This document shows positions 1-42,129 of a stretch of 42,129 nucleotides of DNA, one piece after another. The DNA is from a virus: UHGV virus genome UHGV-0179013. One strand, written 5' to 3'. The notes beneath the pieces are model-generated. The model did not search any database. It saw only the letters and a program-made list of their open reading frames with translations, and was not told where the DNA came from. The position numbers were made by a program, and so were the translations under genes. Numbering within the stretch: position 1 is the stretch's first letter; the number at the start of each line of letters is the position of its first letter.

Positions 1-333
1 TCAAAACTGCGCCAATGCCGCCTCAAGAGATATCGCAGCATCAGTGCTGTTGATAAAGTGCGTCACCCGCCTCATAACCTCAGCCTCTTCAGCTGCATCA
101 CCTTCGATCGCTTCGCCGTCATCCGTGATTAACGCTTTCCCCCTAAGCTTCGCAAACTGCGTCCGACCTCCGGACAGAATCAACAGCGCATCACCCTGCT
201 GTGGGCGCGTGACCGGGACGATGATCGCATAACCCGCCGACGTCTCGAGGATGCGACTGTCGGGAGTCATGCAGACACTGGCTGGCGTAACCCGCTGCTC
301 TATATAGTCGGTAGATGGTGAAGGAAAGCCCAT
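1..333 (-). CDS. Hypothetical small protein (110 aa from ATG at 333; stop codon at 1-3); N-terminus MGFPSPSTDYIEQRV resembles the N-terminal arm of UmuD'/MucA-family proteins but no Ser/Lys peptidase motif is visible
   Basis: ATG at 333 preceded by AGAGGG Shine-Dalgarno; divergent from DinI-like gene with a LexA-box-like palindrome in the shared 78-bp intergenic region. The longer ORF-track start at 582 overlaps the dinI-like gene and is not favoured. Confidence 0.4.
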   Translation of the reverse strand: MGFPSPSTDYIEQRVTPASVCMTPDSRILETSAGYAIIVPVTRPQQGDALLILSGGRTQFAKLRGKALITDDGEAIEGDAAEEAEVMRRVTHFINSTDAAISLEAALAQF

Positions 334-376
334 GTTTACGCCCTCTCTTGAATGCTGGATAAAAACACAGTATAAA

Positions 377-396
377 TACTGTATATGCATCCAGTA
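377..396. promoter_or_regulatory. Candidate LexA (SOS) box TACTGTATATGCATCCAGTA
   Basis: Matches the CTGT-N8-ACAG LexA consensus (TACTGTATATATATACAGTA) at 17 of 20 positions with the CTG...CAG core intact; lies 16 bp upstream of the DinI-like start and 44 bp upstream of the divergent ORF. Confidence 0.5.
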
Positions 397-411
397 AAGA
401 GGAAATGAGCA

Positions 412-654
412 ATGTTCGTGGAACTCGTTTATGACAAAAGGAATTTTGATGGGCTGCCTGGTGCAAAAGATATCATTCTGGGCGAATTGACTAAGAGGGT
501 TCACCGGGTCTTCCCTGATGCTGATGTCCGGGTGAAACCGATGATGACGTTGCCGGCGATCAATACTGACGCCAGCAAGCATGAGAAGGAGCAGATTAGC
601 CGTGTGGTTCAGGAAATGTTTGAAGAAGCAGAGTTCTGGTTAGTGAGTGAGTAA
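412..654 (+). CDS. DinI-family DNA-damage-inducible protein homologue (80 aa)
   Basis: Length and sequence pattern (GELTKRVHRVFPD ... KEQISRVVQEMFEEAEFWLVSE) parallel E. coli DinI (GELSRRIQYAFPD ... QRISEILQETWESADDWFVSE); AGAGGA RBS; LexA-like box upstream. Confidence 0.75.
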   Translation: MFVELVYDKRNFDGLPGAKDIILGELTKRVHRVFPDADVRVKPMMTLPAINTDASKHEKEQISRVVQEMFEEAEFWLVSE

Positions 655-668
655 AGTTTTCAATATCC

Positions 669-698
669 GCCACAGTTACGTTTTGATTACGCTGTGGC
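669..698. terminator. Inverted repeat GCCACAG-N16-CTGTGGC between convergent dinI-like and tail fibre assembly genes (possible bidirectional terminator)
   Basis: 7-bp perfect inverted repeat in the 68-bp gap between two convergent stop codons. Confidence 0.3.
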
Positions 699-722
699 AG
701 ATATTCATTTTCGTAAACGTTC

Positions 723-1313
723 CTATGCGGGGATCGCGGGCCATTCAATTGACGGAGCCGTTGAAACGTCCACGGCTTCCAGTGCGTCGATATAATCCAT
801 CCAGATATTTAACTGGTTGGATTCGTTTTCAGTCAGTTTTCGCCCCATTAACAGTTTTGTCTGCCAGACAGTAATGCGCTGTTGTGCTACTACCAATAAC
901 TGTTGTCGTTGCGCTTCTGCTGCTGCAATGTCAGCTGCGTGAGCAGCGGTGTTATCAGTCACCCACATCCCACCATCCCATTTATCAAATCGGGTTACGG
1001 GCATCAGTTGTGTAAATCCTGACTTTATCTCACCGATGTAATCAACAACCGATTCAAGCCCATCAGCTGTTGAATAAACAACGGTGCCGCGATGATCTTC
1101 CTGTTGTATCCATGCGCCACCGGTGAAGACAGCAACCTCTCCAGCCACCTCATCGCCAGGGTTAATATCAGTTGAATACCCCGGCATGCTAACGCCTAAA
1201 TGGATATATTCATCAGACCATCCAGTATATTCAGAAGTGAATTCATCAAAGTAAAAACAACGCATTTCACCAGGTTCTGTTGCCAGTCCGTTTTCATCAA
1301 ATACAGGTTTCAT
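723..1313 (-). CDS. Tail fibre assembly protein (Tfa-like chaperone)
   Basis: 196 aa, immediately downstream of and start/stop-overlapping the tail fibre gene; N-terminal region typical of Tfa proteins. Confidence 0.65.
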   Translation of the reverse strand: MKPVFDENGLATEPGEMRCFYFDEFTSEYTGWSDEYIHLGVSMPGYSTDINPGDEVAGEVAVFTGGAWIQQEDHRGTVVYSTADGLESVVDYIGEIKSGFTQLMPVTRFDKWDGGMWVTDNTAAHAADIAAAEAQRQQLLVVAQQRITVWQTKLLMGRKLTENESNQLNIWMDYIDALEAVDVSTAPSIEWPAIPA

Positions 1314-2314
1314 TATTTTGCTCTCACCAGTAGGTTGAACGCCACGTTGCGGGGGCGATTTTCAGATGCCGTAGGAACGACTTTCGAAGCATCAAAAGTG
1401 GCGTAAGCATTTGCCCCGCCCCCTGATATTGGGTTATTTTTATTCGATGCTGATGGGCCAAGAGAAAAAGCACCTGATGCGTAAGTTAATAATCCATCTG
1501 AATAAACTCCAACATTACCAGTAATGTTACGAATAGCATCACTCTGCGCTGAAAGTAATGCGCGTCCACCATCAACACCTCGCCCGTCATCCCAGATACG
1601 CAGAAACTCACCGCGACAGTCAGTTAATTTCAGGCCTGGCCATACACGCGCAAGTGCTGGATATGTTGACGCCGAGAACGTAGCGTCATTCATTTTTAGG
1701 AAAACATTAGACGACCATTCTGGGACAACTGTGTTGGGCATTGCTGACACGGGCCAGAAAAATGGAATACCAATAGGCGGTGGTGCTGACTGAACTGAGT
1801 TACTGACATCATCCAGAAGAGCCATTGTTCCATATTTTGTCGGTATCTGGATTGAGTTGTTATACTTCCCATCGATATAGACAATTAGTTCGTAGCCAGT
1901 ATCAGATACAAACAGGTTTACCCTCCTGCTCCCGTCACTGGATGCTGCTGACACTCCTTTTTTAGACGCGACCACTCCGTTGAACATTTGTTCATTTGAG
2001 CTGTTTTTATCTGCGAAATTAGTCAAACCAAGGTTTGCGAGAGCCGTAGAAATCGCCGCTGCACCATCTGATTTGATATCGGCAAATGGGTTTGCACGGC
2101 TCAGTGTGAGTTTTTGAATGGCTTTTAAAACCTGAGTCATATCGTTAATGTCGAGCGCCAATCCTGCTGACTCTACGATATGCGCTAACTCTTCCTGCAT
2201 GGCGTTAAACGCTGCTGCCCGCAGCCTCGTTGCGGCAATACCACCAGCAACACTTCCATCAGTATATTTGCCATCCTGCGTTGCAGTGGCTTCGACTTGC
2301 CCGATTCGGAGCAT
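1313..2314 (-). CDS. Tail fibre protein with C-terminal phage tail-collar-like region
   Basis: 333 aa; C-terminal segment GEFLRIWDDGRGVDGGRALLSAQSDAIRNITG resembles the phage tail collar motif; position after baseplate genes and before tfa. Confidence 0.65.
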   Translation of the reverse strand: MLRIGQVEATATQDGKYTDGSVAGGIAATRLRAAAFNAMQEELAHIVESAGLALDINDMTQVLKAIQKLTLSRANPFADIKSDGAAAISTALANLGLTNFADKNSSNEQMFNGVVASKKGVSAASSDGSRRVNLFVSDTGYELIVYIDGKYNNSIQIPTKYGTMALLDDVSNSVQSAPPPIGIPFFWPVSAMPNTVVPEWSSNVFLKMNDATFSASTYPALARVWPGLKLTDCRGEFLRIWDDGRGVDGGRALLSAQSDAIRNITGNVGVYSDGLLTYASGAFSLGPSASNKNNPISGGGANAYATFDASKVVPTASENRPRNVAFNLLVRAK

Positions 2315-2365
2315 AGTTAATCCTCACTTAGTGTTAAGCGATAAAATCAGAGGGGGAAATATCAG

Positions 2366-2959
2366 TTATGAATAATTGAAAATGATGTTCAGATGGGATG
2401 GGGCAATTTTGTTGATTGAACACTCCAGTTGTTTATTGCCCCACGATGCGAGCGGATCTCCGCAGTAGGACGCGCCAGCAAGCGAATACTTGATCGTTGT
2501 TTGTGGCGCATTTATCCGCCAGGTAAATGGCCACTCGTCACCGTTAAGCGCATCACCGCATACTGACATGCCACTCATAGCGGGCCGGAACTGTGTGATA
2601 GTGATGGTATAACCAAGAGCTGCAGCCACCCGGATGTAATAATCGCGGTTCAGGCCGCCGGTGCTGATTAACTTTGCCACCACGGCGCGCTGGCGATCGC
2701 TGACGCCACCGGATTCACCAATCGCACAATCATCTGGTAACCCCAGAGAGCTTTCCCATTCTGACAACATTACCGTCGCTGTAGGGGGAAAAGCACCAGT
2801 AATCAGGCTTTGCGCATCGTTGTCAGAACGCTGAAACGCGCTGCCCAGTGCCCGTAATACCGCAGCCTGTACCGTTTTTTGCGATCTGGGCCACGCCCTG
2901 CCCGTCGGCAGCAACGCGCCAAGCGCACCGGCATAATCATTTTTTGAAAAGAGGCTCAT
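2366..2959 (-). CDS. Mu gp48-like / YmfQ-like (DUF2313) tail protein
   Basis: 197 aa; position directly after baseplate J-like gene and before the tail fibre; sequence pattern as in e14 YmfQ / Mu gp48 family as I recall it. Confidence 0.55.
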   Translation of the reverse strand: MSLFSKNDYAGALGALLPTGRAWPRSQKTVQAAVLRALGSAFQRSDNDAQSLITGAFPPTATVMLSEWESSLGLPDDCAIGESGGVSDRQRAVVAKLISTGGLNRDYYIRVAAALGYTITITQFRPAMSGMSVCGDALNGDEWPFTWRINAPQTTIKYSLAGASYCGDPLASWGNKQLECSINKIAPSHLNIIFNYS

Positions 2960-4098
2960 ACAAAATTCACCCCGCCAAGCACCGGAATTTCGCCAACAGC
3001 AAAGGTGATATTGGCCATCGGAGAGTTAAGGATATAGCCCGTCGTGCCACTAACACCGCCGATACTCCCGTTAATATCAGAGAGGTAAACTTTCCCGGAA
3101 CCATCAGGGTTAGCCTCATCAAAAAACAGCGCCGTCAGCGCGTCTTTTATACCCTGAACTGTGGTGCTGTCGGCATTTTTGATACCAGAGATTTCAATAT
3201 TGATGACTTTCTTGATCGGGGAACATACGAAAACAATGGCAGTGTCTGTCTGCTGCGGATAGATGTGGTCGGCGACAGCGAGCTGGTCTCCGGTGGCTTT
3301 AACAGCCCCCCAGTCCTCAAGTTGGGATATTCCATCGGTACCGACCGGAAACCCACCATTGTCATTCCGATCACACATGATATACACGCCAACGGTCCCG
3401 GCCCCGTTCAGACGCCGCTTTACCCACGCGCGGGTGACGCCCGAAACCTCAAGCGCCCATTTTTTATAATCGGCGTCGCTTCCACCCTGAGGCGGATTCT
3501 GCCATGCCAGCAAGCCACGACTGCGAAAGTCCTCTTCCGTTTCAATATCGGCTCCGCCGGTCGCAGCGGACAGTAACGTTACCTGTGGATCCACGCCAGC
3601 AATATTCGCGTCCAGGGTCATTATGGTCCCGGCATCAGCGTTACCGCGCGCGCCTCCACCCGTTACATCACTGGTAATATCCGGCAGGATGGCCGTCACC
3701 GCGACGATACCAAATCCATCTGCCTGAATTTTAAGATCTGCATCCGTCCGGTACTGGTATCCGTCCCCGCGGTTAATGATCGAGCCAACAGGGATAATAC
3801 TGTCAACACTGCCACTAGCCTGTACCGCAGGCGACTTCGCCGCTGCAGCTGGTTTTCTGAATACCTGCTTAAGGGCCATCCACCCGGCGAGATACTCATC
3901 GGTAGAGGTAAACGGGTTTGTCTGCAGGGCAATATAGTCAAGGTAGGCGTAATGCAGATGCCCCATCCCCGCATCCATGTCAGCCAGTACCTTCAGGTTC
4001 GCGAAGCGCAGGAGCGCACCAACATCCTCAAGCTCCGCCTGCATAAATTTCCGGTTTCCGTCGCGGAGTTCGCTCAGCGTCGGTCGTTTAAACGGCAT
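2956..4098 (-). CDS. Baseplate J-like protein (Mu gp47-like)
   Basis: About 380 aa from the ATG at 4098 (ORF-track start at 4236 overlaps the upstream gene); synteny W-J in a Mu/P2-type baseplate cluster; stop/start overlap with neighbours. Confidence 0.55.
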   Translation of the reverse strand: MPFKRPTLSELRDGNRKFMQAELEDVGALLRFANLKVLADMDAGMGHLHYAYLDYIALQTNPFTSTDEYLAGWMALKQVFRKPAAAAKSPAVQASGSVDSIIPVGSIINRGDGYQYRTDADLKIQADGFGIVAVTAILPDITSDVTGGGARGNADAGTIMTLDANIAGVDPQVTLLSAATGGADIETEEDFRSRGLLAWQNPPQGGSDADYKKWALEVSGVTRAWVKRRLNGAGTVGVYIMCDRNDNGGFPVGTDGISQLEDWGAVKATGDQLAVADHIYPQQTDTAIVFVCSPIKKVINIEISGIKNADSTTVQGIKDALTALFFDEANPDGSGKVYLSDINGSIGGVSGTTGYILNSPMANITFAVGEIPVLGGVNFV

Positions 4099-4099
4099 A

Positions 4100-4537
4100 T
4101 TAACGTTGCTCCCATATCCAGTAAAACCTGAATTCCTGCCAGTCCTTCCCCGGTGCCTGATAGCGGATAATGAGATTGAGCCGGTCACGCAGGACGATCC
4201 TGGCAACAGGAATAACCTCGCTGACAACGCCATCAACCTTTAACCAGTTGAGCGCTTCACTCGAGTATTCCTCCGCTTTTTTTGCTACATCCGGGGTCAG
4301 TTTTTTCCGCCGTAGCAGCCACAGCCGGGATCCCAGTTGGGATTCCTCCCCAGAATCCCCCCACCAGCCGCGGCGATCGCTATCCTCATAATCATCGTCA
4401 GCGCGCGCCAGCCTGTCAGTAAACAGGCTGTCCAGTATTGCAGTCTGTAAATCGTTCCCCGTGGTGAGTTCGCCCAGCCCTTTCTGCCAGTCAGCAAACA
4501 TCTCATCCACATTCCAGAATGAAGCGATGTCACTCAT
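4100..4537 (-). CDS. Baseplate wedge protein, GPW/gp25-like (Mu gp46-like)
   Basis: 145 aa, size and position between V-like and J-like genes. Confidence 0.5.
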   Translation of the reverse strand: MSDIASFWNVDEMFADWQKGLGELTTGNDLQTAILDSLFTDRLARADDDYEDSDRRGWWGDSGEESQLGSRLWLLRRKKLTPDVAKKAEEYSSEALNWLKVDGVVSEVIPVARIVLRDRLNLIIRYQAPGKDWQEFRFYWIWEQR

Positions 4538-5118
4538 GTCACCTGATCCTCTGTTTTTTGGCTGCGGATATTGTCATTGCCACTCTGGGCATTTTTAACC
4601 ACATGATCATGGTCATTATGTGCATCCCGCAGCTCTTTCAGTGTTCGGGTATTGGTTTCACAGTTATCAACAATGTCACCCGTGCACCTCAGGATCGGGG
4701 TATTTGCAAGAATCCCCTGGCTGGCATTGATGGTCACGTTAGTGGCGTTATTGACCTCAACATTCTGGCCCTTTGCATCCAGGAAGATCCCCTTCTCCGT
4801 CAGGAGAATATTAAGACCCCACTGGTTATACATGACCGTTTCGCCCGCTTTCAGGCCTGTATGACGGAACCCCTGATGGTTGGACGCAATTACCACCGCG
4901 CTGGAACGATCACCGCCAATAAAAGCCAGAACCACGTCAGTCCCTGACGGCAGGCCGGATGAAAAACCAAATTCAGCCATCCGCGGTGCGCTGGCCACCT
5001 CCAGCGGAGTCTGGTACTGGATTGACTGCACCACCCCACCATCTTTCATAGCCGTGATCCGGCCAATCCCCAGCATGCCGGCGATCCTAGTCGCTGCATG
5101 TTTAAATAGTTGCTTCAT
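4534..5118 (-). CDS. Baseplate assembly protein V / spike-like (Mu gp45-like)
   Basis: 194 aa; position in baseplate cluster; overlapping stop/start with flanking genes. Confidence 0.5.
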   Translation of the reverse strand: MKQLFKHAATRIAGMLGIGRITAMKDGGVVQSIQYQTPLEVASAPRMAEFGFSSGLPSGTDVVLAFIGGDRSSAVVIASNHQGFRHTGLKAGETVMYNQWGLNILLTEKGIFLDAKGQNVEVNNATNVTINASQGILANTPILRCTGDIVDNCETNTRTLKELRDAHNDHDHVVKNAQSGNDNIRSQKTEDQVT

Positions 5119-6200
5119 GTATTGAATCCCGCCAGGTTCTGGTAGAAGGCATATGGCTGAACGGCGAATGCTTCAGGCGGCATCAGCGTCATGCGTGCAT
5201 GGGTGCCGTAGTCATCGCGCATATAGGTGACTTCTGCCAGTAGCAATTCAGTCTCCGGCAACCGTAAGGTGGGAAGATCAACGGGGATCAATGTGTTTGG
5301 TTCCCACAGTTTCCCGTCTTTATCCCGCCAGGAATCGATGGTTACCGAGAGCTGTTTTGAACGTCCGTACCGCCGGTTCATTTCCCAGTCGATCGCACTT
5401 TGTGCCTGTTGAGTAGCCATCAGGGTACTTTCCACAATCGATATATGTTTTCGGTACCGCATACGGGCGGCCTCCGGATCTCTCGCCGTTGCCAGAGTCA
5501 CAGCGTCATAGGCCGTATCAGGCGAATACCCTGCAATTGGAGAAACGCTCATTGATACACCGACATAATCTGAAAACCTGTCAGCCATCGATTTGCGGTA
5601 GTATGCCTGCTCGACATTTACCCCTTCGGCTATCCCACTCGCCGCACGACGTGTTCCCACCCGGGTCAGTAACAGGTTTCCATCGGGCTGATCGTAGTAA
5701 AGCAGAGCAGACCATCTGGCCACCCGATCGATGACTTCTTGCGGAGACTCACCCCAGTTCAGAGTGAACTGGGGTACCTTCACAAGCTCATCAACATCCG
5801 TGGTTACGGTGATGCCGTAGTAGGATGCCAGGCGAGAAGCAATTTCAAGTGCATTACTGGCATTAATGACGTTGTTAGGCCACTCAGCTGAGCAATCCAC
5901 CAGGTCCTGACATTTGCTCCTGCCCGTGGCGCGGACCTCATGGCGGGAGCGCGATAGTGCGGGTTCCCAGTCATCAACATATCCCGTCAGTGTCAGATCA
6001 TCTCCGATACGAACTTCACAAGACATTCCCTCTTCAACGAGTTGACGATCTTCGTTGCCAGGGAAGTAATCCATTAGCCCAAGATCGAAATCAGAGGGAA
6101 AACGCTCAATACCCCGCGTTACCCGGACAGAATCCCACCCCTCGATGATTTTGCCGTCGACCGTCAAAGAAACAACATCCAGATCGCTGTCTGCATTCAT
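5115..6200 (-). CDS. Baseplate hub / tail protein (Mu gp44-like, P2 gpD-like)
   Basis: 361 aa; synteny between DNA-circulation-like gene and V-like gene. Confidence 0.45.
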   Translation of the reverse strand: MNADSDLDVVSLTVDGKIIEGWDSVRVTRGIERFPSDFDLGLMDYFPGNEDRQLVEEGMSCEVRIGDDLTLTGYVDDWEPALSRSRHEVRATGRSKCQDLVDCSAEWPNNVINASNALEIASRLASYYGITVTTDVDELVKVPQFTLNWGESPQEVIDRVARWSALLYYDQPDGNLLLTRVGTRRAASGIAEGVNVEQAYYRKSMADRFSDYVGVSMSVSPIAGYSPDTAYDAVTLATARDPEAARMRYRKHISIVESTLMATQQAQSAIDWEMNRRYGRSKQLSVTIDSWRDKDGKLWEPNTLIPVDLPTLRLPETELLLAEVTYMRDDYGTHARMTLMPPEAFAVQPYAFYQNLAGFNT

Positions 6201-7597
6201 TGCCTCAGTACCTTCATGGTTGTCGGCATAAACGCCGGATGCGGTACGCGCGCTTCCTGTACCAGTTCATCTGCACGGGTGGCATCCTGGTATAATCGGT
6301 TTGCCAGCGTCAGCGCCGGAAGCGGCTGAGCGGTAGTAACCTGCAGAAGCTCGCTCAGACCAGAAGCACGCTCACTCATCGTAGAAAGGAATGCCGATCT
6401 GACGGCGAGAAGCGCGTTATACATATCATCGTCCGCGCGGTCTCCAGCCAGAACCAGCGCCGTATCAAGTTGCACAGAAACTCGTTGAGTTAACTCTTCT
6501 GCCTCGTCTGTACTGGCAGGTCTGGAGTCCGCAGCGGCACTGGTCATGGCACCAGTACATAGCACAACAATCAGCGTGCTCATGGTCGCCGAAATCGCTT
6601 TACTGCTGTCGGACTGCTGGTACTCCGTGCTGATTGAATTAGCCAGTTTTTCCAGCGCTGTAATTCGGTCATTAACGCTGCCGGCGCTGTTAAGAATTGC
6701 GTTTACCACGTCGGCGACGCCCTGGACAAACTCATCAGGGGTGTTGGAGCTGCTAAGCTGGCTCGACCTGTCGGTAACATTTTTCCGGTCCATTACCGAC
6801 TGGGCTGTTACCTTGTCAGCCAGTGCTCTCTCATCATCCACATCAGCAACTGACAATTTGCCAGCAACAGCAGAGGAACTACCGCCCACAGAGCCTTTAC
6901 TGTAACGTCCGTACCGGGTATTCCCGAACGTGGAGTTCAGGACATTACTGAGATTCGTTACCTGGCTGATGGTATTGTTAACCATGTTAGTCCAGAACGT
7001 GACCGTGCCTCTGATGGTGTTTATAGCCTGTGTGACACCGCGGATTTCACTTTTAACCCTGGCAATCGTACTCAGCACAGCAGTGCTTACCAGTTTCAGA
7101 TAGTTGGTTTTCACCGTGGCGCCTGCAACGGTACTGCCCGTGACGGCAAACACTTTAAGCCCTGATTCAATTGCCATCAGAGTAAATTCAAATACTCGCC
7201 CGTTCTCCATCGACCCGGAAATACGCAAACCATTCTCAGGGATGGAAACCGTTAATTCTCCCAGTGTAGGATGGACAAGCGTACCGCTTCCTTTTTTTTC
7301 ACAGGCAGCAATGAGCGACTGACGTTGAGTGATAACATCACCACCACCGTAAACCTGACTGTTCTGGATGATAAATCCGCGGAGAACAAAGCGCCGGGTT
7401 CCCCGACCAAGATCCTCTATCCAGGCCGTATCCCGATAAGGGTATTCATGTACAGCCTGACGTCTGCCGTGGCTACCTTCTTCCATCACCATGGCGAAAG
7501 GCACACCACGAAAGGAACTGGATCGTATTAATCCCCGCCAGTCATCGTTGTCACCGCCCCCCATCAGTGCAGTTATTGCATTCTGGATAATTGGCAT
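6197..7597 (-). CDS. Mu gp43-like DNA circulation protein (tail-associated)
   Basis: About 466 aa from ATG at 7597 with AGGAG RBS (ORF-track start at 7627 lies inside the terminator hairpin); position directly after the tape measure gene. Confidence 0.45.
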   Translation of the reverse strand: MPIIQNAITALMGGGDNDDWRGLIRSSSFRGVPFAMVMEEGSHGRRQAVHEYPYRDTAWIEDLGRGTRRFVLRGFIIQNSQVYGGGDVITQRQSLIAACEKKGSGTLVHPTLGELTVSIPENGLRISGSMENGRVFEFTLMAIESGLKVFAVTGSTVAGATVKTNYLKLVSTAVLSTIARVKSEIRGVTQAINTIRGTVTFWTNMVNNTISQVTNLSNVLNSTFGNTRYGRYSKGSVGGSSSAVAGKLSVADVDDERALADKVTAQSVMDRKNVTDRSSQLSSSNTPDEFVQGVADVVNAILNSAGSVNDRITALEKLANSISTEYQQSDSSKAISATMSTLIVVLCTGAMTSAAADSRPASTDEAEELTQRVSVQLDTALVLAGDRADDDMYNALLAVRSAFLSTMSERASGLSELLQVTTAQPLPALTLANRLYQDATRADELVQEARVPHPAFMPTTMKVLRQ

Positions 7598-7612
7598 CAG
7601 GTCTCCTGAAAT

Positions 7613-7634
7613 AAAAAAAACCGCCACCTGGCGG
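7613..7634 (-). terminator. Intrinsic terminator between tape measure gene and baseplate genes
   Basis: Hairpin CCGCCAGGTGGCGG followed on the minus strand by a run of 8 T. Confidence 0.6.
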
Positions 7635-7665
7635 TTACCGTATATACAATGACAGTTGAAAATGA

Positions 7666-9603
7666 TCAGTAAGACATGGGTAACGTTATTCTTCCGCCAT
7701 CTTCGGCGCTGTATTCCCTTCGCCCTCCCTTCCCGTCGATCATGGTGATCTCAAGTTTCAATTTTTGCTCAGCCATCGCACTCATGAAGGAGCGCGTAAT
7801 ATTATCGGTAAGGGTCTTATCTGGTCCCGAACGCTGCAACTCTGGCTGAATGATTCCGTCTCCAGAGGATTGTTCGTTCACCGGACTGTCAGGGAAAGCA
7901 TCACTTTTCCCTTGTTGTGTTCTGAGTATCGTGGGTTCTTGATCCACGCCGCGTGATCCAGAGATAATGTCATACCGCTGCTGGGCCAGCACATCCGGAT
8001 TTCTCTTCCCTGACCACCGATCATCAGTAATGGCGGTCTGGATGGCGTTTAGCAGTTGTTCCTCAGTATAAGGTTGTGCGCCATTCTCATGTTTAATCAT
8101 GGCTGCCATTATCGTTTTTAATGTTTCCGGATCGTGCAGATTTACTTGCTCTTTGGCTCCATATCCAGTGGCTTTTGAGACGGAGTCAATATATGCACGA
8201 GTCTTATTCTCTGATTGCGGAGCATAGGTATGAATAATCCCATCCAGAGTATTATTCCCCCTGTCACCATACAACATCAGCTGTCTCGCCATTGCAGTTC
8301 TTCCGTCGGCATCATTCGCAAAGGTAGAAAATCCGCCATTTTTACCCGTTGCGTTTGCTGCAACCCTCAAATTACCGGGATTATTATTTCTGAAGCCAAT
8401 TGCGTTATTCCTTGTTTCCCCGTAAGGAACATTGCCGCGTGCAACGTTGGATTGTGGCTGGCTGATAGCGGATAAGTCATTCTGCAATTGAATCGCAGAA
8501 TCGGTCGCGCGGTAATTCGCATCGTACCGCTTTCTTACAGCATCAGTCATGAAACCCGCGTCAACCTGCCCACGTTCACTGCGGGGTAAGCTGTTATAAA
8601 GTTCCTTATCGTTCTGAATGCGCCGTAGTTTCTCAGCATCATTGCTGTTGATAAAACCGAGAGCATGAGACAGCCCAGTAAAATCACCATTAGTGAACAG
8701 ATCGGTAACACCTTCAAGGCCGTCTTTGACTGAACCATCCGAAAGAATGGTCTTAAGTGCCTTGTTTTTTGAACGTTGCCACAGACCATCCCAGGATGCG
8801 CTGAGCTCATTCATCGTTCCATTGATGTCGCTTAGTTCTTTATTAAGTTCAGGATCAATTGTTAGCCCAAACTCATCAGATTTAGCCAGCAGCGTTTTCA
8901 TGCGCTCACCTTCACGCATTAACGCCAACATTTCTGGCGTCAGCCCAAGAGCATCCGCTACGGACTTTTGTTGCTCAGGCCGCAACGAAGGGAAGACACG
9001 AGCAATCTCCTGTAATGTTTTTAGCGTATCAACAGAACCATCATTGTTTTTCTGTATCTGGACACCAATTTGTGCGAGAGCACCGAGCACCTGACCATTA
9101 GCGCCACTGGCAGCTTCTTTCAGCGTCTTAGCCATGCCATCAATAGAAGCATTTGCGCTTTCACTATCAGCACCGAGGATGCGCATAGCTCCAGCAAGAC
9201 GAGAATAGTCGTCTACACGCATTCCAGCATTTTTTGATGAAACGTCCAGGTTATATGCCTCCCTGGACGCTTCACGAAAGCCATAGGCAACTTGTTTGAG
9301 ACCGTACCCGGCTGCACCAACAATACCTAGTGACCCGAGTTTACCAGATAGCTCCCCTACCATTTTCAATGGAGGGACTATATCCCCGATAAACTGCACG
9401 TTATCCCTGGCACTTTTGGACAAATTTTCAAAACGTGAAATAAAGCCATTCAGCCCGTCAACTGTCTCCTGTCCACCTAACTGAAGCCCTTCTTTAGTTT
9501 TATCAAGCTTAGGTTCAAGACCTCGGATAGCTTCATTAATACGGTCAATAACATCACTGACCTGATCATTAGCCACCAGCTCAAAATCAAAGACATTACT
9601 CAT
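7666..9603 (-). CDS. Tail tape measure protein
   Basis: 645 aa, largest tail gene, located between the frameshifted chaperone and baseplate genes; low-complexity Ala/Gly/Ser-rich segments. Confidence 0.65.
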   Translation of the reverse strand: MSNVFDFELVANDQVSDVIDRINEAIRGLEPKLDKTKEGLQLGGQETVDGLNGFISRFENLSKSARDNVQFIGDIVPPLKMVGELSGKLGSLGIVGAAGYGLKQVAYGFREASREAYNLDVSSKNAGMRVDDYSRLAGAMRILGADSESANASIDGMAKTLKEAASGANGQVLGALAQIGVQIQKNNDGSVDTLKTLQEIARVFPSLRPEQQKSVADALGLTPEMLALMREGERMKTLLAKSDEFGLTIDPELNKELSDINGTMNELSASWDGLWQRSKNKALKTILSDGSVKDGLEGVTDLFTNGDFTGLSHALGFINSNDAEKLRRIQNDKELYNSLPRSERGQVDAGFMTDAVRKRYDANYRATDSAIQLQNDLSAISQPQSNVARGNVPYGETRNNAIGFRNNNPGNLRVAANATGKNGGFSTFANDADGRTAMARQLMLYGDRGNNTLDGIIHTYAPQSENKTRAYIDSVSKATGYGAKEQVNLHDPETLKTIMAAMIKHENGAQPYTEEQLLNAIQTAITDDRWSGKRNPDVLAQQRYDIISGSRGVDQEPTILRTQQGKSDAFPDSPVNEQSSGDGIIQPELQRSGPDKTLTDNITRSFMSAMAEQKLKLEITMIDGKGGRREYSAEDGGRITLPMSY

Positions 9604-10023
9604 CGTCTTCAGAGTTCCTGAGTTTGTTGATTCGGGCTGCCTGGGCTACCCACCATTTCAATCGGGCGCGGGTCATTCCCCACGCCCTGTCCTCTGTCCA
9701 TCGGAAGTAATACGTGACATCAGCTGCCGCTTCCTGCCAGGCCGTCAGGCCTTCCAGGTCAAAAAACTAAGCAGATATTCCTCACACTTACGGAAGTCGA
9801 GAAAATCCATCGGCTGCAGTACGCTTTCACGCGTACCGGAAACCAGCGCAATAAGCAGGCGCATCGCCGCGAGCGACGTTGACGCAGCCTGTTTCTCGTA
9901 AAACTGCTCAGCCTGGCTTAGCGTGGGTGCTTTCAGCTCCAGCTGCGTATAAGTGGTCTTCTCCGCAGCATCATCCAGCGCTACGGTTAATGGAATGGTT
10001 TTAACGCGTTCAATCTCAGCCAT
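9596..10023 (-). other. Predicted -1 programmed ribosomal frameshift product of the tail chaperone (GT-like fusion); slippery site T-TTT-TTG at 9760-9766
   Basis: After the heptamer the -1 frame stays open for 46 codons and ends at a TAA (9596-9598) that overlaps the tape-measure ATG, exactly filling the otherwise non-coding 140-nt gap. Confidence 0.6.
9745..10023 (-). CDS. Tail assembly chaperone (short, unshifted product; G-like)
   Basis: 92 aa between tail tube and tape measure genes; contains slippery heptamer near its 3' end. Confidence 0.6.
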   Translation of the reverse strand: MAEIERVKTIPLTVALDDAAEKTTYTQLELKAPTLSQAEQFYEKQAASTSLAAMRLLIALVSGTRESVLQPMDFLDFRKCEEYLLSFLTWKA

Positions 10024-10024
10024 C

Positions 10025-10396
10025 TTAGTTCTCCGTTACGTCGCGGCCTTCCCAGCGAACATCAAATACTGCATCTTCGCTTTCCACTTCCTGGACGTTG
10101 ACCGTCCAGAGTGAACGGCCAATGATAGTTTTCCCGTTAGCCAGCTCGGCGATCACGTTGACGTTCGTCTGCTGGTTAAAGCCCTGCACATTCGTTCCGC
10201 CACTGTCACGCAGTCGGGCAGAAATGTATGGCGCCACAGGTTTTTCCTTATATCCGTGCACACCATCCATCCCTGTCAGGGTGGTACGGTTTACGGTGGC
10301 AGCCTGGTATTTAAACGAGCCCTCCACCATTACCGTCACACCGTTAACAGTGACATAGGCGGTTCCCGCCAGGCGGTTAGTAGTATCACCTGCCAT
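10025..10396 (-). CDS. Tail tube protein (contractile tail)
   Basis: 123 aa directly downstream of sheath gene; conserved sheath-tube-chaperone-tape measure order. Confidence 0.6.
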   Translation of the reverse strand: MAGDTTNRLAGTAYVTVNGVTVMVEGSFKYQAATVNRTTLTGMDGVHGYKEKPVAPYISARLRDSGGTNVQGFNQQTNVNVIAELANGKTIIGRSLWTVNVQEVESEDAVFDVRWEGRDVTEN

Positions 10397-10399
10397 CGT

Positions 10400-11902
10400 T
10401 TAAGCTCCTGTTGATTCAGCCCGAGTGCGGAACTGATTGAGCAGCGCGAAAATGCGCAACTGGTTCATGAGGGTTCCCGGCCACAGCACATCGACGCGGT
10501 TCGGATTTTTGGCGTTCTGCTCGACGATGATATTTTTTGCGAATGCCTCCGCATCCTGCGCATAACCGTTCCATACCAGAGTCTGGTACTCGGCAATCTG
10601 ATCGGCCTTGATAATGTTTGGCGTGACGATCGCCGCGCCAGGTGCAAATCGGGTTCCATCCGCAGCAAGCTTCATACGGCCAAACTTGCTGGTCACCGCT
10701 GTGCGCAGGTAGCGGGTCACAAACATCAGGCTGAACAGCGTCTCCACTTCCAGATAACTGTCATCTGCATCGCCATAGCTGTTTTTCTGGTAGGTGGTGA
10801 TCAGGTTTTCAATGCGCACCGTGCCATCGTCATCGACCGTAAATGTCGAAATGCCGCTGTACAGCAGATTGTTACGCTCGGTCAGCTCAAAGCGATCCTG
10901 CAGTTCTGGCGCAAGCACCCCCTGAACAGCGAGCGACTGTAGCGGGCGGCCGGGGTCATTACGCAGACTCACCGCAGCTGCGCCGGTGTAAGCTGCAGAC
11001 CATGCCCAGGAAGGGGACGGCGATTTATTTACGCCCAGCAGGGTCTCATGCTGGTTATTGCGCAGCTCACCTTTGGTACCGAGCTGGGCGTAAGTCCCGG
11101 TGGTGGTACCAAAGGAATGGCCATAAAGCTGCTTGTCCCATGCCCAGCGACCGCCAGTGTCTGACAGGAACTCCTTCATCACATTCAACGAGGTTGTATC
11201 GTCGTAAGGGTTGATGATGAAATCGAATGTCCGATCCTGCAGGTTTGCCAGCGCGCCGGTAATATCCGGAGCCCCGACTCCGTTAGACATAGCAGTAATC
11301 GTCAGTTCCAGGCCTGCAGGTGTGGACTCGCCTCCAGGTAAGCCGAGGAAGTTCAGGCGAATGTCGATCCCATTACCCGTAGCACCAAGATTCTTCGCGG
11401 TCAGGGTTACGGTATCCGTAGTCGCACTGGCGGTTACAGGTAGCGTGGTTTTTGCGTTAATCGCCGCGGCCAGAGAGGTGGCGATCGCTGCCACCGTATC
11501 TGTTGCTACAACGGTCAACTGAATGCGCTCACCAGCAATATAAAGGGAGATCACTCCGGTTGCCGTCGGTGCGCTGCTCACTTTAATGGTGCCGGTTGCA
11601 GCCACCATGGAATCGGAGTCTTCCTCCAGCGGCAGGATCCAGACTTCGGCTGCGGTATCATTTTTCTGATACGCCGCCATCATGGCCTGCAGAATTCCCC
11701 CTTTTCCTGTCAGCTCACCGACGGTATCCGAAGAGGAAACTCGCTGCGGAATACCAGGGGGGGTTGAGCCGGTACTGAGCATCCCACCGATAAGCAGGGT
11801 GCGCTGCGTGGCAGTGGCGTTATTCGCCATTGAGTTATCAAACTCAACGAAGAAAAGCCCTACCCGCAGGTTATCGGGAACACGAGCGAAAGGTACGGTC
11901 AT
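10400..11902 (-). CDS. Tail sheath protein
   Basis: 500 aa; position upstream of tube gene; size typical of contractile sheath. Confidence 0.6.
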   Translation of the reverse strand: MTVPFARVPDNLRVGLFFVEFDNSMANNATATQRTLLIGGMLSTGSTPPGIPQRVSSSDTVGELTGKGGILQAMMAAYQKNDTAAEVWILPLEEDSDSMVAATGTIKVSSAPTATGVISLYIAGERIQLTVVATDTVAAIATSLAAAINAKTTLPVTASATTDTVTLTAKNLGATGNGIDIRLNFLGLPGGESTPAGLELTITAMSNGVGAPDITGALANLQDRTFDFIINPYDDTTSLNVMKEFLSDTGGRWAWDKQLYGHSFGTTTGTYAQLGTKGELRNNQHETLLGVNKSPSPSWAWSAAYTGAAAVSLRNDPGRPLQSLAVQGVLAPELQDRFELTERNNLLYSGISTFTVDDDGTVRIENLITTYQKNSYGDADDSYLEVETLFSLMFVTRYLRTAVTSKFGRMKLAADGTRFAPGAAIVTPNIIKADQIAEYQTLVWNGYAQDAEAFAKNIIVEQNAKNPNRVDVLWPGTLMNQLRIFALLNQFRTRAESTGA

Positions 11903-12096
11903 TCATTTTCTCCCGCTTTTTTAGGTAATGATTGTTTCTCTGGCGCGCCCTCATCCTTTTTAGAGAGGATCACGTCCCCATCGCTCAGACGGCGACGCCA
12001 GAAAATATTATCAGGTACTTCAGCACCCTCTTTAGGCAATGGGATGCCCTTGACGGGGCAGCGAACGCTGAGCCCGTTGTTCGGCTTAACAAACAT
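11899..12096 (-). CDS. Small conserved tail-cluster protein (DUF2635-like)
   Basis: 65 aa, stop/start overlapped with sheath gene. Confidence 0.35.
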   Translation of the reverse strand: MFVKPNNGLSVRCPVKGIPLPKEGAEVPDNIFWRRRLSDGDVILSKKDEGAPEKQSLPKKAGENE

Positions 12097-12099
12097 GGA

Positions 12100-12645
12100 T
12101 TACTCCTGAAGATTGAGGCTGATACCCGGTTTAACTGTGCCGTCTGGCATGTCGACCGCAATATCCATGCCCTCAAGGGGAACCGACTGGACAGGATAAA
12201 AATCTTCCGGCCCCTGGTAATGCTCTATGTCGATCTCGAAAAGAAGCTGCCCCATATGGGCCTCTCCTTCTGAATCAACATTGATGGTTGAACGAACTTC
12301 CGCGTATTTCTGAATATTCCGCGTCAGTTCGTAGCTGTTGATCACCGCGCGCTCCACCTGCTCGCGAAGGCTTTCAAGCGCCAGCTCTGCCCGCATGGCT
12401 CCATCATCCACTGTATCGCCGTCATACTCCTGAACGCGCCCAGTGATCCTGACAGTGGTGAGGGTGGTAAAAGCAGGGGTATTACGCCCCTGTGATTTTT
12501 TCTGTTCAAAAGGCGTCTGAACCAACAACACAGGATACATATCTGGTGAAGTTGACCAGTCGCGTGGAGAGAATACGCGGTCGCCCGCGCTGGTTGTCCC
12601 GGTTAGTGCAGTGACAACCATTTGCCGTATCGCTGCTGAATTCAT
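12100..12645 (-). CDS. Putative tail completion / neck protein
   Basis: 181 aa, sits at the head-tail junction of the gene order; no recognisable motif. Confidence 0.3.
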   Translation of the reverse strand: MNSAAIRQMVVTALTGTTSAGDRVFSPRDWSTSPDMYPVLLVQTPFEQKKSQGRNTPAFTTLTTVRITGRVQEYDGDTVDDGAMRAELALESLREQVERAVINSYELTRNIQKYAEVRSTINVDSEGEAHMGQLLFEIDIEHYQGPEDFYPVQSVPLEGMDIAVDMPDGTVKPGISLNLQE

Positions 12646-13001
12646 CGCGGTTTTACCACATTGAGGACAAGACGAGATCCGCCATGACTGTCGGGTTCGA
12701 CATTTGACACAACAAATAACTGATTGATGATGTGACCACCGACCGTCTTTATAAATACCCGGTCAGATACAGCAGGTTGCGATTTACCCAGCTTGCGAAA
12801 TTCAGCATCGCGCACACCCAACATCGGGCTGGAGGTGTTAATTTCTGAATCGCCATCAAGGTTTTCAGCAACCTGCGCATAACCACGGTCAAAAATCCCG
12901 TTAATTGTAAAAGGAGTACCGTTACGTGGACGGTACTCGTGCTCATCGCCAAAGACATCATGCAGCGGACTCAGAAGATGAGAATCCCAGTCCACGCCCA
13001 T
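12642..13001 (-). CDS. Head-tail connector protein (lambda FII position)
   Basis: About 119 aa from ATG at 13001; the ORF-track start at 13106 would overlap the upstream gene by 100 nt. Confidence 0.35.
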   Translation of the reverse strand: MGVDWDSHLLSPLHDVFGDEHEYRPRNGTPFTINGIFDRGYAQVAENLDGDSEINTSSPMLGVRDAEFRKLGKSQPAVSDRVFIKTVGGHIINQLFVVSNVEPDSHGGSRLVLNVVKPR

Positions 13002-13005
13002 GTCA

Positions 13006-13386
13006 TTACCCTGTCGTAACTGAAACTGATGGCTGAGAAGCAAGAACTCGCTTACGAAGCACATCAACATCAGCAATAACGCCGGACTGCAGAAGACGCT
13101 CAGCATCTTTGCCGGTTACAGGGATGCGCATATTTTCGCGGTACATCTCCCCGTCATGACGAATGCAATTCCCTTTCAACACCACATACTCCTGCGATTC
13201 AGTGTCTCCGGATTTTTCGTCACCACCATCGTCATCAACAGACAATTCGGCATCATCTGTTTTGCTCAAAGGCTGTTTTTCCTGGGTGTTATCGCCAGCA
13301 TTCAGGTCGTCAACGCTCAGGCCGTCTTTGGCAGATCCTTCTGCATTCAGATCATCAGCCAGCCCGGTATTAGGTTGTTTTGCCAT
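13006..13386 (-). CDS. Acidic head-associated protein (lambda FI position)
   Basis: About 126 aa from ATG at 13386, immediately after capsid gene stop; Asp/Glu-rich. Confidence 0.35.
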   Translation of the reverse strand: MAKQPNTGLADDLNAEGSAKDGLSVDDLNAGDNTQEKQPLSKTDDAELSVDDDGGDEKSGDTESQEYVVLKGNCIRHDGEMYRENMRIPVTGKDAERLLQSGVIADVDVLRKRVLASQPSVSVTTG

Positions 13387-13387
13387 A

Positions 13388-14437
13388 TCAGACCACCGTT
13401 GCGCAGAGGGATGCATTTACCCGGCTCGGAATAACCAGCGGGGAGGATTGCATCAGGATAAGACGCTGGGCTGGATCTTCTTTCACCCAGGATTTTGGCG
13501 CATAAGCCAGCGGACCGTAGTTGAAAGCCGGGTCCAGGATAACGCCAAAGGCGCGGGTACCCATCAGATCGGCACCACTCATAATGACAGCGCCATCGGG
13601 GATCATAGGCTTCTCGACGTTGTCCAGCGGGTCAATAAACCAGTCGTTATATAACCAGAGGTCAAAGTTACCCCAGCGCCCTTTATAAATTGCGCCCTTC
13701 ATTACCTGTGGGCCGGCGTTAATCTGGTTACCAAACGGGCTCAGCGCCGGGAATGTAATGGCGTTATCCTTGATGGTGGTATCCAGTCGGAATGCACGCC
13801 ATGACTTATTCGTAAAGACCAGATCCGTGGCGACAGAGCCGGACTCTTTCAGGAAAGTAGTCTGCCAGATTTCAATGTCATCTGATGGCTGGGTATTGGT
13901 AGCGCCAGCTGCAACGGTCAGTGGCCATTTATCCGAGCCGCTAAGAGTGATGGTCAGATCCGAAGCACGCCCGAAATCCACCACCTTAGTTTCATAGCCC
14001 TCCCCGGCGACGGTTACGGTCCCAGACACCAGCGCACTCGCCGCCATCCATTCCAGACGACGGTTGATCATGTCAATCTGGTCAGTCATTTCAAACTGAA
14101 GGTTCAGCATTTCGCGCTCGGCAGCGGTATATTCCCCGCCAATACGCTCACCAATCTGGCGGCGGATAGGTTTGCGCAGGTCCGGCGCGCGCTTATCTTT
14201 GATGTATGCCGGTTTGAAGGTATTGGTCTGGTATTTACGGGATTCGACCAGCTTACCTTCCACCAGCGGGGAGACGAACGGCGCCATACGACGCAGGCCG
14301 ACATCAACATCAATCGCCACTTCTTCAGTCTCGTAAGTCACGACATTCGGGAAGAAGCGATCGAGCAGCCAGTTCTGACTGGTTTTCAGGTTAGGAACAA
14401 CCTGCACCAGCACGCTGGTATCAAAAATATTTTCCAT
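13388..14437 (-). CDS. Major capsid protein, lambda gpE family
   Basis: C-terminus KSWVKEDPAQRLILMQSSPLVIP parallels lambda E C-terminus KNWVTTGDPAREFTMIQSAPLMLL; about 349 aa from ATG at 14437. Confidence 0.8.
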   Translation of the reverse strand: MENIFDTSVLVQVVPNLKTSQNWLLDRFFPNVVTYETEEVAIDVDVGLRRMAPFVSPLVEGKLVESRKYQTNTFKPAYIKDKRAPDLRKPIRRQIGERIGGEYTAAEREMLNLQFEMTDQIDMINRRLEWMAASALVSGTVTVAGEGYETKVVDFGRASDLTITLSGSDKWPLTVAAGATNTQPSDDIEIWQTTFLKESGSVATDLVFTNKSWRAFRLDTTIKDNAITFPALSPFGNQINAGPQVMKGAIYKGRWGNFDLWLYNDWFIDPLDNVEKPMIPDGAVIMSGADLMGTRAFGVILDPAFNYGPLAYAPKSWVKEDPAQRLILMQSSPLVIPSRVNASLCATVV

Positions 14438-14534
14438 ATTCAGTCTCTTGATAGTGCCAGCCGCAGCTGGCAAAAAATTTAAACGAGCCAGCCCCTGCCG
14501 GTTAAAGCATTCGTCAGGAGAGCCGTGGGGGAAA

Positions 14535-14939
14535 TCAGGAGGTGGTTACAGGTGCCTGGTCACTGTCTTTCAGGAAGATAGCCAGCGGTCGGAGCGCTTT
14601 TTTCAGGTCAGCGGTCGTCCAGGAGTTATCAAAAATAATTCGGTGCTGGTTGAATTCCCCCATCAGATACAGGCCGCCGTTCTGATCGGAAGACGATGCA
14701 TCAACATCATCAACCAGAATAGCAACGGGTAACTGACTGCCATCTTCAGCCGTTTTCACACATTGCGTGTATTTCCCGCTGGCAGCCACCAGGCCCAGGA
14801 CAGTACCACGCTTAAAGGCACCGCCCGTAATGATCCCGGTGTCAGTCACCAGCTGGAGCGTGCCAGCGACAAGCTGATCCGGAACAAACAGCGCGCTCTT
14901 CATGCCAGGCGCAAACGCATTCTGACCAAACTGATCCAT
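14535..14939 (-). CDS. Head decoration protein (lambda gpD-like)
   Basis: 134 aa between scaffold-like and capsid genes; Gly/Ala-rich pattern as in gpD. Confidence 0.5.
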   Translation of the reverse strand: MDQFGQNAFAPGMKSALFVPDQLVAGTLQLVTDTGIITGGAFKRGTVLGLVAASGKYTQCVKTAEDGSQLPVAILVDDVDASSSDQNGGLYLMGEFNQHRIIFDNSWTTADLKKALRPLAIFLKDSDQAPVTTS

Positions 14940-15529
14940 TATTTCTCTCCTCTTGTGGAGTTGTAGAGGCCGGTCATTTTACTTACCAGCGCAGACTTTC
15001 CGGTCTCTTTCTGTCCGCTATCCGGATTAAGCCGGACCTGGTGGCTTTCCTGCATACGCTGATCGAGAGAGCGTTTACGGGATGGCTGAGATGCGGCTGC
15101 GGCCGGAGCCGAAGAGGCTAGGACATTAATTGCTGCCGCAGAACTCATCCCGGTATTGAAAGCCAGTGACGCGGCCAGTGAAGGATTCGCAGCTGCATGC
15201 TTACTGCCGAAAATACGGGCGCAGCGTTTACGCTCAGCAGCGCGTGCATTTTTTACCGCCTTACTCTCTTTGCGATCGTCGTCGCCGTCGTCTTCAGAAT
15301 CATCATCTTCTGACGCATCCGGATCATCGCCGTCATCTTCAGCATCATCGTCGCGTTCGTCTTCTTCCGCGTCGTCGTCGCGCTCATCATCATCGGCATC
15401 ATCTTCGCGCTCGTCCTCTTCCGCGCGACGGGCTTTCGCTTTTTTGGCTTTTTTATCCTCTTCTTCCTCAGAAGCGGAAGGGCCAAGACCAATGAGGTGA
15501 GCAAAACTAAACGTCTTTTTCTTTGCCAT
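14939..15529 (-). CDS. Acidic scaffold-like protein (lambda Nu3 position) with internal tandem acidic repeats
   Basis: ATG at 15529 with AGGAG RBS, overlapping the protease stop; contains about three degenerate 30-33 nt tandem repeats encoding DDAEEDERDD-like units. Confidence 0.45.
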   Translation of the reverse strand: MAKKKTFSFAHLIGLGPSASEEEEDKKAKKAKARRAEEDEREDDADDDERDDDAEEDERDDDAEDDGDDPDASEDDDSEDDGDDDRKESKAVKNARAAERKRCARIFGSKHAAANPSLAASLAFNTGMSSAAAINVLASSAPAAAASQPSRKRSLDQRMQESHQVRLNPDSGQKETGKSALVSKMTGLYNSTRGEK

Positions 15530-15530
15530 T

Positions 15531-16397
15531 TCAGGCTCCTGTTTTTTCAAGTAAGTTTTTGAACGCAGCGTCAGGAGGACACACCTCATCAGCCAGTCCA
15601 ATTTCAACGCCATCAGCAGCCATAAAACAGGCGGCCTGGGTACTTTTTATAACCTTTGCGCTAATCCCCCGGTTTCTGGCAACAGTGTTCACAAACAATT
15701 CGCCCATGGTGTTAATGTCCTGCTGGATGGCGGCCAGCGCTTCATCTGACAACTCTCTCAGCGGCGAACCTTCAGCCTTGCGGGATCCATAGGTGATGAT
15801 AGTAACTTTAAGACCGTCATCTTTAATCCGCTGCGTCCAGTCAAGGTGCATGGTGATCACACCCACAGAACCCACTCCGCCGGTGCGCGGAACAGAAATC
15901 CGGTCCGCTGCACTGGCAATGGCATACGCAGCGGAATAAGCGCTTTCCGTCAGAATGGCATGGATAGGCTTTTTCCCCCGGGAGCCGTAAATGACATCAA
16001 CCAGATCGAAGCATCCAGCGACCTCGCCGCCGGGTGAGTCGATATCCAGGCAAATGCCCGAAATGTCGGGATCTTCCATCGCAGTAAGAAACGCCTGACG
16101 AATGCCGTCATACCCTGTCATTCCACTGTACGGACGCAGACTGCCCAGTTTTTGCACCAGCGTTCCGCATATCGGGATGACGGCGACACCCAGCACATTG
16201 TCATAACCCGGATCACTACGGGATTCACGTCCCCGGTTATCGTCATATCCGTACCAGTCATCCTCCATGGCAAGAGAAGATTCGATTTTACTGATACCAA
16301 ATCGGTCCATTACGGATGCCATGATGACTTCGGCTTTACTCGGGTGCAGCGCCAGCGGGGTGTTAAATAATCGCTGGGCCAGATGGGGTAGATTCAC
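15531..16397 (-). CDS. Prohead protease, S49 (SppA/ClpP-like) family, lambda gpC-like
   Basis: Motif DSPGGEVAGCFDLVDVIY ... SAAYAIASAADRI typical of S49 peptidases; position after portal gene. Confidence 0.75.
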   Translation of the reverse strand: MNLPHLAQRLFNTPLALHPSKAEVIMASVMDRFGISKIESSLAMEDDWYGYDDNRGRESRSDPGYDNVLGVAVIPICGTLVQKLGSLRPYSGMTGYDGIRQAFLTAMEDPDISGICLDIDSPGGEVAGCFDLVDVIYGSRGKKPIHAILTESAYSAAYAIASAADRISVPRTGGVGSVGVITMHLDWTQRIKDDGLKVTIITYGSRKAEGSPLRELSDEALAAIQQDINTMGELFVNTVARNRGISAKVIKSTQAACFMAADGVEIGLADEVCPPDAAFKNLLEKTGA

Positions 16398-18031
16398 TTT
16401 TCCTCCGGATCGGTAATGGTCTGGCTCGCAAACTGGTCAGCCTGTGCCCAGCTCGGAAGCGGTAATCCGCGTTTAAGACATGACTCAATTTCTCTCTGGC
16501 GCTGATCAAGCACTTCTTCCCAGTCTTCACCGACGTTTTCACCCACCTCAATCTCGAGGGTGGAAAGTCCGGCATCCAGACCAAGAATGGCGCCTTTTTT
16601 CTCTGCAACCGGATCCACCCAGCCGCGCCCTGGCCCCATCCAGCGCGCGCGAGAATACGCGGCTCTGGCGTCAACAAAATCAGGTGCGCCTGCGGGCAGG
16701 GGTAAATCCTCATTGTCGTGAACTTCTTCAACAAAGGCGGTGAGAATGGGCTGAGCGAAGCCGGTAGAAAAATCATCCCGGCGGCGAGTCAGTGTTTTCC
16801 ATGCCTCCAGCAACGAGGAGCGTGCAGAACTGTAGTTAACGTCAGACCAGTCCTGGGTGACCTGCTGTGGGGACAACCCTGTTCCTGAAGAAAAATTACG
16901 GAGAACAGCAGATTCGAAGACTTCAAAATTGCTGTAGGGCCGCGCCGCGTTAACCGTCGTGATTTTCTCACCAGGATAAAGAATGGGCATTCGGGCACCA
17001 TTCTGAAGTGTCAGACGCCGATCGTTATGGAACTCAACACGCCCGTCCTGATAAGTGCCTAACTCCGACTCGTCATAGGTCTCGCCCAGGGCAGACTGAA
17101 CCATCGCAGGGTCATAGGGTGACTCAATGTAAGCGGCGAATATGGCATTAAGAATTGCTGCCTCAAGCTCACTCTGGTCATACTTCACCAGCATTTTCAG
17201 ACGCTGAATAACCGGAGTCAGGATGCCGTTACCGCGGTGCTGCGCGCCACGCTCATGATCAAAATCGTGAACCACATGCGGGCGGCCCCAGTCAGTTTCA
17301 CGCGGGATACGCTGCCACGTCATGGTTTTAGCCCCGCTCCACCAGTCACCGATATGAGCCTCCCTGATGTGGTAAGCAACCGGCGCACCGTCCGCATCAA
17401 TTTCAACGCCACCACGGACATTTGGCATATCGAAATTCTGCTGAGGATTACTGAGGCGGTCAGGATCGACAATCTGTACCGTGGTGGCGTAACGCCCTCT
17501 TCCGGGACCAAGCCTGTCAGTTCTGTACTGGAGAATGGCCAGAGCATCCCCGTCAATAAGCTTGTGACGAAATCCCAGGCGTAACATCTGCGACACGGTG
17601 AGTTTTCGTTCAACATCACAATACCGGCCAGGATCGTTACTCCAGGTCCGCCAGTGCCCGTCCAGTGCTTTTCCGTACTCTTCCGCCCAGGACGCATCAA
17701 ACGCCTTGTTTCCGGTGATCATTCTGAGAACACGGTAATCGGGTTTCATGATGGGGCGGAAGTTGGCACCAACCGCATTATCCAGCAGACGTGTGACCGC
17801 ACCGTTTGCCCAGCCGTCATTACGGACCAGATCGCGTGCGCGGGACACGATGCGATCCCGGTAAATGTTAATTTCATTGTCCGGGGACCACAGCGCGGGT
17901 TGCCAGTTCGCCAGTTGATCGCTGAAAGAGTCAGCTGCGTCATAAGGTACGCGGCTCCCCCCCACCAGCATAGAGGGACGCTGCTGTCGCAACGGCTGCC
18001 CATCAGAGCCCAGTATCTGTACTTTATTCAT
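16394..18031 (-). CDS. Portal protein, lambda gpB family
   Basis: 545 aa; segment NYSSARSSLLEAWKTLTRRRDDFSTGFAQPILTAFVEEV parallels lambda B MSYSTARASANESWAYFMGRRKFVASRQASQMFLCWLEEAI. Confidence 0.85.
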   Translation of the reverse strand: MNKVQILGSDGQPLRQQRPSMLVGGSRVPYDAADSFSDQLANWQPALWSPDNEINIYRDRIVSRARDLVRNDGWANGAVTRLLDNAVGANFRPIMKPDYRVLRMITGNKAFDASWAEEYGKALDGHWRTWSNDPGRYCDVERKLTVSQMLRLGFRHKLIDGDALAILQYRTDRLGPGRGRYATTVQIVDPDRLSNPQQNFDMPNVRGGVEIDADGAPVAYHIREAHIGDWWSGAKTMTWQRIPRETDWGRPHVVHDFDHERGAQHRGNGILTPVIQRLKMLVKYDQSELEAAILNAIFAAYIESPYDPAMVQSALGETYDESELGTYQDGRVEFHNDRRLTLQNGARMPILYPGEKITTVNAARPYSNFEVFESAVLRNFSSGTGLSPQQVTQDWSDVNYSSARSSLLEAWKTLTRRRDDFSTGFAQPILTAFVEEVHDNEDLPLPAGAPDFVDARAAYSRARWMGPGRGWVDPVAEKKGAILGLDAGLSTLEIEVGENVGEDWEEVLDQRQREIESCLKRGLPLPSWAQADQFASQTITDPEEK

Positions 18032-18258
18032 CAGAATCTAAACCTCGCTGGTTTCCGGGGACGAGAGATAATCCCCAGTTGCGCCTGCAGAAGTTGAATC
18101 AGGGCCAGCAGATCAGCCAGGGTGCTTTGCTGATAGGACACTGATCGCGTCCCGTCTCCCTGCGTATAGGAAAACGAAACACCGTGGCTCCCGGTTGCTA
18201 AATCAATGTACGCCTGCTGAGCTTTCGCAAGCGCATCCCTGAGCTGATCGTCAGTCAT
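18031..18258 (-). CDS. Head-tail joining protein, lambda gpW-like
   Basis: Small protein between terminase and portal; C-terminal RPRKPARFRF resembles gpW C-terminus RRRGPAGFYV. Confidence 0.5.
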   Translation of the reverse strand: MTDDQLRDALAKAQQAYIDLATGSHGVSFSYTQGDGTRSVSYQQSTLADLLALIQLLQAQLGIISRPRKPARFRF

Positions 18259-18302
18259 TGCGCCGGCAAGCAGGCTGGTGTTCCGGTTGAACATGATTTT
18301 CC

Positions 18303-20432
18303 TTATTTCGGCAGGAGTTGCGATATTCGCTTACGTTTGACCGGCGCTGGTTCTTCAATAACCGCACCCGGCAGCTCGTAATTGATTTTTTCTTCCTGTC
18401 CAACTGGCGCTGGCAGGAACTTATCCGGATCGGCTTCGAGGTTGGCGGCCCGGACGTTGAGTTTTAACCCCATATGTTTGAGACCGCACAGCGCGGCATA
18501 GCTGTAAACGAGGCAGTCAAGCGCTTCGTTAGCTCGTCCTGGTATTGCTTCCCAGATACTGTACCGCTGCCCGGAAATGACTTTGTAAACCAGTCGCTCC
18601 GCCAGCAGCTGATTGAAGTACCCGAGATCGCGATCGTCAGGAAAATGCATATAACCCGCAGCGGCGGCGCCAGGTTTGGGTGGCTCAAGATGCAGGCGAC
18701 CGCGTATCACGTCTTTCGCTGAGTTAACCCCCAGAATGACAGGGCGGAAACTGGCTTTGCTTTTCGATGATGGTCGTTTGGTCGGCCAGACAGGATTGCG
18801 TTTGCCTCCCTGTGCAGACTCCCCCTTAATTGCCCAGACACGACGGCCAAGACGCTCTTTGGCGAATTCGTATACCTTCTGCGTATGGTGGCCGCCGGAG
18901 TCCATGCACGTTGCCATGATATTCAGGCCGCGCCCGTCACCACGTCGCCAGATCTGTTTCAGGTATGCATCCAGTCGCTTCCAGGGTTCTTCCGTCTCAA
19001 GGTCACCATAAATAACGTCATGCGCGACCGACCACGATTCTTCATCTCTCCCCCAGCCGGTGATCGTAATTTCGAAGCGATCGTCCTGGGTATCAACTCC
19101 AGCTGTTAACAATGCCACCCCGTCCGGAACGACGGCCGGAAATATTTCCCGGCGCGCCAGCAGAACATCAACAGGGAGCTGTTTCCCATGATTAGGTCGG
19201 TGCGGAAGCCCCATCTGGGTATTCCACCACGCCTGTTCCTTATCCGGATCGCCCTTCGCATCGATATATTTTTTCGCAATATCCGACGGCTTATCTTTTT
19301 GCCAGGGGCTGAAAAGCTTGGATGCCTGGTACCCCACGTGGTGGTTATCGACTGCCTCCTTTCCACAGGAGGGGCAGATTGCGCGATAGACCGCATGCCG
19401 TTCCGACTCTGACCATTGCCAGACCTTTTCAACGCTGCCCTCGTCTGCCGCCCGCCAGGCAAGGTCATAATCCATCAGCGGTGAGTGCCGCTCCCCGCAG
19501 CACTCAAATGGGCGCGTCTGATGCCATCGAATAGTTTGCAGAGCTCTGAGGCGCTGTCCTTCGGACCAGCCACTACCACAGCATTCGCAATAGAGCATCG
19601 CCGATTTAGTCAGGTGTTTATCTCCCTCTTTCGGCCACTGAACGTGTTTGAAAAAGTCGGGGAACTGGCGGTGGCCACAGTGCGGGCAAACCACAGATGC
19701 CCGGCGCTGATCGGAGTCGGCGTAGCTGTCAGCAATGCGGCTCTCATCCTCCACCGTCGGCGAACAGGCGCGTACAGACAGCCAGGTCAGGCCAAATGTC
19801 GCTGTACGCTCTTCGGCCAGCGCAATTGGATCGCCTTCGCGGGTTATCGGGTACTTGTCCACTTCATCCGCCAGCAGGACACGAATCGGACGACGCGCAA
19901 GGTTATCAGGGCTACCAGCACCCGCCAGCGCCAGAAATCCGCCAGTGAACGCCTTGTAAAGAATGGTTTCTTTCGAGCTTTTCTGTTTCGAATCACCGAT
20001 GATTTTACGCAGTACCGGCGTCACCCTTACCAGCGGGCTAATACGCTCTTTCGAAAACTGTTCAGCGGCTTCTTCTTTCGGCTGCAGCAGCAGTATCGGA
20101 CAAGGATCGAGGTGGGCAAAATAGCCAAAAAGGTTTTCCAGCAGTGCTGTCTTCATCAACTGGGTACAGCACATTACAGTGATGATATGAACCCCGGACT
20201 CCGTCGCGGCAAGCATCGGTCCGCGGGCAATTTCTACCGTCGATGTTTCCCAGTTTCCCGAAGTGCTCCCAGCCTCTTTTGCCAGCTTACGATAGTCATC
20301 TGCCCACTGCGGCACACTGATACGCGGCGGGGGTGTCCAGCCTTTGCGGACGCTTAATTCAAGACGCTCAATCTTCTGCCGGGTTAAACTCTGGCTCTCC
20401 GAGGACTGAGATGTGTTTGTGGACATGTTCAA
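18303..20432 (-). CDS. Terminase large subunit, lambda gpA family
   Basis: 709 aa; N-terminal WADDYRKL and C-terminal NEALDCLVYSYAALCGL parallel lambda A (EWADANYYL ... NEALDCFVYALAAL). Confidence 0.9.
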   Translation of the reverse strand: MNMSTNTSQSSESQSLTRQKIERLELSVRKGWTPPPRISVPQWADDYRKLAKEAGSTSGNWETSTVEIARGPMLAATESGVHIITVMCCTQLMKTALLENLFGYFAHLDPCPILLLQPKEEAAEQFSKERISPLVRVTPVLRKIIGDSKQKSSKETILYKAFTGGFLALAGAGSPDNLARRPIRVLLADEVDKYPITREGDPIALAEERTATFGLTWLSVRACSPTVEDESRIADSYADSDQRRASVVCPHCGHRQFPDFFKHVQWPKEGDKHLTKSAMLYCECCGSGWSEGQRLRALQTIRWHQTRPFECCGERHSPLMDYDLAWRAADEGSVEKVWQWSESERHAVYRAICPSCGKEAVDNHHVGYQASKLFSPWQKDKPSDIAKKYIDAKGDPDKEQAWWNTQMGLPHRPNHGKQLPVDVLLARREIFPAVVPDGVALLTAGVDTQDDRFEITITGWGRDEESWSVAHDVIYGDLETEEPWKRLDAYLKQIWRRGDGRGLNIMATCMDSGGHHTQKVYEFAKERLGRRVWAIKGESAQGGKRNPVWPTKRPSSKSKASFRPVILGVNSAKDVIRGRLHLEPPKPGAAAAGYMHFPDDRDLGYFNQLLAERLVYKVISGQRYSIWEAIPGRANEALDCLVYSYAALCGLKHMGLKLNVRAANLEADPDKFLPAPVGQEEKINYELPGAVIEEPAPVKRKRISQLLPK

Positions 20433-20937
20433 TCAGCACCTCTGTCATCCTGTCCGCCGGTACATCCAGATCAGCAGCCATTAGCGGCGCCACCCTGGAC
20501 GGCCAGTTAAGCCAGGCATCACGCTGTTGGCGAAAGGCGTTGAATAAAACCTCCTCGGCTGCTGTCAGCTCAATAAGCTGGCCGCTGTCTTTTTCATACT
20601 GCAGCTTTGCCTGCAGGGCCATGTAATTCTCGCGGATACGTCCCGCTTCCTCTCTCGAAAGATCTGCCCCTTCAGTGAGCATTATCTGGCGGACAGTTTT
20701 ATTGATTTCATCACCGTCATCATCGTTATCGCTAACGACGGGAGTTTTCTTTTTCTTCGCGTTCGAGGCGCGCGGGTCTTTGCCATCGCGGTTTTTCTTC
20801 AATGCCGCATCGCTGGCCTCTACGTCAATCAGGTCTCCGTCCATCACAATGAAGCGCCCGGCTTTAATCCACCGGCCAATTGTTTTGCGATCCACACCTG
20901 AATGTTGTGCGTACTGACTCTGGTTCATCGTGGTCAT
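20368..20937 (-). CDS. Terminase small subunit, lambda Nu1-like, N-terminal HTH
   Basis: 189 aa; N-terminal MNQSQYAQHSGVDRKTIGRWIKAG parallels Nu1 VNKKQLADIFGASIRTIQNWQEQG; upstream TGGGACA repeat array. Confidence 0.7.
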   Translation of the reverse strand: MTTMNQSQYAQHSGVDRKTIGRWIKAGRFIVMDGDLIDVEASDAALKKNRDGKDPRASNAKKKKTPVVSDNDDDGDEINKTVRQIMLTEGADLSREEAGRIRENYMALQAKLQYEKDSGQLIELTAAEEVLFNAFRQQRDAWLNWPSRVAPLMAADLDVPADRMTEVLIEHVHKHISVLGEPEFNPAED

Positions 20938-21084
20938 GGGACATCACCTGGGACATTTTCTGGGGTGGGACATTCGCCTGGGACATTTTCGCAATGTCCC
21001 ACCAGAATGTCCCACTGGAATAAACTGGAATAGCCAGAGCTGGCGAGGTGTCCGTAATGATCGCCAGAGGTGGGACATGGGACA
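20937..21084. repeat. cosB-like repeat array: six direct TGGGACA heptamers and two inverted TGTCCCA copies immediately upstream of the terminase small subunit gene
   Basis: TGGGACA at 20937, 20949, 20966, 20979, 21071, 21078; TGTCCCA at 20995 and 21008; the 14-mer CCTGGGACATTTTC occurs twice. Confidence 0.55.
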
Positions 21085-21227
21085 CAAATCTGAAAGTTGT
21101 AGCTAGGAAAACACCGCGGCGCGCAATGCCCGTACCTTACAAAAGTCTCAGGAAGGACCCATTTTTTTAATGGCTTCGACCATTCGCTCCGACTATGATT
21201 ATTCCTATTCAATACAAGGAGAATGTA

Positions 21228-21731
21228 ATGGGTAACAATATAATCAAAATAACTTTCGTAGCCGCAGTGCTGGCATCACCAATTGCTCATGCCCAGTGGG
21301 TAACTAATACTGAAGATGACCTTTTCTCTGGTGGTAAGAAAGCAATGATGCTTGGCGAGGTTTCATCCGACAATGGCGCCATTGTGTTTGACTGCACTAA
21401 AGAAAAGCTATCGGCGGCATACGTTGAAATGGATAAAAGCACCGAATCACTATCAGAGGTACCAATGGACCTGATAATGAAGGTCGACGGGAATACCGCA
21501 GCGAAGCTCGATGCTACCCTTTCAAGACGTAATGTTCAGAGCCTCCAGATTCAATCGGATGACACGGACCAACTAAAAACAGTGCTTAAGCAGCTTCAGG
21601 GGGCGAAATCCAAAGTGTTAGTTGGTGTGCAAACAAAGGATGGCGGAAACCAGCATTCCATGTCAGCCAATGTTTCTGGATCGACAACTGCAGTAAACAG
21701 CTTCATAAAAGCTTGCGAAATTAGCTTATAA
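21228..21731 (+). CDS. Secreted/periplasmic protein of unknown function (moron); Sec signal peptide
   Basis: ATG at 21228 with AAGGAG RBS; N-terminus MGNNIIKITFVAAVLASPIAHA-QW has n/h/c regions and an AHA cleavage motif; plus strand within a minus-strand late region; AT-rich. Confidence 0.6.
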   Translation: MGNNIIKITFVAAVLASPIAHAQWVTNTEDDLFSGGKKAMMLGEVSSDNGAIVFDCTKEKLSAAYVEMDKSTESLSEVPMDLIMKVDGNTAAKLDATLSRRNVQSLQIQSDDTDQLKTVLKQLQGAKSKVLVGVQTKDGGNQHSMSANVSGSTTAVNSFIKACEISL

Positions 21732-21741
21732 GTTACTGCTT

Positions 21742-22389
21742 TTATTTTGCCGTCCTGATGGCTTCTGCTATCGCCTGATTTAAAGCAGACGGTAGCAGTG
21801 CGTTCGCCATGGTATGGGACCTATCCATATACCCCAGCACTGGAGTCACAGGTAGCGCATCACCAAACCGGATCAAAAGCTTTGGAGAACGCTGTTTGCG
21901 TTTCGGTCTTCGCGTCCCGTTAGCGGAACGTTTGGCCCGTCGCTTCTTAGCTTTCATCGGCTTCTTACGCTGCCAGACAGCGTTAACGCCATCAACCTCA
22001 CCTACGAATACATTTTCCTTTGTTTTAAGCTGTGAGAGCTTATTACGCGGCATGTTGCCGTATTTGTTTAGCTTAACGTTCTTGGGATTTAATAGAGCCT
22101 GGCTATTGAGCTTGTGCTCTCCGCCAAACTCGAATGGTTCCAGATAACCAGCAGCGGTATCGCGGACAAAAACCTTTGCGGTCAGATTGTTCTTTCTTGC
22201 CGCCACCGAACCAACTGATTTAACGGTAAACGGCGTGGGGCTCTCCAGATGTCGTTCGAATGCCGTCTTCTGAGCCAACTCAATCTGGCGTACAACTTTT
22301 GTCATCGCCTGAGCTGTGGCAAACGGGATTTGCTTTTGCAGTTGCTTTAACTGGTTTGATAAATCCTTCAGTGTTGCCATATCAGTCAC
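21742..22389 (-). CDS. Hypothetical phage protein with basic Lys/Arg-rich C-terminal region
   Basis: 215 aa ORF; KKPMKAKKRRAKRSANGTRRPKRKQRSPK tract; function not recognised. Confidence 0.4.
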   Translation of the reverse strand: MTDMATLKDLSNQLKQLQKQIPFATAQAMTKVVRQIELAQKTAFERHLESPTPFTVKSVGSVAARKNNLTAKVFVRDTAAGYLEPFEFGGEHKLNSQALLNPKNVKLNKYGNMPRNKLSQLKTKENVFVGEVDGVNAVWQRKKPMKAKKRRAKRSANGTRRPKRKQRSPKLLIRFGDALPVTPVLGYMDRSHTMANALLPSALNQAIAEAIRTAK

Positions 22390-22557
22390 CTGTATTTACT
22401 GCCTATTCTTCAGCATTATCGATTACAGTTACTGTCTGAATATCAGGATGTTACTTATCGTTGAGTCTGGGTAAGGTAATGGCTCAGCCCGTCAGCGGTG
22501 GGACGTTGGCGTACCAGCCTTGAGAGGAGTGCTGATTGCCTCTTGATAAGGAGACTT

Positions 22558-22827
22558 ATGCAATTTCTTCACAAACGAATGCACCTGAATGCAGGTGATG
22601 TCGTTGTTGTTGACTGCTCGCACCAGTGCAACATCCTTCTCACTACCGACAGTAACTTCAATAGTTATAAAAATAACCGGGGTTTTCATCATCATGGTGG
22701 TGGTGGTTTCTTCGAGAGACTTCCGACCCGGTTGGTTGCGCCTCATATGGGATACTGGAACGTTACGATTGATTTAGGTGGTGGCTCAGGAAATGTCACT
22801 CACAGCATCAGAGTCATTCCAGCATAA
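22558..22827 (+). CDS. Hypothetical small protein (89 aa), plus-strand moron
   Basis: ATG at 22558 preceded by AAGGAG with 8-nt spacing; overlaps antisense ORF 22492-22746, which I consider the shadow. Confidence 0.4.
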   Translation: MQFLHKRMHLNAGDVVVVDCSHQCNILLTTDSNFNSYKNNRGFHHHGGGGFFERLPTRLVAPHMGYWNVTIDLGGGSGNVTHSIRVIPA

Positions 22828-22983
22828 TAACTCACCCTTTGCCTGAGCTAAGGCATCCTCAAGGGCGGCAATAATCTTTTGCTGTACGCCGTCCTTAATA
22901 TAACTCCTGCAGGCCACACCTTCAGATGTTTCATTATCACGCATCCAGATAACTTTGGAGTTGTGTTCAACTAAAATTTTCAT
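22786..22983 (-). CDS. Hypothetical small protein (65 aa)
   Basis: ATG with GGGG-containing RBS; 3' end overlaps the convergent plus-strand ORF by 42 nt, so one of the two may be wrong. Confidence 0.3.
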   Translation of the reverse strand: MKILVEHNSKVIWMRDNETSEGVACRSYIKDGVQQKIIAALEDALAQAKGELLCWNDSDAVSDIS

Positions 22984-23022
22984 GATTTTTACCCCGTCGT
23001 TAACAATGATAATAAAGCATTA

Positions 23023-23054
23023 TCGCAGACACTCAGGGAATGCCTGCTGTAATG
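23023..23054. repeat. 32-bp direct repeat copy R1 (TCGCAGACACTCAGGGAATGCCTGCTGTAATG)
   Basis: 30 of 32 identical to copy R2 at 24041-24072; both lie 2-6 nt downstream of a minus-strand stop codon. Confidence 0.7.
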
Positions 23055-23060
23055 TCGCGA

Positions 23061-23585
23061 TCAGCCAATCAACAATTCTGGCTGCGTCACCTGCATGATG
23101 TGCTCATGCTCCAGTGCCAGGACGCGCTTTTCCTTCTTGCGTTCGTTCATTAAACGACTGCCGATCGTGCCTTTCAGCTTCGAGCGTGTTTCTTTGATGG
23201 CATAGCGGTGCTGCATTTCTTCGCCCATCGCCATGCGTCGGCTAAGTTGTTCGGACATCCAGTTGAATGCTGAGATATAACTCTCTTTGATTGCTGCAGC
23301 AGCTCTCCCAGTGAATCCCATCACAACCATGATCCAGCCATCTCTTGTCAGGCTGTACATCGGGCGAACCTTACCCTGCTCATCGATATAATCAGCCGAC
23401 GCAAAATTGCGTTGGCCAAACTCACTCGAGCAATCGGACTTAACCTGCTCGATTTTCCTGAGCACATCGCCGTGTCGCTTGCCGAAGTACTTGGCAACTT
23501 TTCTGGAAGTGGTGACGACCTCTCCGTTTTTGGCTTGCACCATTTCGCGGAAGTCGAAGGCCGGAATAACTGACGGATTATTCAT
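23061..23585 (-). CDS. Rha-family phage regulatory protein
   Basis: About 174 aa from ATG at 23585 (MNNPSVIPAFDFREMV ... TSRKVAKYFGKRHGDVLRKIEQ), pattern typical of the Rha N-terminal domain. Confidence 0.65.
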   Translation of the reverse strand: MNNPSVIPAFDFREMVQAKNGEVVTTSRKVAKYFGKRHGDVLRKIEQVKSDCSSEFGQRNFASADYIDEQGKVRPMYSLTRDGWIMVVMGFTGRAAAAIKESYISAFNWMSEQLSRRMAMGEEMQHRYAIKETRSKLKGTIGSRLMNERKKEKRVLALEHEHIMQVTQPELLIG

Positions 23586-23730
23586 AGCGTTTTTACCTTT
23601 TAGAAAGATGAGCCTGTTCGCACAGAAAAGCCGCCCCGAGATGGTCGCCACCATATACGGCAGTTCTCAGGCTCAGCTTTCTGAAAGACTCGGGATTGTC
23701 ATGCGCTGCGATGCGCGGTTTACTGCTGGT

Positions 23731-23756
23731 ATAAAAAAGCCTCGCAATTGCGAGGC
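23731..23756 (-). terminator. Intrinsic terminator (hairpin GCCTCGCAATTGCGAGGC followed by T6)
   Basis: Perfect 7-bp stem with 4-nt loop followed on the minus strand by TTTTTTAT; 26 nt downstream of the zinc-ribbon ORF stop. Confidence 0.7.
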
Positions 23757-23781
23757 CTGGGGTTATTTGTATCGCGACCCA

Positions 23782-23946
23782 CTACCTGTGAATGACAAAC
23801 AGAGATTTACATTTAGGGCAAAGTAACGCCTGTTGTTGGCGTACTTTCGTGGTCGAGTGTGTGGATTTATGTCCGCATATCGGGCACATGACAGTCGTAT
23901 TGGCTGCAAGCCCAACACGCTGCATTGCATAATCGAAAAATGACAT
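23782..23946 (-). CDS. Unannotated small zinc-ribbon protein (54 aa): MSFFDYAMQRVGLAANTTVMCPICGHKSTHSTTKVRQQQALLCPKCKSLFVIHR
   Basis: Hand-translated ORF below the 60-aa cutoff of the ORF track; CPxC-N18-CPxC motif; followed by a strong intrinsic terminator. Confidence 0.45.
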   Translation of the reverse strand: MSFFDYAMQRVGLAANTTVMCPICGHKSTHSTTKVRQQQALLCPKCKSLFVIHR

Positions 23947-24040
23947 GGTGGTTAACCTTTCAATGAATGGGGCTTATTATACCATGCATAGCTCAATTAT
24001 TAATCAATCATCATCGCATGCTTGATGCCATTTAGCTTTG

Positions 24041-24072
24041 TCGCAGGCACTCAGTGAATGCCTGCTGTAATG
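24041..24072. repeat. 32-bp direct repeat copy R2 (TCGCAGGCACTCAGTGAATGCCTGCTGTAATG); contains internal inverted repeat CAGGCA-N9-TGCCTG
   Basis: See R1; copy lies 2 nt after the stop of the 24075-24368 gene. Confidence 0.7.
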
Positions 24073-24074
24073 CC

Positions 24075-24368
24075 TTACTCTTCAACCGCCGCACCTTCCG
24101 GCAACTCAACACAACCAAAGACAGGCATACCCGGCGAACGGTCATCTTCCACCGCTACCAGTTGCGATTCGGAATACCAGCGCTCAGTCGCACATTTATT
24201 GGCGGCCTGGTAGTAAATAAAGTACTGGTTCTCACCTGTCACATGCTGGGAGCGGGCCTGTACCTCGCCGAACTCATCACTAATGCGCAAGTTCACTAGT
24301 TGCCCAAGACAGAATTTAAAGTCTTTTGCTACAGGAAAGATTGCAGCGCCGTTTTGTTCTTTTTCCAT
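24075..24368 (-). CDS. Hypothetical phage protein (97 aa) downstream of lysis cassette
   Basis: ORF with start after the Rz terminator; function not recognised. Confidence 0.4.
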   Translation of the reverse strand: MEKEQNGAAIFPVAKDFKFCLGQLVNLRISDEFGEVQARSQHVTGENQYFIYYQAANKCATERWYSESQLVAVEDDRSPGMPVFGCVELPEGAAVEE

Positions 24369-24380
24369 TACTCCCTCTCT

Positions 24381-24409
24381 TATTGTTAAAGAACCCCGCT
24401 ATTGCGAGG
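24381..24409 (-). terminator. Intrinsic terminator at end of lysis cassette (hairpin CCTCGCAATAGCGGGG plus T-rich tail)
   Basis: Hairpin shares the GCCTCGCAAT core with the terminators at 23739 and 25877; Rz stop codon lies inside the stem. Confidence 0.5.
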
Positions 24410-24941
24410 CTCTTACGTTCTCTATTTCCCGTATTCCGGAAAAATTGCCATTACCCTTTTCTATCGTTGCCAGCAAAGGTTCAATCCAGAGGACGGCCTG
24501 GCAATACGTCATTGAGCTGGCGGCAGCGGTACTATCATCGGTTGCGTTAGTGTTCCCGGTATCGGGGTGCATTGCGCTGGCACGTAAACGGTACGCGTAT
24601 TTGAGCAGCCCACCAGCGACATCAGCAGGAACAGGCAGATCACAGGTCTTTTCACGTCGGAGAATCTCCCGGTATTCGATGACAGTTTTCTCAGTACCGG
24701 CATCGATCAGCGAGTTAAGGCGGTTGGCGTTCTCTGCTATCTGGTTAAACCGATTGAAGTTGAAAGCCTGTGTAGTTATCACCGTCGCCTGCAGCGCGTT
24801 ATCATTACGTAATACCCGATTCTCACTCTGTTCTGTTTCAAGAGCTGAGCGGCTACGAACCAGTAATACGCTAAGCACTGCAATAATGATTACGACAGCC
24901 ACCAGCAGAACCGCAACAATCGTAATTTTTCTGGGTTTCAT
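24399..24941 (-). CDS. Rz-like i-spanin
   Basis: 180 aa; N-terminal transmembrane segment IVAVLLVAVVIIIAVLSVLLV; start overlaps endolysin stop; embedded lipoprotein ORF in another frame. Confidence 0.7.
   Translation of the reverse strand: MKPRKITIVAVLLVAVVIIIAVLSVLLVRSRSALETEQSENRVLRNDNALQATVITTQAFNFNRFNQIAENANRLNSLIDAGTEKTVIEYREILRREKTCDLPVPADVAGGLLKYAYRLRASAMHPDTGNTNATDDSTAAASSMTYCQAVLWIEPLLATIEKGNGNFSGIREIENVRASQ
24509..24703 (-). CDS. Rz1-like o-spanin lipoprotein embedded within Rz
   Basis: Signal peptide with lipobox LVGC followed by proline-rich mature part (VYVPAQCTPIPGTLTQPMIVPLPPAQ); entirely inside Rz in a different frame. Confidence 0.6.
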   Translation of the reverse strand: MPVLRKLSSNTGRFSDVKRPVICLFLLMSLVGCSNTRTVYVPAQCTPIPGTLTQPMIVPLPPAQ

Positions 24942-25513
24942 CAGAATACCCCCGGAACTGATACCGGAATGCCAGGGTTAAGCGGCCCGAGTCCATCCCC
25001 CAGAACCTGAGGTTTCTCTGCCCACAGGCAAACTTCACGCTCAATCTCACGCCTCGTGATTAAACCCTTCCACTGTTTGTCACCAGCATAGATCCAGCGC
25101 CGCAGTTGTTCGCATGCGCCTTTCGAATCACCCTGGTTGATTTTTCGTAACAGTGTGGAGGTTTTGAAGTTTCCCGCGCCTACGTTATACGCAAATGAGT
25201 ACAGCGCCCCTCTCATCGTTTCGGGGATCGGAGCATTGATATATGGGTTAATCTGTCGGGCGACAATATTCAGGTCTTTATCCAGCAGCGCCTGGCACTC
25301 TGCTTTGGTGTAGGTCTTGCCGAGGATAATATCTTTACCAGTATGGCCCCAGCATACAGTCCACACTCCAACAACATCCCGATAAGGCTGATAGCGTACA
25401 CCTTCAAGGCCATCATTACCCGTTGGGCCAGTAATCAACGCCGCAGCGATAGCAATAGCGCCAGCGGGTATCGCTGCAATAACGCTATTCTTCAGCTTTG
25501 GTGGCATAGCCAT
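24941..25513 (-). CDS. SAR endolysin (T4-lysozyme-type muramidase, phage 21 R21-like)
   Basis: N-terminal signal-anchor-release segment [16 protein letters not shown] followed by [10 protein letters not shown] ... [11 protein letters not shown] catalytic region; pattern closely parallels phage 21 endolysin as I recall it. Confidence 0.85.
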
Positions 25514-25763
25514 TGCGCCGATCCTCCCGTTCTTTCCAGCGGAAATACCAGTTCACTGCACACGTAATAACAGTGCATGCGATACCGACAATAATTGCCC
25601 AGTCGCTCAGGCTTAACCCTGCAATTCTGTCGGCCAACATCCAGGACACCTCTTTTGCTGTTTTAGCTGTTTCGGCATATGCCTTCGCTGATACACCGCA
25701 GCCGGTCAGCGTGGTTCCTGTTCCATATGAAAGTCTGCTGTAAATGGTGCTCATTCTGGTCAT
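25485..25763 (-). CDS. Pinholin (phage 21 S21-like) with dual-start motif
   Basis: Two in-frame ATGs three codons apart (M-T-R-M) behind a GAGGTGAGG RBS; transmembrane segment [25 protein letters not shown] then charged tail REDRR, as in S21. Confidence 0.65.
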
Positions 25764-25870
25764 AGCCTCACCTCGCATAGTTAGCGGGTGCTGTTTGAGT
25801 AAGGGATCAGGCTTCACGGGCTGGATTTATCAACAAAGCACGCAGTGAGTGATACCCGTGAGCCTGAAAT

Positions 25871-25896
25871 GAAAAAGCCCCGCAGAATTGCGAGGC
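25871..25896 (-). terminator. Intrinsic terminator-like hairpin upstream of holin (candidate tR'-like element)
   Basis: Minus-strand hairpin GCCTCGCAATTCTGCGGGGC followed by TTTTTC; third member of the GCCTCGCAAT hairpin family. Confidence 0.45.
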
Positions 25897-25985
25897 TTTA
25901 TATTTTTGGAAGATTAGATCGACGATATGACAGGGGTACTGGTGCTATGCACCTCGCGAATACCCCTGTCGTATCGCCGGAAAGC

Positions 25986-26010
25986 AAAACCCCCGCACTG
26001 GCAGGGTTTT
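25986..26010. terminator. Bidirectional terminator-like hairpin (AAAACCC-N11-GGGTTTT) at the left edge of the accessory cassette
   Basis: A4/T4 tracts flanking a short GC stem, between the holin-proximal region and the cassette promoter. Confidence 0.3.
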
Positions 26011-26063
26011 GATGATTAAGCTGTGTGACGTAGTAACCACTCTTAACAGATTACGATAGTTTT

Positions 26064-26092
26064 TGCGTACGCGTTAGAGATTTCGTATGCTG
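26064..26092 (+). promoter_or_regulatory. Candidate sigma-70 promoter of the accessory cassette (TTGCGT-17 bp-TATGCT)
   Basis: -35 at 26064-26069, 17-bp spacer, -10 at 26087-26092; about 36 nt upstream of the ATG at 26128. Confidence 0.35.
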
Positions 26093-26127
26093 CAATGAAT
26101 AACATGCTAATAAGCAAGGATAAGGCG

Positions 26128-27213
26128 ATGGCGAGTGTAGACTTTAGCTTTGAAGGACTTCTAATAGAGAGAATTATCGCACACAGAGTTTTTCCTAAAA
26201 GTGCTGATAAAACCTTAACTCCCCCAAAAACCAGCAAATTTTTAATGGCATTCAAACAAGATGCATTAGATGCTTTTCAGGTGAGGATTACTGAGGCCTT
26301 AGCAAGTAAATCTCATGGAATTGAAATGTCTATTGGTGGTGTTGGTGATGATTGTTTTTTGAATCTGTCGGCTTCAACGTTTTCTAATGATACAGAGCAC
26401 TTCATCAAGGTTACAGAACGACTTGCAAGTAAACTTAGCGAGGCACAATACAACAGTTCTGCCCCTGGTGGGATATTGGCTGTATTGTCAGGGCGCGTAG
26501 GAAATGACTCACTTCCATTCCTTGCGGTAATAAAAGCTGAAACCCAAAATGGTTTTAGAACTATTGAAAATGATGAGCAGGTGACAATGGAGTTTATTGC
26601 TGAGCTTCTTTTAACTCCAGCGCAACGTTTTTATAAGATTGGTTTTATAGTCCAAACTATTGCTTTACCTCCTGATAGTGATGGTAATTATAGCAGCTCA
26701 TCTTATCGTGCATTTTTGTTTGACCATTTAATGACATCGACAGAAACAAAAAACGCCGCCGGATATTTCTACTCTCGATTTTTAGATATGGATATAAGCA
26801 AATCATCAAAAAAACTTACTCAAGATTTTTTTGAGAATACTAGGGACTTCATTAATACCGCACAAATAGAGGAAAGTAATAAACTTGCGCTGCATGAGGC
26901 TTTAAGAAGTGAAATGCGCTCAAGAAAGACCACATTAAGCACTGCGGATTTCGCAGAAACCAACCTCCCAGAAGAAATGCAGGGGGAGTATTTGGATTTT
27001 ATGAAGAACAAAAGCTTCCCTGCTGCCGCAGTAACTAAAGACAATGGTTATATTGAATCCAAATTAAAAATAAGAAGCAAGCTCGTATTCTCCAATGATG
27101 TATGGGTTTCCGTACCGCCAGATCAATTAAAAAATCTTGTGGAAATTATCCCGTCGGATGATAATGAATCAACGATTTTGAAAATAAAAGGGCGACTTAA
27201 AAGTCAACAATAA
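26128..27213 (+). CDS. Cassette gene A: 361-aa protein with YejK/NdpA (NA37 nucleoid-associated protein)-like features
   Basis: ATG at 26128 behind AAGGATAAGG RBS (ORF-track start 26095 lacks an RBS). Segments SAPGGILAVLSGRVGNDSLPFLAVIKAE and C-terminal ESTILKIKGR parallel E. coli YejK ([40 protein letters not shown]). Very AT-rich; stop overlaps gene B start (TAATG). Confidence 0.45.
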   Translation: MASVDFSFEGLLIERIIAHRVFPKSADKTLTPPKTSKFLMAFKQDALDAFQVRITEALASKSHGIEMSIGGVGDDCFLNLSASTFSNDTEHFIKVTERLASKLSEAQYNSSAPGGILAVLSGRVGNDSLPFLAVIKAETQNGFRTIENDEQVTMEFIAELLLTPAQRFYKIGFIVQTIALPPDSDGNYSSSSYRAFLFDHLMTSTETKNAAGYFYSRFLDMDISKSSKKLTQDFFENTRDFINTAQIEESNKLALHEALRSEMRSRKTTLSTADFAETNLPEEMQGEYLDFMKNKSFPAAAVTKDNGYIESKLKIRSKLVFSNDVWVSVPPDQLKNLVEIIPSDDNESTILKIKGRLKSQQ

Positions 27214-28205
27214 TGGATATCAATGAGTTCCGTGAGTTTTTACAGGCAAACCAGGATGCTTACGCAGCTTGGGGGCAGTTTGTGTCTGAAGAAATTTACA
27301 GTACTCTTTGTAGCTCTCTAGGGGATGACAAAGCCAAGCTCTTTCTAAAGATCCACTCAGAACCAAGACTAAAAAGTATAGCCTCGGCATTAGGAAAGGT
27401 CAGCCGTAAAGGATATGACAATCCAGTAGTGCAAATGACTGATTTGATTGGTGTACGCTTTGTAGTTCTACTCTCTGTTGAAATCAGAGCTATCAGTGAA
27501 ATAATTGAAAACTGTGATAAATGGGATGCGACTGTTTCTAAAGACTATTTATCAGAGATTGATGTTAACCCCAAAATTTTTGACTATCAATCGCGGCATT
27601 ATGAGGTAAGGCCTAAAGCTCAATTCGATTACTGTGGACAAAGCATAACGCCTGAAATGTGCTGCGAAGTTCAAGTTAGAACATTGCTTCAGCATGCCTA
27701 TGCTGAATTAGTCCATGATAGCGTCTACAAGCCTTCCGGTGATGTACCAAAATCTGCTGAAAGGCAAATAGCGCGTAGCATGGCCTTAATGGAAACAACG
27801 GATGATCTTTTTTGCAAAACAATGGAAATCTTGGCTGACAATAGCAAAGAGAGAAATGAGCTTTTAGAATTTCTTTCAGGATATTACGCAGAAAAAATAG
27901 GGAGGCAGTATATTGATGAAGATTTGCATGTTAACTTCTCCGTCATTGACACCTTTAAAGACCACATTGACGACAACTTACCAAATAAAATACACACACT
28001 TCTCAGTGAGAAAAAATACATCTCTGCACGGATAATTAATAGAGTTGAATACAATCCTCTATTCACTCAACCATGTATATTATTTGTGTACTGGTTAGCA
28101 AGCCAGATAGACTCAGGGGAAATGCTTTCAACATGGCCCCTGCCGGGCAATATTAGTGGGCTGGAGATGGTGCTAAGTGATTTAGGGAAAAGTATTTCTC
28201 GTTAG
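27213..28205 (+). CDS. Cassette gene B: RelA/SpoT-type nucleotide pyrophosphokinase (synthetase-fold) domain protein with about 150-aa C-terminal extension of unknown function; candidate toxSAS-like effector
   Basis: Synthetase motifs in order: RLKSIASALGKVSRK, DLIGVRFVV, DYQSRHYEV, EVQVRTLLQHAYAELVHDSVYK; compare RelQ RVKSPESIIEKLERK, DIAGLRVV, GYRSYHLVV, EIQIRTLAMNFWATIEHSLNYK. Translationally coupled to gene A. Confidence 0.7.
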   Translation: MDINEFREFLQANQDAYAAWGQFVSEEIYSTLCSSLGDDKAKLFLKIHSEPRLKSIASALGKVSRKGYDNPVVQMTDLIGVRFVVLLSVEIRAISEIIENCDKWDATVSKDYLSEIDVNPKIFDYQSRHYEVRPKAQFDYCGQSITPEMCCEVQVRTLLQHAYAELVHDSVYKPSGDVPKSAERQIARSMALMETTDDLFCKTMEILADNSKERNELLEFLSGYYAEKIGRQYIDEDLHVNFSVIDTFKDHIDDNLPNKIHTLLSEKKYISARIINRVEYNPLFTQPCILFVYWLASQIDSGEMLSTWPLPGNISGLEMVLSDLGKSISR

Positions 28206-28229
28206 AAAGCCAATCTTCCAACTGGCTTT
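28206..28229. terminator. Hairpin (AAAGCCA-N10-TGGCTTT) between convergent cassette gene B and Q gene; probable bidirectional terminator
   Basis: Perfect 7-bp inverted repeat in the 39-bp gap between two convergent stop codons. Confidence 0.4.
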
Positions 28230-28244
28230 CCTGAAGTTTAATAT

Positions 28245-28673
28245 TTAAAAGTCTAACATGGCAATGCATCCATCTACGAACCCCATTGCCGTCTGTAGTT
28301 CCTTTCTTATAGTCCCATCAGAGCACTTTCGCTTTTTAGCAATGGATCTCAACGAGATACCGATAACGAAGTGGGCAACAATCAATTCATATTCATCAGG
28401 CTTATATTTACGTAAGCGAGCCACACATCCATCAATCATGATTCCCTCATCGTCATCACACTGAAGTCGTGATTTCTTACCATGAGGTAAAAGTCCCTTG
28501 AATCCAGCTGCAATGGGTTGCCAGTCGACACCACTACTATCGGCTGCCGCCCATGCTCCCCATAAATCCATCACTTCATACATATCACGCATTGCAATTT
28601 CTCTTTCGTCTTCTCTGCTTAAAGGGTTAGCTCCCTGAGGGCTGAAATGTTTGAGTGATGCTTCCAGTTTCAT
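28245..28673 (-). CDS. Q-like late-gene antitermination protein
   Basis: About 142 aa from ATG at 28673; C-terminal region LIVAHFVIGISLRSIAKKRKCSDGTIRKELQTAMGFVDGCIAM resembles the region-4-like HTH of phage 82/21-type Q proteins; last gene of the early operon after replication genes. Confidence 0.55.
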   Translation of the reverse strand: MKLEASLKHFSPQGANPLSREDEREIAMRDMYEVMDLWGAWAAADSSGVDWQPIAAGFKGLLPHGKKSRLQCDDDEGIMIDGCVARLRKYKPDEYELIVAHFVIGISLRSIAKKRKCSDGTIRKELQTAMGFVDGCIAMLDF

Positions 28674-29005
28674 TGGATAGTGCCTCCCTTCTCGGCAGTG
28701 CCAAACCAGCCAGGATGCGCCCACTGAATATCGGTAACTTTATGGCCTTTCCCCCATAGCGATATCGAACGCATTGCAACGTAGTGCATAAATATTTTTT
28801 CCCGCTCAAGCCATTCATCCTCAGGCTTATCTTCAAGAAACTCATCGATTGCATCAGCAATAAGGCCAAAGCATTCGGGATAGTCGCTATGACTGATATC
28901 TATGTCTCGTACAGCATCCTGGAGTTCCATGAAGCGCTTTTGGGTGAATAAATAAGACATTTCGTGAATTAGACGATCCATTATTGGTTCCTTAAGCTTT
29001 TGCAT
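28670..29005 (-). CDS. Hypothetical phage protein (nin-region position)
   Basis: About 111 aa from ATG at 29005 (longer ORF-track start would overlap the DnaB-like gene). Confidence 0.35.
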   Translation of the reverse strand: MQKLKEPIMDRLIHEMSYLFTQKRFMELQDAVRDIDISHSDYPECFGLIADAIDEFLEDKPEDEWLEREKIFMHYVAMRSISLWGKGHKVTDIQWAHPGWFGTAEKGGTIQ

Positions 29006-30350
29006 ACCGACGCGGTTGTGATTTTTGCTGCGGGGCTGATTTTGATTTCGCTTCTTCCTGGTCAATCGGCAAAAAATGCCCATTGTAGAAACGGCGGTAT
29101 ACGGTCCCAAGAACGCCGTTACGCTGTTTGGTGATGTTAATTTCCGCGATCCCTTTTGCCGGTGATTCGGGGTTATACACTTCATCGCGATAGAGCATCA
29201 TGATGATGTCAGCATCTGCCTCAATTTCGCCGGAGTTCTTCAGGTCTGAGTTCATAGGACGTTTGTTAGGTCGGGATTCCACGCCTCTCGAAAGCTGGCT
29301 CAGCGCCAAGACGGGAGTGCGGTTTGTTTTGGCGAGGCGCTTTAATCCCTTCGACAACTCACCCACCGCGAGGTCATAGCGTGCCGTACTCTGGATCTTA
29401 ATGAGTAACAGATAATCGATAACTACCAGCGCGGTTTCAGGATGAGCAATCTGATGACTGGTTGCCGTTTGCTGGATCTGTTCAAGCGTCAGATCTGTGG
29501 CATCAACCATCCAGATATTGCGCCCGGTAAGATGCCCGATACCTGTAGATAATCTTGCCCAGTCTTCATCTTCAAACTTCGCGGCCTCTTTGAGCCTGGA
29601 CACTGACATGCCACCAGCAGCAGATACCATTCGCTCGCCAATCTGGATGTTGGCCATCTCCATGCTGAAAAACAGTACGCCATGCCCCTGCTCTGATACT
29701 TTATCGATAATGTCCAGGGCAAACTCGGTTTTCCCCATCGACGGACGGGCGGCGATGAAGACCAGATCTGTCGGTTCAATGCCACCGGTTTTTGCGTCCA
29801 ATTCTTCAATACCGGTCATCAGAGGTTTGGCCTCTTCCAGCCCCTGATTTCTTGCGTCTACCCGGTCAATTACCGCAGGTAAAATTTCATCAATATGCAC
29901 AGGTTGAACGGTATCAGGAGTGAGAGAAATTGCAGCCATAGCCCCCTGTGCGGCCTTCAACGCTTCGACTGCGTTATCACCATTGGCAGCATTGCGAATG
30001 CCAGCCAGCGCTGTCTCGATTACAGCCTCAGCGTCACGAACGGCAGCGTTACGTTCCAGCGTGGAGACGTAATACGTCAGCGCTGATTTAGCCCAGGCGA
30101 TACGGCTTGATTCGAGTATCGTTGCGCTGTGTTCTGGCATGGACTCACAAAGCAACAGTGGATCTATCACTCCGGTTCCTCGAGCCTGACGACAAATGCC
30201 AGAATAAATTTCACGGTACTGACGGACGGAGAATACGCTCGCCGGCATACGGGAAAGAATGCCCAGAACCTCAGGATCGGTATTGCGCAGAAAAATTGCG
30301 CCAATTACCGCACCTTCCAGATCATTATTTTTCCATACCGGAGTCATCAT
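28992..30350 (-). CDS. Replicative DNA helicase, DnaB family
   Basis: 452 aa; Walker A FIAARPSMGKTEF and Walker B-like LVVIDYLLLI; N-terminal DnaB-type domain. Confidence 0.85.
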   Translation of the reverse strand: MMTPVWKNNDLEGAVIGAIFLRNTDPEVLGILSRMPASVFSVRQYREIYSGICRQARGTGVIDPLLLCESMPEHSATILESSRIAWAKSALTYYVSTLERNAAVRDAEAVIETALAGIRNAANGDNAVEALKAAQGAMAAISLTPDTVQPVHIDEILPAVIDRVDARNQGLEEAKPLMTGIEELDAKTGGIEPTDLVFIAARPSMGKTEFALDIIDKVSEQGHGVLFFSMEMANIQIGERMVSAAGGMSVSRLKEAAKFEDEDWARLSTGIGHLTGRNIWMVDATDLTLEQIQQTATSHQIAHPETALVVIDYLLLIKIQSTARYDLAVGELSKGLKRLAKTNRTPVLALSQLSRGVESRPNKRPMNSDLKNSGEIEADADIIMMLYRDEVYNPESPAKGIAEINITKQRNGVLGTVYRRFYNGHFLPIDQEEAKSKSAPQQKSQPRRYAKA

Positions 30351-31228
30351 GCGGTTATCCCTGCAGCAATTGCGCGATAGCTTTCCCAGCCAAACGCCAG
30401 ACGGTTTCGCCCACCATCGGTAACCCTGTCCACAATGCGCTCACCGATGGACTCCTTCAATTGCTCAAAGGTCAGGTTACTTATCAGGATTGTCGGAAGT
30501 ACGCTCTCATAGCGGGCGTTGATAATTTCCTGCAGGATGGTCATTTCCGTCGGACTACCGAATTGCACGCCCACCTCGTCGATAATCAGCAGATCCAGTG
30601 ATGCGAAACGCTCGATAACGTCTTCCTCGGTACTGTCAGCACCATGGCGCCACGTGTTTTTTACGGCACGGGTCAGGCGCATAACATCGGTGATTTGCAC
30701 ACTGGCCAGATACTCACGAACAATGCTCTTTGCCATCGATACCGCCAGATGGTTCTTTCCTGTCCCGCAGTTCCCGGTCATCACCAGCCCCGTTCCTGCG
30801 TTAAGACGCTCCGACCAGCTGTTGACGTAGCGCTGGCAGGCTGCAAGGTTTTTTGCGGCACCCTGATTAACCGCCTGATAATTACTAAACTCACAGCCCT
30901 CAAATCGGCGGGCGATCCCGACGTTGTCCAGCAGGTCAGATACCTGCAACGCACGCAGCCCGGAATCGACTGCTGCCAGCTCATCGCGCACGCACCCCGG
31001 GCACAGGGAATGTTTAACATTTTCGGTACCACGAAACGCTTTACCAGTGAGCGACATGCGCTCATAGTCGCCATGTTTTTCGCACACTACGGTGTGGACT
31101 TCGCCTGACTCCCAACTTCCCCACTGCCACGGTTTTTTATGTTCTACAGCGAACGCCAGTTCTTCGCGAAGTCCTTCGCGTTTCGCCAGCAGAGAATCCC
31201 TTTCTTCGCGTTGTTTGATGTTCAGCAT
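30347..31228 (-). CDS. DnaC-like helicase loader (AAA+ ATPase)
   Basis: ATG at 31228 with AAGGGGA RBS (ORF-track start 31246 is GTG); Walker A GNCGTGKNHLAVSMA, Walker B LLIIDEVG. Confidence 0.8.
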   Translation of the reverse strand: MLNIKQREERDSLLAKREGLREELAFAVEHKKPWQWGSWESGEVHTVVCEKHGDYERMSLTGKAFRGTENVKHSLCPGCVRDELAAVDSGLRALQVSDLLDNVGIARRFEGCEFSNYQAVNQGAAKNLAACQRYVNSWSERLNAGTGLVMTGNCGTGKNHLAVSMAKSIVREYLASVQITDVMRLTRAVKNTWRHGADSTEEDVIERFASLDLLIIDEVGVQFGSPTEMTILQEIINARYESVLPTILISNLTFEQLKESIGERIVDRVTDGGRNRLAFGWESYRAIAAGITA

Positions 31229-31242
31229 TGTGTTTCCCCTTG

Positions 31243-32229
31243 TCACCAGTTGCAGTCTGTTTGTCCGTAATCCTGTTCACTGAAGCCAGATACCGGAAGC
31301 GCACTGCGACGCCCACCTCCGGGAGCGGATGGAGTTTGCCAGGCTTCTTCGAAATGCCGATCAGGTCCAAAGAACGTTGCCGCCTGTTTGACGTATTCAG
31401 TACCAAGCTTGCCCGTCGCACGGATGTAGGCCGCGTAGCGCTGCACACCCGCCAGCAGCTCTGATGCCGTAGCGCCGTCGGCGATGCGAGCCTTCCAGTG
31501 TTTGTAGGCCGTTGCCTTCGGGTTGCCACCAGCGCGTTTTGGGTATGCCTGCCACGCTGTTTCAAATTCAGGTGAATAATCCTGCTTTGCAGAACGAGCT
31601 GGTGCAGGAGCGTCAGCGGATGCGCCATTAGTGTTTTTAATCTTTGTAGTAATCTCTGTTGTATTCTCTGTATACGTCTCACTTTTCAACGTAGGGTCAC
31701 TTACGTCAGGACGTGACAGGGGTTCCACTTCAACGGAGGGGGTATTCCGTTTCAACGTAATAGCTGTTCCAGTTTTGTTATCTTGTGGCGCTTCTTTGAT
31801 GGTGTTAGTGATGTGCGCGATAGCCCCAGGATTAACGCCAATAAACAGAACATTACTCATTACTGAACCTGCGGTGGTGTTAACCGTACGAAGCTCAAGC
31901 GTAATAAGTCCGGCATCACGCAGACGTTTAAGGGCATCGGTTGCTTCGCGTTTGGAGAAGCCAAACTGGTCAGCAAACGCCTGATAGTTACGCTGCAGCT
32001 TGTCGCCGTGGAAACGCTTGCGATAGCCCGTCAACTCCCCGGTAGTCTCATTGCGCACTTCCGCGGGGCGATACCAGTACACAATCTCGGCAAGCAGAGT
32101 TATCGCGGTCTGATCCGGGCGCCCGCTTGGCAGGGTTATATGCCGCCACCAGTTAGCGGGGGTGACGTTACCTGTAAAGCTTATCCGGCCGATAGCCGTT
32201 ACAGCGTCGGTTGGTGCGTGGGTTGTCAT
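31243..32229 (-). CDS. Phage replication initiation / replisome organiser protein (lambda O position)
   Basis: ATG at 32229 overlapping upstream stop (ATGA); N-terminal HTH-like region and C-terminal domain FETAWQAYPKR ... typical of phage replisome organisers. Confidence 0.6.
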   Translation of the reverse strand: MTTHAPTDAVTAIGRISFTGNVTPANWWRHITLPSGRPDQTAITLLAEIVYWYRPAEVRNETTGELTGYRKRFHGDKLQRNYQAFADQFGFSKREATDALKRLRDAGLITLELRTVNTTAGSVMSNVLFIGVNPGAIAHITNTIKEAPQDNKTGTAITLKRNTPSVEVEPLSRPDVSDPTLKSETYTENTTEITTKIKNTNGASADAPAPARSAKQDYSPEFETAWQAYPKRAGGNPKATAYKHWKARIADGATASELLAGVQRYAAYIRATGKLGTEYVKQAATFFGPDRHFEEAWQTPSAPGGGRRSALPVSGFSEQDYGQTDCNW

Positions 32230-32534
32230 TGCCCCCCCTCCCACTGCCATGACGGCATCAAAACAAAGCCCATAGGATCGCTGACCTTTGCACACCTAAC
32301 ATCACCTGGCTGCACAATCTCCATCCCGATGTATCCGGCACAAAGTAAGAGCTCAAGAGCAATGAAAAGCTCATCAACGGAGCAACAGCAGAATTCTGCG
32401 AATTCCGATACACTGAGATAACGAAAACCTGAACAATCGCAGCTACCGGACATCCAGATGCGGCACATAATCAGGCGATGAAGGGCGCTTTCAAAAGGAT
32501 GTTTATTGATAAAATCAGGGATAGACTTACTCAT
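32226..32534 (-). CDS. Hypothetical Cys-rich small protein
   Basis: 102 aa, stop/start overlapped on both sides; multiple Cys (CDCSGF, CCCS); function unknown. Confidence 0.35.
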   Translation of the reverse strand: MSKSIPDFINKHPFESALHRLIMCRIWMSGSCDCSGFRYLSVSEFAEFCCCSVDELFIALELLLCAGYIGMEIVQPGDVRCAKVSDPMGFVLMPSWQWEGGQ

Positions 32535-33379
32535 GCGGCACCTGCCAACTCTTTGTCGTGGGTAAATTCACCTTTCCAGCGCTTCTTCATCGGAAGATGC
32601 CCCTTGAGATAGTGTCGGTAAATCCATACCGCGCCTTTGCGCAGAAGGATCGGTTTGAATGTGTCACGCATCTCGCCGTCGTCCTGTTCTACTTGACCAG
32701 AACGCTCACTGAGGTAGAGATCGCGTGCATAGTGATGAACCCGCCAGCGCGGATATTTAGCCTTTGGCTGGTCGTCGTAGAGCCAGTTATGTTCGAACAA
32801 AAACGCATTAACCTGCTGGACGTTGACGCCGTTCAGCTGCTTACAGAACTGGCAAGGAGACATACCCGGCTGAAAGAGGTTTTCCAGGTGCTCGATGTAC
32901 TTTGCCTGTCGCTCGACGTATCCAAGCGCACGCCGGGCAGCTTCACGTTCGTCAGCCCATGCACGCGCAGCAGCCACCTCATCTGAGAAATCAGGCAGAT
33001 CTGAGTTAACCGCCACCAGCTTACCTGTGCGAAAGTCGAGGAAGGTCTGATTCACCTGCAAGCGGAATACTGGTGAGATCCACCCGGCATACTCAATGGC
33101 CAGCAGTTCGTGAGCGAAAGTGCCGCCATTCCTGCCTTCGTCTGAAACTATGCAAATCTGCACAGTTTCTTTTTCCAGCTCAGCGATTAGCGATTTAGCA
33201 GTTTGAGTGCGCAACCACTGGGCAGGGGCTTTGTTAGCACCAAGCCCACTCGCCTTGTGCAAAGCATTCAGGTTAAAACGCCCCTCAGCATCGGTAGTGA
33301 TTTCCACACCTGCAATAACAGGTAGGCTTTCAGCACCATTACTTGAATTATTCAGATGTTTATTGATATTATTTTTCAC
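32531..33379 (-). CDS. KilA-N domain protein with C-terminal ANT-like antirepressor domain
   Basis: 282 aa; N-terminal VIAGVEITTDAEGRFNLNALHKASG pattern of KilA-N domains; C-terminal region typical of phage antirepressor C-domains. Confidence 0.6.
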   Translation of the reverse strand: MKNNINKHLNNSSNGAESLPVIAGVEITTDAEGRFNLNALHKASGLGANKAPAQWLRTQTAKSLIAELEKETVQICIVSDEGRNGGTFAHELLAIEYAGWISPVFRLQVNQTFLDFRTGKLVAVNSDLPDFSDEVAAARAWADEREAARRALGYVERQAKYIEHLENLFQPGMSPCQFCKQLNGVNVQQVNAFLFEHNWLYDDQPKAKYPRWRVHHYARDLYLSERSGQVEQDDGEMRDTFKPILLRKGAVWIYRHYLKGHLPMKKRWKGEFTHDKELAGAA

Positions 33380-33690
33380 GAATTTACCTCGCCAGGTAGA
33401 TTTATGCAGGTATGAACAGTAGTGAAGTTAGAAAAGGCCGGTGAGGGAACCCATTCTCTTTCCGGCCTTTTTCTTGCCGTCTCTCCGATCTGCTGTTGTC
33501 GTCTGACCTTTAGCCCACTGGCGCGCGTAGTGAAGACAATCGTCATACGCCCTGCCTTTACGGGTTGCCTGCGACATCCGGCGGTAGTGGTCAACGCCGA
33601 TCTGCCCCCCCCCTGACACACCTGCTCAGAAAATCCCTCGGACGCCAGCTGCGCGGCAATATTCTTGCGAATAAAATCTACCGGATTCAT
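33376..33690 (-). CDS. Small early protein in cII position, reading frame ambiguous across a G9 homopolymer
   Basis: ATG at 33690 behind GGAGG RBS; the N-terminal 29 codons run into G9 (33605-33613), where a second frame (ORF 33428-33619) opens; as-is frame ends at an ATGA overlap with the KilA-N gene. Confidence 0.4.
   Translation of the reverse strand: MNPVDFIRKNIAAQLASEGFSEQVCQGGGRSALTTTAGCRRQPVKAGRMTIVFTTRASGLKVRRQQQIGETARKRPEREWVPSPAFSNFTTVHTCINLPGEVNS
33434..33475 (+). terminator. Plus-strand intrinsic terminator antisense to the early operon (oop-like antisense RNA 3' end)
   Basis: Roughly 15-bp interrupted stem (AAGGCCGG ... CCGGCCTT with inner GAGGGAA/TTCTCTT pairing) followed by TTTTTCTT on the plus strand; no plus-strand gene ends here. 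Confidence 0.45.
33605..33613. repeat. Homopolymer tract (C9 on plus strand, G9 in the coding strand) at a reading-frame junction
   Basis: Nine consecutive C at 33605-33613; a +1 nt change would fuse the ATG-initiated N-terminus to the alternative downstream frame. Confidence 0.9.
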
Positions 33691-33694
33691 ACTG

Positions 33695-34174
33695 TTATCC
33701 CCTCCAGAACATCAAATGAGACAGGATATGGAAAACCCGATCGCTAAACTTGCGCTTAACTACTGGTACAAAGTGCTTATTGCTGGCGGATTCTTTGTCT
33801 TCTTGGTGAATGGAACCGGGATCCTCACTGCATACCCGACAGCAGGTACTGGACTCATTTCCCTTGGTTGCGCTTTGTGGGGAGTCGGCGAATGGATTAA
33901 CCACCCCTACCAGGAGGTATTGATCCCCGGAGTTTTTGGCCGACCATCCGGGAAGCTGTCCGGTTACCCCAGAAAAGTCAGCTTGGCCGGTATTGCCTTC
34001 GATGTTATCGGTGGCGCCCTTATCGTCTTTGGAATTGTTAAATTGTTCCAATGACCACCCAATTAGACTTACACCCCCAGTAGCTGGATCGATAACTACA
34101 GACCCAGGAAACTTACGCTCAAGATCAACCAGCATCATCCTTAGCGCCTCAAGGTCAGAATATCGCTGTGGCAT
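33695..34174 (-). CDS. Hypothetical early protein immediately downstream of cro (159 aa)
   Basis: ATG at 34174 behind GAGGTG RBS, 2 nt after the Cro-like stop; low-complexity Gly/Ser/Asp-rich middle; fully overlapped by a membrane-like antisense ORF. Confidence 0.4.
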   Translation of the reverse strand: MPQRYSDLEALRMMLVDLERKFPGSVVIDPATGGVSLIGWSLEQFNNSKDDKGATDNIEGNTGQADFSGVTGQLPGWSAKNSGDQYLLVGVVNPFADSPQSATKGNESSTCCRVCSEDPGSIHQEDKESASNKHFVPVVKRKFSDRVFHILSHLMFWRG

Positions 34175-34175
34175 G

Positions 34176-34415
34176 TCACACCTCTGCGCTTCTATTCCTC
34201 AATGGAGAAAAAATGAGATTTTCTTTTTTCAAACTGAGGTTGGGGGAAACCTTAGATACAGCAACCTCAATACGTGAGGCCATTGCTACAGATGGACGAC
34301 GGAACCCTAAAGCCATTTGATTTAAGTAAGCGACGCTCGTGCCCGATAGTTGAGCCAACTGCTTCCACTCATCTGTAGTCATAACGTCCCTGATTGAGAG
34401 CAATCCTCTATACAT
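34176..34415 (-). CDS. Cro-like HTH transcriptional regulator
   Basis: 79 aa from ATG at 34415 (GGAGG RBS), or 68 aa from ATG at 34382; HTH segment WKQLAQLSGTSVAYLNQMALGFRRPSVAMASRIEV; divergent from repressor gene across the operator region. Confidence 0.65.
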   Translation of the reverse strand: MYRGLLSIRDVMTTDEWKQLAQLSGTSVAYLNQMALGFRRPSVAMASRIEVAVSKVSPNLSLKKENLIFSPLRNRSAEV

Positions 34416-34440
34416 GTTACCTCCCGCTCTGTATTCATTA

Positions 34441-34507
34441 TTAGCAACGTGCTAACATTAGCACACCACCAAACAATGTAGCAATACGCTACAAAGCACA
34501 TTGCTAA
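34441..34507. promoter_or_regulatory. Immunity-region operator cluster with TTAGCA/TGCTAA half-sites
   Basis: TTAGCAacgTGCTAA (34441-34455), TTAGCA (34459), TGTAGCAatacGCTACA (34478-34494), TGCTAA (34502) in the 105-bp divergent cro/repressor intergenic region. Confidence 0.5.
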
Positions 34508-34520
34508 CAAAGGGGCCAAC

Positions 34521-34976
34521 ATGGAAATCAAAGATATTCGATTAAATAACCTACAATCAGTAATTCAACGCAGCGGTTTAACGCAGACTGAATTGGCTTT
34601 GAAATGTGATATATCTCCTTCACTTATCAGCCAGATAATGACTAAACGCAGAAATATGGGGACCGCTTTTGCCCGGAAACTGGAAGGTAGGCTAAATCTT
34701 TCAGAAGGGTGGTTTGACATGCCTCACTCCCTGCTAGACTCGCCGTGGCATCTGGCAAAAATGGGAGAAAAAGACAATCTAGTGGCTGGTCAAGAACAAC
34801 CATTAAACAAAAGAGAGAGCCGTCTTGTAGAGCTATTCAGACAGATGCCTGAAAGCGAAAAAGACAGAATAATAAATGATTTAGCACAAAAAAAACGAGA
34901 TTTTGACAAACTTCTTGATGAACTAATGGCCGTGAAAGCTGCAAAGATGCCAATTGATAAAAATGAAAATGAATAA
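34521..34976 (+). CDS. CI-like prophage repressor, XRE-type HTH, without S24 peptidase (non-autocleavable) domain
   Basis: 151 aa; N-terminal HTH LTQTELALKCDISPSLISQIM; C-terminal part is charged/coiled-coil-like with no Ser-Lys peptidase motif; AAGGGG RBS. Confidence 0.65.
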   Translation: MEIKDIRLNNLQSVIQRSGLTQTELALKCDISPSLISQIMTKRRNMGTAFARKLEGRLNLSEGWFDMPHSLLDSPWHLAKMGEKDNLVAGQEQPLNKRESRLVELFRQMPESEKDRIINDLAQKKRDFDKLLDELMAVKAAKMPIDKNENE

Positions 34977-35001
34977 TAAAAACATTGTGTTATAAAAAAA
35001 C

Positions 35002-35023
35002 AGCAAAATATTAGCATTTTGCT
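35002..35023. terminator. Hairpin AGCAAAAT-ATTAGC-ATTTTGCT after repressor gene (possible terminator; loop carries an operator half-site)
   Basis: Perfect 8-bp inverted repeat preceded by an A7 run; loop sequence ATTAGC matches the TTAGCA operator half-site. Confidence 0.3.
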
Positions 35024-35024
35024 A

Positions 35025-35085
35025 TTGTCAAAATTAACGCGCAGCGCTACATTCACCTCATCCAGTAAATTAGTGAGGTGAATGT
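35025..35085 (+). promoter_or_regulatory. Candidate promoter (TTGTCA-17 bp-TACATT) overlapped by a perfect 13-bp inverted repeat TACATTCACCTCA-N11-TGAGGTGAATGTA that covers the -10, RBS and start region of the downstream gene
   Basis: Inverted repeat arms at 35048-35060 and 35074-35086; right arm contains the GAGGTG Shine-Dalgarno. Confidence 0.45.
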
Positions 35086-35086
35086 A

Positions 35087-35533
35087 ATGTTCAGTACAAA
35101 TCACGACCCAAGATCAATTAATTCTCTTTTGCTTTGTGCTCAGGTAGCGTTATTGAATGGTTCTGTTTCAAATATCGATATTATCAATGTTTTAGACGTA
35201 GCGCAGGACCTAATTTCATTAACCGTCACCAGCTCGGCTGATAATGAAATAAGCGCCACTAATTCAAACAAAGAACAACCCACACCACGATACGCTCCTT
35301 ACACTGGCAGTATTAACATTGGTCAACGCATACGACTGGCACGCAAATACTCTGACCTAAAACAGAGCCATATAGCTAACGCTTTAGGGGTAACCATTCA
35401 AGCGGTGTCCTTATGGGAAAATGACTCAACAGTTCCCACCTGCGACAAAATTATCCCACTGGCTAACGTACTTAAATGCGATCCGATGTGGTTATTATCA
35501 GGTGCTCCTTTAGAAGTCACAGAGGAATCCTGA
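35087..35533 (+). CDS. Hypothetical protein with C-terminal XRE-type HTH domain (148 aa)
   Basis: ATG at 35087 behind GAGGTG (ORF-track start 35078 is GTG); HTH IGQRIRLARKYSDLKQSHIANALGVTIQAVSLWEN; AT-rich locus downstream of repressor (rex-like position). Confidence 0.5.
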   Translation: MFSTNHDPRSINSLLLCAQVALLNGSVSNIDIINVLDVAQDLISLTVTSSADNEISATNSNKEQPTPRYAPYTGSINIGQRIRLARKYSDLKQSHIANALGVTIQAVSLWENDSTVPTCDKIIPLANVLKCDPMWLLSGAPLEVTEES

Positions 35534-35955
35534 TGATGAAAACCCATGTTGAAATGTTGGAAAGCATCGCAGCTGATATTGTGGAAAACACCTCGTTACT
35601 TGAGGTTATTTACCGCATCAATGAATTGCCACCAGAAGCCGATAATGCAATTGCTTGCCTTATTCGCTCAATGCAGAAAACGCTGGATGGTGTTAATGAG
35701 TATGTTTCGATGTTACCCACTACTACTCGAGGTGATAAAGCAAAAGATAGAATCGATATTGATGATATCGCTGATGATGTATTTAATGTGACTATTACAG
35801 TGAACCAGCTTAACGAACTGGCACATATATACAATGAGTCATATTTCACCGATAAAGATAGTGACGATCCAAAATGCCTGATGTCAGCAACAATTTATGA
35901 CTACGCAAGAAAAGTTAAGGATGAACTGAAAACCATCGAAACTAAATTAGGTTAA
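35533..35955 (+). CDS. Hypothetical acidic protein (140 aa), coupled to upstream HTH gene
   Basis: Start overlaps upstream stop (ATGATGA context); AT-rich; no recognisable motif. Confidence 0.4.
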   Translation: MMKTHVEMLESIAADIVENTSLLEVIYRINELPPEADNAIACLIRSMQKTLDGVNEYVSMLPTTTRGDKAKDRIDIDDIADDVFNVTITVNQLNELAHIYNESYFTDKDSDDPKCLMSATIYDYARKVKDELKTIETKLG

Positions 35956-36010
35956 TAAATAAAATTTTTAATAACGCCTTAATCGGTGGGACATCACTCA
36001 CCCTGAGGAA

Positions 36011-36307
36011 ATGCAAATGAATATTATCGTCAGAAATGAAGTCGTGAATAACAAAGCCCATCCAGCCAATCAGGATGACGACATTCTTTACATAAACAAA
36101 GCCCACAAAACAGCAGAGTGTGCCAATAAATATGCACATGAACTCCGTGCTGAATTTACCCAGTTGCTTATGCCAGCAATCACACGCACTGATGTGAAGG
36201 TAGCGGGAAGATTCACCTCATTACTTAATGAGCTTTGCTTCATGACAAAAATGACGATGGAGAACACCTCAAAGGGGGGGGGCAATAATGACGTTTCTGA
36301 AAGATAA
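36011..36307 (+). CDS. Hypothetical early protein (98 aa)
   Basis: ATG behind GAGGA RBS; AT-rich. Confidence 0.4.
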   Translation: MQMNIIVRNEVVNNKAHPANQDDDILYINKAHKTAECANKYAHELRAEFTQLLMPAITRTDVKVAGRFTSLLNELCFMTKMTMENTSKGGGNNDVSER

Positions 36308-36400
36308 AGCAGCACACAAGACAGCAAAACTTTTCGCCTCTTATGGAAATAGTTATCTGCATATTGCAAACCTTTTTCTGCGCAAGGCTTACGGGCGGTA

Positions 36401-36763
36401 GTGACAATGAAAAACAACATCATTGAAATTTATCGCCGCCGCATTGCTATTGCGACATTAAACCGAATGAAGCGCAAGACAGGAGGTTATTGTCTCTCCG
36501 TAAATATGCCCGATGACAATATTCAGGTTATCGAGATTAACGAAGAATCAATGCTGAAACTTTTGCTGCGCTTCGAAAAACAGGCTCGGACTGAATTCAA
36601 CACAGAAGCGGAAACATTTCTTCGCCAGACGTATATGAAAAGCGTCGATATCAATGGACACACCGAATATCTGACCGAAACCGGAAAGATGATTGTTGAC
36701 GAGATTTTTGCGGAATTAATTAAACACGCGAAAGAGAAATACGTATGTGGAGGAATTAACTGA
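36401..36763 (+). CDS. Hypothetical early protein (120 aa)
   Basis: ORF in early-left operon; stop overlaps next ATG (TGATG). Confidence 0.4.
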   Translation: MTMKNNIIEIYRRRIAIATLNRMKRKTGGYCLSVNMPDDNIQVIEINEESMLKLLLRFEKQARTEFNTEAETFLRQTYMKSVDINGHTEYLTETGKMIVDEIFAELIKHAKEKYVCGGIN

Positions 36764-37013
36764 TGGCCTCACAACAAACAATTATTCACGGAATGCAGAT
36801 CCCCCCCCAGTCCTCAACGTGGATCTGCATGTGCTTCCGGATTTCACCGGACGCGTGGTTCTTTACATCGAAAAAGGGCGTGTGACATGCGACCGCCGGC
36901 TGCTCGACGACGAACATATTTGCGCACTGGACACTTTTATCGAAATGGCCCGCGAAGCCGGGTTACGTATACAGGAGCTAACTGGTGGCACTGACAGCAA
37001 TTCGAATACCTGA
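36763..37013 (+). CDS. Hypothetical early protein whose ATG-initiated frame and long ORF are separated by a C8 homopolymer (frameshift or sequencing error or phase-variable)
   Basis: ATG at 36763 coupled to upstream stop; after C8 (36801-36808) this frame stops after 39 codons, whereas a +1 C would join it to the 88-codon ORF 36747-37013, which itself has only a GTG start. Confidence 0.3.
36801..36808. repeat. Homopolymer tract C8 at a reading-frame junction
   Basis: Eight consecutive C at 36801-36808. Confidence 0.9.
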
Positions 37014-37199
37014 ACGCGTACACCTGCAGGCGATGCAGGTCCTGCTGCGATACCGACGGAAGCGAGTATATGCACGACGTATGCGACGCACCGGATTTCT
37101 CAGTCTGAAGGTTAATCCGCGCTGGCGGATGCTATCGAAAGACAATGGCCGCAATTGGGAAGTAATGAGTCATAAAACGTATAACGGAGAATTAAAACG

Positions 37200-37706
37200 A
37201 TGAGTACCAACAAAAACGACAACGTAAAGCAGCTAGTTGCCCGACTGAAAGAAATGCAGGAGCAGTCCGGTACGCACATCCCCGCGTGGATGCTCGATGA
37301 AAATCGTTACGGCAAAGGTGCTCTGACAACTGAAGAACAGCATGAATGGGCTGAAACCGTTTGTCACTCCATGCGCGGAACTGTCGCCCTGCTTTACCTG
37401 ATTGAATGCGAAAAGCGCTGGGGACTTCGTGACGGTGAGTATCAGTTTAAAACCGGTGAGTTTGTTTTTGGCTTAACGCGGCAGCTTATCGAGAACCTGC
37501 TTATTGAACACGTAGAAGGCGCACTGATCGAGAAAAAACCGCAGGAGCGATATCTGGCTGTATTCCAGTTCTACTCCGCCAACGATCAGCGCCTGAAAGA
37601 AGACGGTCATTCGTGGTTCAGCGGTTTTCTCGACGAGATGTTTATGGATCTTGCTGTTCGGTTACGTGTCGGCGAAGCAATACCCGTTCAACACATTTTG
37701 CACTGA
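37200..37706 (+). CDS. Hypothetical early protein (168 aa)
   Basis: Long ORF in early-left operon; no recognisable motif. Confidence 0.45.
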   Translation: MSTNKNDNVKQLVARLKEMQEQSGTHIPAWMLDENRYGKGALTTEEQHEWAETVCHSMRGTVALLYLIECEKRWGLRDGEYQFKTGEFVFGLTRQLIENLLIEHVEGALIEKKPQERYLAVFQFYSANDQRLKEDGHSWFSGFLDEMFMDLAVRLRVGEAIPVQHILH

Positions 37707-37711
37707 GGTAA

Positions 37712-37996
37712 ATGATGATGAAAAACGAACTTATCACTGTGTGGTACATCGTCACATTCATGGTGACTGAAAATGCCGAGCGCCGCGAATATTCAATCTT
37801 TGTCGGCAGTAGTAGCGAAATGGAGGCGGTGGTTTCTGCGACTGCTGGGCTCTGTAAGGGACATGCTGAATTCAGCGAACCAGCATTCAAATCTATCCGC
37901 ATCGCGACCTATGGCGAGGCCGGATCGCTTGATGCAGAACTCGATGCAATTGCCGAACGGGAACAGAAAGAACTGGAGGAAGAAGACAATGAGTAA
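37712..37996 (+). CDS. Hypothetical early protein (94 aa) with acidic C-terminus
   Basis: ORF ending in an overlap with the Bro-N gene start. Confidence 0.4.
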   Translation: MMMKNELITVWYIVTFMVTENAERREYSIFVGSSSEMEAVVSATAGLCKGHAEFSEPAFKSIRIATYGEAGSLDAELDAIAEREQKELEEEDNE

Positions 37997-38747
37997 TCAA
38001 CTGATGAAATTTAACTCGTCGGATCTCGGCATTTCTCTGAGCGGGATGCTTTACCAGGGGAAACCAGTATTTGATGCCGTTGAGCTGGCAAAATCCCTGG
38101 GTTACGCAAATCCGGCTGACGCGCTAAAAACTCACTGCAAGTCATTGATTAAACTTAATTATAGCGAATCGCGAGAATTGGGTTTTAACGACAAAATTCG
38201 TGGCATGCAACTTGCGTCTGAATCTGATGCTTACCGGCTCATTCTCCGTAGCCAGCTTGCTTCCGCTGAACGTGTACAAGACTGGGTATGCGAAGATGTT
38301 CTGCCATCTATCCGCGAAACTGGCAGCTATAGATACCAACGCCCTAAATCTCAGGCGGAGATCATTGCCGAAATGGCTCTGCTGAATGTTGAGCAGGAGC
38401 GTCGCCTTAACCACGTTGAGGACAAGGTCGTTGAGGTTACCGAGCTAGTAGATCATATCGCTCGTGGTGCAACGCCTCCTGGTTGGGCTGGATACTCAGA
38501 ATTGAAAGCACTGTGCGGACTTTCAGATGCAAAGTGTCGCCAGTTAGTATCCGCTTATGACATCGACCATAAGCCTATCCCATTTATTGCGCCTGGAGGA
38601 ACCAAATCCACCATGACCATTGTGCGTGAGCAGCCATTTATGACGGCATTCACCAAAATGATGTTTGAAGCTGAACCTCGAGGCACCCGGTGGTATCACC
38701 CTAAGATGGGGCTGTTCCAGGTGATTGGATGGGATGGTCAACAGTGA
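37989..38747 (+). CDS. Bro-N domain protein (phage antirepressor-like)
   Basis: ATG at 37989 (ORF-track start 37773 is upstream in the same frame); N-terminus MKFNSSDLGISLSGMLYQGKPVFDAVELAKSLGYANPADALKTHCKS fits the Bro-N pattern. Confidence 0.55.
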   Translation: MSNQLMKFNSSDLGISLSGMLYQGKPVFDAVELAKSLGYANPADALKTHCKSLIKLNYSESRELGFNDKIRGMQLASESDAYRLILRSQLASAERVQDWVCEDVLPSIRETGSYRYQRPKSQAEIIAEMALLNVEQERRLNHVEDKVVEVTELVDHIARGATPPGWAGYSELKALCGLSDAKCRQLVSAYDIDHKPIPFIAPGGTKSTMTIVREQPFMTAFTKMMFEAEPRGTRWYHPKMGLFQVIGWDGQQ

Positions 38748-39169
38748 ACAATAATGAAATTTGGGTACCGGTTGGCTCTGTTGAGCTGGCCCACCAGCAA
38801 GCGCTGATATGGGTGTCTGATGCCTACCTGTTCCACTTAGTCAGCATGCATCGTCGCCCGGTGTACCGCCATCAGTACGGGGATATTTCACTAGACCAAC
38901 CAGCCATTAAGAGCTTTATCGATTCGTATTTGGAAGATAAGGGATGGGATATGGAAAAACGCCGTGCCCATTACATCAACATTCTGGACCTCATTAAATA
39001 TATGCACCGCAGTAATTCTGACTTCATCGACTGGGGGACTGTACCAACACTAACCCCAAGGGGCATCCGATGGATGAATGCTTGCTTCTCGCGGCTGGGC
39101 GAAATGGTTAACAGCTATGGTGGATGGGAAAACTACACAAAAGAAACTGCCGGAGATTCAATTTCATGA
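38729..39169 (+). CDS. Hypothetical early protein (146 aa)
   Basis: ORF in operon context. Confidence 0.4.
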   Translation: MGWSTVNNNEIWVPVGSVELAHQQALIWVSDAYLFHLVSMHRRPVYRHQYGDISLDQPAIKSFIDSYLEDKGWDMEKRRAHYINILDLIKYMHRSNSDFIDWGTVPTLTPRGIRWMNACFSRLGEMVNSYGGWENYTKETAGDSIS

Positions 39170-39390
39170 AAATCCAATACCAGGACTATGGCGCCGTAGC
39201 GAACATCGTGATCACCAGCACTGTGTTTGAGTTCCGTAAACATAACCGCGTGGTAGACGCCACGCTGCTCTGCACACCAGGAATAGTTGCAAACCGTAGT
39301 GGAATGTTCTTCATGAAGACGGTTTTGTCCGGAAAATCTCGCGATATGTTACTAGCCTACAAGACAATTCAACGAGAGGCGACACGATGA
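39166..39390 (+). CDS. Hypothetical early protein (about 75 aa)
   Basis: ATG at 39166 overlapping upstream stop. Confidence 0.35.
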   Translation: MKIQYQDYGAVANIVITSTVFEFRKHNRVVDATLLCTPGIVANRSGMFFMKTVLSGKSRDMLLAYKTIQREATR

Positions 39391-39599
39391 GCAAAGGCCA
39401 GCATTCAGCTTACCCATGCCCGCGCATCGATACTCCCCGTGGCATGACCTATCGCCAGCACCTCGTTGTGCAGATAGCGCCAGTAATGCTCACGAATTTT
39501 TTTAGCAATGATGCATGGCAGGATTACGACGACCTAGCCAGAACTCTGGTGATGGCTGTAGATGCCATCATCGAAGCTGAGCGGGAGACGGCGAAATGA
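39387..39599 (+). CDS. Hypothetical early protein (70 aa)
   Basis: Start/stop overlaps with neighbours. Confidence 0.35.
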   Translation: MSKGQHSAYPCPRIDTPRGMTYRQHLVVQIAPVMLTNFFSNDAWQDYDDLARTLVMAVDAIIEAERETAK

Positions 39600-40057
39600 G
39601 CAAAATCACTAACCCTGTCGTGCTTATCTATAAGCGCGAAAACAGTGATACCTACGCTGTCGCGATCACCAATGGCAGCCAGGACTATCACGACGCCGTT
39701 CTGATGGCGACGATGGAACCGGATATGGCCGGTGATGATGTAGATACCTGGAGCAAAACCGGTTACTACATGGCGGCGGAGATTCAGCGCTTACGCCAGC
39801 AGTTGATCGCCCCTTTAAGTATTGGGGAGTTAATTCAGCGTCTTGAATCGCAGACTGGCGACCACTGGGAGAGAGTGGTTAGCGATGTCACTTCTGGTAA
39901 ACCGTTGACCATCACCCTGCCAGATATTACGTCAAAAGCGTTCTGGAGCGATACCGGGAAAAGCGAAGTATTCCATCCGGAAACCTATAAGCGCTGGGTG
40001 AAAGAAGCTATAGAGCGAGCTTGTGTCATTGCCGGGATCGGCGTGGAGGTGAAGTGA
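39596..40057 (+). CDS. Hypothetical early protein (153 aa)
   Basis: Start/stop overlaps with neighbours. Confidence 0.4.
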   Translation: MSKITNPVVLIYKRENSDTYAVAITNGSQDYHDAVLMATMEPDMAGDDVDTWSKTGYYMAAEIQRLRQQLIAPLSIGELIQRLESQTGDHWERVVSDVTSGKPLTITLPDITSKAFWSDTGKSEVFHPETYKRWVKEAIERACVIAGIGVEVK

Positions 40058-40368
40058 TGACCACCACTACACCAATAATGACCGCCTCAGGAAGTGTGCA
40101 GTTTCGCCACTACATGGTGACTGTTCACGCTATTGAACGCTATATCGAACGCATTGGTGGCGATGTAGGAAATCTGATCCTCGATCTCAAAAACGCCTGG
40201 GTATTTGATGTCAGCAAGAAAGGTATTCCCCGCTCTTTGTGCGCCTCAGTCGCACGCTGCGAACGTGAAGGTGGATACGGGCTCAGGCATGACAAGGCTA
40301 TTTTTCTGATAAAACCCAAGGCGCGCCAGCATGTCATTGTGACGACGTTATCTGCAGAGGTGAAGTAA
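40057..40368 (+). CDS. Hypothetical early protein (about 103 aa)
   Basis: ATG at 40057 overlapping upstream stop (GTGATGA). Confidence 0.4.
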   Translation: MTTTTPIMTASGSVQFRHYMVTVHAIERYIERIGGDVGNLILDLKNAWVFDVSKKGIPRSLCASVARCEREGGYGLRHDKAIFLIKPKARQHVIVTTLSAEVK

Positions 40369-40514
40369 TGCACAAAGCATTTGAAATATGGGTGCGCCAA
40401 CGGTACGGGAGCCGTTACGACCTTACGCGAGATTGCGACGGTTTTTACTGTAGGGAAGTGGTAAAGCGGATGTTTGATGTGTGGCGCCACTGCCGTGGCC
40501 TTGACTTGGTGTGA
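40368..40514 (+). CDS. Unannotated small protein (48 aa) MHKAFEIWVRQRYGSRYDLTRDCDGFYCREVVKRMFDVWRHCRGLDLV
   Basis: Hand-translated; ATG overlaps upstream stop (TAATG); below the ORF-track length cutoff. Confidence 0.35.
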   Translation: MHKAFEIWVRQRYGSRYDLTRDCDGFYCREVVKRMFDVWRHCRGLDLV

Positions 40515-40523
40515 GGCGGGTAT

Positions 40524-40760
40524 ATGAGCAATGTTATTCAGTTAGCTCCTAACGATTGGGTTTGTGAAAGCGTTCTTATCGCGGTTACCGGGCTCAAGCC
40601 CGGTACCATCCTCCGGGCCAGAAAAGAGTGCTGGATGGTTGGGAGGGAGTATATCCACGTATCACCTGACGGGAATCCAAAACCTTCCAGTGAGTGCATG
40701 TATAACAGAAAGGCTGTAGATGCCTGGGTAGCTTCGATGAAAAACAAACAGCCAGGGTGA
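40524..40760 (+). CDS. Excisionase-like protein
   Basis: 78 aa directly upstream of integrase on the same strand; GAGGCGGG RBS; sequence resembles the putative-excisionase family found next to lambdoid prophage integrases. Confidence 0.5.
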   Translation: MSNVIQLAPNDWVCESVLIAVTGLKPGTILRARKECWMVGREYIHVSPDGNPKPSSECMYNRKAVDAWVASMKNKQPG

Positions 40761-40815
40761 TTTGATGCCATGAAAAAGGTAAGCTCATATCGCTCTTGGG
40801 CGTCTGGAGGTATCA

Positions 40816-42129
40816 ATGGATAAAATCACATATCCAACAGGCGTCGAAAACCACGGTGGCAGTCTGCGCATCTGGTTTAATTTTAAAGGTAAGCGCGTCA
40901 GGGAAAACCTCGGTGTCCCTGACACCGCTAAGAACAGGAAGATCGCCGGGGAACTGCGGGTGTCGGTATGCTTTGCCATCCGCACGGGAAGCTTTGATTA
41001 TGCTGAACGGTTTCCAGATTCACCTAACCTTAAAATTTTTGGGTTGGGCAAGAAAGAAATCACAGTGAAAGAACTCGAAGAGAAGTGGCTGGATCTGAAA
41101 AAGATGGAAATCAGCGCGAACGCGCACAAACGGTACGAGTCGGTCGTGGCAGTTGTTGTACCGCTGATCGGGGCTACCCGACTAGTGACAGCGATTGAGA
41201 AAGAAGAGTTGCTGTACATCAGGAAAGAGCTTTTGATGGGTTATCAGTGCGCGGCAAAGGGCAGGATCCCTGTTAAGGGCCGGAGCGCGGTCACCGTCAA
41301 TTACTACATGACGACTATCGCCGGAATGTTCCAGTTCGCCGCCGATAATGGGTACATAAAGGCAAATCCCTTTGATGGAATAAAGCCATTAAAAAGGGCC
41401 AGGGTGGAGCCAGATCCGCTCAGCCGTGATGAATTCATCCGTCTGATAGATGCGTGCCGGCATCAGCAGACGAAAAACATGTGGTCACTGGCGGTGTACA
41501 CAGGTGTTCGTCACGGAGAACTGGTTTCCCTGGCATGGGAAGATATAGACCTTGAAGCGGGTACAATAACAATTCGCCGTAATTATACAAAACTGGGCGA
41601 GTTCACACTACCGAAAACGGACGCCAGTACGGATAGAGTGATACACCTCATTCAGCCAGCCATCGATGCGTTAAGGAATCAGATGGAAATGACTAGACTC
41701 GGGCAGCAGTATCACATCAACGTGCAATTGCGTGAATATGGTCGAACAACGCAGCACAGCTGTACATTTGTCTTTAACCCTAAGATAGTCCGTCGAAGTA
41801 AGGATGTGGGGGTTATCTACAAGGTTGATTCGTTTGGTGACTCGTGGGACGCAGGGTTAAAAAAGGCGGGGATCAGGCATCGAAAAGCTTACCAGTCGCG
41901 CCACACTTACGCGTGCTGGTCACTGGCCGCTGGCGCCAATCCAAGCTTTATAGCCAGTCAGATGGGGCACGCTAGTGCGCAAATGGTTTTCAATGTGTAC
42001 GGCGCATGGATGGCAGACAATAACGCAGAGCAGATCGCAATGCTGAATCAGAAGCTGGGTGATTTTGCCCCATTGATGCCCCATAGACCACAAACTAGCA
42101 GTAGAGGATTATTAAAATCAGTAAGTTAA
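40816..42129 (+). CDS. int: Tyrosine recombinase / phage integrase (lambda-type, with N-terminal arm-binding domain)
   Basis: 437 aa; catalytic-region signatures TGVRHGEL, SRHTYACWSLAAGANPSFIASQMGHAS, NVYGAWM (R, H-x-x-R, Y); stop codon is the last three bases of the window. Confidence 0.9.
   Translation: MDKITYPTGVENHGGSLRIWFNFKGKRVRENLGVPDTAKNRKIAGELRVSVCFAIRTGSFDYAERFPDSPNLKIFGLGKKEITVKELEEKWLDLKKMEISANAHKRYESVVAVVVPLIGATRLVTAIEKEELLYIRKELLMGYQCAAKGRIPVKGRSAVTVNYYMTTIAGMFQFAADNGYIKANPFDGIKPLKRARVEPDPLSRDEFIRLIDACRHQQTKNMWSLAVYTGVRHGELVSLAWEDIDLEAGTITIRRNYTKLGEFTLPKTDASTDRVIHLIQPAIDALRNQMEMTRLGQQYHINVQLREYGRTTQHSCTFVFNPKIVRRSKDVGVIYKVDSFGDSWDAGLKKAGIRHRKAYQSRHTYACWSLAAGANPSFIASQMGHASAQMVFNVYGAWMADNNAEQIAMLNQKLGDFAPLMPHRPQTSSRGLLKSVS

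What the first reader, a model, noticed from the sequence alone, without database searches (positions are those of the whole stretch)
26064..28229. Candidate novel two-gene defence/abortive-infection cassette: YejK/NdpA-like protein coupled to a RelA/SpoT-type pyrophosphokinase
Two plus-strand genes (26128-27213 and 27213-28205) sit in inverted orientation inside the minus-strand late region, exactly in the Q-to-lysis gap that lambdoid phages use for cargo such as Stx toxins. The locus is conspicuously AT-rich compared with the phage backbone. It has its own candidate promoter, terminator-like hairpins on both flanks, and the genes overlap by one base (TAATG). Gene B carries the ordered synthetase motifs of the RelA/SpoT (small alarmone synthetase / toxSAS) fold plus about 150 aa of unknown function, an architecture reminiscent of fused toxSAS systems such as CapRel. 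Gene A shows distant resemblance to the YejK/NdpA nucleoid-associated family, which I cannot link to any described toxSAS antitoxin or defence partner.
Basis: partly seen in the sequence, partly recalled or inferred. Interest (0 to 1): 0.88.

Follow-up and report, generated by a model that had tools for sequence, protein, structure and literature searches.

The report
Prophage-borne Type I PANGU defence pair
The two genes are real and encode a YejK-like DNA-binding protein plus an alarmone-synthetase toxin, but the pair belongs to the "Type I PANGU" anti-phage system described in an April 2026 preprint, so it is a new prophage-carried member of a known system rather than a new system.

Summary
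Two plus-strand genes (26128-27213 and 27213-28205, sharing one base in TAATG) form an AT-rich 2.2-kb insert between the antiterminator Q gene and the lysis genes of a lambdoid prophage, probably from Citrobacter. Gene A is an NA37/YejK-family protein and gene B a RelA/SpoT synthetase with a helical C-terminal domain.

The pair is not novel. Both proteins align over their full length with Pag1A and Pag1B of Ferrimonas futtsuensis (32% and 34% identity, E 3e-62 and 1e-50). That is the tested prototype of Type I PANGU (bioRxiv 10.64898/2026.04.06.716658). In 46 of 46 assessable genomes the NA37 gene sits directly upstream of the synthetase gene, and all catalytic residues are invariant.

In the preprint's model, A is a nucleoid-bound sensor and activator, not an antitoxin. 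Phage nucleases destroy the chromosome and release A. A binds B's C-terminal domain, and B then makes (pp)pGpp and depletes ATP and GTP, aborting the infection.

New here is the context. The slot just downstream of this Q allele holds different inverted cassettes in other phages: Kiwa, two other NA37 pairs, and unknown cassettes in Stx phages.

Verdict: new member of a known kind, with modest interest.

The parts
26128..27213 (+). pag1A-like gene: 361-aa NA37/YejK-family nucleoid-associated protein (40.3 kDa), the presumed sensor and activator
   Evidence: Pfam NA37 E 1.9e-12. 32% identity over the full length to F. futtsuensis Pag1A, E 3e-62. In the AF2 model (pLDDT 80) the only significant PDB match is E. 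coli YejK 9be2, E 4.7e-8. The exact sequence is annotated 'nucleoid-associated protein [Citrobacter]'.
27213..28205 (+). pag1B-like gene: 330-aa GRel-type toxSAS (37.7 kDa). Synthetase (toxSYNTH) domain about residues 1-175, linker helix 180-233, helical acidic C-terminal domain 238-323
   Evidence: Pfam RelA_SpoT E 1.6e-16. 34% identity over the full length to F. futtsuensis Pag1B, E 1e-50. AF2 pLDDT 86.5; best PDB matches are RelQ/SAS1 and RelP (E about 1e-8, target TM 0.7-0.8), then CapRel 7ztb (E 9e-6). The G-loop tyrosine Y125 and the catalytic residues are invariant. The C-terminal domain has net charge -6 and pI 4.98.
26116..26121 (+). Shine-Dalgarno-like AAGGAT, 6 nt upstream of the gene A start codon
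   Evidence: Read directly from the sequence.
26063..26091 (+). Weak candidate promoter for the cassette: TTGCGT, 17 nt, TATGCT. The -35 hexamer lies in the conserved phage backbone element and the -10 hexamer in the cargo
   Evidence: Read from the sequence. It is below the threshold of the consensus scan. Comparable TTGCGT-N17/18-TATxxT arrangements are seen by eye in the Kiwa and Stx1a cargo variants (alignment). This is inference only.
28205..28230 (.). Hairpin between the convergent stop codons of gene B and Q (GAAAGCCA ... TGGCTTTC)
   Evidence: Folding gives -10.4 kcal/mol on the plus strand (z -2.8) and -16.3 on the minus strand (z -3.3). No U-run follows on either strand.
28245..28592 (-). 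Antiterminator Q gene (115 aa by comparison with homologues; the ORF is open to 28724). It is convergent with the cassette and travels with it
   Evidence: Pfam Phage_antitermQ E 6e-46. Called as 115 aa in related prophages. 83-87% identical to the Q of Stx1a and Stx2a phages and of Klebsiella phages.
25981..26088 (-). Conserved backbone element marking the far edge of the cargo slot. It ends in a minus-strand intrinsic terminator (26006-25991 plus T-run) and is presumed to be the late promoter / Q-utilisation / terminator region
   Evidence: Conserved at 82-86% in phages that carry other cargo. Terminator found. Its function is inferred, not shown.

Best explanation
The cassette is a prophage-encoded Type I PANGU abortive-infection system.

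Shown here:
- Gene A is a YejK/NA37-family protein and gene B is a RelA/SpoT small-alarmone-synthetase-fold enzyme with a helical acidic C-terminal domain.
- Both are full-length homologues of the tested Pag1A and Pag1B of Ferrimonas futtsuensis.
- The two genes are always adjacent, translationally coupled and co-evolving.
- The pair is mobile cargo in the slot directly downstream of the phage Q gene.

Inferred by homology from the preprint:
- In the lysogen, A dimers are held on the chromosome and B sits in the cytoplasm as an inactive tetramer.
- An incoming lytic phage that degrades host DNA (for T4, EndoII plus other nucleases) frees A.
- A binds B's C-terminal domain and breaks the tetramer into an A2B heterotrimer.
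- The heterotrimer transfers pyrophosphate from ATP to GTP, GDP or GMP, making (pp)pGpp and depleting NTPs.
- Transcription and translation stop and the infection aborts.

My own inference: a lambdoid prophage does not degrade the host chromosome when induced, so it needs no separate self-immunity factor. Its own early transcript through Q would run antisense into the cassette.
For: - Domains.
- Folds.
- The identity of locus L040 with PANGU^Ff was checked residue by residue. All 15 numbered residues quoted in the preprint match: Pag1B Y129, R258, E272, R279, R306, H314, E337; Pag1A K6, E47, K52, K200, R203, K204, E278, D282.
- Full-length homology to that system.
- 46 of 49 genome loci have an NA37 gene directly upstream on the same strand, mostly overlapping by 4 or 1 nt. 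The other three are cut by contig ends or truncated.
- A-to-A and B-to-B pairwise distances correlate at r = 0.92 over 990 locus pairs.
- R52, K54, K62, D77, R82, Y125, S127, H129, E152, Q154 and R156 are invariant in 45 of 45.
- Protein sizes of 40.3 and 37.7 kDa are close to PANGU^Pa at 40.6 and 37.5 kDa.
- The synthetase domain is acidic (net -9). The closest solved folds are (p)ppGpp synthetases rather than the tRNA-modifying CapRel. This fits a nucleotide substrate.
- Mechanism and phenotype in homologues.
- The same slot in related phages carries the known defence system Kiwa.
Against: - The mechanism rests on a single preprint that is not peer-reviewed, and on orthologues only 32-34% identical. 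This Citrobacter/Klebsiella orthologue is untested.
- The Pag1B residues whose mutation abolished Pag1A binding (R258, R306, H314) correspond to D254, Q298 and T307 here.
- Across the family, the net charge of the C-terminal domain ranges from -9 to +3, so 'DNA mimicry by acidity' is not universal.
- No convincing promoter was found.
- The 2023 PADLOC database has no model for the pair. It gives only a partial PDC-S33 hit on B.
Confidence: 0.8

Rival explanations
1. It is a classical two-gene toxSAS toxin-antitoxin module: B is a constitutively toxic synthetase and A is its antitoxin.
For: Other toxSAS families (FaRel, FaRel2, PhRel, CapRel) are toxin-antitoxin systems, split or fused (background cited). 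The tight one-base gene overlap is typical of toxin-antitoxin pairs.
Against: In the validated homologues, B alone, A alone and A plus B are all non-toxic. A is required for B's activity in vitro. A DNA-binding-dead A makes the pair toxic.
Confidence: 0.05
2. The architecture and defence role are the same, but this orthologue uses different chemistry: tRNA 3'-CCA pyrophosphorylation (as in CapRel and FaRel2) or (pp)pApp synthesis (as in FaRel and Tas1) instead of (pp)pGpp.
For: Substrate choice in toxSAS enzymes cannot be read reliably from sequence. This protein is only 34% identical to the assayed one. CapRel is a significant structural neighbour (E 9e-6).
Against: The synthetase domain is acidic (net -9), which is unfavourable for tRNA binding. 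The best structural matches are the (p)ppGpp synthetases RelQ and RelP. Two distant orthologues both behaved alike in inhibiting coupled transcription-translation. The Ff enzyme made pppGpp and did not label tRNA.
Confidence: 0.1
3. The module is the same but the trigger differs. A is displaced from DNA, or B is engaged, by a phage protein (for example a DNA-mimic or DNA-binding protein) rather than by bulk chromosome degradation.
For: The A-B interface residues and the DNA-contact residues are not conserved. T1 and T5 also degrade host DNA but were not restricted by the tested systems. The pair is carried by temperate phages, whose main competitors include other temperate phages that do not degrade the chromosome.
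Against: T4 escape mutants mapped repeatedly to denA for both PANGU types, and A relocalises away from the nucleoid on infection.
Confidence: 0.12
4. It is not a defence system. It is a lysogenic-conversion module in which the phage supplies a nucleoid protein and an alarmone synthetase to adjust host physiology or its own lysis-lysogeny decision.
For: It sits in a moron position, like stx and other conversion genes. NCBI annotates the genes simply as 'nucleoid-associated protein' and 'GTP pyrophosphokinase'.
Against: The homologues confer 3-4 log protection. The family also occurs outside prophages in many phyla, always as the same pair. The same slot holds Kiwa in a related phage.
Confidence: 0.04

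Closest known systems
Type I PANGU (Pag1A nucleoid-associated protein plus Pag1B/GRel toxSAS), bioRxiv 10.64898/2026.04.06.716658; prototype PANGU^Ff from Ferrimonas futtsuensis DSM 18154 (locus L040), cryo-EM structure PDB 9UFP
   Same: Same gene order and overlapping bicistron, and the same protein sizes. A is NA37/YejK-like. B has an N-terminal toxSYNTH domain, a helical linker and an acidic helical C-terminal domain. Both proteins align over their full length (E 3e-62 and 1e-50). The G-loop tyrosine and catalytic residues are conserved.
   Different: Identity to the characterised proteins is only 32-34%. The experimentally probed interface residues (R258, R306, H314) and two of the three DNA-contact residues are not conserved. 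This copy is carried in a lambdoid prophage slot next to Q, and the preprint never mentions prophages. This orthologue is untested.
CapRel^SJ46 (fused toxSAS toxin-antitoxin of Salmonella phage SJ46, PDB 7ZTB)
   Same: It is a prophage-encoded toxSAS with a C-terminal regulatory domain and acts by abortive infection. The synthetase fold is shared (Foldseek E 9e-6).
   Different: CapRel is a single polypeptide, auto-inhibited by its C-terminal domain. It is triggered by direct binding of phage capsid or other proteins, and it pyrophosphorylates tRNA. Here a separate YejK-like protein is needed as activator, and the homologue's isolated synthetase domain is inactive and did not label tRNA.
Housekeeping small alarmone synthetases RelQ/SAS1 and RelP/SAS2 (PDB 5DED, 6EWZ)
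   Same: These are the best structural and sequence matches for the catalytic domain. They carry out the same reaction, ATP plus GTP/GDP to (p)ppGpp. Like Pag1B in its resting state, they are homotetramers.
   Different: They have no C-terminal partner-binding domain and no NA37 partner, they are not mobile cargo, and they serve the stress response rather than immunity.
Type II PANGU (Pag2A plus transmembrane Pag2B) and DefensePredictor DS-1 (hypothetical protein plus the YejK-domain protein WP_000355468)
   Same: They use a YejK-like sensor paired with an effector. Look-alike NA37 plus roughly 400-aa two-TM pairs occupy the very same Q-linked slot in Klebsiella phage Kp4865-4, and an NA37 plus 405-aa pair does so in phage P7641.
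   Different: The effector is a membrane protein, not a nucleotide pyrophosphokinase.
E. coli YejK (PDB 9BE2)
   Same: Same Pfam family and same fold.
   Different: YejK is a stand-alone chromosomal housekeeping protein with only about 14% identity in the structural alignment and no effector partner.

Membership tests
Type I PANGU | Two-gene operon with a YejK-like NA37 protein (at least 300 aa) encoded directly next to the effector (gap under 40 bp) | tested here: met
   A is 361 aa, with NA37 E 1.9e-12. The A stop and B start overlap by 1 nt. The same arrangement is found in 46 of 46 assessable family loci.
Type I PANGU | The effector is a homologue of Pag1B (GRel toxSAS): N-terminal toxSYNTH domain, alpha-helical linker and C-terminal partner-binding domain | tested here: met
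   Full-length BLASTP alignment to Pag1B^Ff, E 1e-50, 34% identity, residues 1-325. The AF2 model shows a SAS fold, helix 180-233 and a helical C-terminal domain. GRel subfamily assignment is by homology to the preprint's protein only. No GRel reference profile was available.
Type I PANGU | Pag1A homology to a validated Pag1A | tested here: met
   BLASTP against Pag1A^Ff: E 3e-62, 32% identity over 361 aa. The identity of L040 with PANGU^Ff was verified by 15 of 15 numbered residues.
Type I PANGU | Intact catalytic site, including the G-loop tyrosine (Y129 in Pag1B^Ff, essential for defence) | tested here: met
   Y125 aligns with Y129 and is invariant. D77, R82, E152, Q154 and R156 are invariant.
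Type I PANGU | Acidic 'DNA-mimicking' C-terminal domain of the effector | tested here: met
   Window C-terminal domain: net charge -6, pI 4.98; Ff: -9. Caveat: across the family the range is -9 to +3, so this feature is not universal.
Type I PANGU | Conservation of the mapped A-B interface residues (Pag1B R258, R306, H314) and the Pag1A DNA-contact residues (K200, R203, K204) | tested here: not met
   The equivalents here are D254, Q298, T307 and T205, K208, N209, and these columns vary across the family. The preprint itself reports pair-specific co-evolution, so these residues do not define the family. A-to-B distance correlation is r = 0.92.
Type I PANGU | Anti-phage protection that requires both genes, with no toxicity in the absence of phage, and (pp)pGpp synthesis only in the presence of A | not testable with these tools
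   Experimental features. They are shown only for the Ff and Pa homologues.
Classical toxSAS toxin-antitoxin systems (FaRel, FaRel2, PhRel, CapRel) | The toxSAS is toxic on its own and is neutralised by a cognate antitoxin gene or domain | not testable with these tools
   Not tested for this orthologue. It was tested and not met in the Ff homologue according to the preprint. No known toxSAS antitoxin domain (such as Panacea/DUF4065) was found in A.
Defence systems catalogued in PADLOC-DB v2.0.0 (2023) | Full-length match of both proteins to the models of one system | tested here: not met
   There is only a partial hit of B to the single-gene candidate PDC-S33 (E 5e-12, profile positions 53-177 of 349). 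A has no meaningful hit.

The most novel reading that the evidence does not exclude
The site directly downstream of this Q allele, upstream of the conserved presumed late-promoter/terminator element, is a dedicated swap-in slot for inverted defence cassettes in lambdoid prophages of Citrobacter, Klebsiella and E. coli, including Stx phages.

The conserved backbone edge may supply the -35 hexamer (TTGCGT) that expresses whatever cargo lands there in the lysogen. Convergent early transcription through Q may shut the cargo down on induction.

If so, the unannotated inverted cassettes in the same slot of Stx1a phages (3 genes) and of Stx2a and mEp460-type phages (2 genes), which match no Pfam or PADLOC family, are new defence systems sitting next to the Shiga toxin genes.
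Probability: 0.3. Interest if true: 0.55.

Novelty: new member of a known kind. Interest (0 to 1): 0.35.

Why it matters
For the finding as stated, the value is mainly confirmatory. A reader working from raw sequence recovered a system that was named only in 2026. The analysis shows that Type I PANGU is carried and spread by temperate phages of Enterobacteriaceae. Exact or near-exact copies occur on hundreds of Klebsiella and Citrobacter contigs.

That makes PANGU a prophage-encoded trait. It probably protects lysogens against lytic phages that degrade host DNA, which is relevant to phage therapy against Klebsiella.

The Q-linked slot is the practical lead. It is a small, sharply bounded place to look for further defence systems, including in Shiga-toxin phages.

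Tried and rejected
- Near-identity DNA searches of the cassette found nothing in the phage collection or in complete E. coli genomes. Only about 100-nt backbone fragments matched.
- tblastn of A against phages found nothing. B hit only distant RelA/SpoT proteins.
- Rfam and tRNA scans of the whole window found nothing, so the conserved 25981-26088 element is not a known RNA family.
- A sequence search of the PDB did not find the PANGU complex 9UFP, and it was not in the Foldseek PDB library either. A direct structural comparison with the solved complex was therefore impossible.
- The promoter scan gave no site upstream of gene A, and overall counts were no higher than in shuffled sequence. I dropped the 'own promoter' claim to a weak candidate.
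- I considered that the B C-terminal domain might be a CapRel-like internal antitoxin. I rejected this on the preprint's truncation result and the lack of meaningful structural superposition (rmsd 13-17 A).
- I checked whether the AT-rich stretch at 34500-36500 is a second cargo island. It is the immunity region, with HTH repressor genes.
- GRel is not mentioned in the searchable text of the toxSAS classification papers, so the subfamily label could not be checked independently.
Full report
**1. Observation**

The ORF list shows two plus-strand ORFs, 26095/26128-27213 and 27213-28205. They lie among minus-strand phage genes.

- Gene A starts at 26128. Its homologues are 361 aa and align from residue 1 at up to 97% identity.
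- The TAA stop of A (27211-27213) shares its last base with the ATG of B.
- GC falls to 0.37-0.41 over 26001-28500, against roughly 0.50-0.56 elsewhere.
- Pfam assigns A to NA37/YejK (E 1.9e-12) and B to RelA_SpoT (E 1.6e-16, residues 52-175).
- The neighbours are an antiterminator Q (28245-28724, minus strand, E 6e-46), a holin, a lysozyme and, beyond Q, DnaB- and DnaC-like replication genes.
- The window is therefore a lambdoid prophage, and the pair sits between Q and the lysis genes.
- The exact protein sequences are on record as Citrobacter 'nucleoid-associated protein' and 'GTP pyrophosphokinase'. Variants in the same 90%-identity cluster are common in Klebsiella.

The sequence-level observation is confirmed. 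The claimed promoter and flanking terminators are weak.

- No consensus promoter lies upstream of A, and overall counts equal those of shuffled sequence.
- The two canonical terminators on the left flank are on the minus strand.
- The hairpin between B and Q (28205-28230) is stable but has no U-run.

**2. What it is**

Neither PADLOC-DB v2 (only a partial PDC-S33 hit on B), NCBIfam nor PHROGs gives the pair a function. A full-text search for toxSAS together with 'nucleoid-associated' found one preprint: Li et al., bioRxiv 10.64898/2026.04.06.716658, dated 6 April 2026.

The preprint defines PANGU, a class of two-gene defence systems built around YejK-like nucleoid-associated proteins. Type I pairs the nucleoid protein Pag1A with Pag1B. 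Pag1B is a GRel-subfamily toxSAS with an N-terminal toxSYNTH domain, a helical linker and an acidic C-terminal 'DMK' domain.

I tested membership directly.

- A scan of one genome per species with a profile of the B family returned 49 loci, including Ferrimonas futtsuensis DSM 18154 (L040).
- In L040, all seven Pag1B residues and all eight Pag1A residues numbered in the preprint are at exactly the stated positions. L040 is therefore the tested PANGU^Ff.
- Window A aligns with Pag1A^Ff over the full length (32% identity, E 3e-62).
- Window B aligns with Pag1B^Ff over residues 1-325, including the C-terminal domain (34% identity, E 1e-50).
- In 46 of the 49 loci an NA37 gene lies immediately upstream on the same strand, usually overlapping by 4 or 1 nt. 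The remaining three are cut by a contig end or truncated.
- The loci span Gamma- and Betaproteobacteria, Verrucomicrobiota, Bacteroidota, Firmicutes, Actinobacteria and Planctomycetota.
- Pairwise divergence of A tracks that of B (r = 0.92 over 990 locus pairs).

Structure predictions agree.

- The B model (pLDDT 86.5) has a small-alarmone-synthetase fold. Its best solved matches are RelQ/SAS1 and RelP (E about 1e-8, target TM 0.7-0.8), then CapRel (E 9e-6). The fold is followed by a long helix (180-233) and a helical domain (238-323).
- The A model (pLDDT 80) has a single significant solved match, E. coli YejK 9be2 (E 4.7e-8).
- The G-loop tyrosine (Y125, equivalent to Y129 in Ff) is invariant. 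So are R52, K54, K62, D77, R82, S127, H129, E152, Q154 and R156.
- The C-terminal domain is acidic (net -6, pI 4.98).

**3. How it most likely works**

The following is shown for homologues in the preprint and inferred for this locus.

- Pag1A dimers bind long DNA non-specifically and colocalise with the nucleoid. Pag1B alone is an inactive tetramer.
- T4 infection degrades the chromosome and releases Pag1A. EndoII (denA) is necessary for this but not sufficient.
- Pag1A binds the C-terminal domain of Pag1B with nanomolar affinity and converts the tetramer into an A2B heterotrimer.
- The heterotrimer makes pppGpp, ppGpp or pGpp from ATP plus GTP, GDP or GMP and depletes NTPs. Transcription and translation are blocked.
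- Neither gene alone nor the pair is toxic without phage. A Pag1A mutant that cannot bind DNA makes the pair toxic. tRNA is not labelled.

A is therefore an activator and sensor, not an antitoxin.

Two local observations fit a nucleotide-substrate enzyme: the acidic synthetase domain (net -9) and the closer structural likeness to (p)ppGpp synthetases than to CapRel.

My own inference is that a lambdoid prophage does not destroy the host chromosome on induction. It can therefore carry this sensor without a self-immunity gene.

Caveats:

- The mechanism comes from one preprint.
- Identity to the assayed proteins is about one third.
- The residues mutated to break the A-B interface (R258, R306, H314) and two of the three DNA-contact residues are not conserved here or across the family.
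- The C-terminal net charge across the family ranges from -9 to +3. The 'DNA mimic' description therefore does not hold uniformly.

**4. Context: a Q-linked cargo slot**

In Citrobacter and Klebsiella genomes the identical or near-identical pair always lies convergent with a 115-aa Q gene. The prophages around it have different lysis cassettes and different replication modules. Q and the cassette therefore move together.

The Q protein is 83-87% identical to the Q of Stx1a- and Stx2a-converting phages, of mEp460-type phages and of several Klebsiella phages. BLASTN against these phages shows homology ending inside the 3' end of Q (window about 28253-28299). It resumes at a conserved element of about 100 nt (window 25981-26088) that ends in a minus-strand intrinsic terminator.

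In every phage examined the slot holds an inverted cassette:

| Phage | Cassette in the slot |
|---|---|
| Klebsiella phage ST846-OXA48phi9.1 | Kiwa: KwaA E 1.6e-82, KwaB E 5e-144 |
| Klebsiella phage Kp4865-4 | NA37 protein plus a 402-aa protein with two C-terminal TM helices (Type II PANGU-like) |
| Klebsiella phage P7641 | NA37 protein plus a 405-aa protein |
| mEp460_4F5, vB_EcoS-569R4, Stx2a_1447 | Two genes with no Pfam or PADLOC match |
| Stx1a phages | Three genes with no Pfam or PADLOC match, directly upstream of stx1AB |

I infer that the conserved element holds the late promoter, the Q-utilisation site and a terminator. There is no conserved sequence between Q and the cargo, and the element immediately precedes stx1 or the holin. 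This inference is not shown.

The only promoter-like feature for the cassette is weak: TTGCGT(26063-68)-17-TATGCT. Its -35 hexamer lies in that conserved element.

**5. Comparison with what is known, and novelty**

The pair meets every sequence-testable defining feature of Type I PANGU. The features it fails, the specific interface and DNA-contact residues, are variable across the family and are not defining.

- It is not a classical toxSAS toxin-antitoxin system or a CapRel-like fused system.
- A defence pair containing a YejK domain (DS-1: a hypothetical protein plus WP_000355468) was independently validated in E. coli by DefensePredictor.
- The preprint does not mention prophages, so carriage in a lambdoid Q-linked slot is an addition, not a new kind of system.

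I rate it a new member of a known kind.

**6. Verdict**

The feature is real and the domains were read correctly. The function is very probably anti-phage abortive infection by the PANGU mechanism. I put confidence at about 0.8 for membership plus mechanism as reported.

Interest is modest (0.35), because a specialist who knows the 2026 preprint would not be surprised. The most novel reading still open is that the Q-linked slot is a general defence hotspot whose unannotated cassettes in Stx phages are new systems (probability about 0.3).

Noticed in passing
window 26078-28299 (slot); L058 2586-3978; L060 4872-7071; L064 3845-6206: The site just downstream of this Q allele is a cargo slot. In related phages it holds other inverted cassettes: Kiwa (KwaA/KwaB) in Klebsiella phage ST846-OXA48phi9.1, an NA37 plus 402-aa two-TM protein pair (Type II PANGU-like) in Kp4865-4, and an NA37 plus 405-aa pair in P7641.
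   Followed up: partly
L059 4879-6986 (Stx1a phage Stx1_499); L063 3864-5427 (Stx2a_1447); L062 3855-5250; L061 4390-5316: In Stx1a phages the same slot holds three inverted genes (350, 130 and 221 aa) directly upstream of stx1AB. In Stx2a_1447, vB_EcoS-569R4 and mEp460 it holds two inverted genes (about 180 aa and about 290-340 aa). None matches Pfam or PADLOC, so they are candidate unknown defence cassettes.
   Followed up: partly
window 25981-26088 (minus strand): An element of about 100 nt is conserved at 82-86% among phages with different cargo. It ends in a GC hairpin plus T-run (26006-25985). A second strong minus-strand terminator lies at 25899-25874 (-17 kcal/mol, z -5.4), before the holin. 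It is probably the late promoter / Q-utilisation / terminator region. There is no Rfam match.
   Followed up: partly
Family alignments of 45-46 loci (L001-L048) against L040: The residues the PANGU preprint mutated are not conserved across the family: Pag1B R258, R306, H314 for the interface and Pag1A K200 and K204 for DNA contact. The net charge of the effector C-terminal domain ranges from -9 to +3, so the 'acidic DNA mimic' description fits Ff and this window but not all members.
   Followed up: yes
L050-L052, 1253-1546 (Klebsiella prophages carrying the same cassette): A 97-aa gene with the Pfam Acb2_Tad1_hairpin domain (an anti-CBASS/anti-Thoeris sponge family) lies downstream of the lysis genes. 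These prophages thus carry both a defence and a likely counter-defence gene. The similarly placed 97-aa ORF in the window (24075-24368) has no Pfam match.
   Followed up: no
window 34500-36500: This is a second AT-rich stretch (GC 0.38-0.43). It holds plus-strand HTH_3 repressor-type genes (34521-34976 and 35078-35533) and small unknown ORFs. It is the prophage immunity region rather than another cargo island.
   Followed up: partly
H40-H47 (E. coli chromosomes, e.g. NZ_CP064847 927362-929524): Eight of 5426 complete E. coli genomes carry a cassette 76% identical in DNA to the Kp4865-4 NA37 plus TM pair, annotated 'hypothetical protein | nucleoid-associated protein'. The Type I pair of the window has no near match in complete E. 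coli genomes.
   Followed up: no
H18: Vibrio phage 10N.261.45.F7_PE002A (PQ189320, 8.1 kb), 6676-7155: A small 8-kb Vibrio phage-like element encodes a RelA/SpoT-domain protein 35% identical to the synthetase domain of gene B. Its neighbours were not examined.
   Followed up: no

What the first reader, a model, noticed from the sequence alone, without database searches (positions are those of the whole stretch)
33376..33690. G9 homopolymer at the junction of two reading frames in the cII-position early gene
A well-initiated ORF (ATG with GGAGG RBS at 33690) runs 29 codons into nine consecutive G (33605-33613), where a second frame opens. A +1 change in tract length would fuse the N-terminus to the other frame. 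This is either a homopolymer sequencing error or a slipped-strand phase-variable switch on an early regulator. A G7 tract also sits in the RBS of the replication initiator (32232-32238).
Basis: seen in the sequence. Interest (0 to 1): 0.45.

Follow-up and report, generated by a model that had tools for sequence, protein, structure and literature searches.

The report
Hypermutable poly-G switch in prophage gene
A run of nine G's splits a small early gene of a lambda-like prophage, and over a hundred related phages show this run changes length so often that the gene flips between intact and broken, like a stochastic on/off switch.

Summary
G9 lies at 33605-33613 on the minus strand. It splits an 87-aa gene into a 104-aa aberrant ORF (33690->33376) plus a second frame. 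One extra G restores a protein that exists elsewhere with 100% identity.

This is not a one-off. The gene belongs to PHROG 4439 (function unknown; predicted three helices plus a disordered basic tail). It carries a G run at the same codons in prophages of Citrobacter, Salmonella, Klebsiella, E. coli, Serratia, Yersinia and Proteus.
- After deduplication, 42 of 80 loci with a run of at least 6 G are out of frame. Among homologues without the run, 0 of 30 are (p = 2.5e-8).
- Identical backbones carry runs of 5 to 14 G.
- 57 of 58 broken copies keep an intact downstream frame.

The best explanation is a slipped-strand contingency locus (phase-variable ON/OFF), currently OFF in this window.

Two more early genes in the window carry equally variable tracts and are also OFF: G9 at 36274-36282 and C8 at 36801-36808.

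I found no support for a "cII-like regulator" role. A sequencing error in this particular assembly cannot be excluded without reads. The mechanism is a known kind; this phage group and gene family appear to be undescribed.

The parts
33605..33613 (-). G9 homopolymer (C9 on the plus strand). This is the hypermutable tract, covering codons 26-29 of the gene. G10 or G7 would be in frame.
   Evidence: The tract is conserved at the same position in about 80 deduplicated related loci with lengths 6-11, and up to 14 in E. coli.
33428..33690 (-). The real gene, a PHROG 4439 family member. It would be 87 aa in the ON state (G10). In the window it is interrupted by a -1 nt frameshift at the tract.
   Evidence: The fusion is 100% identical to P0001. 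Single-ORF homologues exist in phages EKP1 and BZS1. PHROG 4439 matches at E=4.8e-29. The AF2 model has three helices plus a disordered tail, pLDDT 76.
33376..33690 (-). The ORF as it stands in the assembly, giving the OFF-state product of 104 aa: the first 28-29 residues are native, followed by an out-of-frame tail. Its TGA overlaps the GTG start of the downstream KilA-N/ANT gene (GTGA, 33379-33376).
   Evidence: It is identical to P0014, which was seen on 11 contigs.
33701..33705 (-). GGAGG ribosome-binding site, 10 nt upstream of the ATG.
   Evidence: read from the sequence.
33432..33472 (.). GC-rich hairpin flanked by an A-run and a T-run, inside the last 14 codons of the gene (KKAGKRMGSLTGLF*). 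On the plus (antisense) strand it forms a canonical intrinsic terminator: a long stem followed by UUUUUCUU.
   Evidence: plus strand MFE -38.3 kcal/mol, z=-2.98. The 6-bp core is conserved with 3 compensatory pairs across 15 lineages.
33343..33372 (+). Promoter-like site (TTGAAT-18-TATTAT, with TG) pointing back into the gene. Together with the hairpin it would give an antisense RNA of about 100 nt, similar to oop. Inferred only.
   Evidence: A similar element has its -10 end 48-57 nt past the stop codon in at least 12 divergent lineages.
36274..36282 (+). Second hypervariable tract (G9). It splits a 129-aa early-left gene (36011-36401) into ORFs of 98 and 37 aa. G8 or G11 would be in frame.
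   Evidence: 34 loci, tract lengths 6-11, about 9 in frame and 25 out.
36801..36808 (+). Third hypervariable tract (C8), in the PHROG 340 gene (ATG 36763 to stop 37013). C9 or C6 would be in frame, so the gene is OFF in the window.
   Evidence: C9 is in frame in 10 loci and C6 in 3. C7, C8, C10 and C13 are out of frame in 13. Homologues with an interrupted tract are in frame in 27 of 28 cases.

Best explanation
The G run is a slipped-strand hypermutable tract, i.e. a contingency locus, inside a small accessory early gene (PHROG 4439) of a lambdoid temperate phage.

How it works:
- Polymerase slippage during replication adds or removes G's.
- Lengths that keep the frame (here G7, G10 or G13) give the 87-aa protein: three helices plus a basic tail.
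- All other lengths give either a peptide of about 30 aa or a fusion of about 100 aa with an out-of-frame tail.
- The window carries an OFF allele (G9).

Why the states accumulate: the early operon is silent in a lysogen, so tract length can drift without cost. A lysogen population then releases phage that are mixed for this gene on induction. The same applies to two further tract-bearing early genes in this phage.

Shown here: tract conservation, length polymorphism on identical backbones, frameshifts confined to tract-bearing copies, and intact downstream frames.

Inferred: switching is frequent and reversible within a clone, the tract is kept by selection for bet-hedging, and the protein is dispensable. 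What the protein does remains unknown.
For: 1. G10 restores a protein seen elsewhere at 100% identity. The phage carrying it is 99.6% identical over 6 kb and has identical 800-nt flanks around the tract.
2. The run sits at the same codons in lineages down to about 45% aa identity and in at least seven genera.
3. After deduplication, loci with a tract of at least 6 are 42 out of frame and 38 in frame. Homologues with a tract of 5 or less are 0 out and 30 in. Fisher p=2.5e-8.
4. Allelic series occur on single backbones.
   - Citrobacter: G5, G8, G9, G10, G11 and G13, each on several contigs. The G10 OFF allele is on 103 contigs and the G8 ON allele on 37.
   - Salmonella: G9, G10, G12 and G13.
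   - E. coli: G8, G9, G13 and G14. Three sibling STEC genomes differ only in G13 versus G14.
5. Among locus pairs with 0 mismatches in 800 nt of flank, 25 of 54 differ in tract length.
6. 57 of 58 OFF alleles keep an intact C-terminal frame of 50-59 aa.
7. The two or three glycine codons in the tract are almost always GGG. Other conserved glycines in the same gene use all four codons, and the background share of GGG is 18%.
8. Both out-of-frame offsets occur (18 and 24 loci).
9. Two other early genes in the same window behave the same way.
10. Some assemblies break exactly at the tract.
Against: - No reads were available, so heterogeneity within one culture was not shown.
- Long G runs are error-prone on several sequencing platforms. 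Some of the length differences, for example G13 versus G14 in the STEC siblings, could be errors.
- All three tracts in the window are OFF. That has a chance of roughly 1 in 8 to 1 in 4 if the states are independent, but it could also hint at a systematic problem or at expression by slippage.
- The protein's function is unknown, so no phenotype can be tied to the switch.
- ON alleles exceed the neutral one-third (38 of 80, p=0.009), but the loci are not phylogenetically independent.
Confidence: 0.75

Rival explanations
1. Sequencing or assembly error. The true tract in this phage is G10 and the gene is intact; G9 is a homopolymer miscall.
For: The window is identical to a short-read metagenome assembly (L005, MEGAHIT-style contig name). 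A 99.6% identical phage has G10. Contigs break at the tract in some assemblies, which shows the run is hard to sequence. All three long tracts in the window are out of frame.
Against: The same G9 product was called on 11 contigs, against 3 for G10. The errors needed at the three tracts would go in different directions (+1; -1 or +2; +1). Elsewhere, alleles differ by 2-8 nt on identical backbones and recur on tens to a hundred contigs, which miscalls do not explain. Homologues without a tract are never frameshifted.
Confidence: 0.12
2. Programmed recoding. The genome is meant to be out of frame, and the full-length protein is made from the G9 template by -1 ribosomal frameshifting on G GGG GGG or by RNA-polymerase slippage on the G run.
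For: A run of 9 G allows perfect re-pairing of tRNA-Gly in the -1 frame. OFF alleles are common, in some lineages the majority. A rare AGA codon follows the tract in the zero frame.
Against: There is no fixed frame relationship: 38 loci are in frame, 18 are offset by one and 24 by two. Cultured phages EKP1, BZS1, YeP1 and Proteus V3 encode a single ORF. No stable structure lies downstream of the tract (z=+1.26). From memory, bacterial transcriptional slippage is established for A/T runs, not G runs. Low-level leak by slippage may still occur in OFF alleles.
Confidence: 0.08
3. Ordinary pseudogene decay. The prophage is degrading and the frameshift is a permanent inactivating lesion that happened to hit a mutable run.
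For: Prophage genes often decay. A few alleles look locked OFF by an interrupted tract, such as L009/L086 with GGGGGGAGG out of frame. One OFF allele has a premature stop in the C-terminal frame.
Against: 57 of 58 OFF alleles have an otherwise intact gene. OFF and ON alleles share identical flanks. The tract itself is retained across deep divergence, although a single synonymous change would remove it. Neighbouring genes in the window are intact.
Confidence: 0.05

Closest known systems
Poly-G tracts in receptor-binding-protein genes of Campylobacter Fletchervirus phages (Sorensen et al. 2021, Cell Rep 35:109214; cited in PMC12823448 and PMC12633550)
   Same: A G run of 7-11 inside a phage coding sequence. 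Length changes switch the reading frame on and off and produce mixed progeny.
   Different: Those are virulent phages of a host that is rich in poly-G tracts. The genes encode receptor-binding structural proteins, and the phenotype (host range) was shown experimentally. Here the phages are temperate lambdoid phages of Enterobacterales, the genes are small early genes of unknown function, and the evidence is comparative only.
Contingency loci in T2/T4 (agt, rIIA) and other lytic phages (Gomez, Barrick & Waters 2025, bioRxiv, PMC12633550)
   Same: Homopolymer slippage gives reversible frameshifts in non-essential phage genes, interpreted as bet-hedging. That survey found SSRs enriched in regulatory and hypothetical genes.
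   Different: Those tracts are mostly A runs of 6-9 in lytic phages, with measured reversion rates. Conservation of a given tract across a protein family was not the point of that work. Here the run is G/C of 8-14, conserved at one codon position across genera, in prophages where the gene is silent during lysogeny.
Bacterial SSR contingency loci (Haemophilus, Neisseria, Campylobacter; Moxon's concept; from established knowledge and PMC4235727)
   Same: An intragenic mononucleotide repeat, allelic series of repeat numbers, ON/OFF switching by frame, and several independent loci per genome that give combinatorial 'phasotypes'.
   Different: The classical cases are host surface or restriction-modification genes in species that have many such tracts. 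Enterobacterales are considered poor in them, and here the loci are carried by the phage.
Lambda cII with its antisense oop RNA
   Same: The position in the rightward early operon, upstream of the replication genes. The gene's 3' end overlaps a terminator hairpin that works best on the antisense strand, with a promoter-like site just downstream.
   Different: There is no sequence, Pfam or fold similarity to CII. In Klebsiella phages a separate annotated cII precedes this gene. The antisense RNA is inferred, not shown.

Membership tests
SSR-mediated phase-variable (contingency) locus | A simple-sequence repeat lies within the coding sequence or promoter of the gene. | tested here: met
   G9 within codons 26-29.
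SSR-mediated phase-variable (contingency) locus | Repeat number is polymorphic among otherwise (near-)identical sequences. | tested here: met
   25 of 54 locus pairs with zero flank mismatches differ in tract length. Allelic series run from G5 to G14.
SSR-mediated phase-variable (contingency) locus | Repeat-number changes toggle between an intact and a truncated or aberrant product, while the rest of the gene stays intact. | tested here: met
   42 loci are out of frame and 38 in frame. 57 of 58 OFF alleles keep the C-terminal frame.
SSR-mediated phase-variable (contingency) locus | High-frequency, reversible switching within a clonal population. | not testable with these tools
   This needs reads or a fluctuation assay. 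The only indirect hints are sibling STEC genomes with G13 versus G14 and contigs that break at the tract.
SSR-mediated phase-variable (contingency) locus | The switch changes a selectable phenotype. | not tested
   The protein's function is unknown.
PHROG 4439 (phage protein family, unknown function) | Significant match to the family HMM over most of its length. | tested here: met
   E=4.8e-29, residues 1-73 against profile positions 1-73 of 74.
Lambda CII-type lysogeny activator | Sequence or fold similarity to CII (an HTH DNA-binding protein). | tested here: not met
   No Pfam hit. No PDB sequence hit other than spurious ones. No Foldseek hit at E<=0.001.
Lambda CII-type lysogeny activator | Located immediately after cro and before the replication genes, with an antisense oop RNA over its 3' end. 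| tested here: inconclusive
   It is the second gene after the cro-like gene. An antisense terminator and a promoter-like site are present, but no transcript data are available.
Programmed ribosomal frameshift or transcriptional slippage gene | A two-frame arrangement with the same offset is conserved in homologues. | tested here: not met
   Homologues are in frame in 38 of 80 cases, and both offsets occur.
Programmed ribosomal frameshift or transcriptional slippage gene | A stimulatory RNA structure lies downstream of the slippery site. | tested here: not met
   The 75 nt downstream fold no better than shuffled sequence (z=+1.26).

The most novel reading that the evidence does not exclude
A large group of lambdoid temperate phages of Enterobacterales carries a set of conserved poly-G/C contingency switches; this phage has three. 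They sit in accessory genes of both early operons.

Because these genes are silent in the lysogen, tract lengths drift freely. Each induction then releases a pre-diversified burst with combinatorial ON/OFF 'phasotypes'. This would be a phage-encoded bet-hedging system, for example against host defences that sense these proteins or require them to be countered. Selection for mutability itself would maintain it in hosts that are mismatch-repair proficient and otherwise poor in such tracts.
Probability: 0.4. Interest if true: 0.75.

Novelty: new member of a known kind. Interest (0 to 1): 0.6.

Why it matters
- It would extend phage contingency loci to temperate phages of E. coli, Salmonella, Klebsiella and Citrobacter. 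So far they have been shown only for Campylobacter phage receptor-binding proteins and, in a 2025 preprint, for A-runs in lytic T-even phages. It would also show that such a tract can be conserved across a whole protein family.
- It gives a handle on three early genes of unknown function. Genes that a phage keeps switchable are likely to be conditionally costly, for example triggers or antagonists of host defence, or modulators of the lysis-lysogeny decision.
- On the practical side, these tracts generate many spurious 'hypothetical proteins', such as the 104-106-aa out-of-frame fusions in RefSeq, as well as missing annotations and contig breaks. Prophage 'intactness' calls should not treat them as decay.

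Tried and rejected
- A megablast of the locus against complete E. coli genomes found nothing. The window is not from E. coli; its closest relatives are Citrobacter (L003).
- The genome-contig scan returned only one locus, so population data came from IMG/VR, metagenomes and the protein clusters.
- Function prediction led nowhere: no Pfam hit, no PADLOC hit, PHROG 'unknown', only spurious prion hits in the PDB sequence search, and no Foldseek hit against PDB or BFVD at E<=0.001.
- Rfam gave no family for the region.
- Dual coding, meaning selection to keep the out-of-frame tail open: the +1 frame is open in 40 of 58 tract-bearing versus 13 of 27 tract-less sequences (p=0.09). Not convincing, so rejected.
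- Translational coupling of the OFF-state ORF to the KilA-N gene through the GTGA overlap holds for this backbone, but OFF-frame ORF ends differ between lineages. I treat it as incidental.
- For a -1 frameshift stimulator downstream of the tract, no structure was found.
- RNAalifold on 3' ends from mixed lineages gave no consensus because the hairpins are in different registers. A single-lineage-group alignment with a named structure did show the conserved stem.
- The G7 in the replication-gene RBS was invariant in the 3 loci that carry it.
- Literature searches for this tract or family in lambdoid prophages found nothing relevant (one query was malformed).

Full report
**1. The observation**

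On the minus strand, the window reads ...GTG TGT CAG GGG GGG GGC AGA TCG..., with nine G at 33605-33613.
- An ORF starts at ATG 33690, 10 nt after GGAGG (33705-33701). It runs through the tract in codons 26-29 and continues for 104 codons to a TGA. That TGA overlaps the GTG start of the next gene, a KilA-N/ANT-domain protein.
- A second frame is open from 33619 to TAA 33428.
- G/C runs of at least 8 are over-represented in the window: 5 overlapping 8-mer matches against 1.0 expected in shuffles. All three such tracts lie within 3.2 kb of the low-GC early region.

**2. What the gene is**

- Two cultured phages, 'Elizabethkingia' phage EKP1 and Serratia phage BZS1, encode single ORFs of 86 and 91 aa. 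Each equals the N-terminus of the first frame plus the second frame.
- Adding one G gives an 87-aa protein that exists in the public protein collection at 100% identity (P0001). It is encoded by a phage that is 99.6% identical to the window over 6 kb (L004). The window's own 104-aa product is also there (P0014), on 11 contigs.
- The family is PHROG 4439, function unknown, with no Pfam or PADLOC hit.
- An AlphaFold model built on 109 homologues gives three helices and a disordered basic C-terminal tail (pLDDT 76). It has no significant structural neighbours and no PDB sequence relatives.
- The family has at least 344 clusters in Salmonella, Klebsiella, Citrobacter, Enterobacter, E. coli, Serratia and other genera.
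- In the window it is the second gene after the cro-like gene and lies upstream of the KilA-N gene and the replication genes. In Klebsiella phages it lies between the annotated cII and O genes.

**3. The tract across the family**

I collected 139 loci from IMG/VR, metagenomes, one reference genome and phage records. For each locus I determined the frame of the N-terminal part, the frame of the C-terminal part and the longest G run between them.
- The run is at the same codons in lineages down to about 45% aa identity, with lengths 6-11.
- After removing duplicates, 42 of 80 loci with a run of at least 6 are out of frame, with both offsets represented (18 and 24). All 30 homologues whose run is 5 or shorter are in frame (Fisher p=2.5e-8).
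- Identical backbones carry several lengths. For example, AGTGCCGCA-Gn-CTGAGCACGGC occurs with n=7-11, and GATGCCATCA-Gn-TAGAGCG with n=8-10.
- Among locus pairs with no mismatch in 800 nt of flank, 25 of 54 differ in tract length. These include the window (G9) versus L004 (G10), and EKP1 (G6) versus a metagenomic contig (G11).
- 57 of 58 out-of-frame copies retain an open C-terminal frame of normal length.
- The tract's glycine codons are essentially always GGG. Other conserved glycines in the same gene use all four codons, and GGG is 18% of glycine codons in the surrounding genes.

**4. Independent support from protein clusters and finished genomes**

- On the Citrobacter youngae/freundii backbone, the collection holds the following products:

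| Product | Tract | State | Contigs |
|---|---|---|---|
| QGVVG | G5 | ON | 2 |
| QGGVVG | G8 | ON | 37 |
| QGGGVVG | G11 | ON | 3 |
| QGGGWSELT | G10 | OFF | 103 + 15 + 8 |
| QGGGGWSELT | G13 | OFF | 4 |

  The type strain carries G9.
- Salmonella has G9, G10, G12 and G13 alleles of one backbone, from NCBI isolate assemblies. It also has partial proteins that begin right after the tract. One contig indeed starts at the first base after the run.
- In complete E. coli genomes, the homologue has G8 (EC11 and C5, where it is annotated as a 106-aa out-of-frame fusion), G13 (STEC307), G14 (STEC306 and STEC308, siblings with identical flanks) or an interrupted in-frame tract. Draft genomes carry G9, in frame.
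- Among cultured or induced phages, EKP1, BZS1, YeP1 and Proteus V3 are in frame. Citrobacter phage Omnitron and three Klebsiella phages are out of frame. The tract-less Erwinia and Pseudomonas D3-like homologues are in frame.

**5. Interpretation**

- The pattern is that of a slipped-strand contingency locus. The repeat mutates far faster than its flanks. It toggles an otherwise intact gene, and it is retained although one synonymous change would abolish it.
- Differences of 2-8 nt that recur on many contigs cannot be homopolymer miscalls, though errors surely contribute some noise.
- Programmed recoding does not fit. There is no fixed frame offset, many homologues are simple ORFs, and no downstream stimulatory structure exists.
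- Decay does not fit the intact downstream frames.
- The early operon is repressed in a lysogen. Tract length should therefore be nearly neutral there and be selected only during infection or induction. ON alleles are somewhat more frequent than the neutral third (38 of 80, p=0.009; the loci are not independent).
- The gene is probably dispensable, because out-of-frame alleles occur in phage records.
- Whether the switch is adaptive bet-hedging, and what the protein does, remain inferences.

**6. Wider context in the same window**

Two more early genes, both on the other (leftward) operon, show the same behaviour.
- G9 at 36274-36282 splits a 129-aa gene (36011-36401) into ORFs of 98 and 37 aa. 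Relatives have G6-G11, with about 9 of 34 in frame. Pairs such as L023 (G8, in frame) and L024 (G9, out of frame) share a backbone.
- C8 at 36801-36808 breaks the PHROG 340 gene that starts at ATG 36763. Relatives with C9 or C6 are in frame, those with C7, C8, C10 or C13 are not, and homologues with an interrupted tract are in frame in 27 of 28 cases.

The states of the three tracts vary independently among related phages. In the window all three are OFF.

**7. Comparison with what is known**

- Homopolymer phase variation is classical in bacteria.
- In phages it has been shown for poly-G tracts in Fletchervirus receptor-binding proteins (Sorensen 2021, cited in PMC12823448). In a 2025 preprint it was shown for A-runs in T2/T4 accessory genes, with poly-G runs noted in BPP-1 and PB1-like phages (PMC12633550).
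- My searches found no description of conserved poly-G/C switches in early genes of lambdoid prophages of Enterobacterales.
- I therefore file it as a new member of a known kind.

**8. Side observation on the gene's 3' end**

- The last 14 codons contain a GC-rich hairpin flanked by an A-run and a T-run.
- Its 6-bp core is conserved, with compensatory changes, across lineages whose peptide tails differ.
- On the antisense strand it forms a canonical terminator (MFE -38.3 kcal/mol, z=-2.98).
- A promoter-like element points back into the gene from about 50 nt past the stop codon in many lineages.
- This resembles the lambda cII/oop arrangement, but it is only inferred.

Noticed in passing
window 36011-36401, tract at 36274-36282 (+): A second poly-G tract (G9) splits an early-left gene of 129 aa into ORFs of 98 and 37 aa. 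G8 or G11 would be in frame. Across 34 related loci the run is 6-11 G and about three quarters are out of frame. The 37-aa C-terminal part is strongly conserved.
   Followed up: yes
window 36763-37013, tract at 36801-36808 (+): A third tract (C8) frameshifts the PHROG 340 gene, which starts at ATG 36763 and is coupled to the previous gene by a TGATG overlap. C9 and C6 alleles are in frame. C7, C8, C10 and C13 are not. Homologues with interrupted tracts (CCCCACCCC and similar) are almost always in frame.
   Followed up: yes
L017, L027, L067, L069, L070 and L126 near position 700; L012, L013 and L038 near position 715; L018, L025 and L065 near position 200: Further recurrent G tracts occur in the early-left regions of related prophages, with variable length. 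'ctcgtcccgtt-Gn-ctgatacatcgc' has n=9, 11, 12 or 14. 'catgttcccttt-Gn-caggagagtcgc' has n=8, 9 or 10. I did not identify the genes they lie in.
   Followed up: no
window 33343-33481 (+ strand): A possible oop-like antisense RNA of about 100 nt. A promoter-like TTGAAT-18-TATTAT lies at 33343-33372. It is followed by two predicted stem-loops, the second a canonical terminator (stem plus UUUUUCUU) that lies inside the last codons of the poly-G gene. A comparable promoter-like site is at a similar distance in many lineages. There is no Rfam match.
   Followed up: partly
window 33665-34054 (+) versus 33695-34174 (-): The 159-aa ORF called after the cro-like gene is overlapped on the opposite strand by a 129-aa ORF. 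That ORF looks like a small multi-pass membrane protein (MENPIAKLALNYWYKVLIAGGFFVFLV...). Gene callers chose different strands in different relatives. Neither ORF has a family hit. Which one is real is unresolved.
   Followed up: no
It was G7 in all three related loci that carry this sequence.
   Followed up: partly
L273 and L274 (E. coli EC11 and C5); L261 and L263 (Klebsiella phages); L265: Annotation side-effects of the tract. RefSeq annotates the out-of-frame fusion as a 106-aa hypothetical protein (WP_000186943.1). Other records annotate only the C-terminal fragment or nothing. Some draft contigs end exactly at the run.
   Followed up: partly
P0020 / L266-L269 versus L012: The Salmonella P0020 allele joins the N-terminal part of one lineage (MNPVDFIRKNIAAQLAAEGFSEQVAL) to a C-terminal part typical of another (…AEHGVDYYRR…). 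The junction is at the G run, which suggests the tract may also act as a recombination joint between gene modules.
   Followed up: no
L001 (OM284015.1): The phage recorded as 'Elizabethkingia phage EKP1' has an early region typical of enterobacterial lambdoid phages. It shares 800 nt of identical flank around the tract with an IMG/VR contig (L065), so the host attribution may deserve a check.
   Followed up: no

Follow-up and report, generated by a model that had tools for sequence, protein, structure and literature searches.

Gene content of the early region

The window in this study is the whole stretch of DNA that was analysed, 42,129 nucleotides of the virus genome UHGV-0179013, and the prophage in it is of the Citrobacter/Salmonella type. 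Its early operon lies on the minus strand, and our analysis centres on the junction between the second and third genes of this operon (Table 1). The initial annotation had seen an oop-like terminator across the 3′ end of the gene in the position of lambda cII; the overlap and the position stand, whereas similarity to CII does not, as hhalign gave a probability of 0.5% against lambda CII and there was no Pfam match, and the phrog_4439 protein was rejected as a CII homologue. AlphaFold predicts for this protein three helices, a fold that gave no PDB match at E ≤ 0.001, and a disordered tail (residues 68-87, pLDDT below 50). In the window the gene is frameshifted, with two frames matching profile positions 1-33 and 27-73, and the literal open reading frame (33690-33376) reads through the hairpin described below. 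The reading with a tract of 10 G residues (G10) has 87 residues and occurs as an exact in-frame version in other assemblies (P0001 and L103); in this conserved frame, the terminator lies opposite the last 15 codons. The next gene of the operon encodes a protein with KilA-N (Pfam, E 1.3e-20) and ANT (E 2e-5) domains that also matches PHROG 63, "anti-repressor Ant" (E 1.2e-32), and it is by these matches antirepressor-like.

Table 1. Coordinates, in the window, of the predicted antisense RNA and of the early-region features around it.
Feature	Position	Strand	Basis or remark
Predicted antisense small RNA, ~97 nt	33378..33476	+	covariance model; promoter and terminator positions
5′ stem-loop, GAAUUUACCU-CGCC-AGGUAGAUUU	33380..33403	+	RNA folding
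Single-stranded linker, ~28 nt	33404..33431	+	folds
Intrinsic terminator (predicted)	33432..33475	+	core hairpin 33436-33467
Terminator A tract	33432-33435	+	able to pair with U tract
Terminator U tract, UUUUUCUU	33468-33475	+	
Predicted sigma-70 extended −10 promoter	33343..33372	+	consensus scan; TTGAAT-18-TGaTATTAT
Promoter elements		+	−35 TTGAAT 33343-33348; TG 33364-33365; −10 TATTAT 33367-33372
71-aa ORF	33207-33422	+	antisense to KilA-N gene; no family match
Early operon order		−	cro-like, phrog_4439 gene, KilA-N/ANT, O-like, DnaC/IstB-like, DnaB-like
cI-like gene	34521-34976	divergent	
cro-like HTH gene	34415-34176	−	
Target gene 1, PHROG 4439, cII position	33428..33690	−	stop TAA 33430-33428; conserved reading needs G10
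Poly-G tract, G9 (C9 on +)	33605-33613	−	frameshifts phrog_4439 gene in the window
Target gene 2, KilA-N + ANT (KilAC)	32531..33379	−	GTG start 33379-33377; Shine-Dalgarno GAGG 33390-33387
O-like gene	31243-32295	−	more than 1 kb beyond promoter

Three further features of the window were recorded. The intergenic region between the cI-like and cro-like genes (34438-34510) holds operator-like palindromes, TTAGCAACGTGCTAA at 34441-34455 and TAGCAATACGCT / AGCACATTGCTA at 34479-34506, and a terminator-like call on the minus strand at 34479-34506 is probably one of the operators. Between the cro-like gene and the small PHROG 4439 gene, a plus-strand ORF (33729-34054) with three hydrophobic segments overlaps a minus-strand ORF of 159 aa (33695-34174) and is better conserved than the latter between the window and L003; it is missing from L011, has no Pfam or PHROG match, and probably represents a membrane-protein moron that lies antisense within the early operon. 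Farther away, a plus-strand cassette (26095-28205) sits among minus-strand genes, and its two genes, overlapping at stop and start, encode an NA37/YejK-like nucleoid-associated protein (E 1.9e-12) and a RelA_SpoT-domain protein (E 1.6e-16); judged from these matches, it looks like a small-alarmone-synthetase toxin or a defence-type moron.

A terminator-like hairpin on the plus strand

Read directly from the sequence, a hairpin followed by TTTTTCTT is present at 33434-33475 on the plus strand, and as RNA the segment 33432-33475 reads AAAA-GGCCGG-U-GAGGGAA-CCCA-UUCUCUU-U-CCGGCC-UUUUUCUU, so that on the transcribed strand a U tract comes directly after a G+C-rich hairpin, as in intrinsic terminators. 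For the RNA of 33425-33485 the folding energy is −26.9 kcal/mol (z = −4.0; none of 200 shuffles did as well), compared to −19.6 kcal/mol (z = −2.2) for the minus-strand copy of the hairpin region, which is less stable because two G.U pairs turn into A.C. Our built-in terminator scan missed the hairpin because of the internal bulge in its stem; in a hairpin-plus-T-tract scan of both strands of the whole window, its core (−19.8 kcal/mol) ranked first among 102 candidates. The fold, this rank and the conservation described below confirm the plus-strand terminator-like hairpin of the initial annotation. A shuffle control led us to drop single-sequence energy as an argument for significance, since the same scan found at least one equally stable candidate in 13 of 20 dinucleotide-shuffled versions of the window (42 kb), and the energy is therefore not beyond chance window-wide. 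The significance of the hairpin, in our reading of the alignments, comes from its conservation.

It had also been remarked that no plus-strand gene ends at this hairpin, and in agreement with this, neither the ORF list nor the family searches of the window yielded a credible one: the only ORF nearby is that of 71 aa (Table 1), and the closest real plus-strand genes finish at 28205.

A conserved promoter-like element upstream of the hairpin

The predicted promoter, 64 nt upstream of the hairpin core and within codons 3-13 of the minus-strand KilA-N gene, combines a −35 of the form TTGnnn with the TGn and TAnnnT of a sigma-70 extended −10 promoter, at matching spacing and with conservation. In a 7-kb scan it was the sole plus-strand promoter-like match less than 1.6 kb from the hairpin, and from the density of matches in shuffles we estimate that a match would fall at that place by chance in about 5% of cases. 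Across 14 distinct variants, the columns CTTGA, TG, TA and the last T of the −10 are invariant, the spacer is free to vary, and conservation ceases just upstream of the −35. The element is retained where the next gene is of the DUF4222 type or another gene, and there it is intergenic or in a decaying mini-ORF. On the other side, it overlaps a conserved N-terminal peptide (MKN...KSS), its 18-nt spacer is above the optimal length, and some variants have a weak −10 (TAAGGT).

If the element is a promoter, the plus-strand membrane-protein gene at 33729-34054 could be what it drives, with the hairpin as a leader or attenuator of that mRNA. The three-segment hydrophobic ORF is only 250 nt downstream, and it is better conserved between the window and L003 than the overlapping minus-strand ORF; yet the hairpin and U5 would form a strong stop in front of it, a weak promoter-like site (TTGCGA-17-CATACT, ~33658-33690, read by eye) is closer to it, and in L011, L013 and many other variants the module is present without the gene, with the cro-like gene directly followed by the small gene. 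Given these many module-bearing variants that lack it, we judged the membrane gene unlikely to be the real target of the promoter, and the leader or attenuator reading as a whole has in our view a very slim chance.

The predicted antisense RNA

Taken together, the hairpin probably terminates an antisense small RNA of ~97 nt that would start at this promoter (91 to 100 nt in relatives). From the spacing of the elements, its 5′ end is predicted at 33378-33380, 6-8 nt past the −10, and its 3′ end within the U tract; this start abuts the complement of the KilA-N GTG (33379-33377), and the 5′ end covers both the GTG start and the Shine-Dalgarno sequence of the KilA-N/ANT gene. Over its length the RNA is fully complementary to this start codon and Shine-Dalgarno sequence, to the 48-nt spacer and to the last 15 codons of the upstream gene. 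The 5′ stem-loop displays the anti-Shine-Dalgarno CCUC (33387-33390) at the top of its stem and in its loop, and folds at −8.9 kcal/mol on the plus strand versus −5.3 for the complement. The evidence for this 5′ hairpin across relatives comes from per-sequence folds, in which each of five sequence types forms one, with CCUC, CCCC or CUCC at the apex. The linker between the two stem-loops holds the UUA (33428-33430) that is the complement of the target gene's stop codon, and no conserved ORF was found within the predicted RNA. Against an antisense RNA, it may be noted that Lys codons (AAG AAA AAG) give rise to the U tract and (P/A)-G codons to the outer stem, so that coding constraint could have a share in their conservation.

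Conservation and covariation among relatives

We collected relatives through protein scans of genomes (L001, Citrobacter youngae CCUG 30791) and of viral contigs (L002-L009 and L022-L101), a DNA pattern scan of viral contigs (L010-L018), and a 17-mer metagenome scan that returned mostly chance matches, from which the covariance model picked 14 true loci. Searches for close relatives by megablast (phages and E. coli genomes) and by blastn (E. coli genomes) returned none, and blastn against phages gave two weak matches only. The carriers of the module were prophages of the Citrobacter and Salmonella types and some isolated phages. Within the clade whose protein ends in ...KKK(P/A)G...(P/T)GLF and the stop codon, every member carries the antisense hairpin and UUUUUCUU; hairpin and U tract are placed 6 to 37 nt before the stop codon, in about 20 distinct sequences. 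More than 10 distinct hairpin sequences occur in this clade with variable encoded amino acids, and pairing is retained across tails as different as KRMGSLT, REVAPP, RAGGVH, KGGGTS and others. The outer stem is found as GGCCGG/CCGGCC, GCCGGG/CCCGGC or GCCCGG/CCGGGC, all paired, and the inner stem as GAGGGAA/UUCUCUU, GGAG/CUCU, UGAG/CUCA or UUGGG/CCCGA. In L009 and L048 a TGA stop lies within the loop, and the 3′ arm, which is noncoding there, still pairs by compensatory changes (GCCCGG/CCGGGC).

In an alignment of 20 distinct sequences, 94.7% of the helix cells are paired, compared to 56-72% in slid-partner controls, two-sided changes are seen at 5 helix pairs, and the covariation score is 0.275 compared to 0.163 in shuffles (0 of 500 as high), with these figures somewhat inflated as the alignment was fitted to the model and the sequences are mutually related. 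The covariance model (R1) was built from 13 variants; model and consensus fold comprise the terminator helix only, because the MAFFT alignment of the 5′ stem-loop was out of structural register. In the window the model scores 76.7 bits on the plus strand (E 7e-13) and 13 bits on the opposite strand, a contrast that is partly by construction, and it finds 31 viral-contig and 14 metagenome loci, all of them antisense to the phrog_4439 gene.

These data bear on whether the hairpin has a dedicated function at all. The stem could simply follow from quasi-palindromic Pro/Ala-Gly codons (CCN GGN), which occur twice in the basic C-terminal tail, and from the Lys codons, and the promoter match could reflect chance plus the conservation of the next gene's N terminus. 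The outer arms do encode the partly conserved K-K-(P/A)-G and (P/T)-G-L-F, equally stable hairpins occur in shuffles, and promoter-like matches are frequent (~9 expected per 7 kb on both strands). However, pairing is retained while the amino acids change (A/P, T/P and the whole loop peptide), the inner stem covaries (GGAG/CUCU, UGAG/CUCA, UUGGG/CCCGA), and the hairpin survives in L048 with half of it noncoding; the tail is predicted to be disordered, which leaves the pattern without a reason at the protein level, and the critical promoter bases are invariant even where the overlapping peptide has decayed (L078 and L034). We therefore consider a hairpin without dedicated function improbable.

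Further related loci were also seen. The same antisense module, scoring 73 bits, is present at 1713-1805 of L019 (OM284015.1, "Elizabethkingia phage EKP1"), where the KilA-N/BRO-type gene is reduced to its first codons, with the promoter within them; the immunity and replication region of this phage is of the enterobacterial type, and the Flavobacteriia host given for it appears doubtful. A distant clade of the target gene family (L086-L101, tail ...AKQWAGKQKGKK before the stop codon) is without the embedded antisense hairpin, and in several of its members (L098, L101) a hairpin of canonical form, flanked on either side by a T tract (for example GCCGCCTAACCAGCGGC TTTTTTCA), lies directly 3′ of the stop codon. 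The BZS1-type lineage has an antisense promoter-like element of its own (TTGACG-18-CACAAT), followed by a hairpin and UUUUUGCUUUCUU, at the same junction and in the same orientation. This unit, in L020 (Serratia phage BZS1, 1700-1800) and also in L065 and L068, is shorter (~66 nt) and consists of an anti-Shine-Dalgarno sequence, the hairpin GCCGCGCAG...CUGCUCGGC and UUUUUGCUUUCUU, upstream of a different KilA-N gene. The covariance model did not detect it, and from its sequence it is apparently independent of the module in the window.

Which strand carries the signal

The main rival to an antisense RNA is a hairpin that acts on the sense (minus) strand, as a tR1-like or bidirectional terminator or as a 3′ mRNA-stabilising stem of the small early gene. 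Such an element would control the passage of transcription to the KilA-N and replication genes, and an antisense RNA would not be needed. Hairpin energies show no consistent difference between the two strands across variants, with the sense copy being the more stable one in L028, and this lack of a consistent antisense advantage favours the rival. We based the assignment of the strand on wobble counts and on the conservation of the U tract and the promoter in place of hairpin free energies. Among the helix cells, 37 are G.U, which pair on the plus strand only, versus 5 A.C, which pair on the minus strand only; this bias of 37:5 favours the antisense strand. The plus-strand U tract is universal among the variants, whereas most of them keep the hairpin with CUGUUCUGAC and not a U tract as the sense-side tail. 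The sense tail is moderately U-rich in the window and in EKP1-type variants: in the window, UUUUCUAACUU comes after the minus copy, whose folding energy is −14.8 to −19.6 kcal/mol, and the EKP1-type variants carry UUUGUUUUGA on the sense side. A sense or bidirectional terminator of canonical form, directly after the stop codon, is moreover what the distant clade L086-L101 has. A sense-strand element would nevertheless leave the conserved promoter-like element and the module boundary unexplained. Wobble bias, U-tract conservation and covariance-model scores all point to the plus (antisense) strand, and we hold the sense-strand or bidirectional terminator to be unlikely as the main explanation; the hairpin may have some bidirectional action.

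The short plus-strand antisense RNA suggested in the initial annotation is in this way supported in silico by the distance of the promoter, the conservation, the covariation, the strand-specific U tract and the wobble bias.

A variable poly-G tract in the upstream gene

The poly-G tract of the phrog_4439 gene ranges from G7 to G11 among relatives (L001-L013, L022-L083, L103 and L104) and at 11 of the 27 distinct viral-contig loci its length disrupts the reading frame of the gene. The same gene type occurs with G8, G9, G10 and G11, and in a near-identical prophage the tract is G10, which is in frame and was seen on 3 contigs, versus 11 contigs for the G9 of the window; the G9 form is represented by P0014 and L104, identical to the window, and the G10 form by P0001 and L103. 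The isolated phages EKP1, BZS1 and YeP1 have an in-frame G6 or G8. This length variation could be phase variation or could come from assembly errors at a homopolymer. The shifted frame of the window runs for 104 aa up to a TGA that overlaps the KilA-N GTG start, and the alternative frame ends in a TGA overlapping the next start (GTGA/ATGA) in the window and in two other variant types.

One may speculate that the poly-G tract, which lies in the target gene 130 nt upstream, acts together with the antisense RNA as a single phase-variable, heritable switch of prophage stability. One tract length would stop ribosomes 48 nt before the KilA-N/ANT start and leave the junction free for the antisense RNA. 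With another length, ribosomes would read the alternative frame through the target of the RNA, and through this the antirepressor-like gene would become translationally coupled and the antisense control would be overridden. We give such a combined switch a slim chance only.

Comparison with known phage antisense RNAs

According to reviews (PMC12197685, PMC5415839, PMC7067206), OOP, sar and c4 are the known phage examples of such RNAs, and OOP RNA has been reported also in Stx phages and, as OOP-BTP1, in the Salmonella prophage BTP1 (PMC7067206, PMC12197685). The oop-like layout proposed at the outset agrees in its geometry with the lambda pO/oop and P22 Psar/sar loci that we fetched. In silico, the predicted RNA has the position and build of oop: both RNAs are short and convergent with an early operon of the rightward type, start at an extended −10 promoter situated within the beginning of the next gene, consist of two stem-loops and have an intrinsic terminator embedded opposite the last ~15-18 codons of the gene that comes after cro. 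In lambda, pO (TTGAGT-17-TGtCATAAT) overlaps the O start, and the oop terminator lies within the 3′ coding region of cII, with a U tract that is the complement of Asn-Lys-Lys codons; the U tract is a complement of Lys codons in both systems (...NKKRPAATER in lambda, ...KKKAGK here). There are differences as well. pO lies in the replication gene O, whereas the predicted promoter lies in a KilA-N/ANT gene or its remnant; oop has 77 nt compared to ~97 nt; oop begins just short of the O Shine-Dalgarno sequence, whereas the predicted RNA covers both the Shine-Dalgarno sequence and the start codon of the next gene; and oop overlaps cII, whereas the gene overlapped here, of PHROG 4439, is not a CII homologue. 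Homology to oop was rejected, with no match of the covariance model in the cII-oop-O region at E ≤ 10, chance-level words only in blastn-short and nhmmer searches, and a global alignment at z = 0.39 versus shuffles. Rfam searches gave no match at E ≤ 10 in 32500-35500 and none at the gathering score in the whole window; for oop membership Rfam cannot decide, as it has no oop model and lambda's own oop region gives no Rfam match.

In its 5′ half, the predicted RNA is closer to sar than to oop. In the fetched immI region of P22, sar spans 599-532, next to the ant start at 600, with the promoter TGcTATACT and an anti-Shine-Dalgarno sequence in its first loop. From its predicted start site, the RNA described here, too, runs opposite the start codon and ribosome-binding site of an antirepressor-type (ANT/KilAC) gene, abuts the start codon with its 5′ end and has the anti-Shine-Dalgarno sequence in its first hairpin; both promoters have a TGn extended −10 within the first codons of the target, and both RNAs span the spacer to the preceding small gene. 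Homology to sar (RF00262) was rejected, as there was no match at E ≤ 10, whereas the positive control, P22 immI, scored 97.8 bits. In genomic setting, sar belongs to immI (mnt-arc-ant), whereas the predicted RNA lies in the early operon beside cro-like, cI-like and replication genes. Further, sar finishes right at the arc stop codon, and its final hairpin has no U tract, whereas here the terminator falls within the coding sequence of the upstream gene and does have one.

A third comparison is offered by the c4 RNA of P1/P7, which represses an antirepressor gene at the ribosome-binding region (PMC12197685). The RNA proposed here would also be an RNA repressor of an antirepressor gene at this region; c4 is processed from the transcript of its own target, whereas the predicted RNA would be a convergent cis-antisense gene, and c4 had no Rfam match in the window. 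In sum, the predicted RNA appears built like oop and sar and, by these searches, to be a member of neither family.

Possible mechanism and implications

The architecture suggests how such an RNA could act. Transcription of the plus strand from the promoter in the first KilA-N/ANT codons would run convergent with the minus-strand early operon, and the 5′ stem-loop of the product would offer its anti-Shine-Dalgarno sequence for pairing with the early mRNA. As for P22 sar, this pairing would mask the ribosome-binding site and start codon and block translation of the antirepressor-like gene. The duplex of ~97 bp over the gene junction would be a substrate for RNase III, so that the message of the upstream gene would be separated by the cut and destabilised, as with lambda oop, for which a duplex with the early mRNA and RNase III cleavage are described by Krinke and Wulff in the account of PMC7067206. 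Convergent transcription may contribute interference. The module is kept where the KilA-N gene is replaced, which suggests that the upstream gene, or the whole operon, is also a target of the predicted RNA.

Our literature searches turned up no antisense RNA described at the junction to a KilA-N gene, and the predicted RNA has been overlooked by annotation pipelines. If the RNA is made, it would represent a new family of conserved phage cis-antisense regulators, absent from Rfam, in which the oop arrangement, with a terminator embedded in the end of the post-cro gene, is joined to the sar arrangement, with an anti-Shine-Dalgarno loop directed at an antirepressor-type gene. It would also mean that the same regulatory layout arose on unrelated genes. 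A role of the predicted RNA in the lysis-lysogeny decision is plausible, and its existence would indicate that the PHROG 4439 and KilA-N/ANT proteins are dosage-sensitive in the early decision of these prophages.

Follow-up and report, generated by a model that had tools for sequence, protein, structure and literature searches.

A putative antirepressor-operated immunity switch built on a repressor of the Gifsy/DicA class

How might a prophage leave lysogeny when its repressor has no domain with which to cut itself? The question is raised by a viral genome of 42,129 nucleotides (UHGV virus genome UHGV-0179013; its whole length is called the window here), in which the surroundings of the repressor gene would form the immunity switch of a lambdoid Enterobacteriaceae prophage of the Citrobacter/Enterobacter type. 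An earlier note on this DNA had suggested that induction is mediated by antirepressors and coupled to the SOS response, and had nominated the genes of Rha, KilA-N/ANT and Bro-N proteins as the antirepressors. We followed up this suggestion computationally. A close DNA match to the window was not found in the phage collection, and two scans of species-representative genomes gave no relative of the repressor.

The repressor and its operators

The two divergent genes at the centre of the locus are the following.

34176-34415, minus strand: Cro-like small HTH protein, 79 aa, with a weak HTH_3 match (E = 5.7e-4)
34521-34976, plus strand: prophage repressor, 151 aa, in which a disordered linker joins the N-terminal HTH to a helical C-terminal domain of the DicA/GtgR type, without S24

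Residues 16-65 of the repressor matched the Pfam family HTH_3 (E = 3.5e-7), and no S24 peptidase domain was found in the protein with Pfam, PHROGs or NCBIfam. It has no Ser/Lys dyad and no conserved Ala-Gly site. The AlphaFold model is all-helical, with the HTH at residues 3-57, a low-confidence linker at 72-92 and a helical hairpin at 97-142. In 25 clusters of homologues, of 149-166 aa, PF01381 was the sole domain, an S24 domain was absent throughout, and the linker was hypervariable. The earlier description of a 151-aa CI-like protein with an HTH and no S24 domain was borne out by these results. Lacking a protease domain, it cannot be brought to self-cleavage by RecA.

The C-terminal domain points to another mode of inactivation. 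Residues 95-139 aligned with residues 85-129 of DicA (36% identity, E = 2e-8), and the NCBIfam DicA model NF007257 covered residues 91-139 (E = 6e-8); the whole-protein score for this model was 32.6 bits against a curated cut-off of 101, only the C-terminal domain being homologous. The same domain matched GtgR (E = 1e-6), and the motif L..(K/R)E..L..LF..(M/L)PE.EK is common to the repressor, GtgR and DicA. The HTH domain is of a lineage other than that of DicA and GtgR, and resembles the N-terminal domains of H-19B CI (38% identity between the HTHs) and SPC32H Rep. Judged by the homology of its C-terminal domain, the repressor would be a member of the Gifsy/DicA class. When their prophages are induced, the Gifsy repressors GfoR, GfhR and GtgR remain uncleaved; they are inactivated by small antirepressors, for example GfoA/GftA (Lemire 2011, PMC3121763), and DicA is inactivated or antagonised by a small antirepressor (PMC10448788). 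By analogy, the repressor studied here is likely to be inactivated through the binding of a small antirepressor.

The following operators and promoters were assigned around the repressor gene.

34441-34455: operator OR1, TTAGCAACGTGCTAA, a perfect inverted repeat over the predicted start site of the cro promoter
34478-34492: operator OR2, weaker, GTAGCAATACGCTAC
34493-34507: operator OR3, AAAGCACATTGCTAA, overlapping the predicted -10 (TACAAA, 34490-34495) and start of the repressor's own promoter
35011-35025: operator OL, TTAGCATTTTGCTAT, abutting the -35 of the leftward-operon promoter; invariant in all variants
34455-34485, minus strand: predicted cro promoter, with -35 TTGCTA (34485 to 34480), an 18-bp spacer and extended -10 TGcTAATGT (34463 to 34455)
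35025-35053, plus strand: PL-equivalent promoter, TTGTCA, 17 bp, TACATT; the sole match of the promoter scan in the region

The pattern WAGCA-N3-YGCTW occurs at four places in the 42 kb, all of them at the repressor gene, three in the divergent region and one downstream. When up to two mismatches were allowed, TTAGCANNNTGCTAA matched 34441-34455 (0 mismatches), 34493-34507 (2) and 35011-35025 (1), together with one unrelated site. Along the whole window, the relaxed core WAGCANNNYGCTW was present at four positions (34442, 34479, 34494 and 35012), giving 7 strand-matches where 0.71 were expected, a number that none of 100 shuffles reached. All four sites are kept in diverged relatives, as in a phylogenetic footprint, and across five cassette variants with 82-100% repressor identity the half-sites are invariant and the spacers and flanks vary. 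OR1 is nearly invariant in the relatives examined, the Salmonella copy having one substitution just outside the WAGCANNNYGCTW core. The OR2 core AGCAATACGCT is kept in the variants, with one substitution in the Salmonella copy, and its outer positions covary with the dyad symmetry (TGTAGC..GCTACA versus TACAGC..GCTGTA). OR3 keeps AAAGCA and GCTAA as invariant half-sites around four central bases that vary freely.

As read from these positions, the HTH of the repressor would recognise 15-bp sites of the form TTAGCA-N3-TGCTAA; OR1 and OR2 would cover the cro promoter, OR3 would probably cover the promoter of the repressor gene itself, and OL, next to the -35 of the leftward promoter, would let the repressor silence the leftward early operon. 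The -10 of PL is invariant in the variants, and its -35 differs by one base in one variant (L017) and in the Salmonella copy. The cro promoter was not picked up by a stricter promoter scan and was assigned by reading the sequence; its TG-n-TAATGT is kept in all variants, including the one with TTAACA. The TTAGCA/TGCTAA operators that the earlier note had described in the divergent region are present; three lie there and a fourth downstream, but an "extra half-site" at 34458-34463 seems better read as the extended -10 of the cro promoter on the minus strand.

LexA boxes and the genes with antirepressor labels

The SOS coupling proposed earlier would have to run through the following features.

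1-333, minus strand: UmuD'-like protein, 110 aa, LexA-controlled (phrog_3469, E = 1e-40)
353-396: two LexA boxes, TGCTGGATAAAAACACAGTA (353-372) and TACTGTATATGCATCCAGTA (377-396), with scores of 22.2 and 24.1
412-654, plus strand: DinI homologue, 80 aa, LexA-controlled (Pfam DinI, E = 1.5e-18), with no gene after it in the operon
23061-23654, minus strand: Rha-family protein in the late region (Phage_pRha, E = 8e-28)
32531-33379, minus strand: KilA-N/ANT protein in the cro-side early operon, downstream of cro (E = 1e-20 and 2e-5)
37989-38747, plus strand: Bro-N protein in the leftward early operon (E = 2e-15)

The LexA box at the far left end is real, and it is in fact two boxes. They were scored with a position weight matrix (PWM) based on LexA sites of E. 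coli, which recovered the published Gifsy-2 box as a positive control; the next-best score in the window, 10.6, lies below the mean maximum of shuffled sequences, 12.3. An exact search of CTGT-N8-ACAG gave no match, the real boxes being of the CTG-N10-CAG type. The boxes are situated between the DinI gene and the UmuD'-like gene, and the same dinI/umuD'-like cassette is found in phage mEp390, whose repressor is of the LexA family (S24). No IMG/VR contig carried both this cassette and this repressor type, and in 20 related loci, scanned to a distance of 4-10 kb from the repressor, the matrix gave no LexA box. On this evidence the LexA boxes serve a portable dinI/umuD'-like cassette and not the switch. 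Nothing in the sequence links the switch to the DNA-damage response, although other SOS-linked routes could operate without a LexA box.

A Gifsy-type module of LexA box, dinI, antirepressor and irsA is absent from the window, in which neither an irsA homologue nor a second GftA-like gene was found. A convergent tail-fibre assembly gene (723-1313) lies 68 bp after dinI; the domain Caudo_TAP (PF02413) was shown for its equivalent in a related locus (L010). An ORF at 647-874, with a GTG start directly after dinI, was considered as a Gifsy-type antirepressor gene and rejected, being antisense to the tail-fibre assembly gene and without a family match.

Domain matches confirmed the Rha, KilA-N/ANT and Bro-N genes where the earlier note had placed them. 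PHROGs labels many of their families "anti-repressor", and the prophage does contain genuine LexA boxes, so that one of the three could be pictured as the antirepressor, coupled to SOS through the left-end box. Their setting speaks against such a role as trigger. The PWM scan of the window gave no LexA box at any of them, the best score outside the cassette (10.6) being below the shuffle background. Rha lies in the late region behind a strong intrinsic terminator (23758-23737), and KilA-N/ANT and Bro-N lie within operons that would be under the control of the repressor itself, which leaves none of the three with an expression independent of the prophage repressor. The sole genes driven by the LexA boxes are dinI and the umuD'-like gene, in a cassette that accompanies a cleavable repressor in mEp390, and the repressor cassette as found in E. 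coli and Salmonella lacks KilA-N/ANT. We regard this explanation as very improbable.

A second possibility is proteolytic loss of the repressor: the LexA-controlled UmuD'-like protein could cut it in trans at Ala89-Gly90, or a host protease could degrade it. The linker contains VAGQ, and an S24-related protein is indeed under LexA control in the same prophage. However, the Ala-Gly pair is not conserved even among repressors at 82-91% identity, and the cassette is not co-inherited with this repressor. When the UmuD'-like protein and its mEp390 homologue were aligned with UmuD, the nucleophile region was a gap; both proteins lack the UmuD segment with the catalytic Ser60. For want of this segment, cleavage in trans by the UmuD'-like protein was rejected, and we give proteolysis as a whole next to no credence.

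A small antirepressor-family gene in the leftward operon

Downstream of PL the window contains the following.

35048-35086, plus strand: RNA hairpin, ACATTCACCTCA ... TGAGGTGAATGT, in which the PL -10 region pairs with the RBS and start of the 148-aa gene
35087-35533, plus strand: second HTH protein, 148 aa, first gene of the leftward operon (phrog_4836)
36401-36763, plus strand: conserved 120-aa protein (phrog_1737), immediately 5' of the antirepressor-like gene
36747-37013, plus strand: small antirepressor-family gene (GftA/GfoA/FsoA/Rem), 88 aa from GTG 36747 (phrog_340)

The last of these is an unlisted ORF that was missing from the ORF-based account of the earlier note, and it was revealed only by profile searches and by comparison with Fels-1. 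Its product matched phrog_340 (E = 5e-25), the PHROG to which E. coli Rem also belongs (E = 4e-21), and a six-frame HMM search of the window showed it to be the only gene of the GftA/FsoA/Rem family, whose antirepressor function has been validated by experiment. BLAST of Rem and GftA against the window gave nothing significant, and a PDB sequence search with the protein found nothing. The product shares 67.5% identity with Fels-1 STM0898.2n, whose position between STM0896 and the Fels-1 repressor is consistent with the mapped fsoA interval, and 33% identity with GftA. The pair formed by the phrog_1737 gene and the antirepressor-family gene is also found in Fels-1, at 66% and 67% identity.

About 1.7 kb separate the gene from OL/PL, which precedes it on the same strand, and no plus-strand terminator stands between PL and the gene; it would be under repressor control via the leftward operon. 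An equivalent gene was found 3' of the repressor in all variants whose downstream region was examined (L004-L008, L016, L018, the E. coli variant L001 and the Salmonella variant L098); it was not detected in L017. We take 36747-37013 as the best antirepressor candidate, its interaction with the repressor being predicted from homology. The pairing with this repressor is putative. Antirepressors of the GftA/GfoA family are specific; GfoA and GfhA, for example, are without action on GtgR (PMC3121763).

The company kept by this gene suggests an alternative. The FsoA-like module is also present with S24-type repressors, in Fels-1 and in two other loci (L085 and L088); it is consequently not tied to DicA-type repressors and may target other prophages only. 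The FsoA-like protein would then spare its own repressor and act on the DicA/GtgR-type repressors of other resident prophages, and the prophage's own switch would flip otherwise. FsoA itself has no role in the induction of Fels-1, yet it induces Gifsy-2 (PMC3121763). On the other side, the repressor of the window does bear a C-terminal domain of the DicA/GtgR type, and the FsoA-like gene stands 3' of this repressor type in every variant examined, even where the antirepressors are only about 44% identical. Action on other prophages alone is a serious possibility, though one that we consider improbable.

The reading frame of the gene is itself unusual. It contains a poly-C tract (36801-36808) that is C8 in the window and C8-C12 in relatives; the Fels-1 gene has no such tract. 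The window also has a poly-G tract, at 36275-36283. Because of the C8 tract, the ATG at 36763, which has a strong RBS (GGAGG, 9 nt upstream), is out of frame and reaches a stop after 40 codons, and only the GTG at 36747 is in frame in the window copy. In the relatives with C9 and C12 the ATG is in frame. To judge from this arrangement, expression of the antirepressor is probably low or off in the present copy. The gene may even be a contingency locus, in which C9 and C12 are read through from the strong ATG, C8 leaves the weak GTG start and C10 is off. Slippage of the tract would then toggle translation of the protein that locks derepression and, with no LexA trigger in cis, inducibility would be set by phase variation and by neighbours. 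We think this doubtful; if it were true, clonal lysogens would be mixed in their readiness for lytic commitment, and the toggled protein could induce neighbouring prophages.

The 148-aa HTH protein deserves separate attention. Structure prediction gave no function but showed a helical hairpin at the N-terminus that a linker joins to a C-terminal HTH; this HTH shares 39% identity with the one at the N-terminus of DicA. In Citrobacter/Enterobacter, E. coli and Salmonella the gene is a neighbour of the same repressor type, and in one further locus (L096) its neighbour is a different DicA-like repressor; loci with an S24-type repressor lack it. The Cro-like gene adjoins the repressor in every variant (77-100% identity). 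The fold of 35040-35100 has an energy of -21.9 kcal/mol (z = -5.8), and none of 200 shuffles was as stable; among the cassette variants the arms of the hairpin are conserved and the loop varies.

The 148-aa protein could be pictured as the real switch partner after PL has fired, either as a poison subunit whose N-terminal hairpin pairs with the C-terminal hairpin of the repressor or as a second Cro whose DicA-like HTH competes at the operators. Its architecture mirrors that of the repressor, and its distribution, beside this repressor type and a DicA-like one and away from S24-type repressors, agrees with such a role, as does the RNA hairpin, which would hide the RBS of the gene in read-through transcripts from the repressor but not in PL transcripts and so suggests that lysogeny would suffer if it were expressed. 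Against this, no homologue has a known function, the recognition helix varies among homologues, and the gene, being under OL control, cannot be the first trigger. We hold a role of this kind to be unlikely.

A model of the switch and its relation to known systems

The reading that we prefer, with confidence a little above even, is that of an immunity switch with a non-cleavable repressor of the DicA/GtgR type, a self-repressed antirepressor of the FsoA type and no SOS trigger in cis. The antirepressor of the FsoA/GftA/Rem family would, by homology, bind the repressor and inactivate it. With its gene inside the OL-repressed operon, it is in no position to detect DNA damage. Its role would be that of a positive-feedback latch, in which leakage from the leftward promoter yields antirepressor and the antirepressor leaves less repressor. 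Related repressors encoded by neighbouring prophages could be a further target in trans, as they are for FsoA of Fels-1. Most likely, either a co-resident prophage supplies the first push in the form of a LexA-controlled antirepressor, or the switch flips without SOS, as is reported for DicA/DicC, a switch that flips independently of RecA and Rem and in which Rem relieves DicA repression (PMC10448788). Of the earlier proposal, antirepressor-mediated induction in place of cleavage fits a repressor that lacks an autopeptidase and has a C-terminus homologous to those of DicA and GtgR; the nominated genes and the coupling to SOS were not supported, the LexA-boxed cassette also occurring with an S24 repressor and no box lying near the early genes.

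The closest known systems each share a part of this arrangement. Like those of Gifsy-1, -2 and -3 (repressors GfoR, GtgR and GfhR; antirepressors GfoA, GftA and GfhA), the repressor is short, of about 140-150 aa, lacks S24 and has the C-terminal motif in common with GtgR, and the small antirepressor is of the same family. Such homologues were predicted in Citrobacter, Enterobacter, Klebsiella and E. coli by Lemire, Figueroa-Bossi and Bossi in 2011 (PMC3121763). Unlike in Gifsy, the antirepressor gene would belong to a repressor-controlled leftward operon and not to a LexA-controlled dinI-antirepressor-irsA operon, dinI stands alone at the tail-fibre end, irsA has no homologue, and the HTH of the repressor, of another lineage, resembles those of H-19B CI and SPC32H Rep. 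[quoted passage not shown] The Fels-1 repressor, however, is of the cleavable CI type and FsoA does not take part in its own prophage's induction, whereas the DicA/GtgR-type domain found here makes self-targeting possible.

With DicA/DicC/Rem of the E. coli Qin prophage (Ragunathan et al. 2023, PMC10448788) the locus shares the C-terminal homology of the repressor, the divergent repressor and cro-like genes and a member of the Rem PHROG; Rem is not known as LexA-controlled. It differs from Qin in that the DicA-type HTH is carried by the 148-aa neighbour and not by the repressor, and in that Rem lies on the other side of the Qin prophage, near the Q gene. From lambda CI, P22 C2 and the LexA-type S24 repressors, the locus departs in the lack of autopeptidase domain, conserved Ala-Gly site and Ser/Lys dyad, although the gene order cro, OR, repressor, OL/PL and the three sites in OR are the same. 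The best solved-structure match of the repressor was SPC32H Rep (PDB 5D50), residues 4-73 of which aligned with repressor residues 3-71 at 33% identity. The SPC32H repressor, too, is reportedly inactivated by an antirepressor, according to papers of 2013 and 2016. The similarity is nevertheless limited to the N-terminal domain of Rep, and tblastn at E values up to 10 gave no SPC32H Ant homologue in the window.

For the annotation of prophages, "anti-repressor" labels on Rha, Bro or KilA-N/ANT proteins, or a LexA box somewhere in the prophage, are poor guides to the induction circuit. If the model is confirmed, it would explain the orphan look of FsoA in Fels-1 and would provide a concrete case of a prophage that needs neighbours or SOS-independent flipping to begin its induction. 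Induction by an antirepressor in place of cleavage determines at what time prophages in Salmonella, Citrobacter, Enterobacter, Klebsiella and E. coli disseminate their cargo, and it shapes the influence that co-resident prophages have on one another.

Layout of the prophage

A complete lambdoid prophage, reversed in orientation, makes up the window. From left to right, tail-fibre and baseplate genes are followed by head and terminase genes, lysis genes and the Q antiterminator; rightward of Q lie DnaB-like and DnaC-like replication genes, the immunity region and a long rightward-reading early operon, and the right end carries excisionase and then integrase. In related assemblies the element is flanked by yecD and yecE, and the cargo past the window's left end consists of a hemerythrin gene and a second dinI (4600-6250 in L010, a related assembly with left flank), the latter with a LexA box of its own. 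The exact repressor protein carries a multispecies Enterobacteriaceae annotation, and the exact match of the 148-aa neighbour protein is from Citrobacter.

Features of the window
1-333, UmuD'-like gene, 110 aa, left of both LexA boxes
412-654, DinI gene, right of both LexA boxes
within 26095-28205, + strand, NA37 nucleoid-associated-protein homologue, 372 aa
within 26095-28205, + strand, RelA/SpoT-domain protein, small alarmone synthetase-like, 330 aa
28245-28724, Q antiterminator
within 33665-34174, - strand, ORF of 159 aa with a low-complexity tail
within 33665-34174, + strand, ORF of about 108 aa resembling a small membrane protein
35025-35053, + strand, PL, a good promoter in the promoter scan (TTGTCA, 17 bp, TACATT)
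35087-35533, 148-aa HTH protein
40816-42129, excisionase and integrase

The lysis genes and Q are separated by two + strand cargo genes (26095-28205), the NA37 homologue and the RelA/SpoT-domain gene, which together may form a module for defence or a toxin. Directly downstream of cro, two ORFs overlap on opposite strands (33665-34174); which one is taken as real differs by gene caller between assemblies. A 54-aa protein that contains two CxxC pairs is encoded at 23780-24003 and driven by a strong promoter-like site (TTAATA, 16 bp, TGgTATAAT); the strong intrinsic terminator after it immediately precedes Rha.

The repressor, its operators and its neighbour

The claim that the repressor, an HTH protein lacking an S24 domain, cannot cleave itself is well founded. 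HTH_3 at residues 16-65 is the sole Pfam match of the 151-aa protein (34521-34976). Over its first 70 residues it is similar to the DNA-binding domains of H-19B CI (38% identity) and SPC32H Rep (33% identity), and the latter protein (PDB 5D50) is the top match both by sequence and by fold. Residues 95-139 align with DicA 85-129 (36% identity, E 2e-8); the NCBIfam DicA model and Gifsy-2 GtgR also align there. The AlphaFold model contains helices only, with the HTH, a disordered linker (72-92) and a helical hairpin (97-142). None of the 25 homologue clusters (149-166 aa) has an S24 domain; their linkers are hypervariable, without conservation of the Ala89-Gly90 pair. Taken together, these features argue against self-cleavage.

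The TTAGCA-type motif proposed in the earlier note is also real. Allowing up to two mismatches, TTAGCANNNTGCTAA has four matches in the window, three of them at the repressor gene, and in the whole 42 kb the relaxed core WAGCANNNYGCTW is confined to four places (34442, 34479, 34494 and 35012); its 7 strand-matches, against 0.71 expected, were never attained in shuffles. The footprint was read from five cassette variants whose repressors are 82-100% identical to that of the window (97% for the Salmonella copy). The operator half-sites are invariant and the central bases of OR3 variable, as are the leader sequences and the 13 bp separating OR1 from OR2; in OR2 itself, changes in the outer bases between variants are symmetrical. 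From the sequence, the cro promoter probably has its extended -10 at the conserved TGCTAATGT (34463-34455, minus strand) and its -35 within OR2, and the repressor's own promoter would have TA(C/T)AAA (34490-34495) as its -10, which OR3 overlaps. The promoter at 35025-35053, whose -35 adjoins the fourth operator site, is the counterpart of lambda PL.

In every variant the 148-aa protein comes next after the repressor, and the different DicA-like repressor of locus L096 is likewise followed by a homologue; S24-type versions of the same early operon are without it. In layout it is the repressor's mirror image: a helical hairpin first, then a linker and last an HTH with 39% identity to the DicA HTH. 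A stable RNA hairpin at 35048-35086 (-21.9 kcal/mol, z = -5.8) pairs the PL -10 region with the RBS and start of its gene. With this pairing, read-through repressor transcripts would hide the RBS and PL transcripts would not, and the predicted effect would be to silence translation of the 148-aa gene in the former only.

An FsoA-like antirepressor-family gene

Antirepressor-mediated induction, as put forward in the earlier note, holds in principle, but the choice of genes does not. Rha, KilA-N/ANT and Bro-N are all present; however, Rha is a late-region gene that follows a strong terminator, KilA-N/ANT is downstream of cro and Bro-N is inside the PL operon, so that all belong to late or repressor-controlled operons without a LexA box. 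A gene that had been overlooked, an 88-aa ORF at 36747-37013, matched phrog_340 (E 5e-25) in a PHROG search. E. coli Rem, shown experimentally to be a DicA antagonist (PMC10448788), is also a phrog_340 member (E 4e-21). Identity of the ORF is 67.5% to Fels-1 STM0898.2n and 33% to GftA of Gifsy-2. Within the leftward operon of Fels-1, STM0898.2n has STM0896 on one side and the repressor gene on the other, a position that fits the STM0896-STM0897 interval assigned to fsoA by Lemire et al. (PMC3121763). The family HMM detected no second member in six-frame translations of the window and left flank.

In the repressor variants whose downstream region was examined, an equivalent small gene, usually directly 3' of a phrog_1737 gene, was found in all of the Citrobacter/Enterobacter loci, the variants L016 and L018, and the E. 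coli and Salmonella versions; it was not detected in the variant L017. The weight matrix found no LexA box within 4-10 kb of the repressor in the loci with repressor variants, and there is no terminator between PL and the antirepressor-family gene. This gene therefore appears to be under the phage repressor rather than LexA, as in Fels-1.

Inside it, the poly-C tract at 36801-36808 is C8 in the window, which puts the ATG at 36763 (GGAGG 9 nt upstream) out of frame and leaves read-through from the GTG at 36747 only. Among 26 sequences (the window and 25 related), the tract was C8 in 8, C9 in 10, an interrupted 9-nt run in 1, C10 in 6 and C12 in 1. About half are out of frame, which points either to true variation in tract length or to frequent loss of the gene; phase variation by strand slippage, decay of the gene and assembly error in the homopolymer could each account for this. 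Upstream, a poly-G tract (36275-36283) within ORF 36011-36307 varies between G9, as in the window, and G10, as in sister prophages with an identical repressor, where the ORF is split into 90 aa and 37 aa.

LexA boxes and the source of induction

A LexA weight matrix made from E. coli sites recovered the published Gifsy-2 box upstream of dinI. In the window it gave exactly two strong boxes, 353-372 (score 22) and 377-396 (score 24), and no further site above shuffle background. In Fels-1 (L013) a high-scoring LexA box, TACTGTAAATAAATACAGTG (1922-1941, score 23.5), lies within the annotated repressor gene. The UmuD'-like/DinI pair is divergent, LexA-controlled and located at the tail-fibre end. 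The UmuD'-like protein is without the Ser60 segment of UmuD and is catalytically incomplete; no gene follows dinI, since a convergent tail-fibre assembly gene starts 68 bp on, and no irsA homologue was found in the window. The same divergent cassette is present in phage mEp390, the repressor of which is a LexA-family S24 protein, and in IMG/VR the 38 contigs with the UmuD'-like gene and the 10 with this repressor do not overlap. The cassette is therefore portable SOS-regulated cargo outside the switch, and the proposal that a LexA box at the left end couples induction to SOS is not borne out. The exact UmuD'-like protein is found on 701 contigs across Enterobacteriaceae, and the stop codon of its gene is a frequent end point of IMG/VR prophage calls.

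We propose that the four operators would hold the uncleavable repressor, which would be removed by sequestration. The candidate antirepressor would itself be repressed, and so would only amplify a first leak, as a latch, or target the related repressors of other prophages. The FsoA-like module is also found beside S24 repressors (Fels-1, L085 and L088), and self-targeting by the FsoA-like protein is for this reason a proposal only; the specificity of antirepressors of this family is known to be narrow (PMC3121763). No gene of this prophage would supply the first push; its likeliest sources are LexA-controlled antirepressors of co-resident prophages, such crosstalk having been shown by Lemire et al. 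(PMC3121763), or SOS-independent flipping, as reported for DicA/DicC (PMC10448788). The system is a variant of the known Gifsy/DicA/Fels-1 repressor-antirepressor kind.

Follow-up and report, generated by a model that had tools for sequence, protein, structure and literature searches.

Positions 34977-35955 of the window (the whole 42,129-nt stretch of viral DNA analyzed in this study) are best read as an OL/PL-type control region followed by the first two early-left genes of a lambdoid prophage, insulated by an RNA hairpin, a reading in which we place about even confidence. The prophage probably belongs to Citrobacter or a close relative. An earlier note, made from the letters of the sequence, had described an AT-rich, rex-like gene pair guarded by a perfect inverted repeat. 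The AT-richness was borne out (33-44% GC compared to 50% for the window), but it is not confined to the two genes, since the AT-rich block runs from approximately 34200 to 36800 and takes in the repressor gene and the next ORFs. The features of the region are as follows:

34176-34415, minus strand: cro-like 79-aa gene, divergent from the repressor gene, with three operator copies in between
34442-34454, 34479-34491 and 34494-34506 (span 34442-34506), no strand: three operator copies TAGCA-N3-TGCTA, each at least 9/10, in the repressor/cro intergenic region (OR-like)
34521-34976, plus strand: 151-aa prophage repressor, HTH at the N-terminus, S24 peptidase domain absent (Pfam HTH_3 only; phrog_5736, E 8e-50)
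35012-35024, no strand: fourth operator copy, TAGCATTTTGCTA, 10/10, abutting the -35 hexamer, its center at about -42 from the predicted start (OL-like)
35025-35053, plus strand: sigma-70-type promoter TTGTCA-17-TACATT (PL-like), 9/12 matches, predicted start at about 35060
35048-35060, plus strand: arm 1 of the repeat, TACATTCACCTCA, covering the -10 hexamer and reaching the predicted start
35074-35086, plus strand: arm 2, TGAGGTGAATGTA, holding the SD GAGG (35075-35078), its last base just before the ATG at 35087
35087-35533, plus strand: 148-aa modular regulator with a C-terminal XRE HTH (Pfam HTH_3; phrog_4836; P22 c2 fold match)
35536-35955, plus strand: 139/140-aa acidic four-helix protein (phrog_27579)

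Control region downstream of the repressor gene

The repressor gene is transcribed toward the repeat and the two genes, and all genes downstream, up to the integrase, lie on the same strand. Judging from its sequence, the repressor is of the short, DicA/Gifsy-like type that has no cleavage domain; residues 91-139 resemble the C-terminus of DicA (E 6e-8), a match below the cutoff. Sites matching TAGCA-N3-TGCTA at 9 or more of 10 positions occur only four times in the 42-kb window, three of them between the repressor and cro-like genes and one at the promoter. The promoter thus carries the same motif as the repressor/cro region, as a lambdoid OL-type operator would, and it is this placement that marks the region as an OL/PL-type control region. 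TTGTCA-17-TACATT is one of only two promoter-like sites between 34000 and 36500, and a scan of the plus strand over the same interval detected no terminator-like site, including after the repressor gene.

An operator at -42 could activate the promoter instead of repressing it. OR2 of lambda lies at about this distance from PR and from PRM alike. For this prophage, sequence does not fix where PRM and PR lie in the repressor/cro region, so the geometry of the repressor's own promoter does not help in choosing between activation and repression.

Inverted repeat and proposed fold-back mechanism

No other perfect short-range inverted repeat in the 42-kb window is as long as this one, whose 13-bp arms are 100% complementary, and 13 bp was reached in 0 of 30 shuffles. 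The earlier note correctly gave a 13-bp perfect repeat but was mistaken in separating the arms by 11 nt; they are 13 nt apart, and a loop of 11 nt is obtained if one extra G-U pair is counted. Its statement that the repeat covers a candidate -10 (TACATT, 35048-35053), the SD and the start region is confirmed. No intrinsic terminator was recognized at the repeat, where the stem is followed by AUGUUCAGUAC without a U-tract, and an Rfam search returned only a spurious mir-2319 match (24 bits versus 89), located elsewhere.

The predicted folding of the RNA depends on where the transcript begins. For read-through RNA (35040-35100), the fold energy is -21.9 kcal/mol (z -5.8), a value matched by 0 of 200 shuffles, while RNA from the predicted start (35060 onward) is no more structured than its shuffles (z +1.35). 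In the SD/start region, the unpaired fraction is 8% for the read-through RNA versus 41% for the own-start RNA, by a partition-function measure of accessibility that is noisy across immunity types and does not separate the classes cleanly. This geometry resembles the fold-back inhibition of translation that Davis, Simons and Kleckner reportedly described in 1985 for the transposase of IS10 (Tn10). In IS10, the 3' arm lies over the ribosome site and the transposase's own start lies between the arms, and only transcripts reading in from outside are silent. By analogy, the 3' arm of the present repeat lies on the ribosome site, ending at -1 with a stem of 13-14 bp, and the promoter's own start would fall between the arms, at about 35060, the last base of arm 1 as predicted from the hexamers. 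Upstream transcripts could enter, given that the scan found no terminator-like site after the repressor gene, although Rho-dependent ends are possible. The repeat differs from IS10 in that it lies in a phage immunity region and the incoming RNA would be the phage's own repressor message, as opposed to fortuitous host transcription.

The most likely role of the repeat is therefore that of an RNA hairpin that stops translation of the 148-aa gene from repressor read-through in the lysogen. Of the two roles suggested in the earlier note, an operator or a hairpin sequestering the ribosome site, this favors the latter, with the twist that the hairpin would form only in transcripts coming from the repressor gene, because arm 1 contains the -10 of the 148-aa gene's own promoter and reaches its predicted start. 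From what the sequence displays directly (the repeat, the promoter-like site, the operator copies, the lack of a terminator-like site, the fold energies and the comparative pattern) we infer the following course of events, including the start site, repression by the repressor, the block of translation and the Rho step. The repressor and/or Cro would bind TAGCATTTTGCTA beside the -35 and control the promoter. Since no terminator separates the repressor gene from the promoter, repressor transcripts in the lysogen would run into the promoter region, and in this RNA arm 1 and arm 2 would pair in a stem of 13-14 bp; with the SD buried, the 148-aa gene would not be translated. The untranslated, C-rich ORF may then let Rho end the transcript. 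C exceeds G in this ORF alone among the six ORFs of the left operon (ratio 1.29, with a peak of 2.4 at 35220-35299). Upon derepression, RNA polymerase would start at about 35060 and produce an mRNA that lacks arm 1, leaving the ribosome site open.

Proteins encoded by the two genes

The 148-aa protein, which is also acidic (pI 4.82), consists of a two-helix hairpin (residues 8-51), a disordered linker and a P22-c2-like XRE domain (78-138). The C-terminal XRE HTH anticipated by the earlier note is well supported by Pfam HTH_3 (PF01381; 28.8 bits versus a cutoff of 23, residues 82-136), with pLDDT values of 92-96 across the domain. Residues 77-144 match P22 c2 in a sequence search (E 2.7e-13) and the P22 c2/434 fold in Foldseek (TM 0.92 on the target, rmsd 1.0 A, 33-35% identity). 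The N-terminal module had no match among PDB sequences or folds. Residues 6-146 align with positions 4-144 of the 194-position profile of phrog_4836 ('CII-like regulator'; E 9.7e-31); the 'CII-like' name is an annotation label and no evidence of function. A role as a lambda CII-type activator was rejected on gene position, as the 148-aa gene lies in the left operon, across the repressor gene, and not downstream of cro.

Every full-length relative of the 148-aa protein is encoded directly after a repressor gene. Among these relatives, the N-terminal two-helix module follows the immunity type and the P22-c2-like HTH alleles shuffle freely. The recognition helix in several alleles holds acidic or proline/glycine residues, so DNA binding is not assured for every member. 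We take the 148-aa protein to be an early regulator composed of an immunity-linked N-terminal module and a swappable c2-like HTH. A bolder and quite tentative reading is that the family is a widespread switch component of temperate phages of enterobacteria in which the N-terminal module is immunity-specific, the HTH is exchanged, and a fold-back hairpin replaces the terminator before PL; the module would perhaps contact the cognate repressor, and Rho polarity would possibly back the hairpin.

The earlier note had described the second gene as coupled and its 140-aa product as acidic. The TGA at 35531-35533 overlaps an ATG at 35533 and the product has a pI of 4.46, and the gene is probably translationally coupled to the 148-aa gene; the start, however, is probably the second ATG, at 35536, giving 139 aa, since homologues of the protein begin MKT. 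Homology and fold searches, which the earlier note had proposed for both proteins, placed the c2-like domain of the first and returned generic helical-bundle matches only for the model of the second (best E 0.058). What lies downstream of the 148-aa gene differs among E. coli, Salmonella, Klebsiella and C. koseri. The 140-aa family, for its part, is found unaccompanied by the HTH gene in phages whose repressor is a classic CI, where it occupies one of the first three ORF positions of the leftward gene string. As far as these gene orders tell, the 140-aa protein is not an obligate partner of the HTH gene.

Conservation of the repeat within and beyond its immunity type

Megablast of the locus against a phage collection found no close DNA match, and two scans of genome contigs for relatives confirmed nothing. 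Among relatives of the window's own immunity type (type A), the 110-nt intergenic region is conserved far better than the flanking genes; for comparison, identity is 56% between the 148-aa proteins and 79% over the megablast segment. The OL-like operator copy was identical in 11 of the 11 distinct type-A intergenic sequences and its core is invariant; in one relative (L098) the base 5' of the operator differs, giving GTAGCA in place of TTAGCA. The three OR-like copies are also conserved in relatives, and the -10 and the 17-nt promoter spacing are kept in all of them. Arm 2 is invariant in all relatives, and arm 1 shows two independent C-to-T changes, each keeping G-U pairing, with the arms otherwise invariant. 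The loop varies in sequence and in length (13 or 15 nt), and a second relative (L019) combines a G-U change with two extra pairs that lengthen the stem. There is no two-sided compensatory change in the 13 core pairs within this immunity type; with 11 of 13 pairs invariant, covariation speaks neither for nor against pairing.

In four or five other immunity types, the homologous gene is likewise preceded by a repeat that covers the SD, the repeats being unrelated in sequence; as background, 0.25% of random positions carry a stem of 12 bp or longer. The 5' arm overlies the predicted -10 or lies upstream of it in types B (15 bp), F/L (10/9 bp) and I (13 bp), the promoter hexamers of type I scoring under the threshold of the scan; type E (12 bp) has its predicted start within the 5' arm. 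All of these types lack a terminator. A strong terminator is present in types C, D and K, which have no SD-covering repeat, and type K is homologous to type E with its repeat degraded. The pattern is not uniform: type G lacks both a terminator and a repeat, and the 15-bp repeat of type J lies across the -35 to -10 region and leaves the SD uncovered. Both arms of the phiP27 repeat are copies of a 15-bp element, GTWACTNNRGTATCA, that is present also in the OR region, and the repeat of this phage might be two operators. Fels-1 and ST64B were considered as studied relatives and rejected, since in both the repressor gene is followed by a terminator and the left operon begins with different genes.

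Alternative explanations

There are several potential alternatives to a translation-blocking hairpin. The autoregulatory operator of the earlier note, bound by the HTH of the 148-aa protein, is disfavored because the repeat is invariant before at least five different recognition helices; moreover, HTH allele LDEEIIIQWESGEYEPT was found behind three different repeats and also behind a type without a repeat. As the HTH alleles shuffle while the repeat stays, the repeat is not the operator of that HTH, and this candidate was rejected. It is possible, though doubtful, that the repeat is a duplex-DNA operator for another kind of contact, in which a phage protein other than the repressor (for example one that is cro-like, or the 148-aa protein via a non-canonical contact) binds both arms, spanning the -10, the start and the SD, and shuts the promoter. 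A perfect palindrome overlapping the -10 and +1 would suit such a protein, but the arm centers are 26-28 bp apart, and a change of the spacer from 13 to 15 nt with identical arms would rotate the half-sites by approximately 70 degrees. Both observed substitutions break the palindrome yet keep G-U pairing, and differences in the HTH recognition helix are not accompanied by differences in the repeat. The phiP27 arms, which coincide with an element seen in OR too, and the long repeat of type J, which covers the promoter core and not the SD, point toward DNA binding; however, the repressor/cro intergenic region of the window, where a Cro-type protein should act, contains no arm-like site with 3 or fewer mismatches. 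An imperfect second copy of the arm pair, made up of arm-like 9-mers at 36190-36220 and conserved in one Citrobacter koseri locus, could indicate a DNA-binding protein, although the 9-mers stand there in the opposite relative order and one dimer geometry cannot fit both sites. The repeat might instead serve the repressor message by stabilizing its 3' end, by pausing or weakly terminating transcription, or as a site of RNase III processing, with the masking of the SD incidental. This explanation, to which we assign a low probability, accounts for a stable stem 72-110 nt beyond the repressor stop codon, conserved along with the repressor gene where there is no other terminator. However, no U-tract follows the stem, and at least five unrelated sequence types place the 3' arm on the next SD, ending 0-10 nt from the start codon, a precision that a mere 3' end structure does not need.

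For the two genes themselves, the earlier note had proposed a lysogen-expressed exclusion or defense pair in the manner of rexAB, transcribed together with the repressor gene or from its own, repressor-activated promoter. We regard this as unlikely. The genes do come right behind the repressor gene, share its strand and lie in AT-rich DNA, and an operator centered near -42 geometrically fits activation. The activated PRM of lambda has a similar geometry. The -35 of the promoter is nevertheless near-consensus and needs no activator, no terminator separates the two genes from the rest of the left operon, and the hairpin would block translation from the very transcript that rexAB-type genes use. 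Expression in the lysogen from the repressor transcript is likewise opposed by the promoter and immunity-type operator that the genes possess and by the SD-masking hairpin predicted in read-through RNA, which makes a lysogen-expressed role of the two genes unlikely. Nor do they form a conserved pair, since the neighbor of the HTH gene varies and the 140-aa family occurs alone. In PADLOC, the 148-aa protein had only generic HTH matches (RmrA, HTH_VI), of which those to RmrA models could be taken in favor of defense, and the 140-aa protein had one weak PDC-M46A match (E 0.0024); there were no matches to RexA/RexB or to any other defense-specific family. A RexB-like membrane component was not found, both proteins being acidic and predicted to be soluble and helical. 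A type II toxin-antitoxin module, in which the HTH protein would be the antitoxin and its small partner the toxin, is highly improbable. Two small overlapping genes with an XRE HTH in the first, and weak sub-threshold matches to the MqsA, HipB and HigA antitoxin families, would be in keeping with such a module, but no conserved two-gene unit or recognizable toxin was found: the partner of the HTH gene is not conserved, the 140-aa protein matches no toxin family or fold, and the HTH gene always accompanies a phage repressor gene.

Comparison with known systems

The hairpin-insulated early-left region proposed here resembles lambda OL/PL in that the repressor gene faces an early-left promoter that carries the repressor/cro operator motif, from which the left operon extends to xis/int. 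It differs in having one strong operator where lambda has three, a repressor without the S24 cleavage domain, and an HTH protein in place of N as the first left gene. The lambda PRM transcript (cI-rexA-rexB) is ended by a terminator, whereas here the repressor gene is separated from the promoter by neither rex genes nor a terminator, and the hairpin seems to provide the insulation. If the hairpin works in this way, a phage immunity region needs no terminator to keep the maintenance transcript apart from the early-left operon and can use the trick with which insertion sequences counter outside transcription, and the arrangement recurs in several immunity types with unrelated sequences. Compared to lambda RexAB, the likeness is limited to the map position after the repressor gene; the two genes have no sequence or fold similarity to RexAB, encode no membrane protein, and have their own promoter and operator and a predicted translation block. 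Position after a repressor gene is thus not sufficient ground for annotating genes as "rex-like".

The 148-aa protein shares the sequence and fold of its residues 77-144 with the DNA-binding domain of the P22 c2 and 434 repressors, but the domain is C-terminal here, behind a two-helix module, and is accompanied by no S24 domain. L10 of phiP27 (NP_543062) belongs to the same family and likewise lies directly after the repressor gene (L11), with a 15-bp repeat covering the SD, while its N-terminal module, repressor type and repeat sequence are all unlike those of the window. In Escherichia phage LMessi ('CII-like regulator') and in many prophages, genes of phrog_4836 likewise come next after the repressor gene. 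A conserved, unnamed family (phiP27 L10, phrog_4836) is therefore found at a key regulatory position, and its domain shuffling makes a possible role in the lysis-lysogeny switch worth testing. If the 148-aa protein does act on the repressor or on the lysis-lysogeny decision, commitment in phages would be controlled at a further, new level, whether their repressors are cleavable or not.

The prophage can also be compared to Gifsy/DicA-type phages, which have non-cleavable repressors and SOS-controlled antirepressors. In those phages, the antirepressors lie outside the immunity region (PMC3121763). No link from the 148-aa or 140-aa protein to the GfoA/GftA antirepressors emerged here. The likeness lies in the short 151-aa repressor and in a LexA box that adjoins a dinI homologue at the far end of the prophage.

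Layout of the control region

The right third of the window is a lambdoid prophage control region, and the finding (34977-35955) comprises the 110-nt gap downstream of the repressor gene together with the next two ORFs. The surrounding features, including those at the prophage's other end, are:

333-4, - strand: 110-aa ORF without family match, divergent from the dinI homologue
377-396: near-consensus LexA box TACTGTATATGCATCCAGTA, between these two genes
412-654, + strand: dinI homologue (Pfam DinI, E 1.5e-18), at the prophage's other end, after the LexA box
32531-33379: KilA-N/ANT antirepressor-type gene, early-right operon
34176-34415, - strand: cro-like gene, with replication and KilA-N genes behind it
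34521-34976, + strand: 151-aa HTH repressor gene
35087-35533, + strand: 148-aa ORF with C-terminal XRE HTH
37773-38747: Bro-N antirepressor-type gene, left operon
40816-42129, + strand: integrase gene, last in an unbroken string of + strand ORFs after the repressor gene

The two genes described in the earlier note as an AT-rich pair are AT-rich, but the block (33-44% GC, approximately 34200-36800) extends past them and includes the repressor gene. The 151-aa repressor weakly resembles DicA and lacks a cleavage domain. The LexA box and its two flanking genes (4-654) recall the modules of Gifsy prophages in which dinI and an antirepressor are under SOS control (PMC3121763), and the arrangement could offer a route to inactivating the non-cleavable 151-aa repressor. 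Over approximately 36408-39390 the left operon shares 79% identity with a segment of its Fels-1 counterpart, where the antirepressor gene fsoA lies (PMC3121763).

Promoter and inverted repeat in the gap

The following sites were located:

34442, 34479 and 34494: operator-motif sites between the repressor and cro-like genes
35012: operator-motif site at the promoter
35025-35053: promoter TTGTCA-17-TACATT, from the promoter scan
35048-35060: arm 1, TACATTCACCTCA
35074-35086: arm 2, TGAGGTGAATGTA

The motif TAGCA-N3-TGCTA is matched at nine or more of ten positions at only these four sites in the window, and TAGCATTTTGCTA lies directly 5' of the -35 hexamer. Such a layout is typical of OR and OL operators and links the promoter to the immunity system, as lambda PL is linked; the gap is thus a promoter predicted to be under repressor control.

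The 13-bp perfect inverted repeat is real, its arms being fully complementary, with a spacer of 13 nt rather than the 11 first reported. Among perfect short-range repeats it is the longest within 42 kb, and 13 bp was reached in none of 30 shuffles. The -10 hexamer coincides with bases 1-6 of arm 1, so that the predicted start (~35060) is the last base of that arm, while arm 2 holds the SD (GAGG, 35075-35078) and ends at -1. In read-through RNA (35040-35100) the arms pair into a stem of -21.9 kcal/mol (z -5.8), whereas RNA from 35060 shows no structure beyond that of shuffles (z +1.35). The unpaired share of the SD/start region is 8% in read-through RNA versus 41% in RNA from the predicted start. 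An intrinsic terminator is ruled out by the absence of a U-tract 3' of the stem, and the promoter/terminator scan returned no terminator-like site on the + strand at 34000-36500.

We favour, with roughly even confidence, an OL/PL-type control region combined with a fold-back hairpin against repressor read-through. In the lysogen, repressor transcripts would run on into the gap, and the read-through RNA would fold into the hairpin, leaving the 148-aa gene untranslated. Of six left-operon ORFs, only the 148-aa one has more C than G (ratio 1.29, with a local peak of 2.4 at 35220-35299), and such an ORF, if untranslated, may let Rho halt the transcript. Once the operator is vacated, transcription would begin between the arms, leaving the ribosome site free. 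Lambda has a terminator at the corresponding place, whereas here a fold-back hairpin is proposed; its logic is that of IS10 fold-back inhibition. Read in this way, the locus joins two designs already known, an OL/PL region and translational insulation by fold-back. The earlier observation was largely right, and its suggestion of an RBS-sequestering hairpin is supported in modified form, for read-through RNA only.

Conservation and other immunity types

In all recovered loci, the 148-aa-type gene lies directly 3' of a homologous 151-aa repressor gene after a gap of 109-112 nt, and the gene that follows varies from locus to locus. The gap is far more conserved than its flanking genes (identity is 56% between the two 148-aa proteins and 79% over the E. 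coli megablast segment). Across 11 distinct gap variants the operator, the -10, the 17-nt spacing and both arms are kept, save for arm 1, where two C-to-T changes arose independently and both retain G-U pairing; the -35 keeps TTGT-A, with C, A or T as its fifth base. The loop is 13 or 15 nt long and variable in sequence, and in one relative (L019) the loop differs so as to add two base pairs alongside the G-U change. This variation fits an RNA stem, although with 11 of the 13 pairs invariant covariation is formally uninformative.

Sorting 91 family members yielded about a dozen N-module types.

Repeats and terminators after the repressor gene, by N-module type
Type (locus); repeat; terminator
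A (window); 14 bp including one G-U, 3' arm over SD, 5' arm on -10; no
B (phiP27 L10); 15 bp over SD, 5' arm on or before predicted -10; no
F/L (L022, L133); 10 and 9 bp over SD, one position U-G (F) versus C-G (L); no
E (L057); 12 bp over SD, predicted start 4 nt inside 5' arm; no
I (L104); 13 bp over SD, hexamers below scan threshold; no
C, D and K (L030, L023, L124); none covering SD; strong intrinsic terminator
G (L028); none; no
J (L127); 15 bp over -35 to -10, SD uncovered; no

Stems of at least 12 bp end near a given position at 0.25% of random positions, so four such cases among ~10 types are far above chance. The type K control region is homologous to that of type E but has a terminator and a degraded repeat. 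On its own, the split between terminator and repeat is only suggestive (p ~0.08, an estimate).

Alternative explanations

It is possible, though rather unlikely, that the repeat is bound as duplex DNA. The type J repeat favours such an operator, as do those of phiP27, where each arm copies a 15-bp element also present in the OR region and may therefore double as an operator. So do two arm-like 9-mers at 36190-36220, which form an imperfect second pair in opposite order (TGATGTGAAGGTA-N5-AAGATTCACCTCA) inside a 98-aa ORF and are also conserved at L010 5535-5565, a Citrobacter koseri locus; this pair may represent an RNA hairpin, a binding site for a protein or a coincidence of coding. A Cro-type binder is disfavoured, since no arm-like site was found in the repressor/cro region. 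The rex-like, lysogen-expressed defence pair of the earlier note is improbable and went unsupported, map position being its only favourable point. We give a similarly low probability to an RNA element acting for the repressor message, and a toxin-antitoxin pair is very improbable.

Two uncharacterised genes downstream of CI in ST64B are expressed under inducing conditions (PMC7067206); ST64B was rejected as a relative, not being a member of the 148-aa family. Elsewhere, a two-gene + strand island amid - strand genes (26095-28205) encodes a 372-aa NA37 nucleoid-associated-like protein and, overlapping it, a 330-aa RelA/SpoT-domain protein (Pfam E 1.6e-16; PADLOC candidate PDC-S33, E 5e-12). This island is a more plausible candidate than the finding for a lysogen-expressed accessory or defence function.

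The two proteins

The 148-aa protein has the C-terminal XRE HTH first noticed, matches phrog_4836 and belongs to a small family of 21 clusters from Salmonella, Klebsiella, Citrobacter and E. coli/Shigella. AlphaFold predicts a two-helix hairpin (residues 8-51), which a disordered linker connects to a c2-like five-helix domain. The locus is tied to a regulator family that is modular and unstudied: across loci, the window's N-module is paired with at least five recognition helices (TIQAVSLWE, HPGDVLTWE, SDHISDWE, PECISDWE, DEEIIIQWE), and DEEIIIQWE occurs with four different N-modules. Across loci, the repeat follows the N-module, repressor and gap, independently of the HTH. An autoregulatory operator bound by this HTH, as once suggested, was accordingly rejected. 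Some HTH alleles have recognition helices that are acidic or contain Pro/Gly, and these may not bind DNA.

The 140-aa ORF overlaps the 148-aa stop codon, and homologues beginning MKT make 35536 its likely start. Its product, acidic as described (pI 4.46), is phrog_27579, with 82 clusters from Citrobacter, Kluyvera, Klebsiella, Salmonella and Enterobacter; four helices are predicted, and Pfam, NCBIfam, defence and fold searches gave no match. The family follows a classic CI repressor as the first ORF in Klebsiella phage ST16-OXA48phi5.3 and is among the first three ORFs of phage EKP1 and Escherichia phage Fraca; all three lack a 148-aa-type gene, so the two genes are not an obligate pair. Halves of the 140-aa protein also recombine. 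The N-terminal half (phrog_6882) of this protein, whose ORF spans 35533-35955, occurs as a free-standing protein of 63 aa in E. coli relatives (region L001 7106-7485), and by eye the pattern of such small two-helix proteins resembles that of the HTH-family N-modules, suggesting that the early-left region may draw exchangeable helical-hairpin modules from a pool.

A G9 homopolymer (36273-36281) towards the end of the 98-aa ORF is conserved in the C. koseri relative, where a 1-nt indel just before it makes the reading frames beyond differ from the window's; the run may be a slippage/phase-variable site or an error-prone tract. A small ORF (36299-36400) just upstream of the phrog_1737 gene ends in LFLRKAYG(R/K), as does one in an E. 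coli relative (L001 7568-7666). L001 and L002 are E. coli chromosomes in which a prophage remnant of the window's immunity type (repressor 82% identical) adjoins ompC. Among 5426 complete E. coli genomes, 21 have this remnant, which retains the repressor, HTH gene, left operon, helicase/primase genes and quuD.

What the first reader, a model, noticed from the sequence alone, without database searches (positions are those of the whole stretch)
36747..37013. C8 homopolymer separates an ATG-initiated start from an 88-codon ORF in the early-left operon
The ATG at 36763 is translationally coupled to the upstream gene (TGATG) but reaches a stop 39 codons later. The long ORF 36747-37013 is in the other frame and has only a GTG start. 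One extra C in the C8 tract at 36801-36808 would produce a single coupled 82-aa protein. This is the same signature as the G9 tract, so either a systematic homopolymer under-call or a pair of contingency loci.
Basis: seen in the sequence. Interest (0 to 1): 0.4.

Follow-up and report, generated by a model that had tools for sequence, protein, structure and literature searches.

The report
Unstable poly-C run breaks phage gene
A run of eight C's has lost one base and so splits a small, conserved early gene of a Citrobacter-type temperate phage; the same run is 6 to 12 C's long (up to 15 inferred from proteins) in related prophages, so this is a real, recurrent and reversible frameshift at a mutational hot spot, not a sequencing error or a special decoding signal.

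Summary
C8 lies at 36801-36808. ATG 36763 overlaps the upstream stop (TGATG), has a GGAGG Shine-Dalgarno, and stops after 40 codons. The 88-codon GTG ORF is in the -1 frame. One extra C gives an 83-aa protein (not 82), which is the normal single-ORF form of family phrog_340. C8 is not an under-call: two independent assemblies match the window exactly over 6.3 kb, and the exact 88-aa ORF is on at least 24 contigs in several prophage backbones. Among 26 related loci the run is C6 (1), C8 (6), C9 (11), C10 (7) or interrupted (1). Loci with identical flanks differ in run length. Every complete out-of-frame allele keeps the start codon and an intact downstream frame, which is under purifying selection (pN/pS about 0.16). 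One sublineage repaired a C8 allele with a 7-nt tandem duplication. The G9 run (36274) and a third run (33605) behave the same way and also break conserved genes. Best reading: a genuine OFF allele at a slippage-prone coding homopolymer, reversible over evolutionary time and perhaps slightly leaky. Programmed recoding and an evolved contingency function are not supported. Protein function remains unknown. Interest is modest.

The parts
36801..36808 (+). C8 homopolymer: the frameshift site, one base shorter than the in-frame C9
   Evidence: Read directly. Relatives carry C6, C8, C9, C10 and C12 at the same place.
36763..36885 (+). ATG-initiated reading frame. Codons 1-13 are the true N-terminus (MASQQTIIHGMQI). 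After the tract it runs out of frame to TGA 36883-36885 (40 aa).
   Evidence: The N-terminus is identical to that of the intact C9 allele in L008.
36809..37013 (+). True C-terminal coding region (VLNVDLHVLPDFTGRV...SNSNT, 67 codons plus stop), holding the conserved core domain of the family. [quoted passage not shown]
   Evidence: It is intact in all complete OFF alleles. pN/pS is about 0.16. The core is conserved in distant homologs.
36747..37013 (+). 88-codon GTG ORF as gene callers report it. Its first 18 codons (36747-36800) are out-of-frame read-through of the real N-terminal region and of the end of the upstream gene.
   Evidence: The same 'MEELTD...' calls appear in databases. The GTG overlaps the Shine-Dalgarno of the ATG.
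36749..36753 (+). GGAGG Shine-Dalgarno for ATG 36763, with a 9-nt spacer
   Evidence: Read.
36407..36763 (+). Upstream early gene (118 aa from ATG 36407; phrog_1737). Its TGA overlaps the ATG of the split gene.
36985..37203 (+). Downstream gene: a 72-aa ParE-like toxin-domain protein (PF24732, phrog_1525). Its GTG start lies inside the 3' end of the split gene.
36793..36830 (+). Perfect 10-bp inverted repeat ATGCAGATCC / GGATCTGCAT that brackets the tract, so the tract starts in the 5' arm and runs into the loop
   Evidence: fold and coordinates read. Not significant on its own; role unknown.
36274..36282 (+). G9 homopolymer splitting a second early gene (ORF 36011-36307 plus ORF 36288-36401). 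G8 or G11 would be in frame.
33605..33613 (-). G9 on the minus strand (C9 on plus) splitting a third conserved gene (33690..33376 N-terminal part, 33619..33428 C-terminal part; phrog_4439). G10 would be in frame.

Best explanation
The window carries a genuine one-base-short (C8) allele of a small, translationally coupled early-operon gene of a lambdoid temperate phage from Citrobacter or its relatives (family phrog_340, function unknown). The Pro-Pro-Pro codons CCC CCC CCA, preceded by ATC, form a C9 run. DNA polymerase slips on this run during replication (inferred mechanism), so lineages gain and lose C's. C6, C9 and C12 are in frame (ON); C7, C8, C10 and C11 are out of frame (OFF). In the window, ribosomes start at ATG 36763, read 15 correct residues, shift into a nonsense frame at the tract and stop after 40 residues. 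The conserved core domain encoded downstream is therefore essentially not made. Because the tract mutates far faster than ordinary sites, OFF alleles are young and can revert or be repaired. That is why their downstream frame is still intact and still looks selected. The most economical reading is a mutational hot spot held in mutation-selection balance, in a gene that is silent in lysogens and selected only when the phage grows. An evolved switch is not required. A trace of full-length product (order 0.1-0.3%) is plausible because the zero-frame heptamer C_CCC_CCC is intrinsically -1 shift-prone in E. coli; this is inferred, not shown. The G9 and the minus-strand G9 in the same 3.2-kb early region are the same phenomenon in two other genes.
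For: Sequence and frames. The single-ORF architecture is the norm: L001 C9 gives 83 aa and Fels-1 without a homopolymer gives 78 aa; phrog_340 matches residues 8-83; the I-P-x-P motif and the N-terminus are conserved. The allele is real: L029 and L034 are 100% identical to the window over 6,267 bp with C8 and G9; the exact 88-aa ORF is in 56 index blocks, with 24 contigs read, in at least 3 backbones; other C8 alleles are on 114, 22 and 16 contigs. Hypermutability: the census gives C6 x1, C8 x6, C9 x11, C10 x7 and interrupted x1. Loci with 0 differences in 605 bp of flank carry C10/C9/C10; 1 difference goes with C8/C6; 4 differences separate window C8 from L008 C9. Four haplotypes identical over 180 nt hold mixed lengths, requiring at least 5 events. 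The gene is maintained: 12 of 12 complete OFF alleles keep the ATG and an intact downstream frame. pN/pS is 0.16 overall, 0.155 for OFF-OFF and 0.18 for ON-ON, and variable sites split 12/7/35 by codon position. Second-site repair: C8 plus a 7-nt tandem duplication CCTCAAC gives an in-frame 85-aa form that is on 75 contigs; C8 plus AAGTC gives the in-frame I-P-P-Q form. Origin: the I-P-R-P allele reads ATC CCC CGC CCC, one substitution from a homopolymer. Background: indel rate is exponential in run length, and 8-bp G.C runs are outliers and hot spots in E. coli (PMC8510543). C_CCC_CCC is among the efficient -1 heptamers, and the best motifs reach about 0.3% without a stimulator (PMC4066793).
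Against: No read-level data were available, so heterogeneity within one culture and the real switching rate are unknown. Within a clone the state looks stable: 11 contigs carry the identical third-tract ORF, and seven loci of one backbone are all C8. Switching is therefore slow compared with classical phase variation. Some of the public C8/C9/C10 calls could individually be assembly errors. The in-frame fraction (13 of 26) is only weakly above the one third expected without selection (about P=0.06, and the loci are not independent). Leaky frameshifting is inferred from reporter data in another sequence context. The protein's function, and hence the cost of the OFF state, is unknown.
Confidence: 0.75

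Rival explanations
1. Evolved contingency locus. The poly-C tract, together with the G tracts in two neighbouring early genes, is maintained by selection as a stochastic ON/OFF switch. A lysogen or phage population then always holds variants with different sets of early accessory genes, as a bet-hedge against host defences, superinfection or toxicity.
For: Three independently varying tracts lie within 3.2 kb of the early region. All four ON/OFF combinations of the C and G tracts occur. OFF alleles are intact and the gene is under purifying selection. Tract lengths centre on the in-frame C9 with symmetric +/-1 states. The tract has persisted across haplotypes with pS of about 0.15-0.2.
Against: There is no sign that the tract itself is preserved. 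It arises from one substitution in a variable codon (I-P-x-P, with x mostly Arg). Close relatives often carry interrupted versions (I-P-T-P, I-P-S-P, I-P-L-P, I-H-P-Q, and the synonymous CCACCCCCA). Lineages escaped by second-site repair. For the G-tract gene the in-frame fraction is about one third, as expected without selection (10 of 28). The count of long G/C runs is not significantly above random (P=0.08). States are stable within clones. The genes are repressed in lysogens, so switching has no phenotype there (inference).
Confidence: 0.17
2. Programmed recoding. The C8 arrangement is the functional form, and full-length protein is made by -1 ribosomal frameshifting on C_CCC_CCC, or by RNA-polymerase slippage on the C run, giving a fixed ratio of a 40-aa and an 83-aa product.
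For: The zero-frame heptamer at 36801-36807 is C_CCC_CCC, listed among the efficient -1 motifs in E. coli (PMC4066793). Homopolymers of 8 or more are typical transcriptional-realignment sites (PMC3711429). C8 alleles are common.
Against: The out-of-frame arrangement is not conserved. Most of the family has one ORF and no homopolymer. C9 is the modal length, and C10 (which needs the opposite shift) is as common as C8. There is no stimulatory hairpin at 5-9 nt; folding z-scores are -0.76 and -0.14, and the only strong stem includes the slip site itself. Without stimulators even the best heptamers give about 0.3%. E. coli RNAP slippage is documented for A/T runs (PMC6260861; PMC3711429). Lineages that fixed C8 restored the frame at the DNA level, which would be unnecessary if decoding rescued it.
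Confidence: 0.05
3. Sequencing or assembly artefact. The true sequence is C9, and the window's C8 (and G9) are homopolymer miscalls.
For: Long G/C homopolymers are error-prone on several platforms. All three runs of 8 or more in the window are frame-breaking.
Against: Two independent assemblies, one of them a MEGAHIT-style short-read metagenome contig, are identical to the window over 6,267 bp including both tracts. The exact 88-aa ORF is on at least 24 contigs from NCBI, ENA and Logan, and the third-tract ORF is on 11. The three tracts need +1, -1/+2 and +1/-2, so there is no single error direction. A C8 allele was compensated by a 7-nt duplication and spread, which proves that C8 exists in nature.
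Confidence: 0.03
4. Two genuine separate small genes: a 40-aa ATG peptide and an 88-aa GTG protein.
For: Gene callers and NCBI annotate the 88-aa GTG ORF as a protein in many genomes.
Against: The GTG overlaps the Shine-Dalgarno of the ATG and has no good ribosome-binding site of its own. Its first 18 codons are not conserved as protein outside C8 alleles; they are the out-of-frame reading of a conserved N-terminus. The 40-aa sequence is absent from a collection of 15 billion proteins. Relatives do not conserve separate ORFs.
Confidence: 0.01

Closest known systems
Slipped-strand-mispairing phase-variable genes with intragenic poly-G/C tracts (contingency loci of Neisseria, Haemophilus, Campylobacter and Bordetella; type III mod 'phasevarions'; the Bifidobacterium breve pilus poly-G switch, PMC9187656; B. 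pertussis homopolymeric tracts, PMC1891110)
   Same: A G/C homopolymer of 8 or more lies inside an ORF. Changes of +/-1 nt toggle the reading frame. Several lengths occur among near-identical strains. OFF alleles are otherwise intact. Several such tracts lie in one genome region.
   Different: The host family is Enterobacteriaceae, with active mismatch repair and few such loci. The tracts are short (8-10) and stable within clones. The genes are repressed phage early accessory genes of unknown function, not surface or restriction-modification genes. No within-culture switching or selective benefit has been shown. The tract is frequently lost or interrupted in relatives.
Herpes simplex virus thymidine-kinase G-run 'savior indel' with low-level compensatory frameshifting (reviewed in PMC5009743)
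   Same: A viral gene is knocked out of frame by a +/-1 change in a G/C homopolymer, and the run itself allows a trace of frame-restoring decoding.
   Different: Leaky expression here is only inferred from heptamer reporter data. No selective agent is known that would favour the indel.
Programmed -1 ribosomal frameshift sites of phages and IS elements (lambda G/GT, dnaX, IS911/IS3) and programmed transcriptional realignment (IS elements, Shigella mxiE)
   Same: Two overlapping frames are joined at a slippery run. The heptamer C_CCC_CCC is shift-prone in E. coli (PMC4066793).
   Different: There is no conserved out-of-frame architecture, no stimulator and no fixed tract length. In-frame alleles predominate, and frame repair occurs at the DNA level.
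Homopolymer frameshift pseudogenes in prophages and recently decayed genes (for example those PGAP flags as 'frameshifted')
   Same: A single-base indel in a run, a truncated product, and inconsistent annotation as a shorter or alternative-start protein.
   Different: The downstream frame shows no decay (pN/pS is the same in OFF and ON alleles), and the same site has changed independently many times in both directions.

Membership tests
phrog_340 (small phage protein of unknown function) | Significant full-length match to the family HMM | tested here: met
   The repaired 83-aa product scores 6.2e-27, residues 8-83 against profile positions 4-79 of 85. There are 328 homologs with E<=1e-3 and 62 representatives at 50% identity.
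Slipped-strand (SSM) phase-variable / contingency locus | Simple-sequence repeat inside the ORF or promoter whose unit changes alter expression | tested here: met
   The C8 lies 13 codons into the ORF, and +/-1 C changes the frame.
Slipped-strand (SSM) phase-variable / contingency locus | Repeat-length polymorphism among closely related strains, in both directions | tested here: met
   C6, C8, C9, C10 and C12 were seen at the DNA level. Loci with identical flanks carry different lengths, implying at least 5 independent events.
Slipped-strand (SSM) phase-variable / contingency locus | OFF alleles otherwise intact, so the change is reversible and not decay | tested here: met
   12 of 12 complete OFF alleles are intact. 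OFF-OFF pN/pS is 0.155.
Slipped-strand (SSM) phase-variable / contingency locus | High-frequency reversible switching within a clonal population | not testable with these tools
   No reads or cultures were available. Indirectly, the states look stable within clones.
Slipped-strand (SSM) phase-variable / contingency locus | The repeat is maintained by selection, or there is a phenotype with adaptive value | tested here: inconclusive
   One of three synonymous tract positions varies, against about 2 expected (P about 0.27, from the counts). Many interrupted relatives exist. The function is unknown.
Programmed -1 ribosomal frameshift site | Slippery heptamer X_XXY_YYZ in the zero frame | tested here: met
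   AT[C CCC CCC] CAG at 36801-36807 in the ATG frame. The motif is rated efficient in E. coli (PMC4066793).
Programmed -1 ribosomal frameshift site | The out-of-frame two-ORF arrangement and the slip site are conserved in homologs | tested here: not met
   Most homologs have a single ORF without a homopolymer. C9 is the mode and C10 is as frequent as C8.
Programmed -1 ribosomal frameshift site | Stimulatory element: a downstream structure at 5-9 nt or an upstream SD-like sequence | tested here: not met
   No suitably placed structure was found. Folding z-scores are -0.76 and -0.14, and the 10-bp stem includes the slip site.
Programmed transcriptional realignment | A conserved slippery homopolymer (A/T runs for bacterial RNAP) with a fixed out-of-frame arrangement | tested here: not met
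   This is a C run, not A/T, its length is not fixed, and the arrangement is not conserved (PMC6260861; PMC3711429).
Toxin-antitoxin pair with the downstream ParE-like gene | Obligate co-occurrence of the two genes | tested here: not met
   Fels-1 and the 76-78-aa variants have a different downstream gene. In L003 an only distantly similar 69-aa protein (24% identity) precedes the ParE-like gene.

The most novel reading that the evidence does not exclude
The three independently varying G/C tracts clustered around the immunity region (33605, 36274 and 36801) could form a phage-borne multi-locus contingency system. It would generate up to eight heritable expression states of early accessory genes in an enterobacterial temperate phage. 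Low-level -1/+1 decoding on the Pro-codon run could make the OFF states leaky and not null. This would be bet-hedging by a virus in a host family thought to lack simple-repeat contingency loci.
Probability: 0.13. Interest if true: 0.65.

Novelty: new member of a known kind. Interest (0 to 1): 0.33.

Why it matters
Practically, databases hold hundreds of mis-annotated 'MEELTD...' 88-aa, 64-aa and 75-aa proteins that are really frameshift alleles of one 83-aa gene. Annotation pipelines and pangenome counts treat them as different genes. Biologically, the locus is a clean natural example in Enterobacteriaceae prophages of a coding homopolymer in mutation-selection balance. It shows recurrent +/-1 changes, intact OFF alleles, and two kinds of second-site repair (a 7-nt duplication and an added A). 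If the switching proved fast or selected, it would extend simple-repeat phase variation to temperate-phage early genes of enteric bacteria. As it stands, it is an ordinary mechanism in a new place.

Tried and rejected
1. Function of the protein: Pfam gave no hit. A PDB sequence-profile search gave only E of about 0.6. The first AlphaFold model was poor (pLDDT 50). A second model built on a deeper alignment was good (pLDDT 85.5), but Foldseek against PDB (best E 2.4) and BFVD (best E 0.1, an uncharacterised protein) gave nothing usable.
2. Antitoxin idea for the downstream ParE-like gene: rejected, because the two genes do not co-occur consistently.
3. Frameshift-stimulating RNA structure: none found at the right spacing.
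4. Enrichment of long G/C runs in the window: not significant against mononucleotide shuffles. A first version of that script timed out.
5. Third-tract polymorphism in relatives: two DNA patterns found nothing in viral contigs. Only the identical lineage was recovered, so length variation at that tract is unshown.
6. Test for selective preservation of the tract at synonymous positions: inconclusive.
7. Literature search for a prior description of this locus: none found.

Full report
OBSERVATION

The sequence is as described. A run of eight C's occupies 36801-36808. ATG 36763 overlaps the TGA of the upstream gene (cTGATGg). A GGAGG lies at 36749-36753, nine bases upstream of the ATG. The ATG frame reads MASQQTIIHGMQIPPQSSTW... 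and stops after 40 codons (36763..36885). The 88-codon ORF 36747..37013 starts at a GTG and lies in the -1 frame. That GTG overlaps the Shine-Dalgarno that serves the ATG, so it is not a credible start.

WHAT THE GENE IS

The window is the early region of a lambdoid temperate phage or prophage. HTH repressor-like genes lie upstream, and BRO/KilA-N, excisionase and integrase lie downstream on the same strand. 'Early-left operon' is therefore a fair analogy.

- The nearest annotated relative, an E. coli prophage 92% identical (L001), has C9 at the same place and one coupled 83-aa ORF, MASQQTIMHGMQIPPPVLNVDL....
- Salmonella phage Fels-1 has no homopolymer (ATC CCA CTA CCA) and one coupled 78-aa ORF.
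- The repaired product matches phrog_340 (unknown function) over residues 8-83.
- It has 328 homologs, almost all 76-85 aa, in Citrobacter, Enterobacter, Salmonella, Klebsiella and E. coli.
- Their alignment shows a conserved I-P-x-P-V-L-N motif in which x is usually Arg. The homopolymer exists only where x is Pro encoded by CCC.
- An I-P-R-P allele reads ATC CCC CGC CCC, one substitution away from a homopolymer.
- The conserved core of the wider family (62 representatives at 50% identity) lies entirely downstream of the tract.
- No function could be assigned. Pfam, PDB sequence search and fold searches with a confident model (pLDDT 85.5) were all negative.
- The downstream neighbour is a ParE-like toxin-domain protein, but the two genes do not co-occur consistently. 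A toxin-antitoxin reading is therefore rejected.

IS C8 REAL?

Yes. The evidence is as follows.

- The window's exact 88-aa ORF is in public collections under Citrobacter accessions. It is indexed in 56 blocks, and 24 contigs were read.
- Two independent assemblies are 100% identical to the window over 6,267 bp, including C8 and G9. They are an ENA short-read metagenome contig (L029) and NCBI GCA_032477135.1 (L034).
- Seven further loci from a different backbone (about 96.7% identical, with a different immunity region) also carry C8.
- Other, mutually diverged C8 alleles sit on 114, 22 and 16 contigs.
- A uniform under-call cannot explain the window, because its three long G/C runs need +1, -1/+2 and +1/-2 respectively to restore frame.

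THE TRACT IS HYPERMUTABLE IN NATURE

A pattern search that allowed any tract length retrieved relatives from genome, viral and metagenome collections. Counting the window, 26 loci share the 21-mer after the tract:

| Tract state | Loci | Frame |
|---|---|---|
| C6 | 1 | in frame |
| C8 | 6 | out of frame |
| C9 | 11 | in frame |
| C10 | 7 | out of frame |
| Interrupted, CCACCCCCA (synonymous) | 1 | in frame |

- C12 was seen in L044. Protein calls imply C7, C11, C13 and C15.
- Loci with zero differences in 605 bp of flanking sequence carry C10, C9 and C10 (L009, L021, L022). A pair with one difference carries C8 and C6. The window (C8) and L008 (C9) differ at four sites.
- Four haplotypes identical over 180 nt each contain mixed lengths, which requires at least five independent changes.
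- This fits established mutational behaviour. Indel rates rise exponentially with run length, and 8-bp G.C runs are outliers and hot spots in E. coli (PMC8510543).

THE GENE IS MAINTAINED

- All 12 complete out-of-frame alleles keep the ATG and an uninterrupted downstream frame.
- The downstream 180 nt has pN/pS of about 0.16. Of its 54 variable sites, 35 are at third codon positions. OFF-OFF comparisons (0.155) are indistinguishable from ON-ON (0.18).
- The frameshifts are therefore young relative to haplotype divergence.
- One sublineage carries C8 followed by a 7-nt tandem duplication (CCTCAAC CCTCAAC). The net change is +6 nt and gives an in-frame 85-aa protein...IPPQSSTLNVDL.... That form is on 75 contigs, and its tract has gone on varying (L037 has C7 plus the duplication).
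- Another common form is C8 followed by AAGTC, giving in-frame I-P-P-Q. This is either a substitution in a C9 or an inserted A in a C8.
- These DNA-level repairs argue that a C8 allele is not adequately rescued by decoding.

RECODING

- The zero-frame heptamer is C_CCC_CCC. Sharma et al. list it among the efficient -1 motifs in E. coli, but even the best motifs give only about 0.3% without stimulators (PMC4066793).
- No structure lies at stimulator spacing. Folding energies are no better than shuffles. The one strong stem is a perfect 10-bp inverted repeat, 36793-36802 / 36821-36830, and it contains the slip site itself.
- The out-of-frame arrangement is not conserved, and C10, which would need the opposite shift, is as common as C8.
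- Bacterial RNA-polymerase slippage is documented for A/T runs (PMC6260861; PMC3711429).
- I conclude that any trans-frame product is a low-level leak and not a programme. The herpesvirus TK G-run case (PMC5009743) is the nearest analogue.

THE OTHER TRACTS

- The G9 at 36274-36282 splits ORF 36011-36307 from ORF 36288-36401.
- Relatives have G7-G11, with an adjacent A run of 3, 5 or 7. G8 gives an intact 126-aa gene (L030, L031).
- By total length, 10 of 28 loci are in frame, about the one third expected without selection on frame.
- A third run, C9 on the plus strand at 33605-33613, splits a minus-strand gene. Its G10 reading matches phrog_4439 end to end (4.8e-29) and aligns continuously to other phages.
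- The window's broken form of that third gene is on 11 contigs. Length variation at this tract could not be shown.
- Three long G/C runs is not a significant excess over random sequence (P=0.08).

INTERPRETATION

Shown:
- The allele is real.
- The single-ORF form is ancestral.
- Length changes are recurrent and go in both directions.
- OFF alleles are intact.
- The downstream frame is under purifying selection.
- Second-site repair has occurred.

Inferred:
- Replication slippage is the mechanism.
- The C-terminal domain is lost in the window.
- There is a small decoding leak.
- The polymorphism is a mutation-selection balance in a gene that is silent during lysogeny.

Not shown:
- Switching within a culture.
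- Any adaptive benefit.

The evidence leans against an evolved contingency function. The tract arises by one substitution in a variable codon, it is often interrupted in close relatives, the states are stable within clones, and the G-tract gene shows a random in-frame fraction.

VERDICT

- The under-call alternative is rejected.
- The contingency-locus alternative is supported only in the weak sense of natural frame-switching polymorphism.
- This is a new member of a known kind and of modest interest. It has a practical consequence for annotation, because many database 'proteins' of 88, 75 and 64 aa are frameshift alleles of one 83-aa gene.

Noticed in passing
window 36274-36282 (with ORFs 36011-36307 and 36288-36401): A G9 run splits a second early gene. 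Relatives carry G7-G11, and the adjacent A run also varies (A3, A5, A7). G8 gives an intact 126-aa gene (L030, L031). By total length, 10 of 28 loci are in frame. This gene has no PHROG or Pfam match.
   Followed up: yes
window 33605-33613, minus-strand ORFs 33690..33376 and 33619..33428: A third long run (G9 on the coding strand) splits a conserved small gene. The G10 reading matches phrog_4439 over positions 1-73 of 74 and aligns continuously in Elizabethkingia, Serratia and Yersinia phages. The broken form is on 11 contigs. Length polymorphism in relatives could not be demonstrated.
   Followed up: partly
L038 179-219 (-), L039 3733-3773 (+), L037 1501-1773: A sublineage repaired a C8 allele with a 7-nt tandem duplication (CCTCAAC x2) directly after the tract, giving an 85-aa in-frame protein found on 75 contigs. 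The tract continues to vary in that background (C7 seen; C10, C11 and C13 inferred from proteins).
   Followed up: yes
window 36793-36802 and 36821-36830: A perfect 10-bp inverted repeat (ATGCAGATCC / GGATCTGCAT) brackets the poly-C tract. Eight of the ten pairs persist in Fels-1, but the arms encode conserved M-Q-I and D-L-H, so there is no covariation evidence. It might favour hairpin-assisted replication slippage; this is untested.
   Followed up: partly
window 36985-37203: A 72-aa ParE-like toxin-domain protein (PF24732, 9e-18; phrog_1525) starts at a GTG inside the last 29 nt of the split gene. The shared C-terminal tail ...SNSNT / ...SNTNS also ends a distantly similar 69-aa protein in L003 (24% identity). 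This suggests a recombination-module boundary inside the overlap.
   Followed up: partly
L001 1641-2621 and 3902-4323: In the E. coli relative an IS5 transposase is inserted into the homolog of the G-tract gene (near window position 36069). A further neighbouring gene is annotated 'frameshifted', so this early region accumulates disruptions in several ways.
   Followed up: no
proteins P0199 and P0223: Distant homologs of the core domain are fused to a DnaG-type CHC2 zinc ribbon (P0199) or to a Bro-N domain (P0223). This is the only hint, and a weak one, that the domain works with DNA-associated phage proteins.
   Followed up: no
public protein collections: Frameshift alleles of this one gene are deposited as distinct proteins: 88-92 aa 'MEELTD...' (C7, C8, C10, C11 or C13 depending on subfamily), 74-75 aa 'MECRSPP...' (C7, C10) and 64 aa 'MDLHVLPDF...'. 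Several have RefSeq WP_ accessions, which inflates apparent gene diversity.
   Followed up: partly
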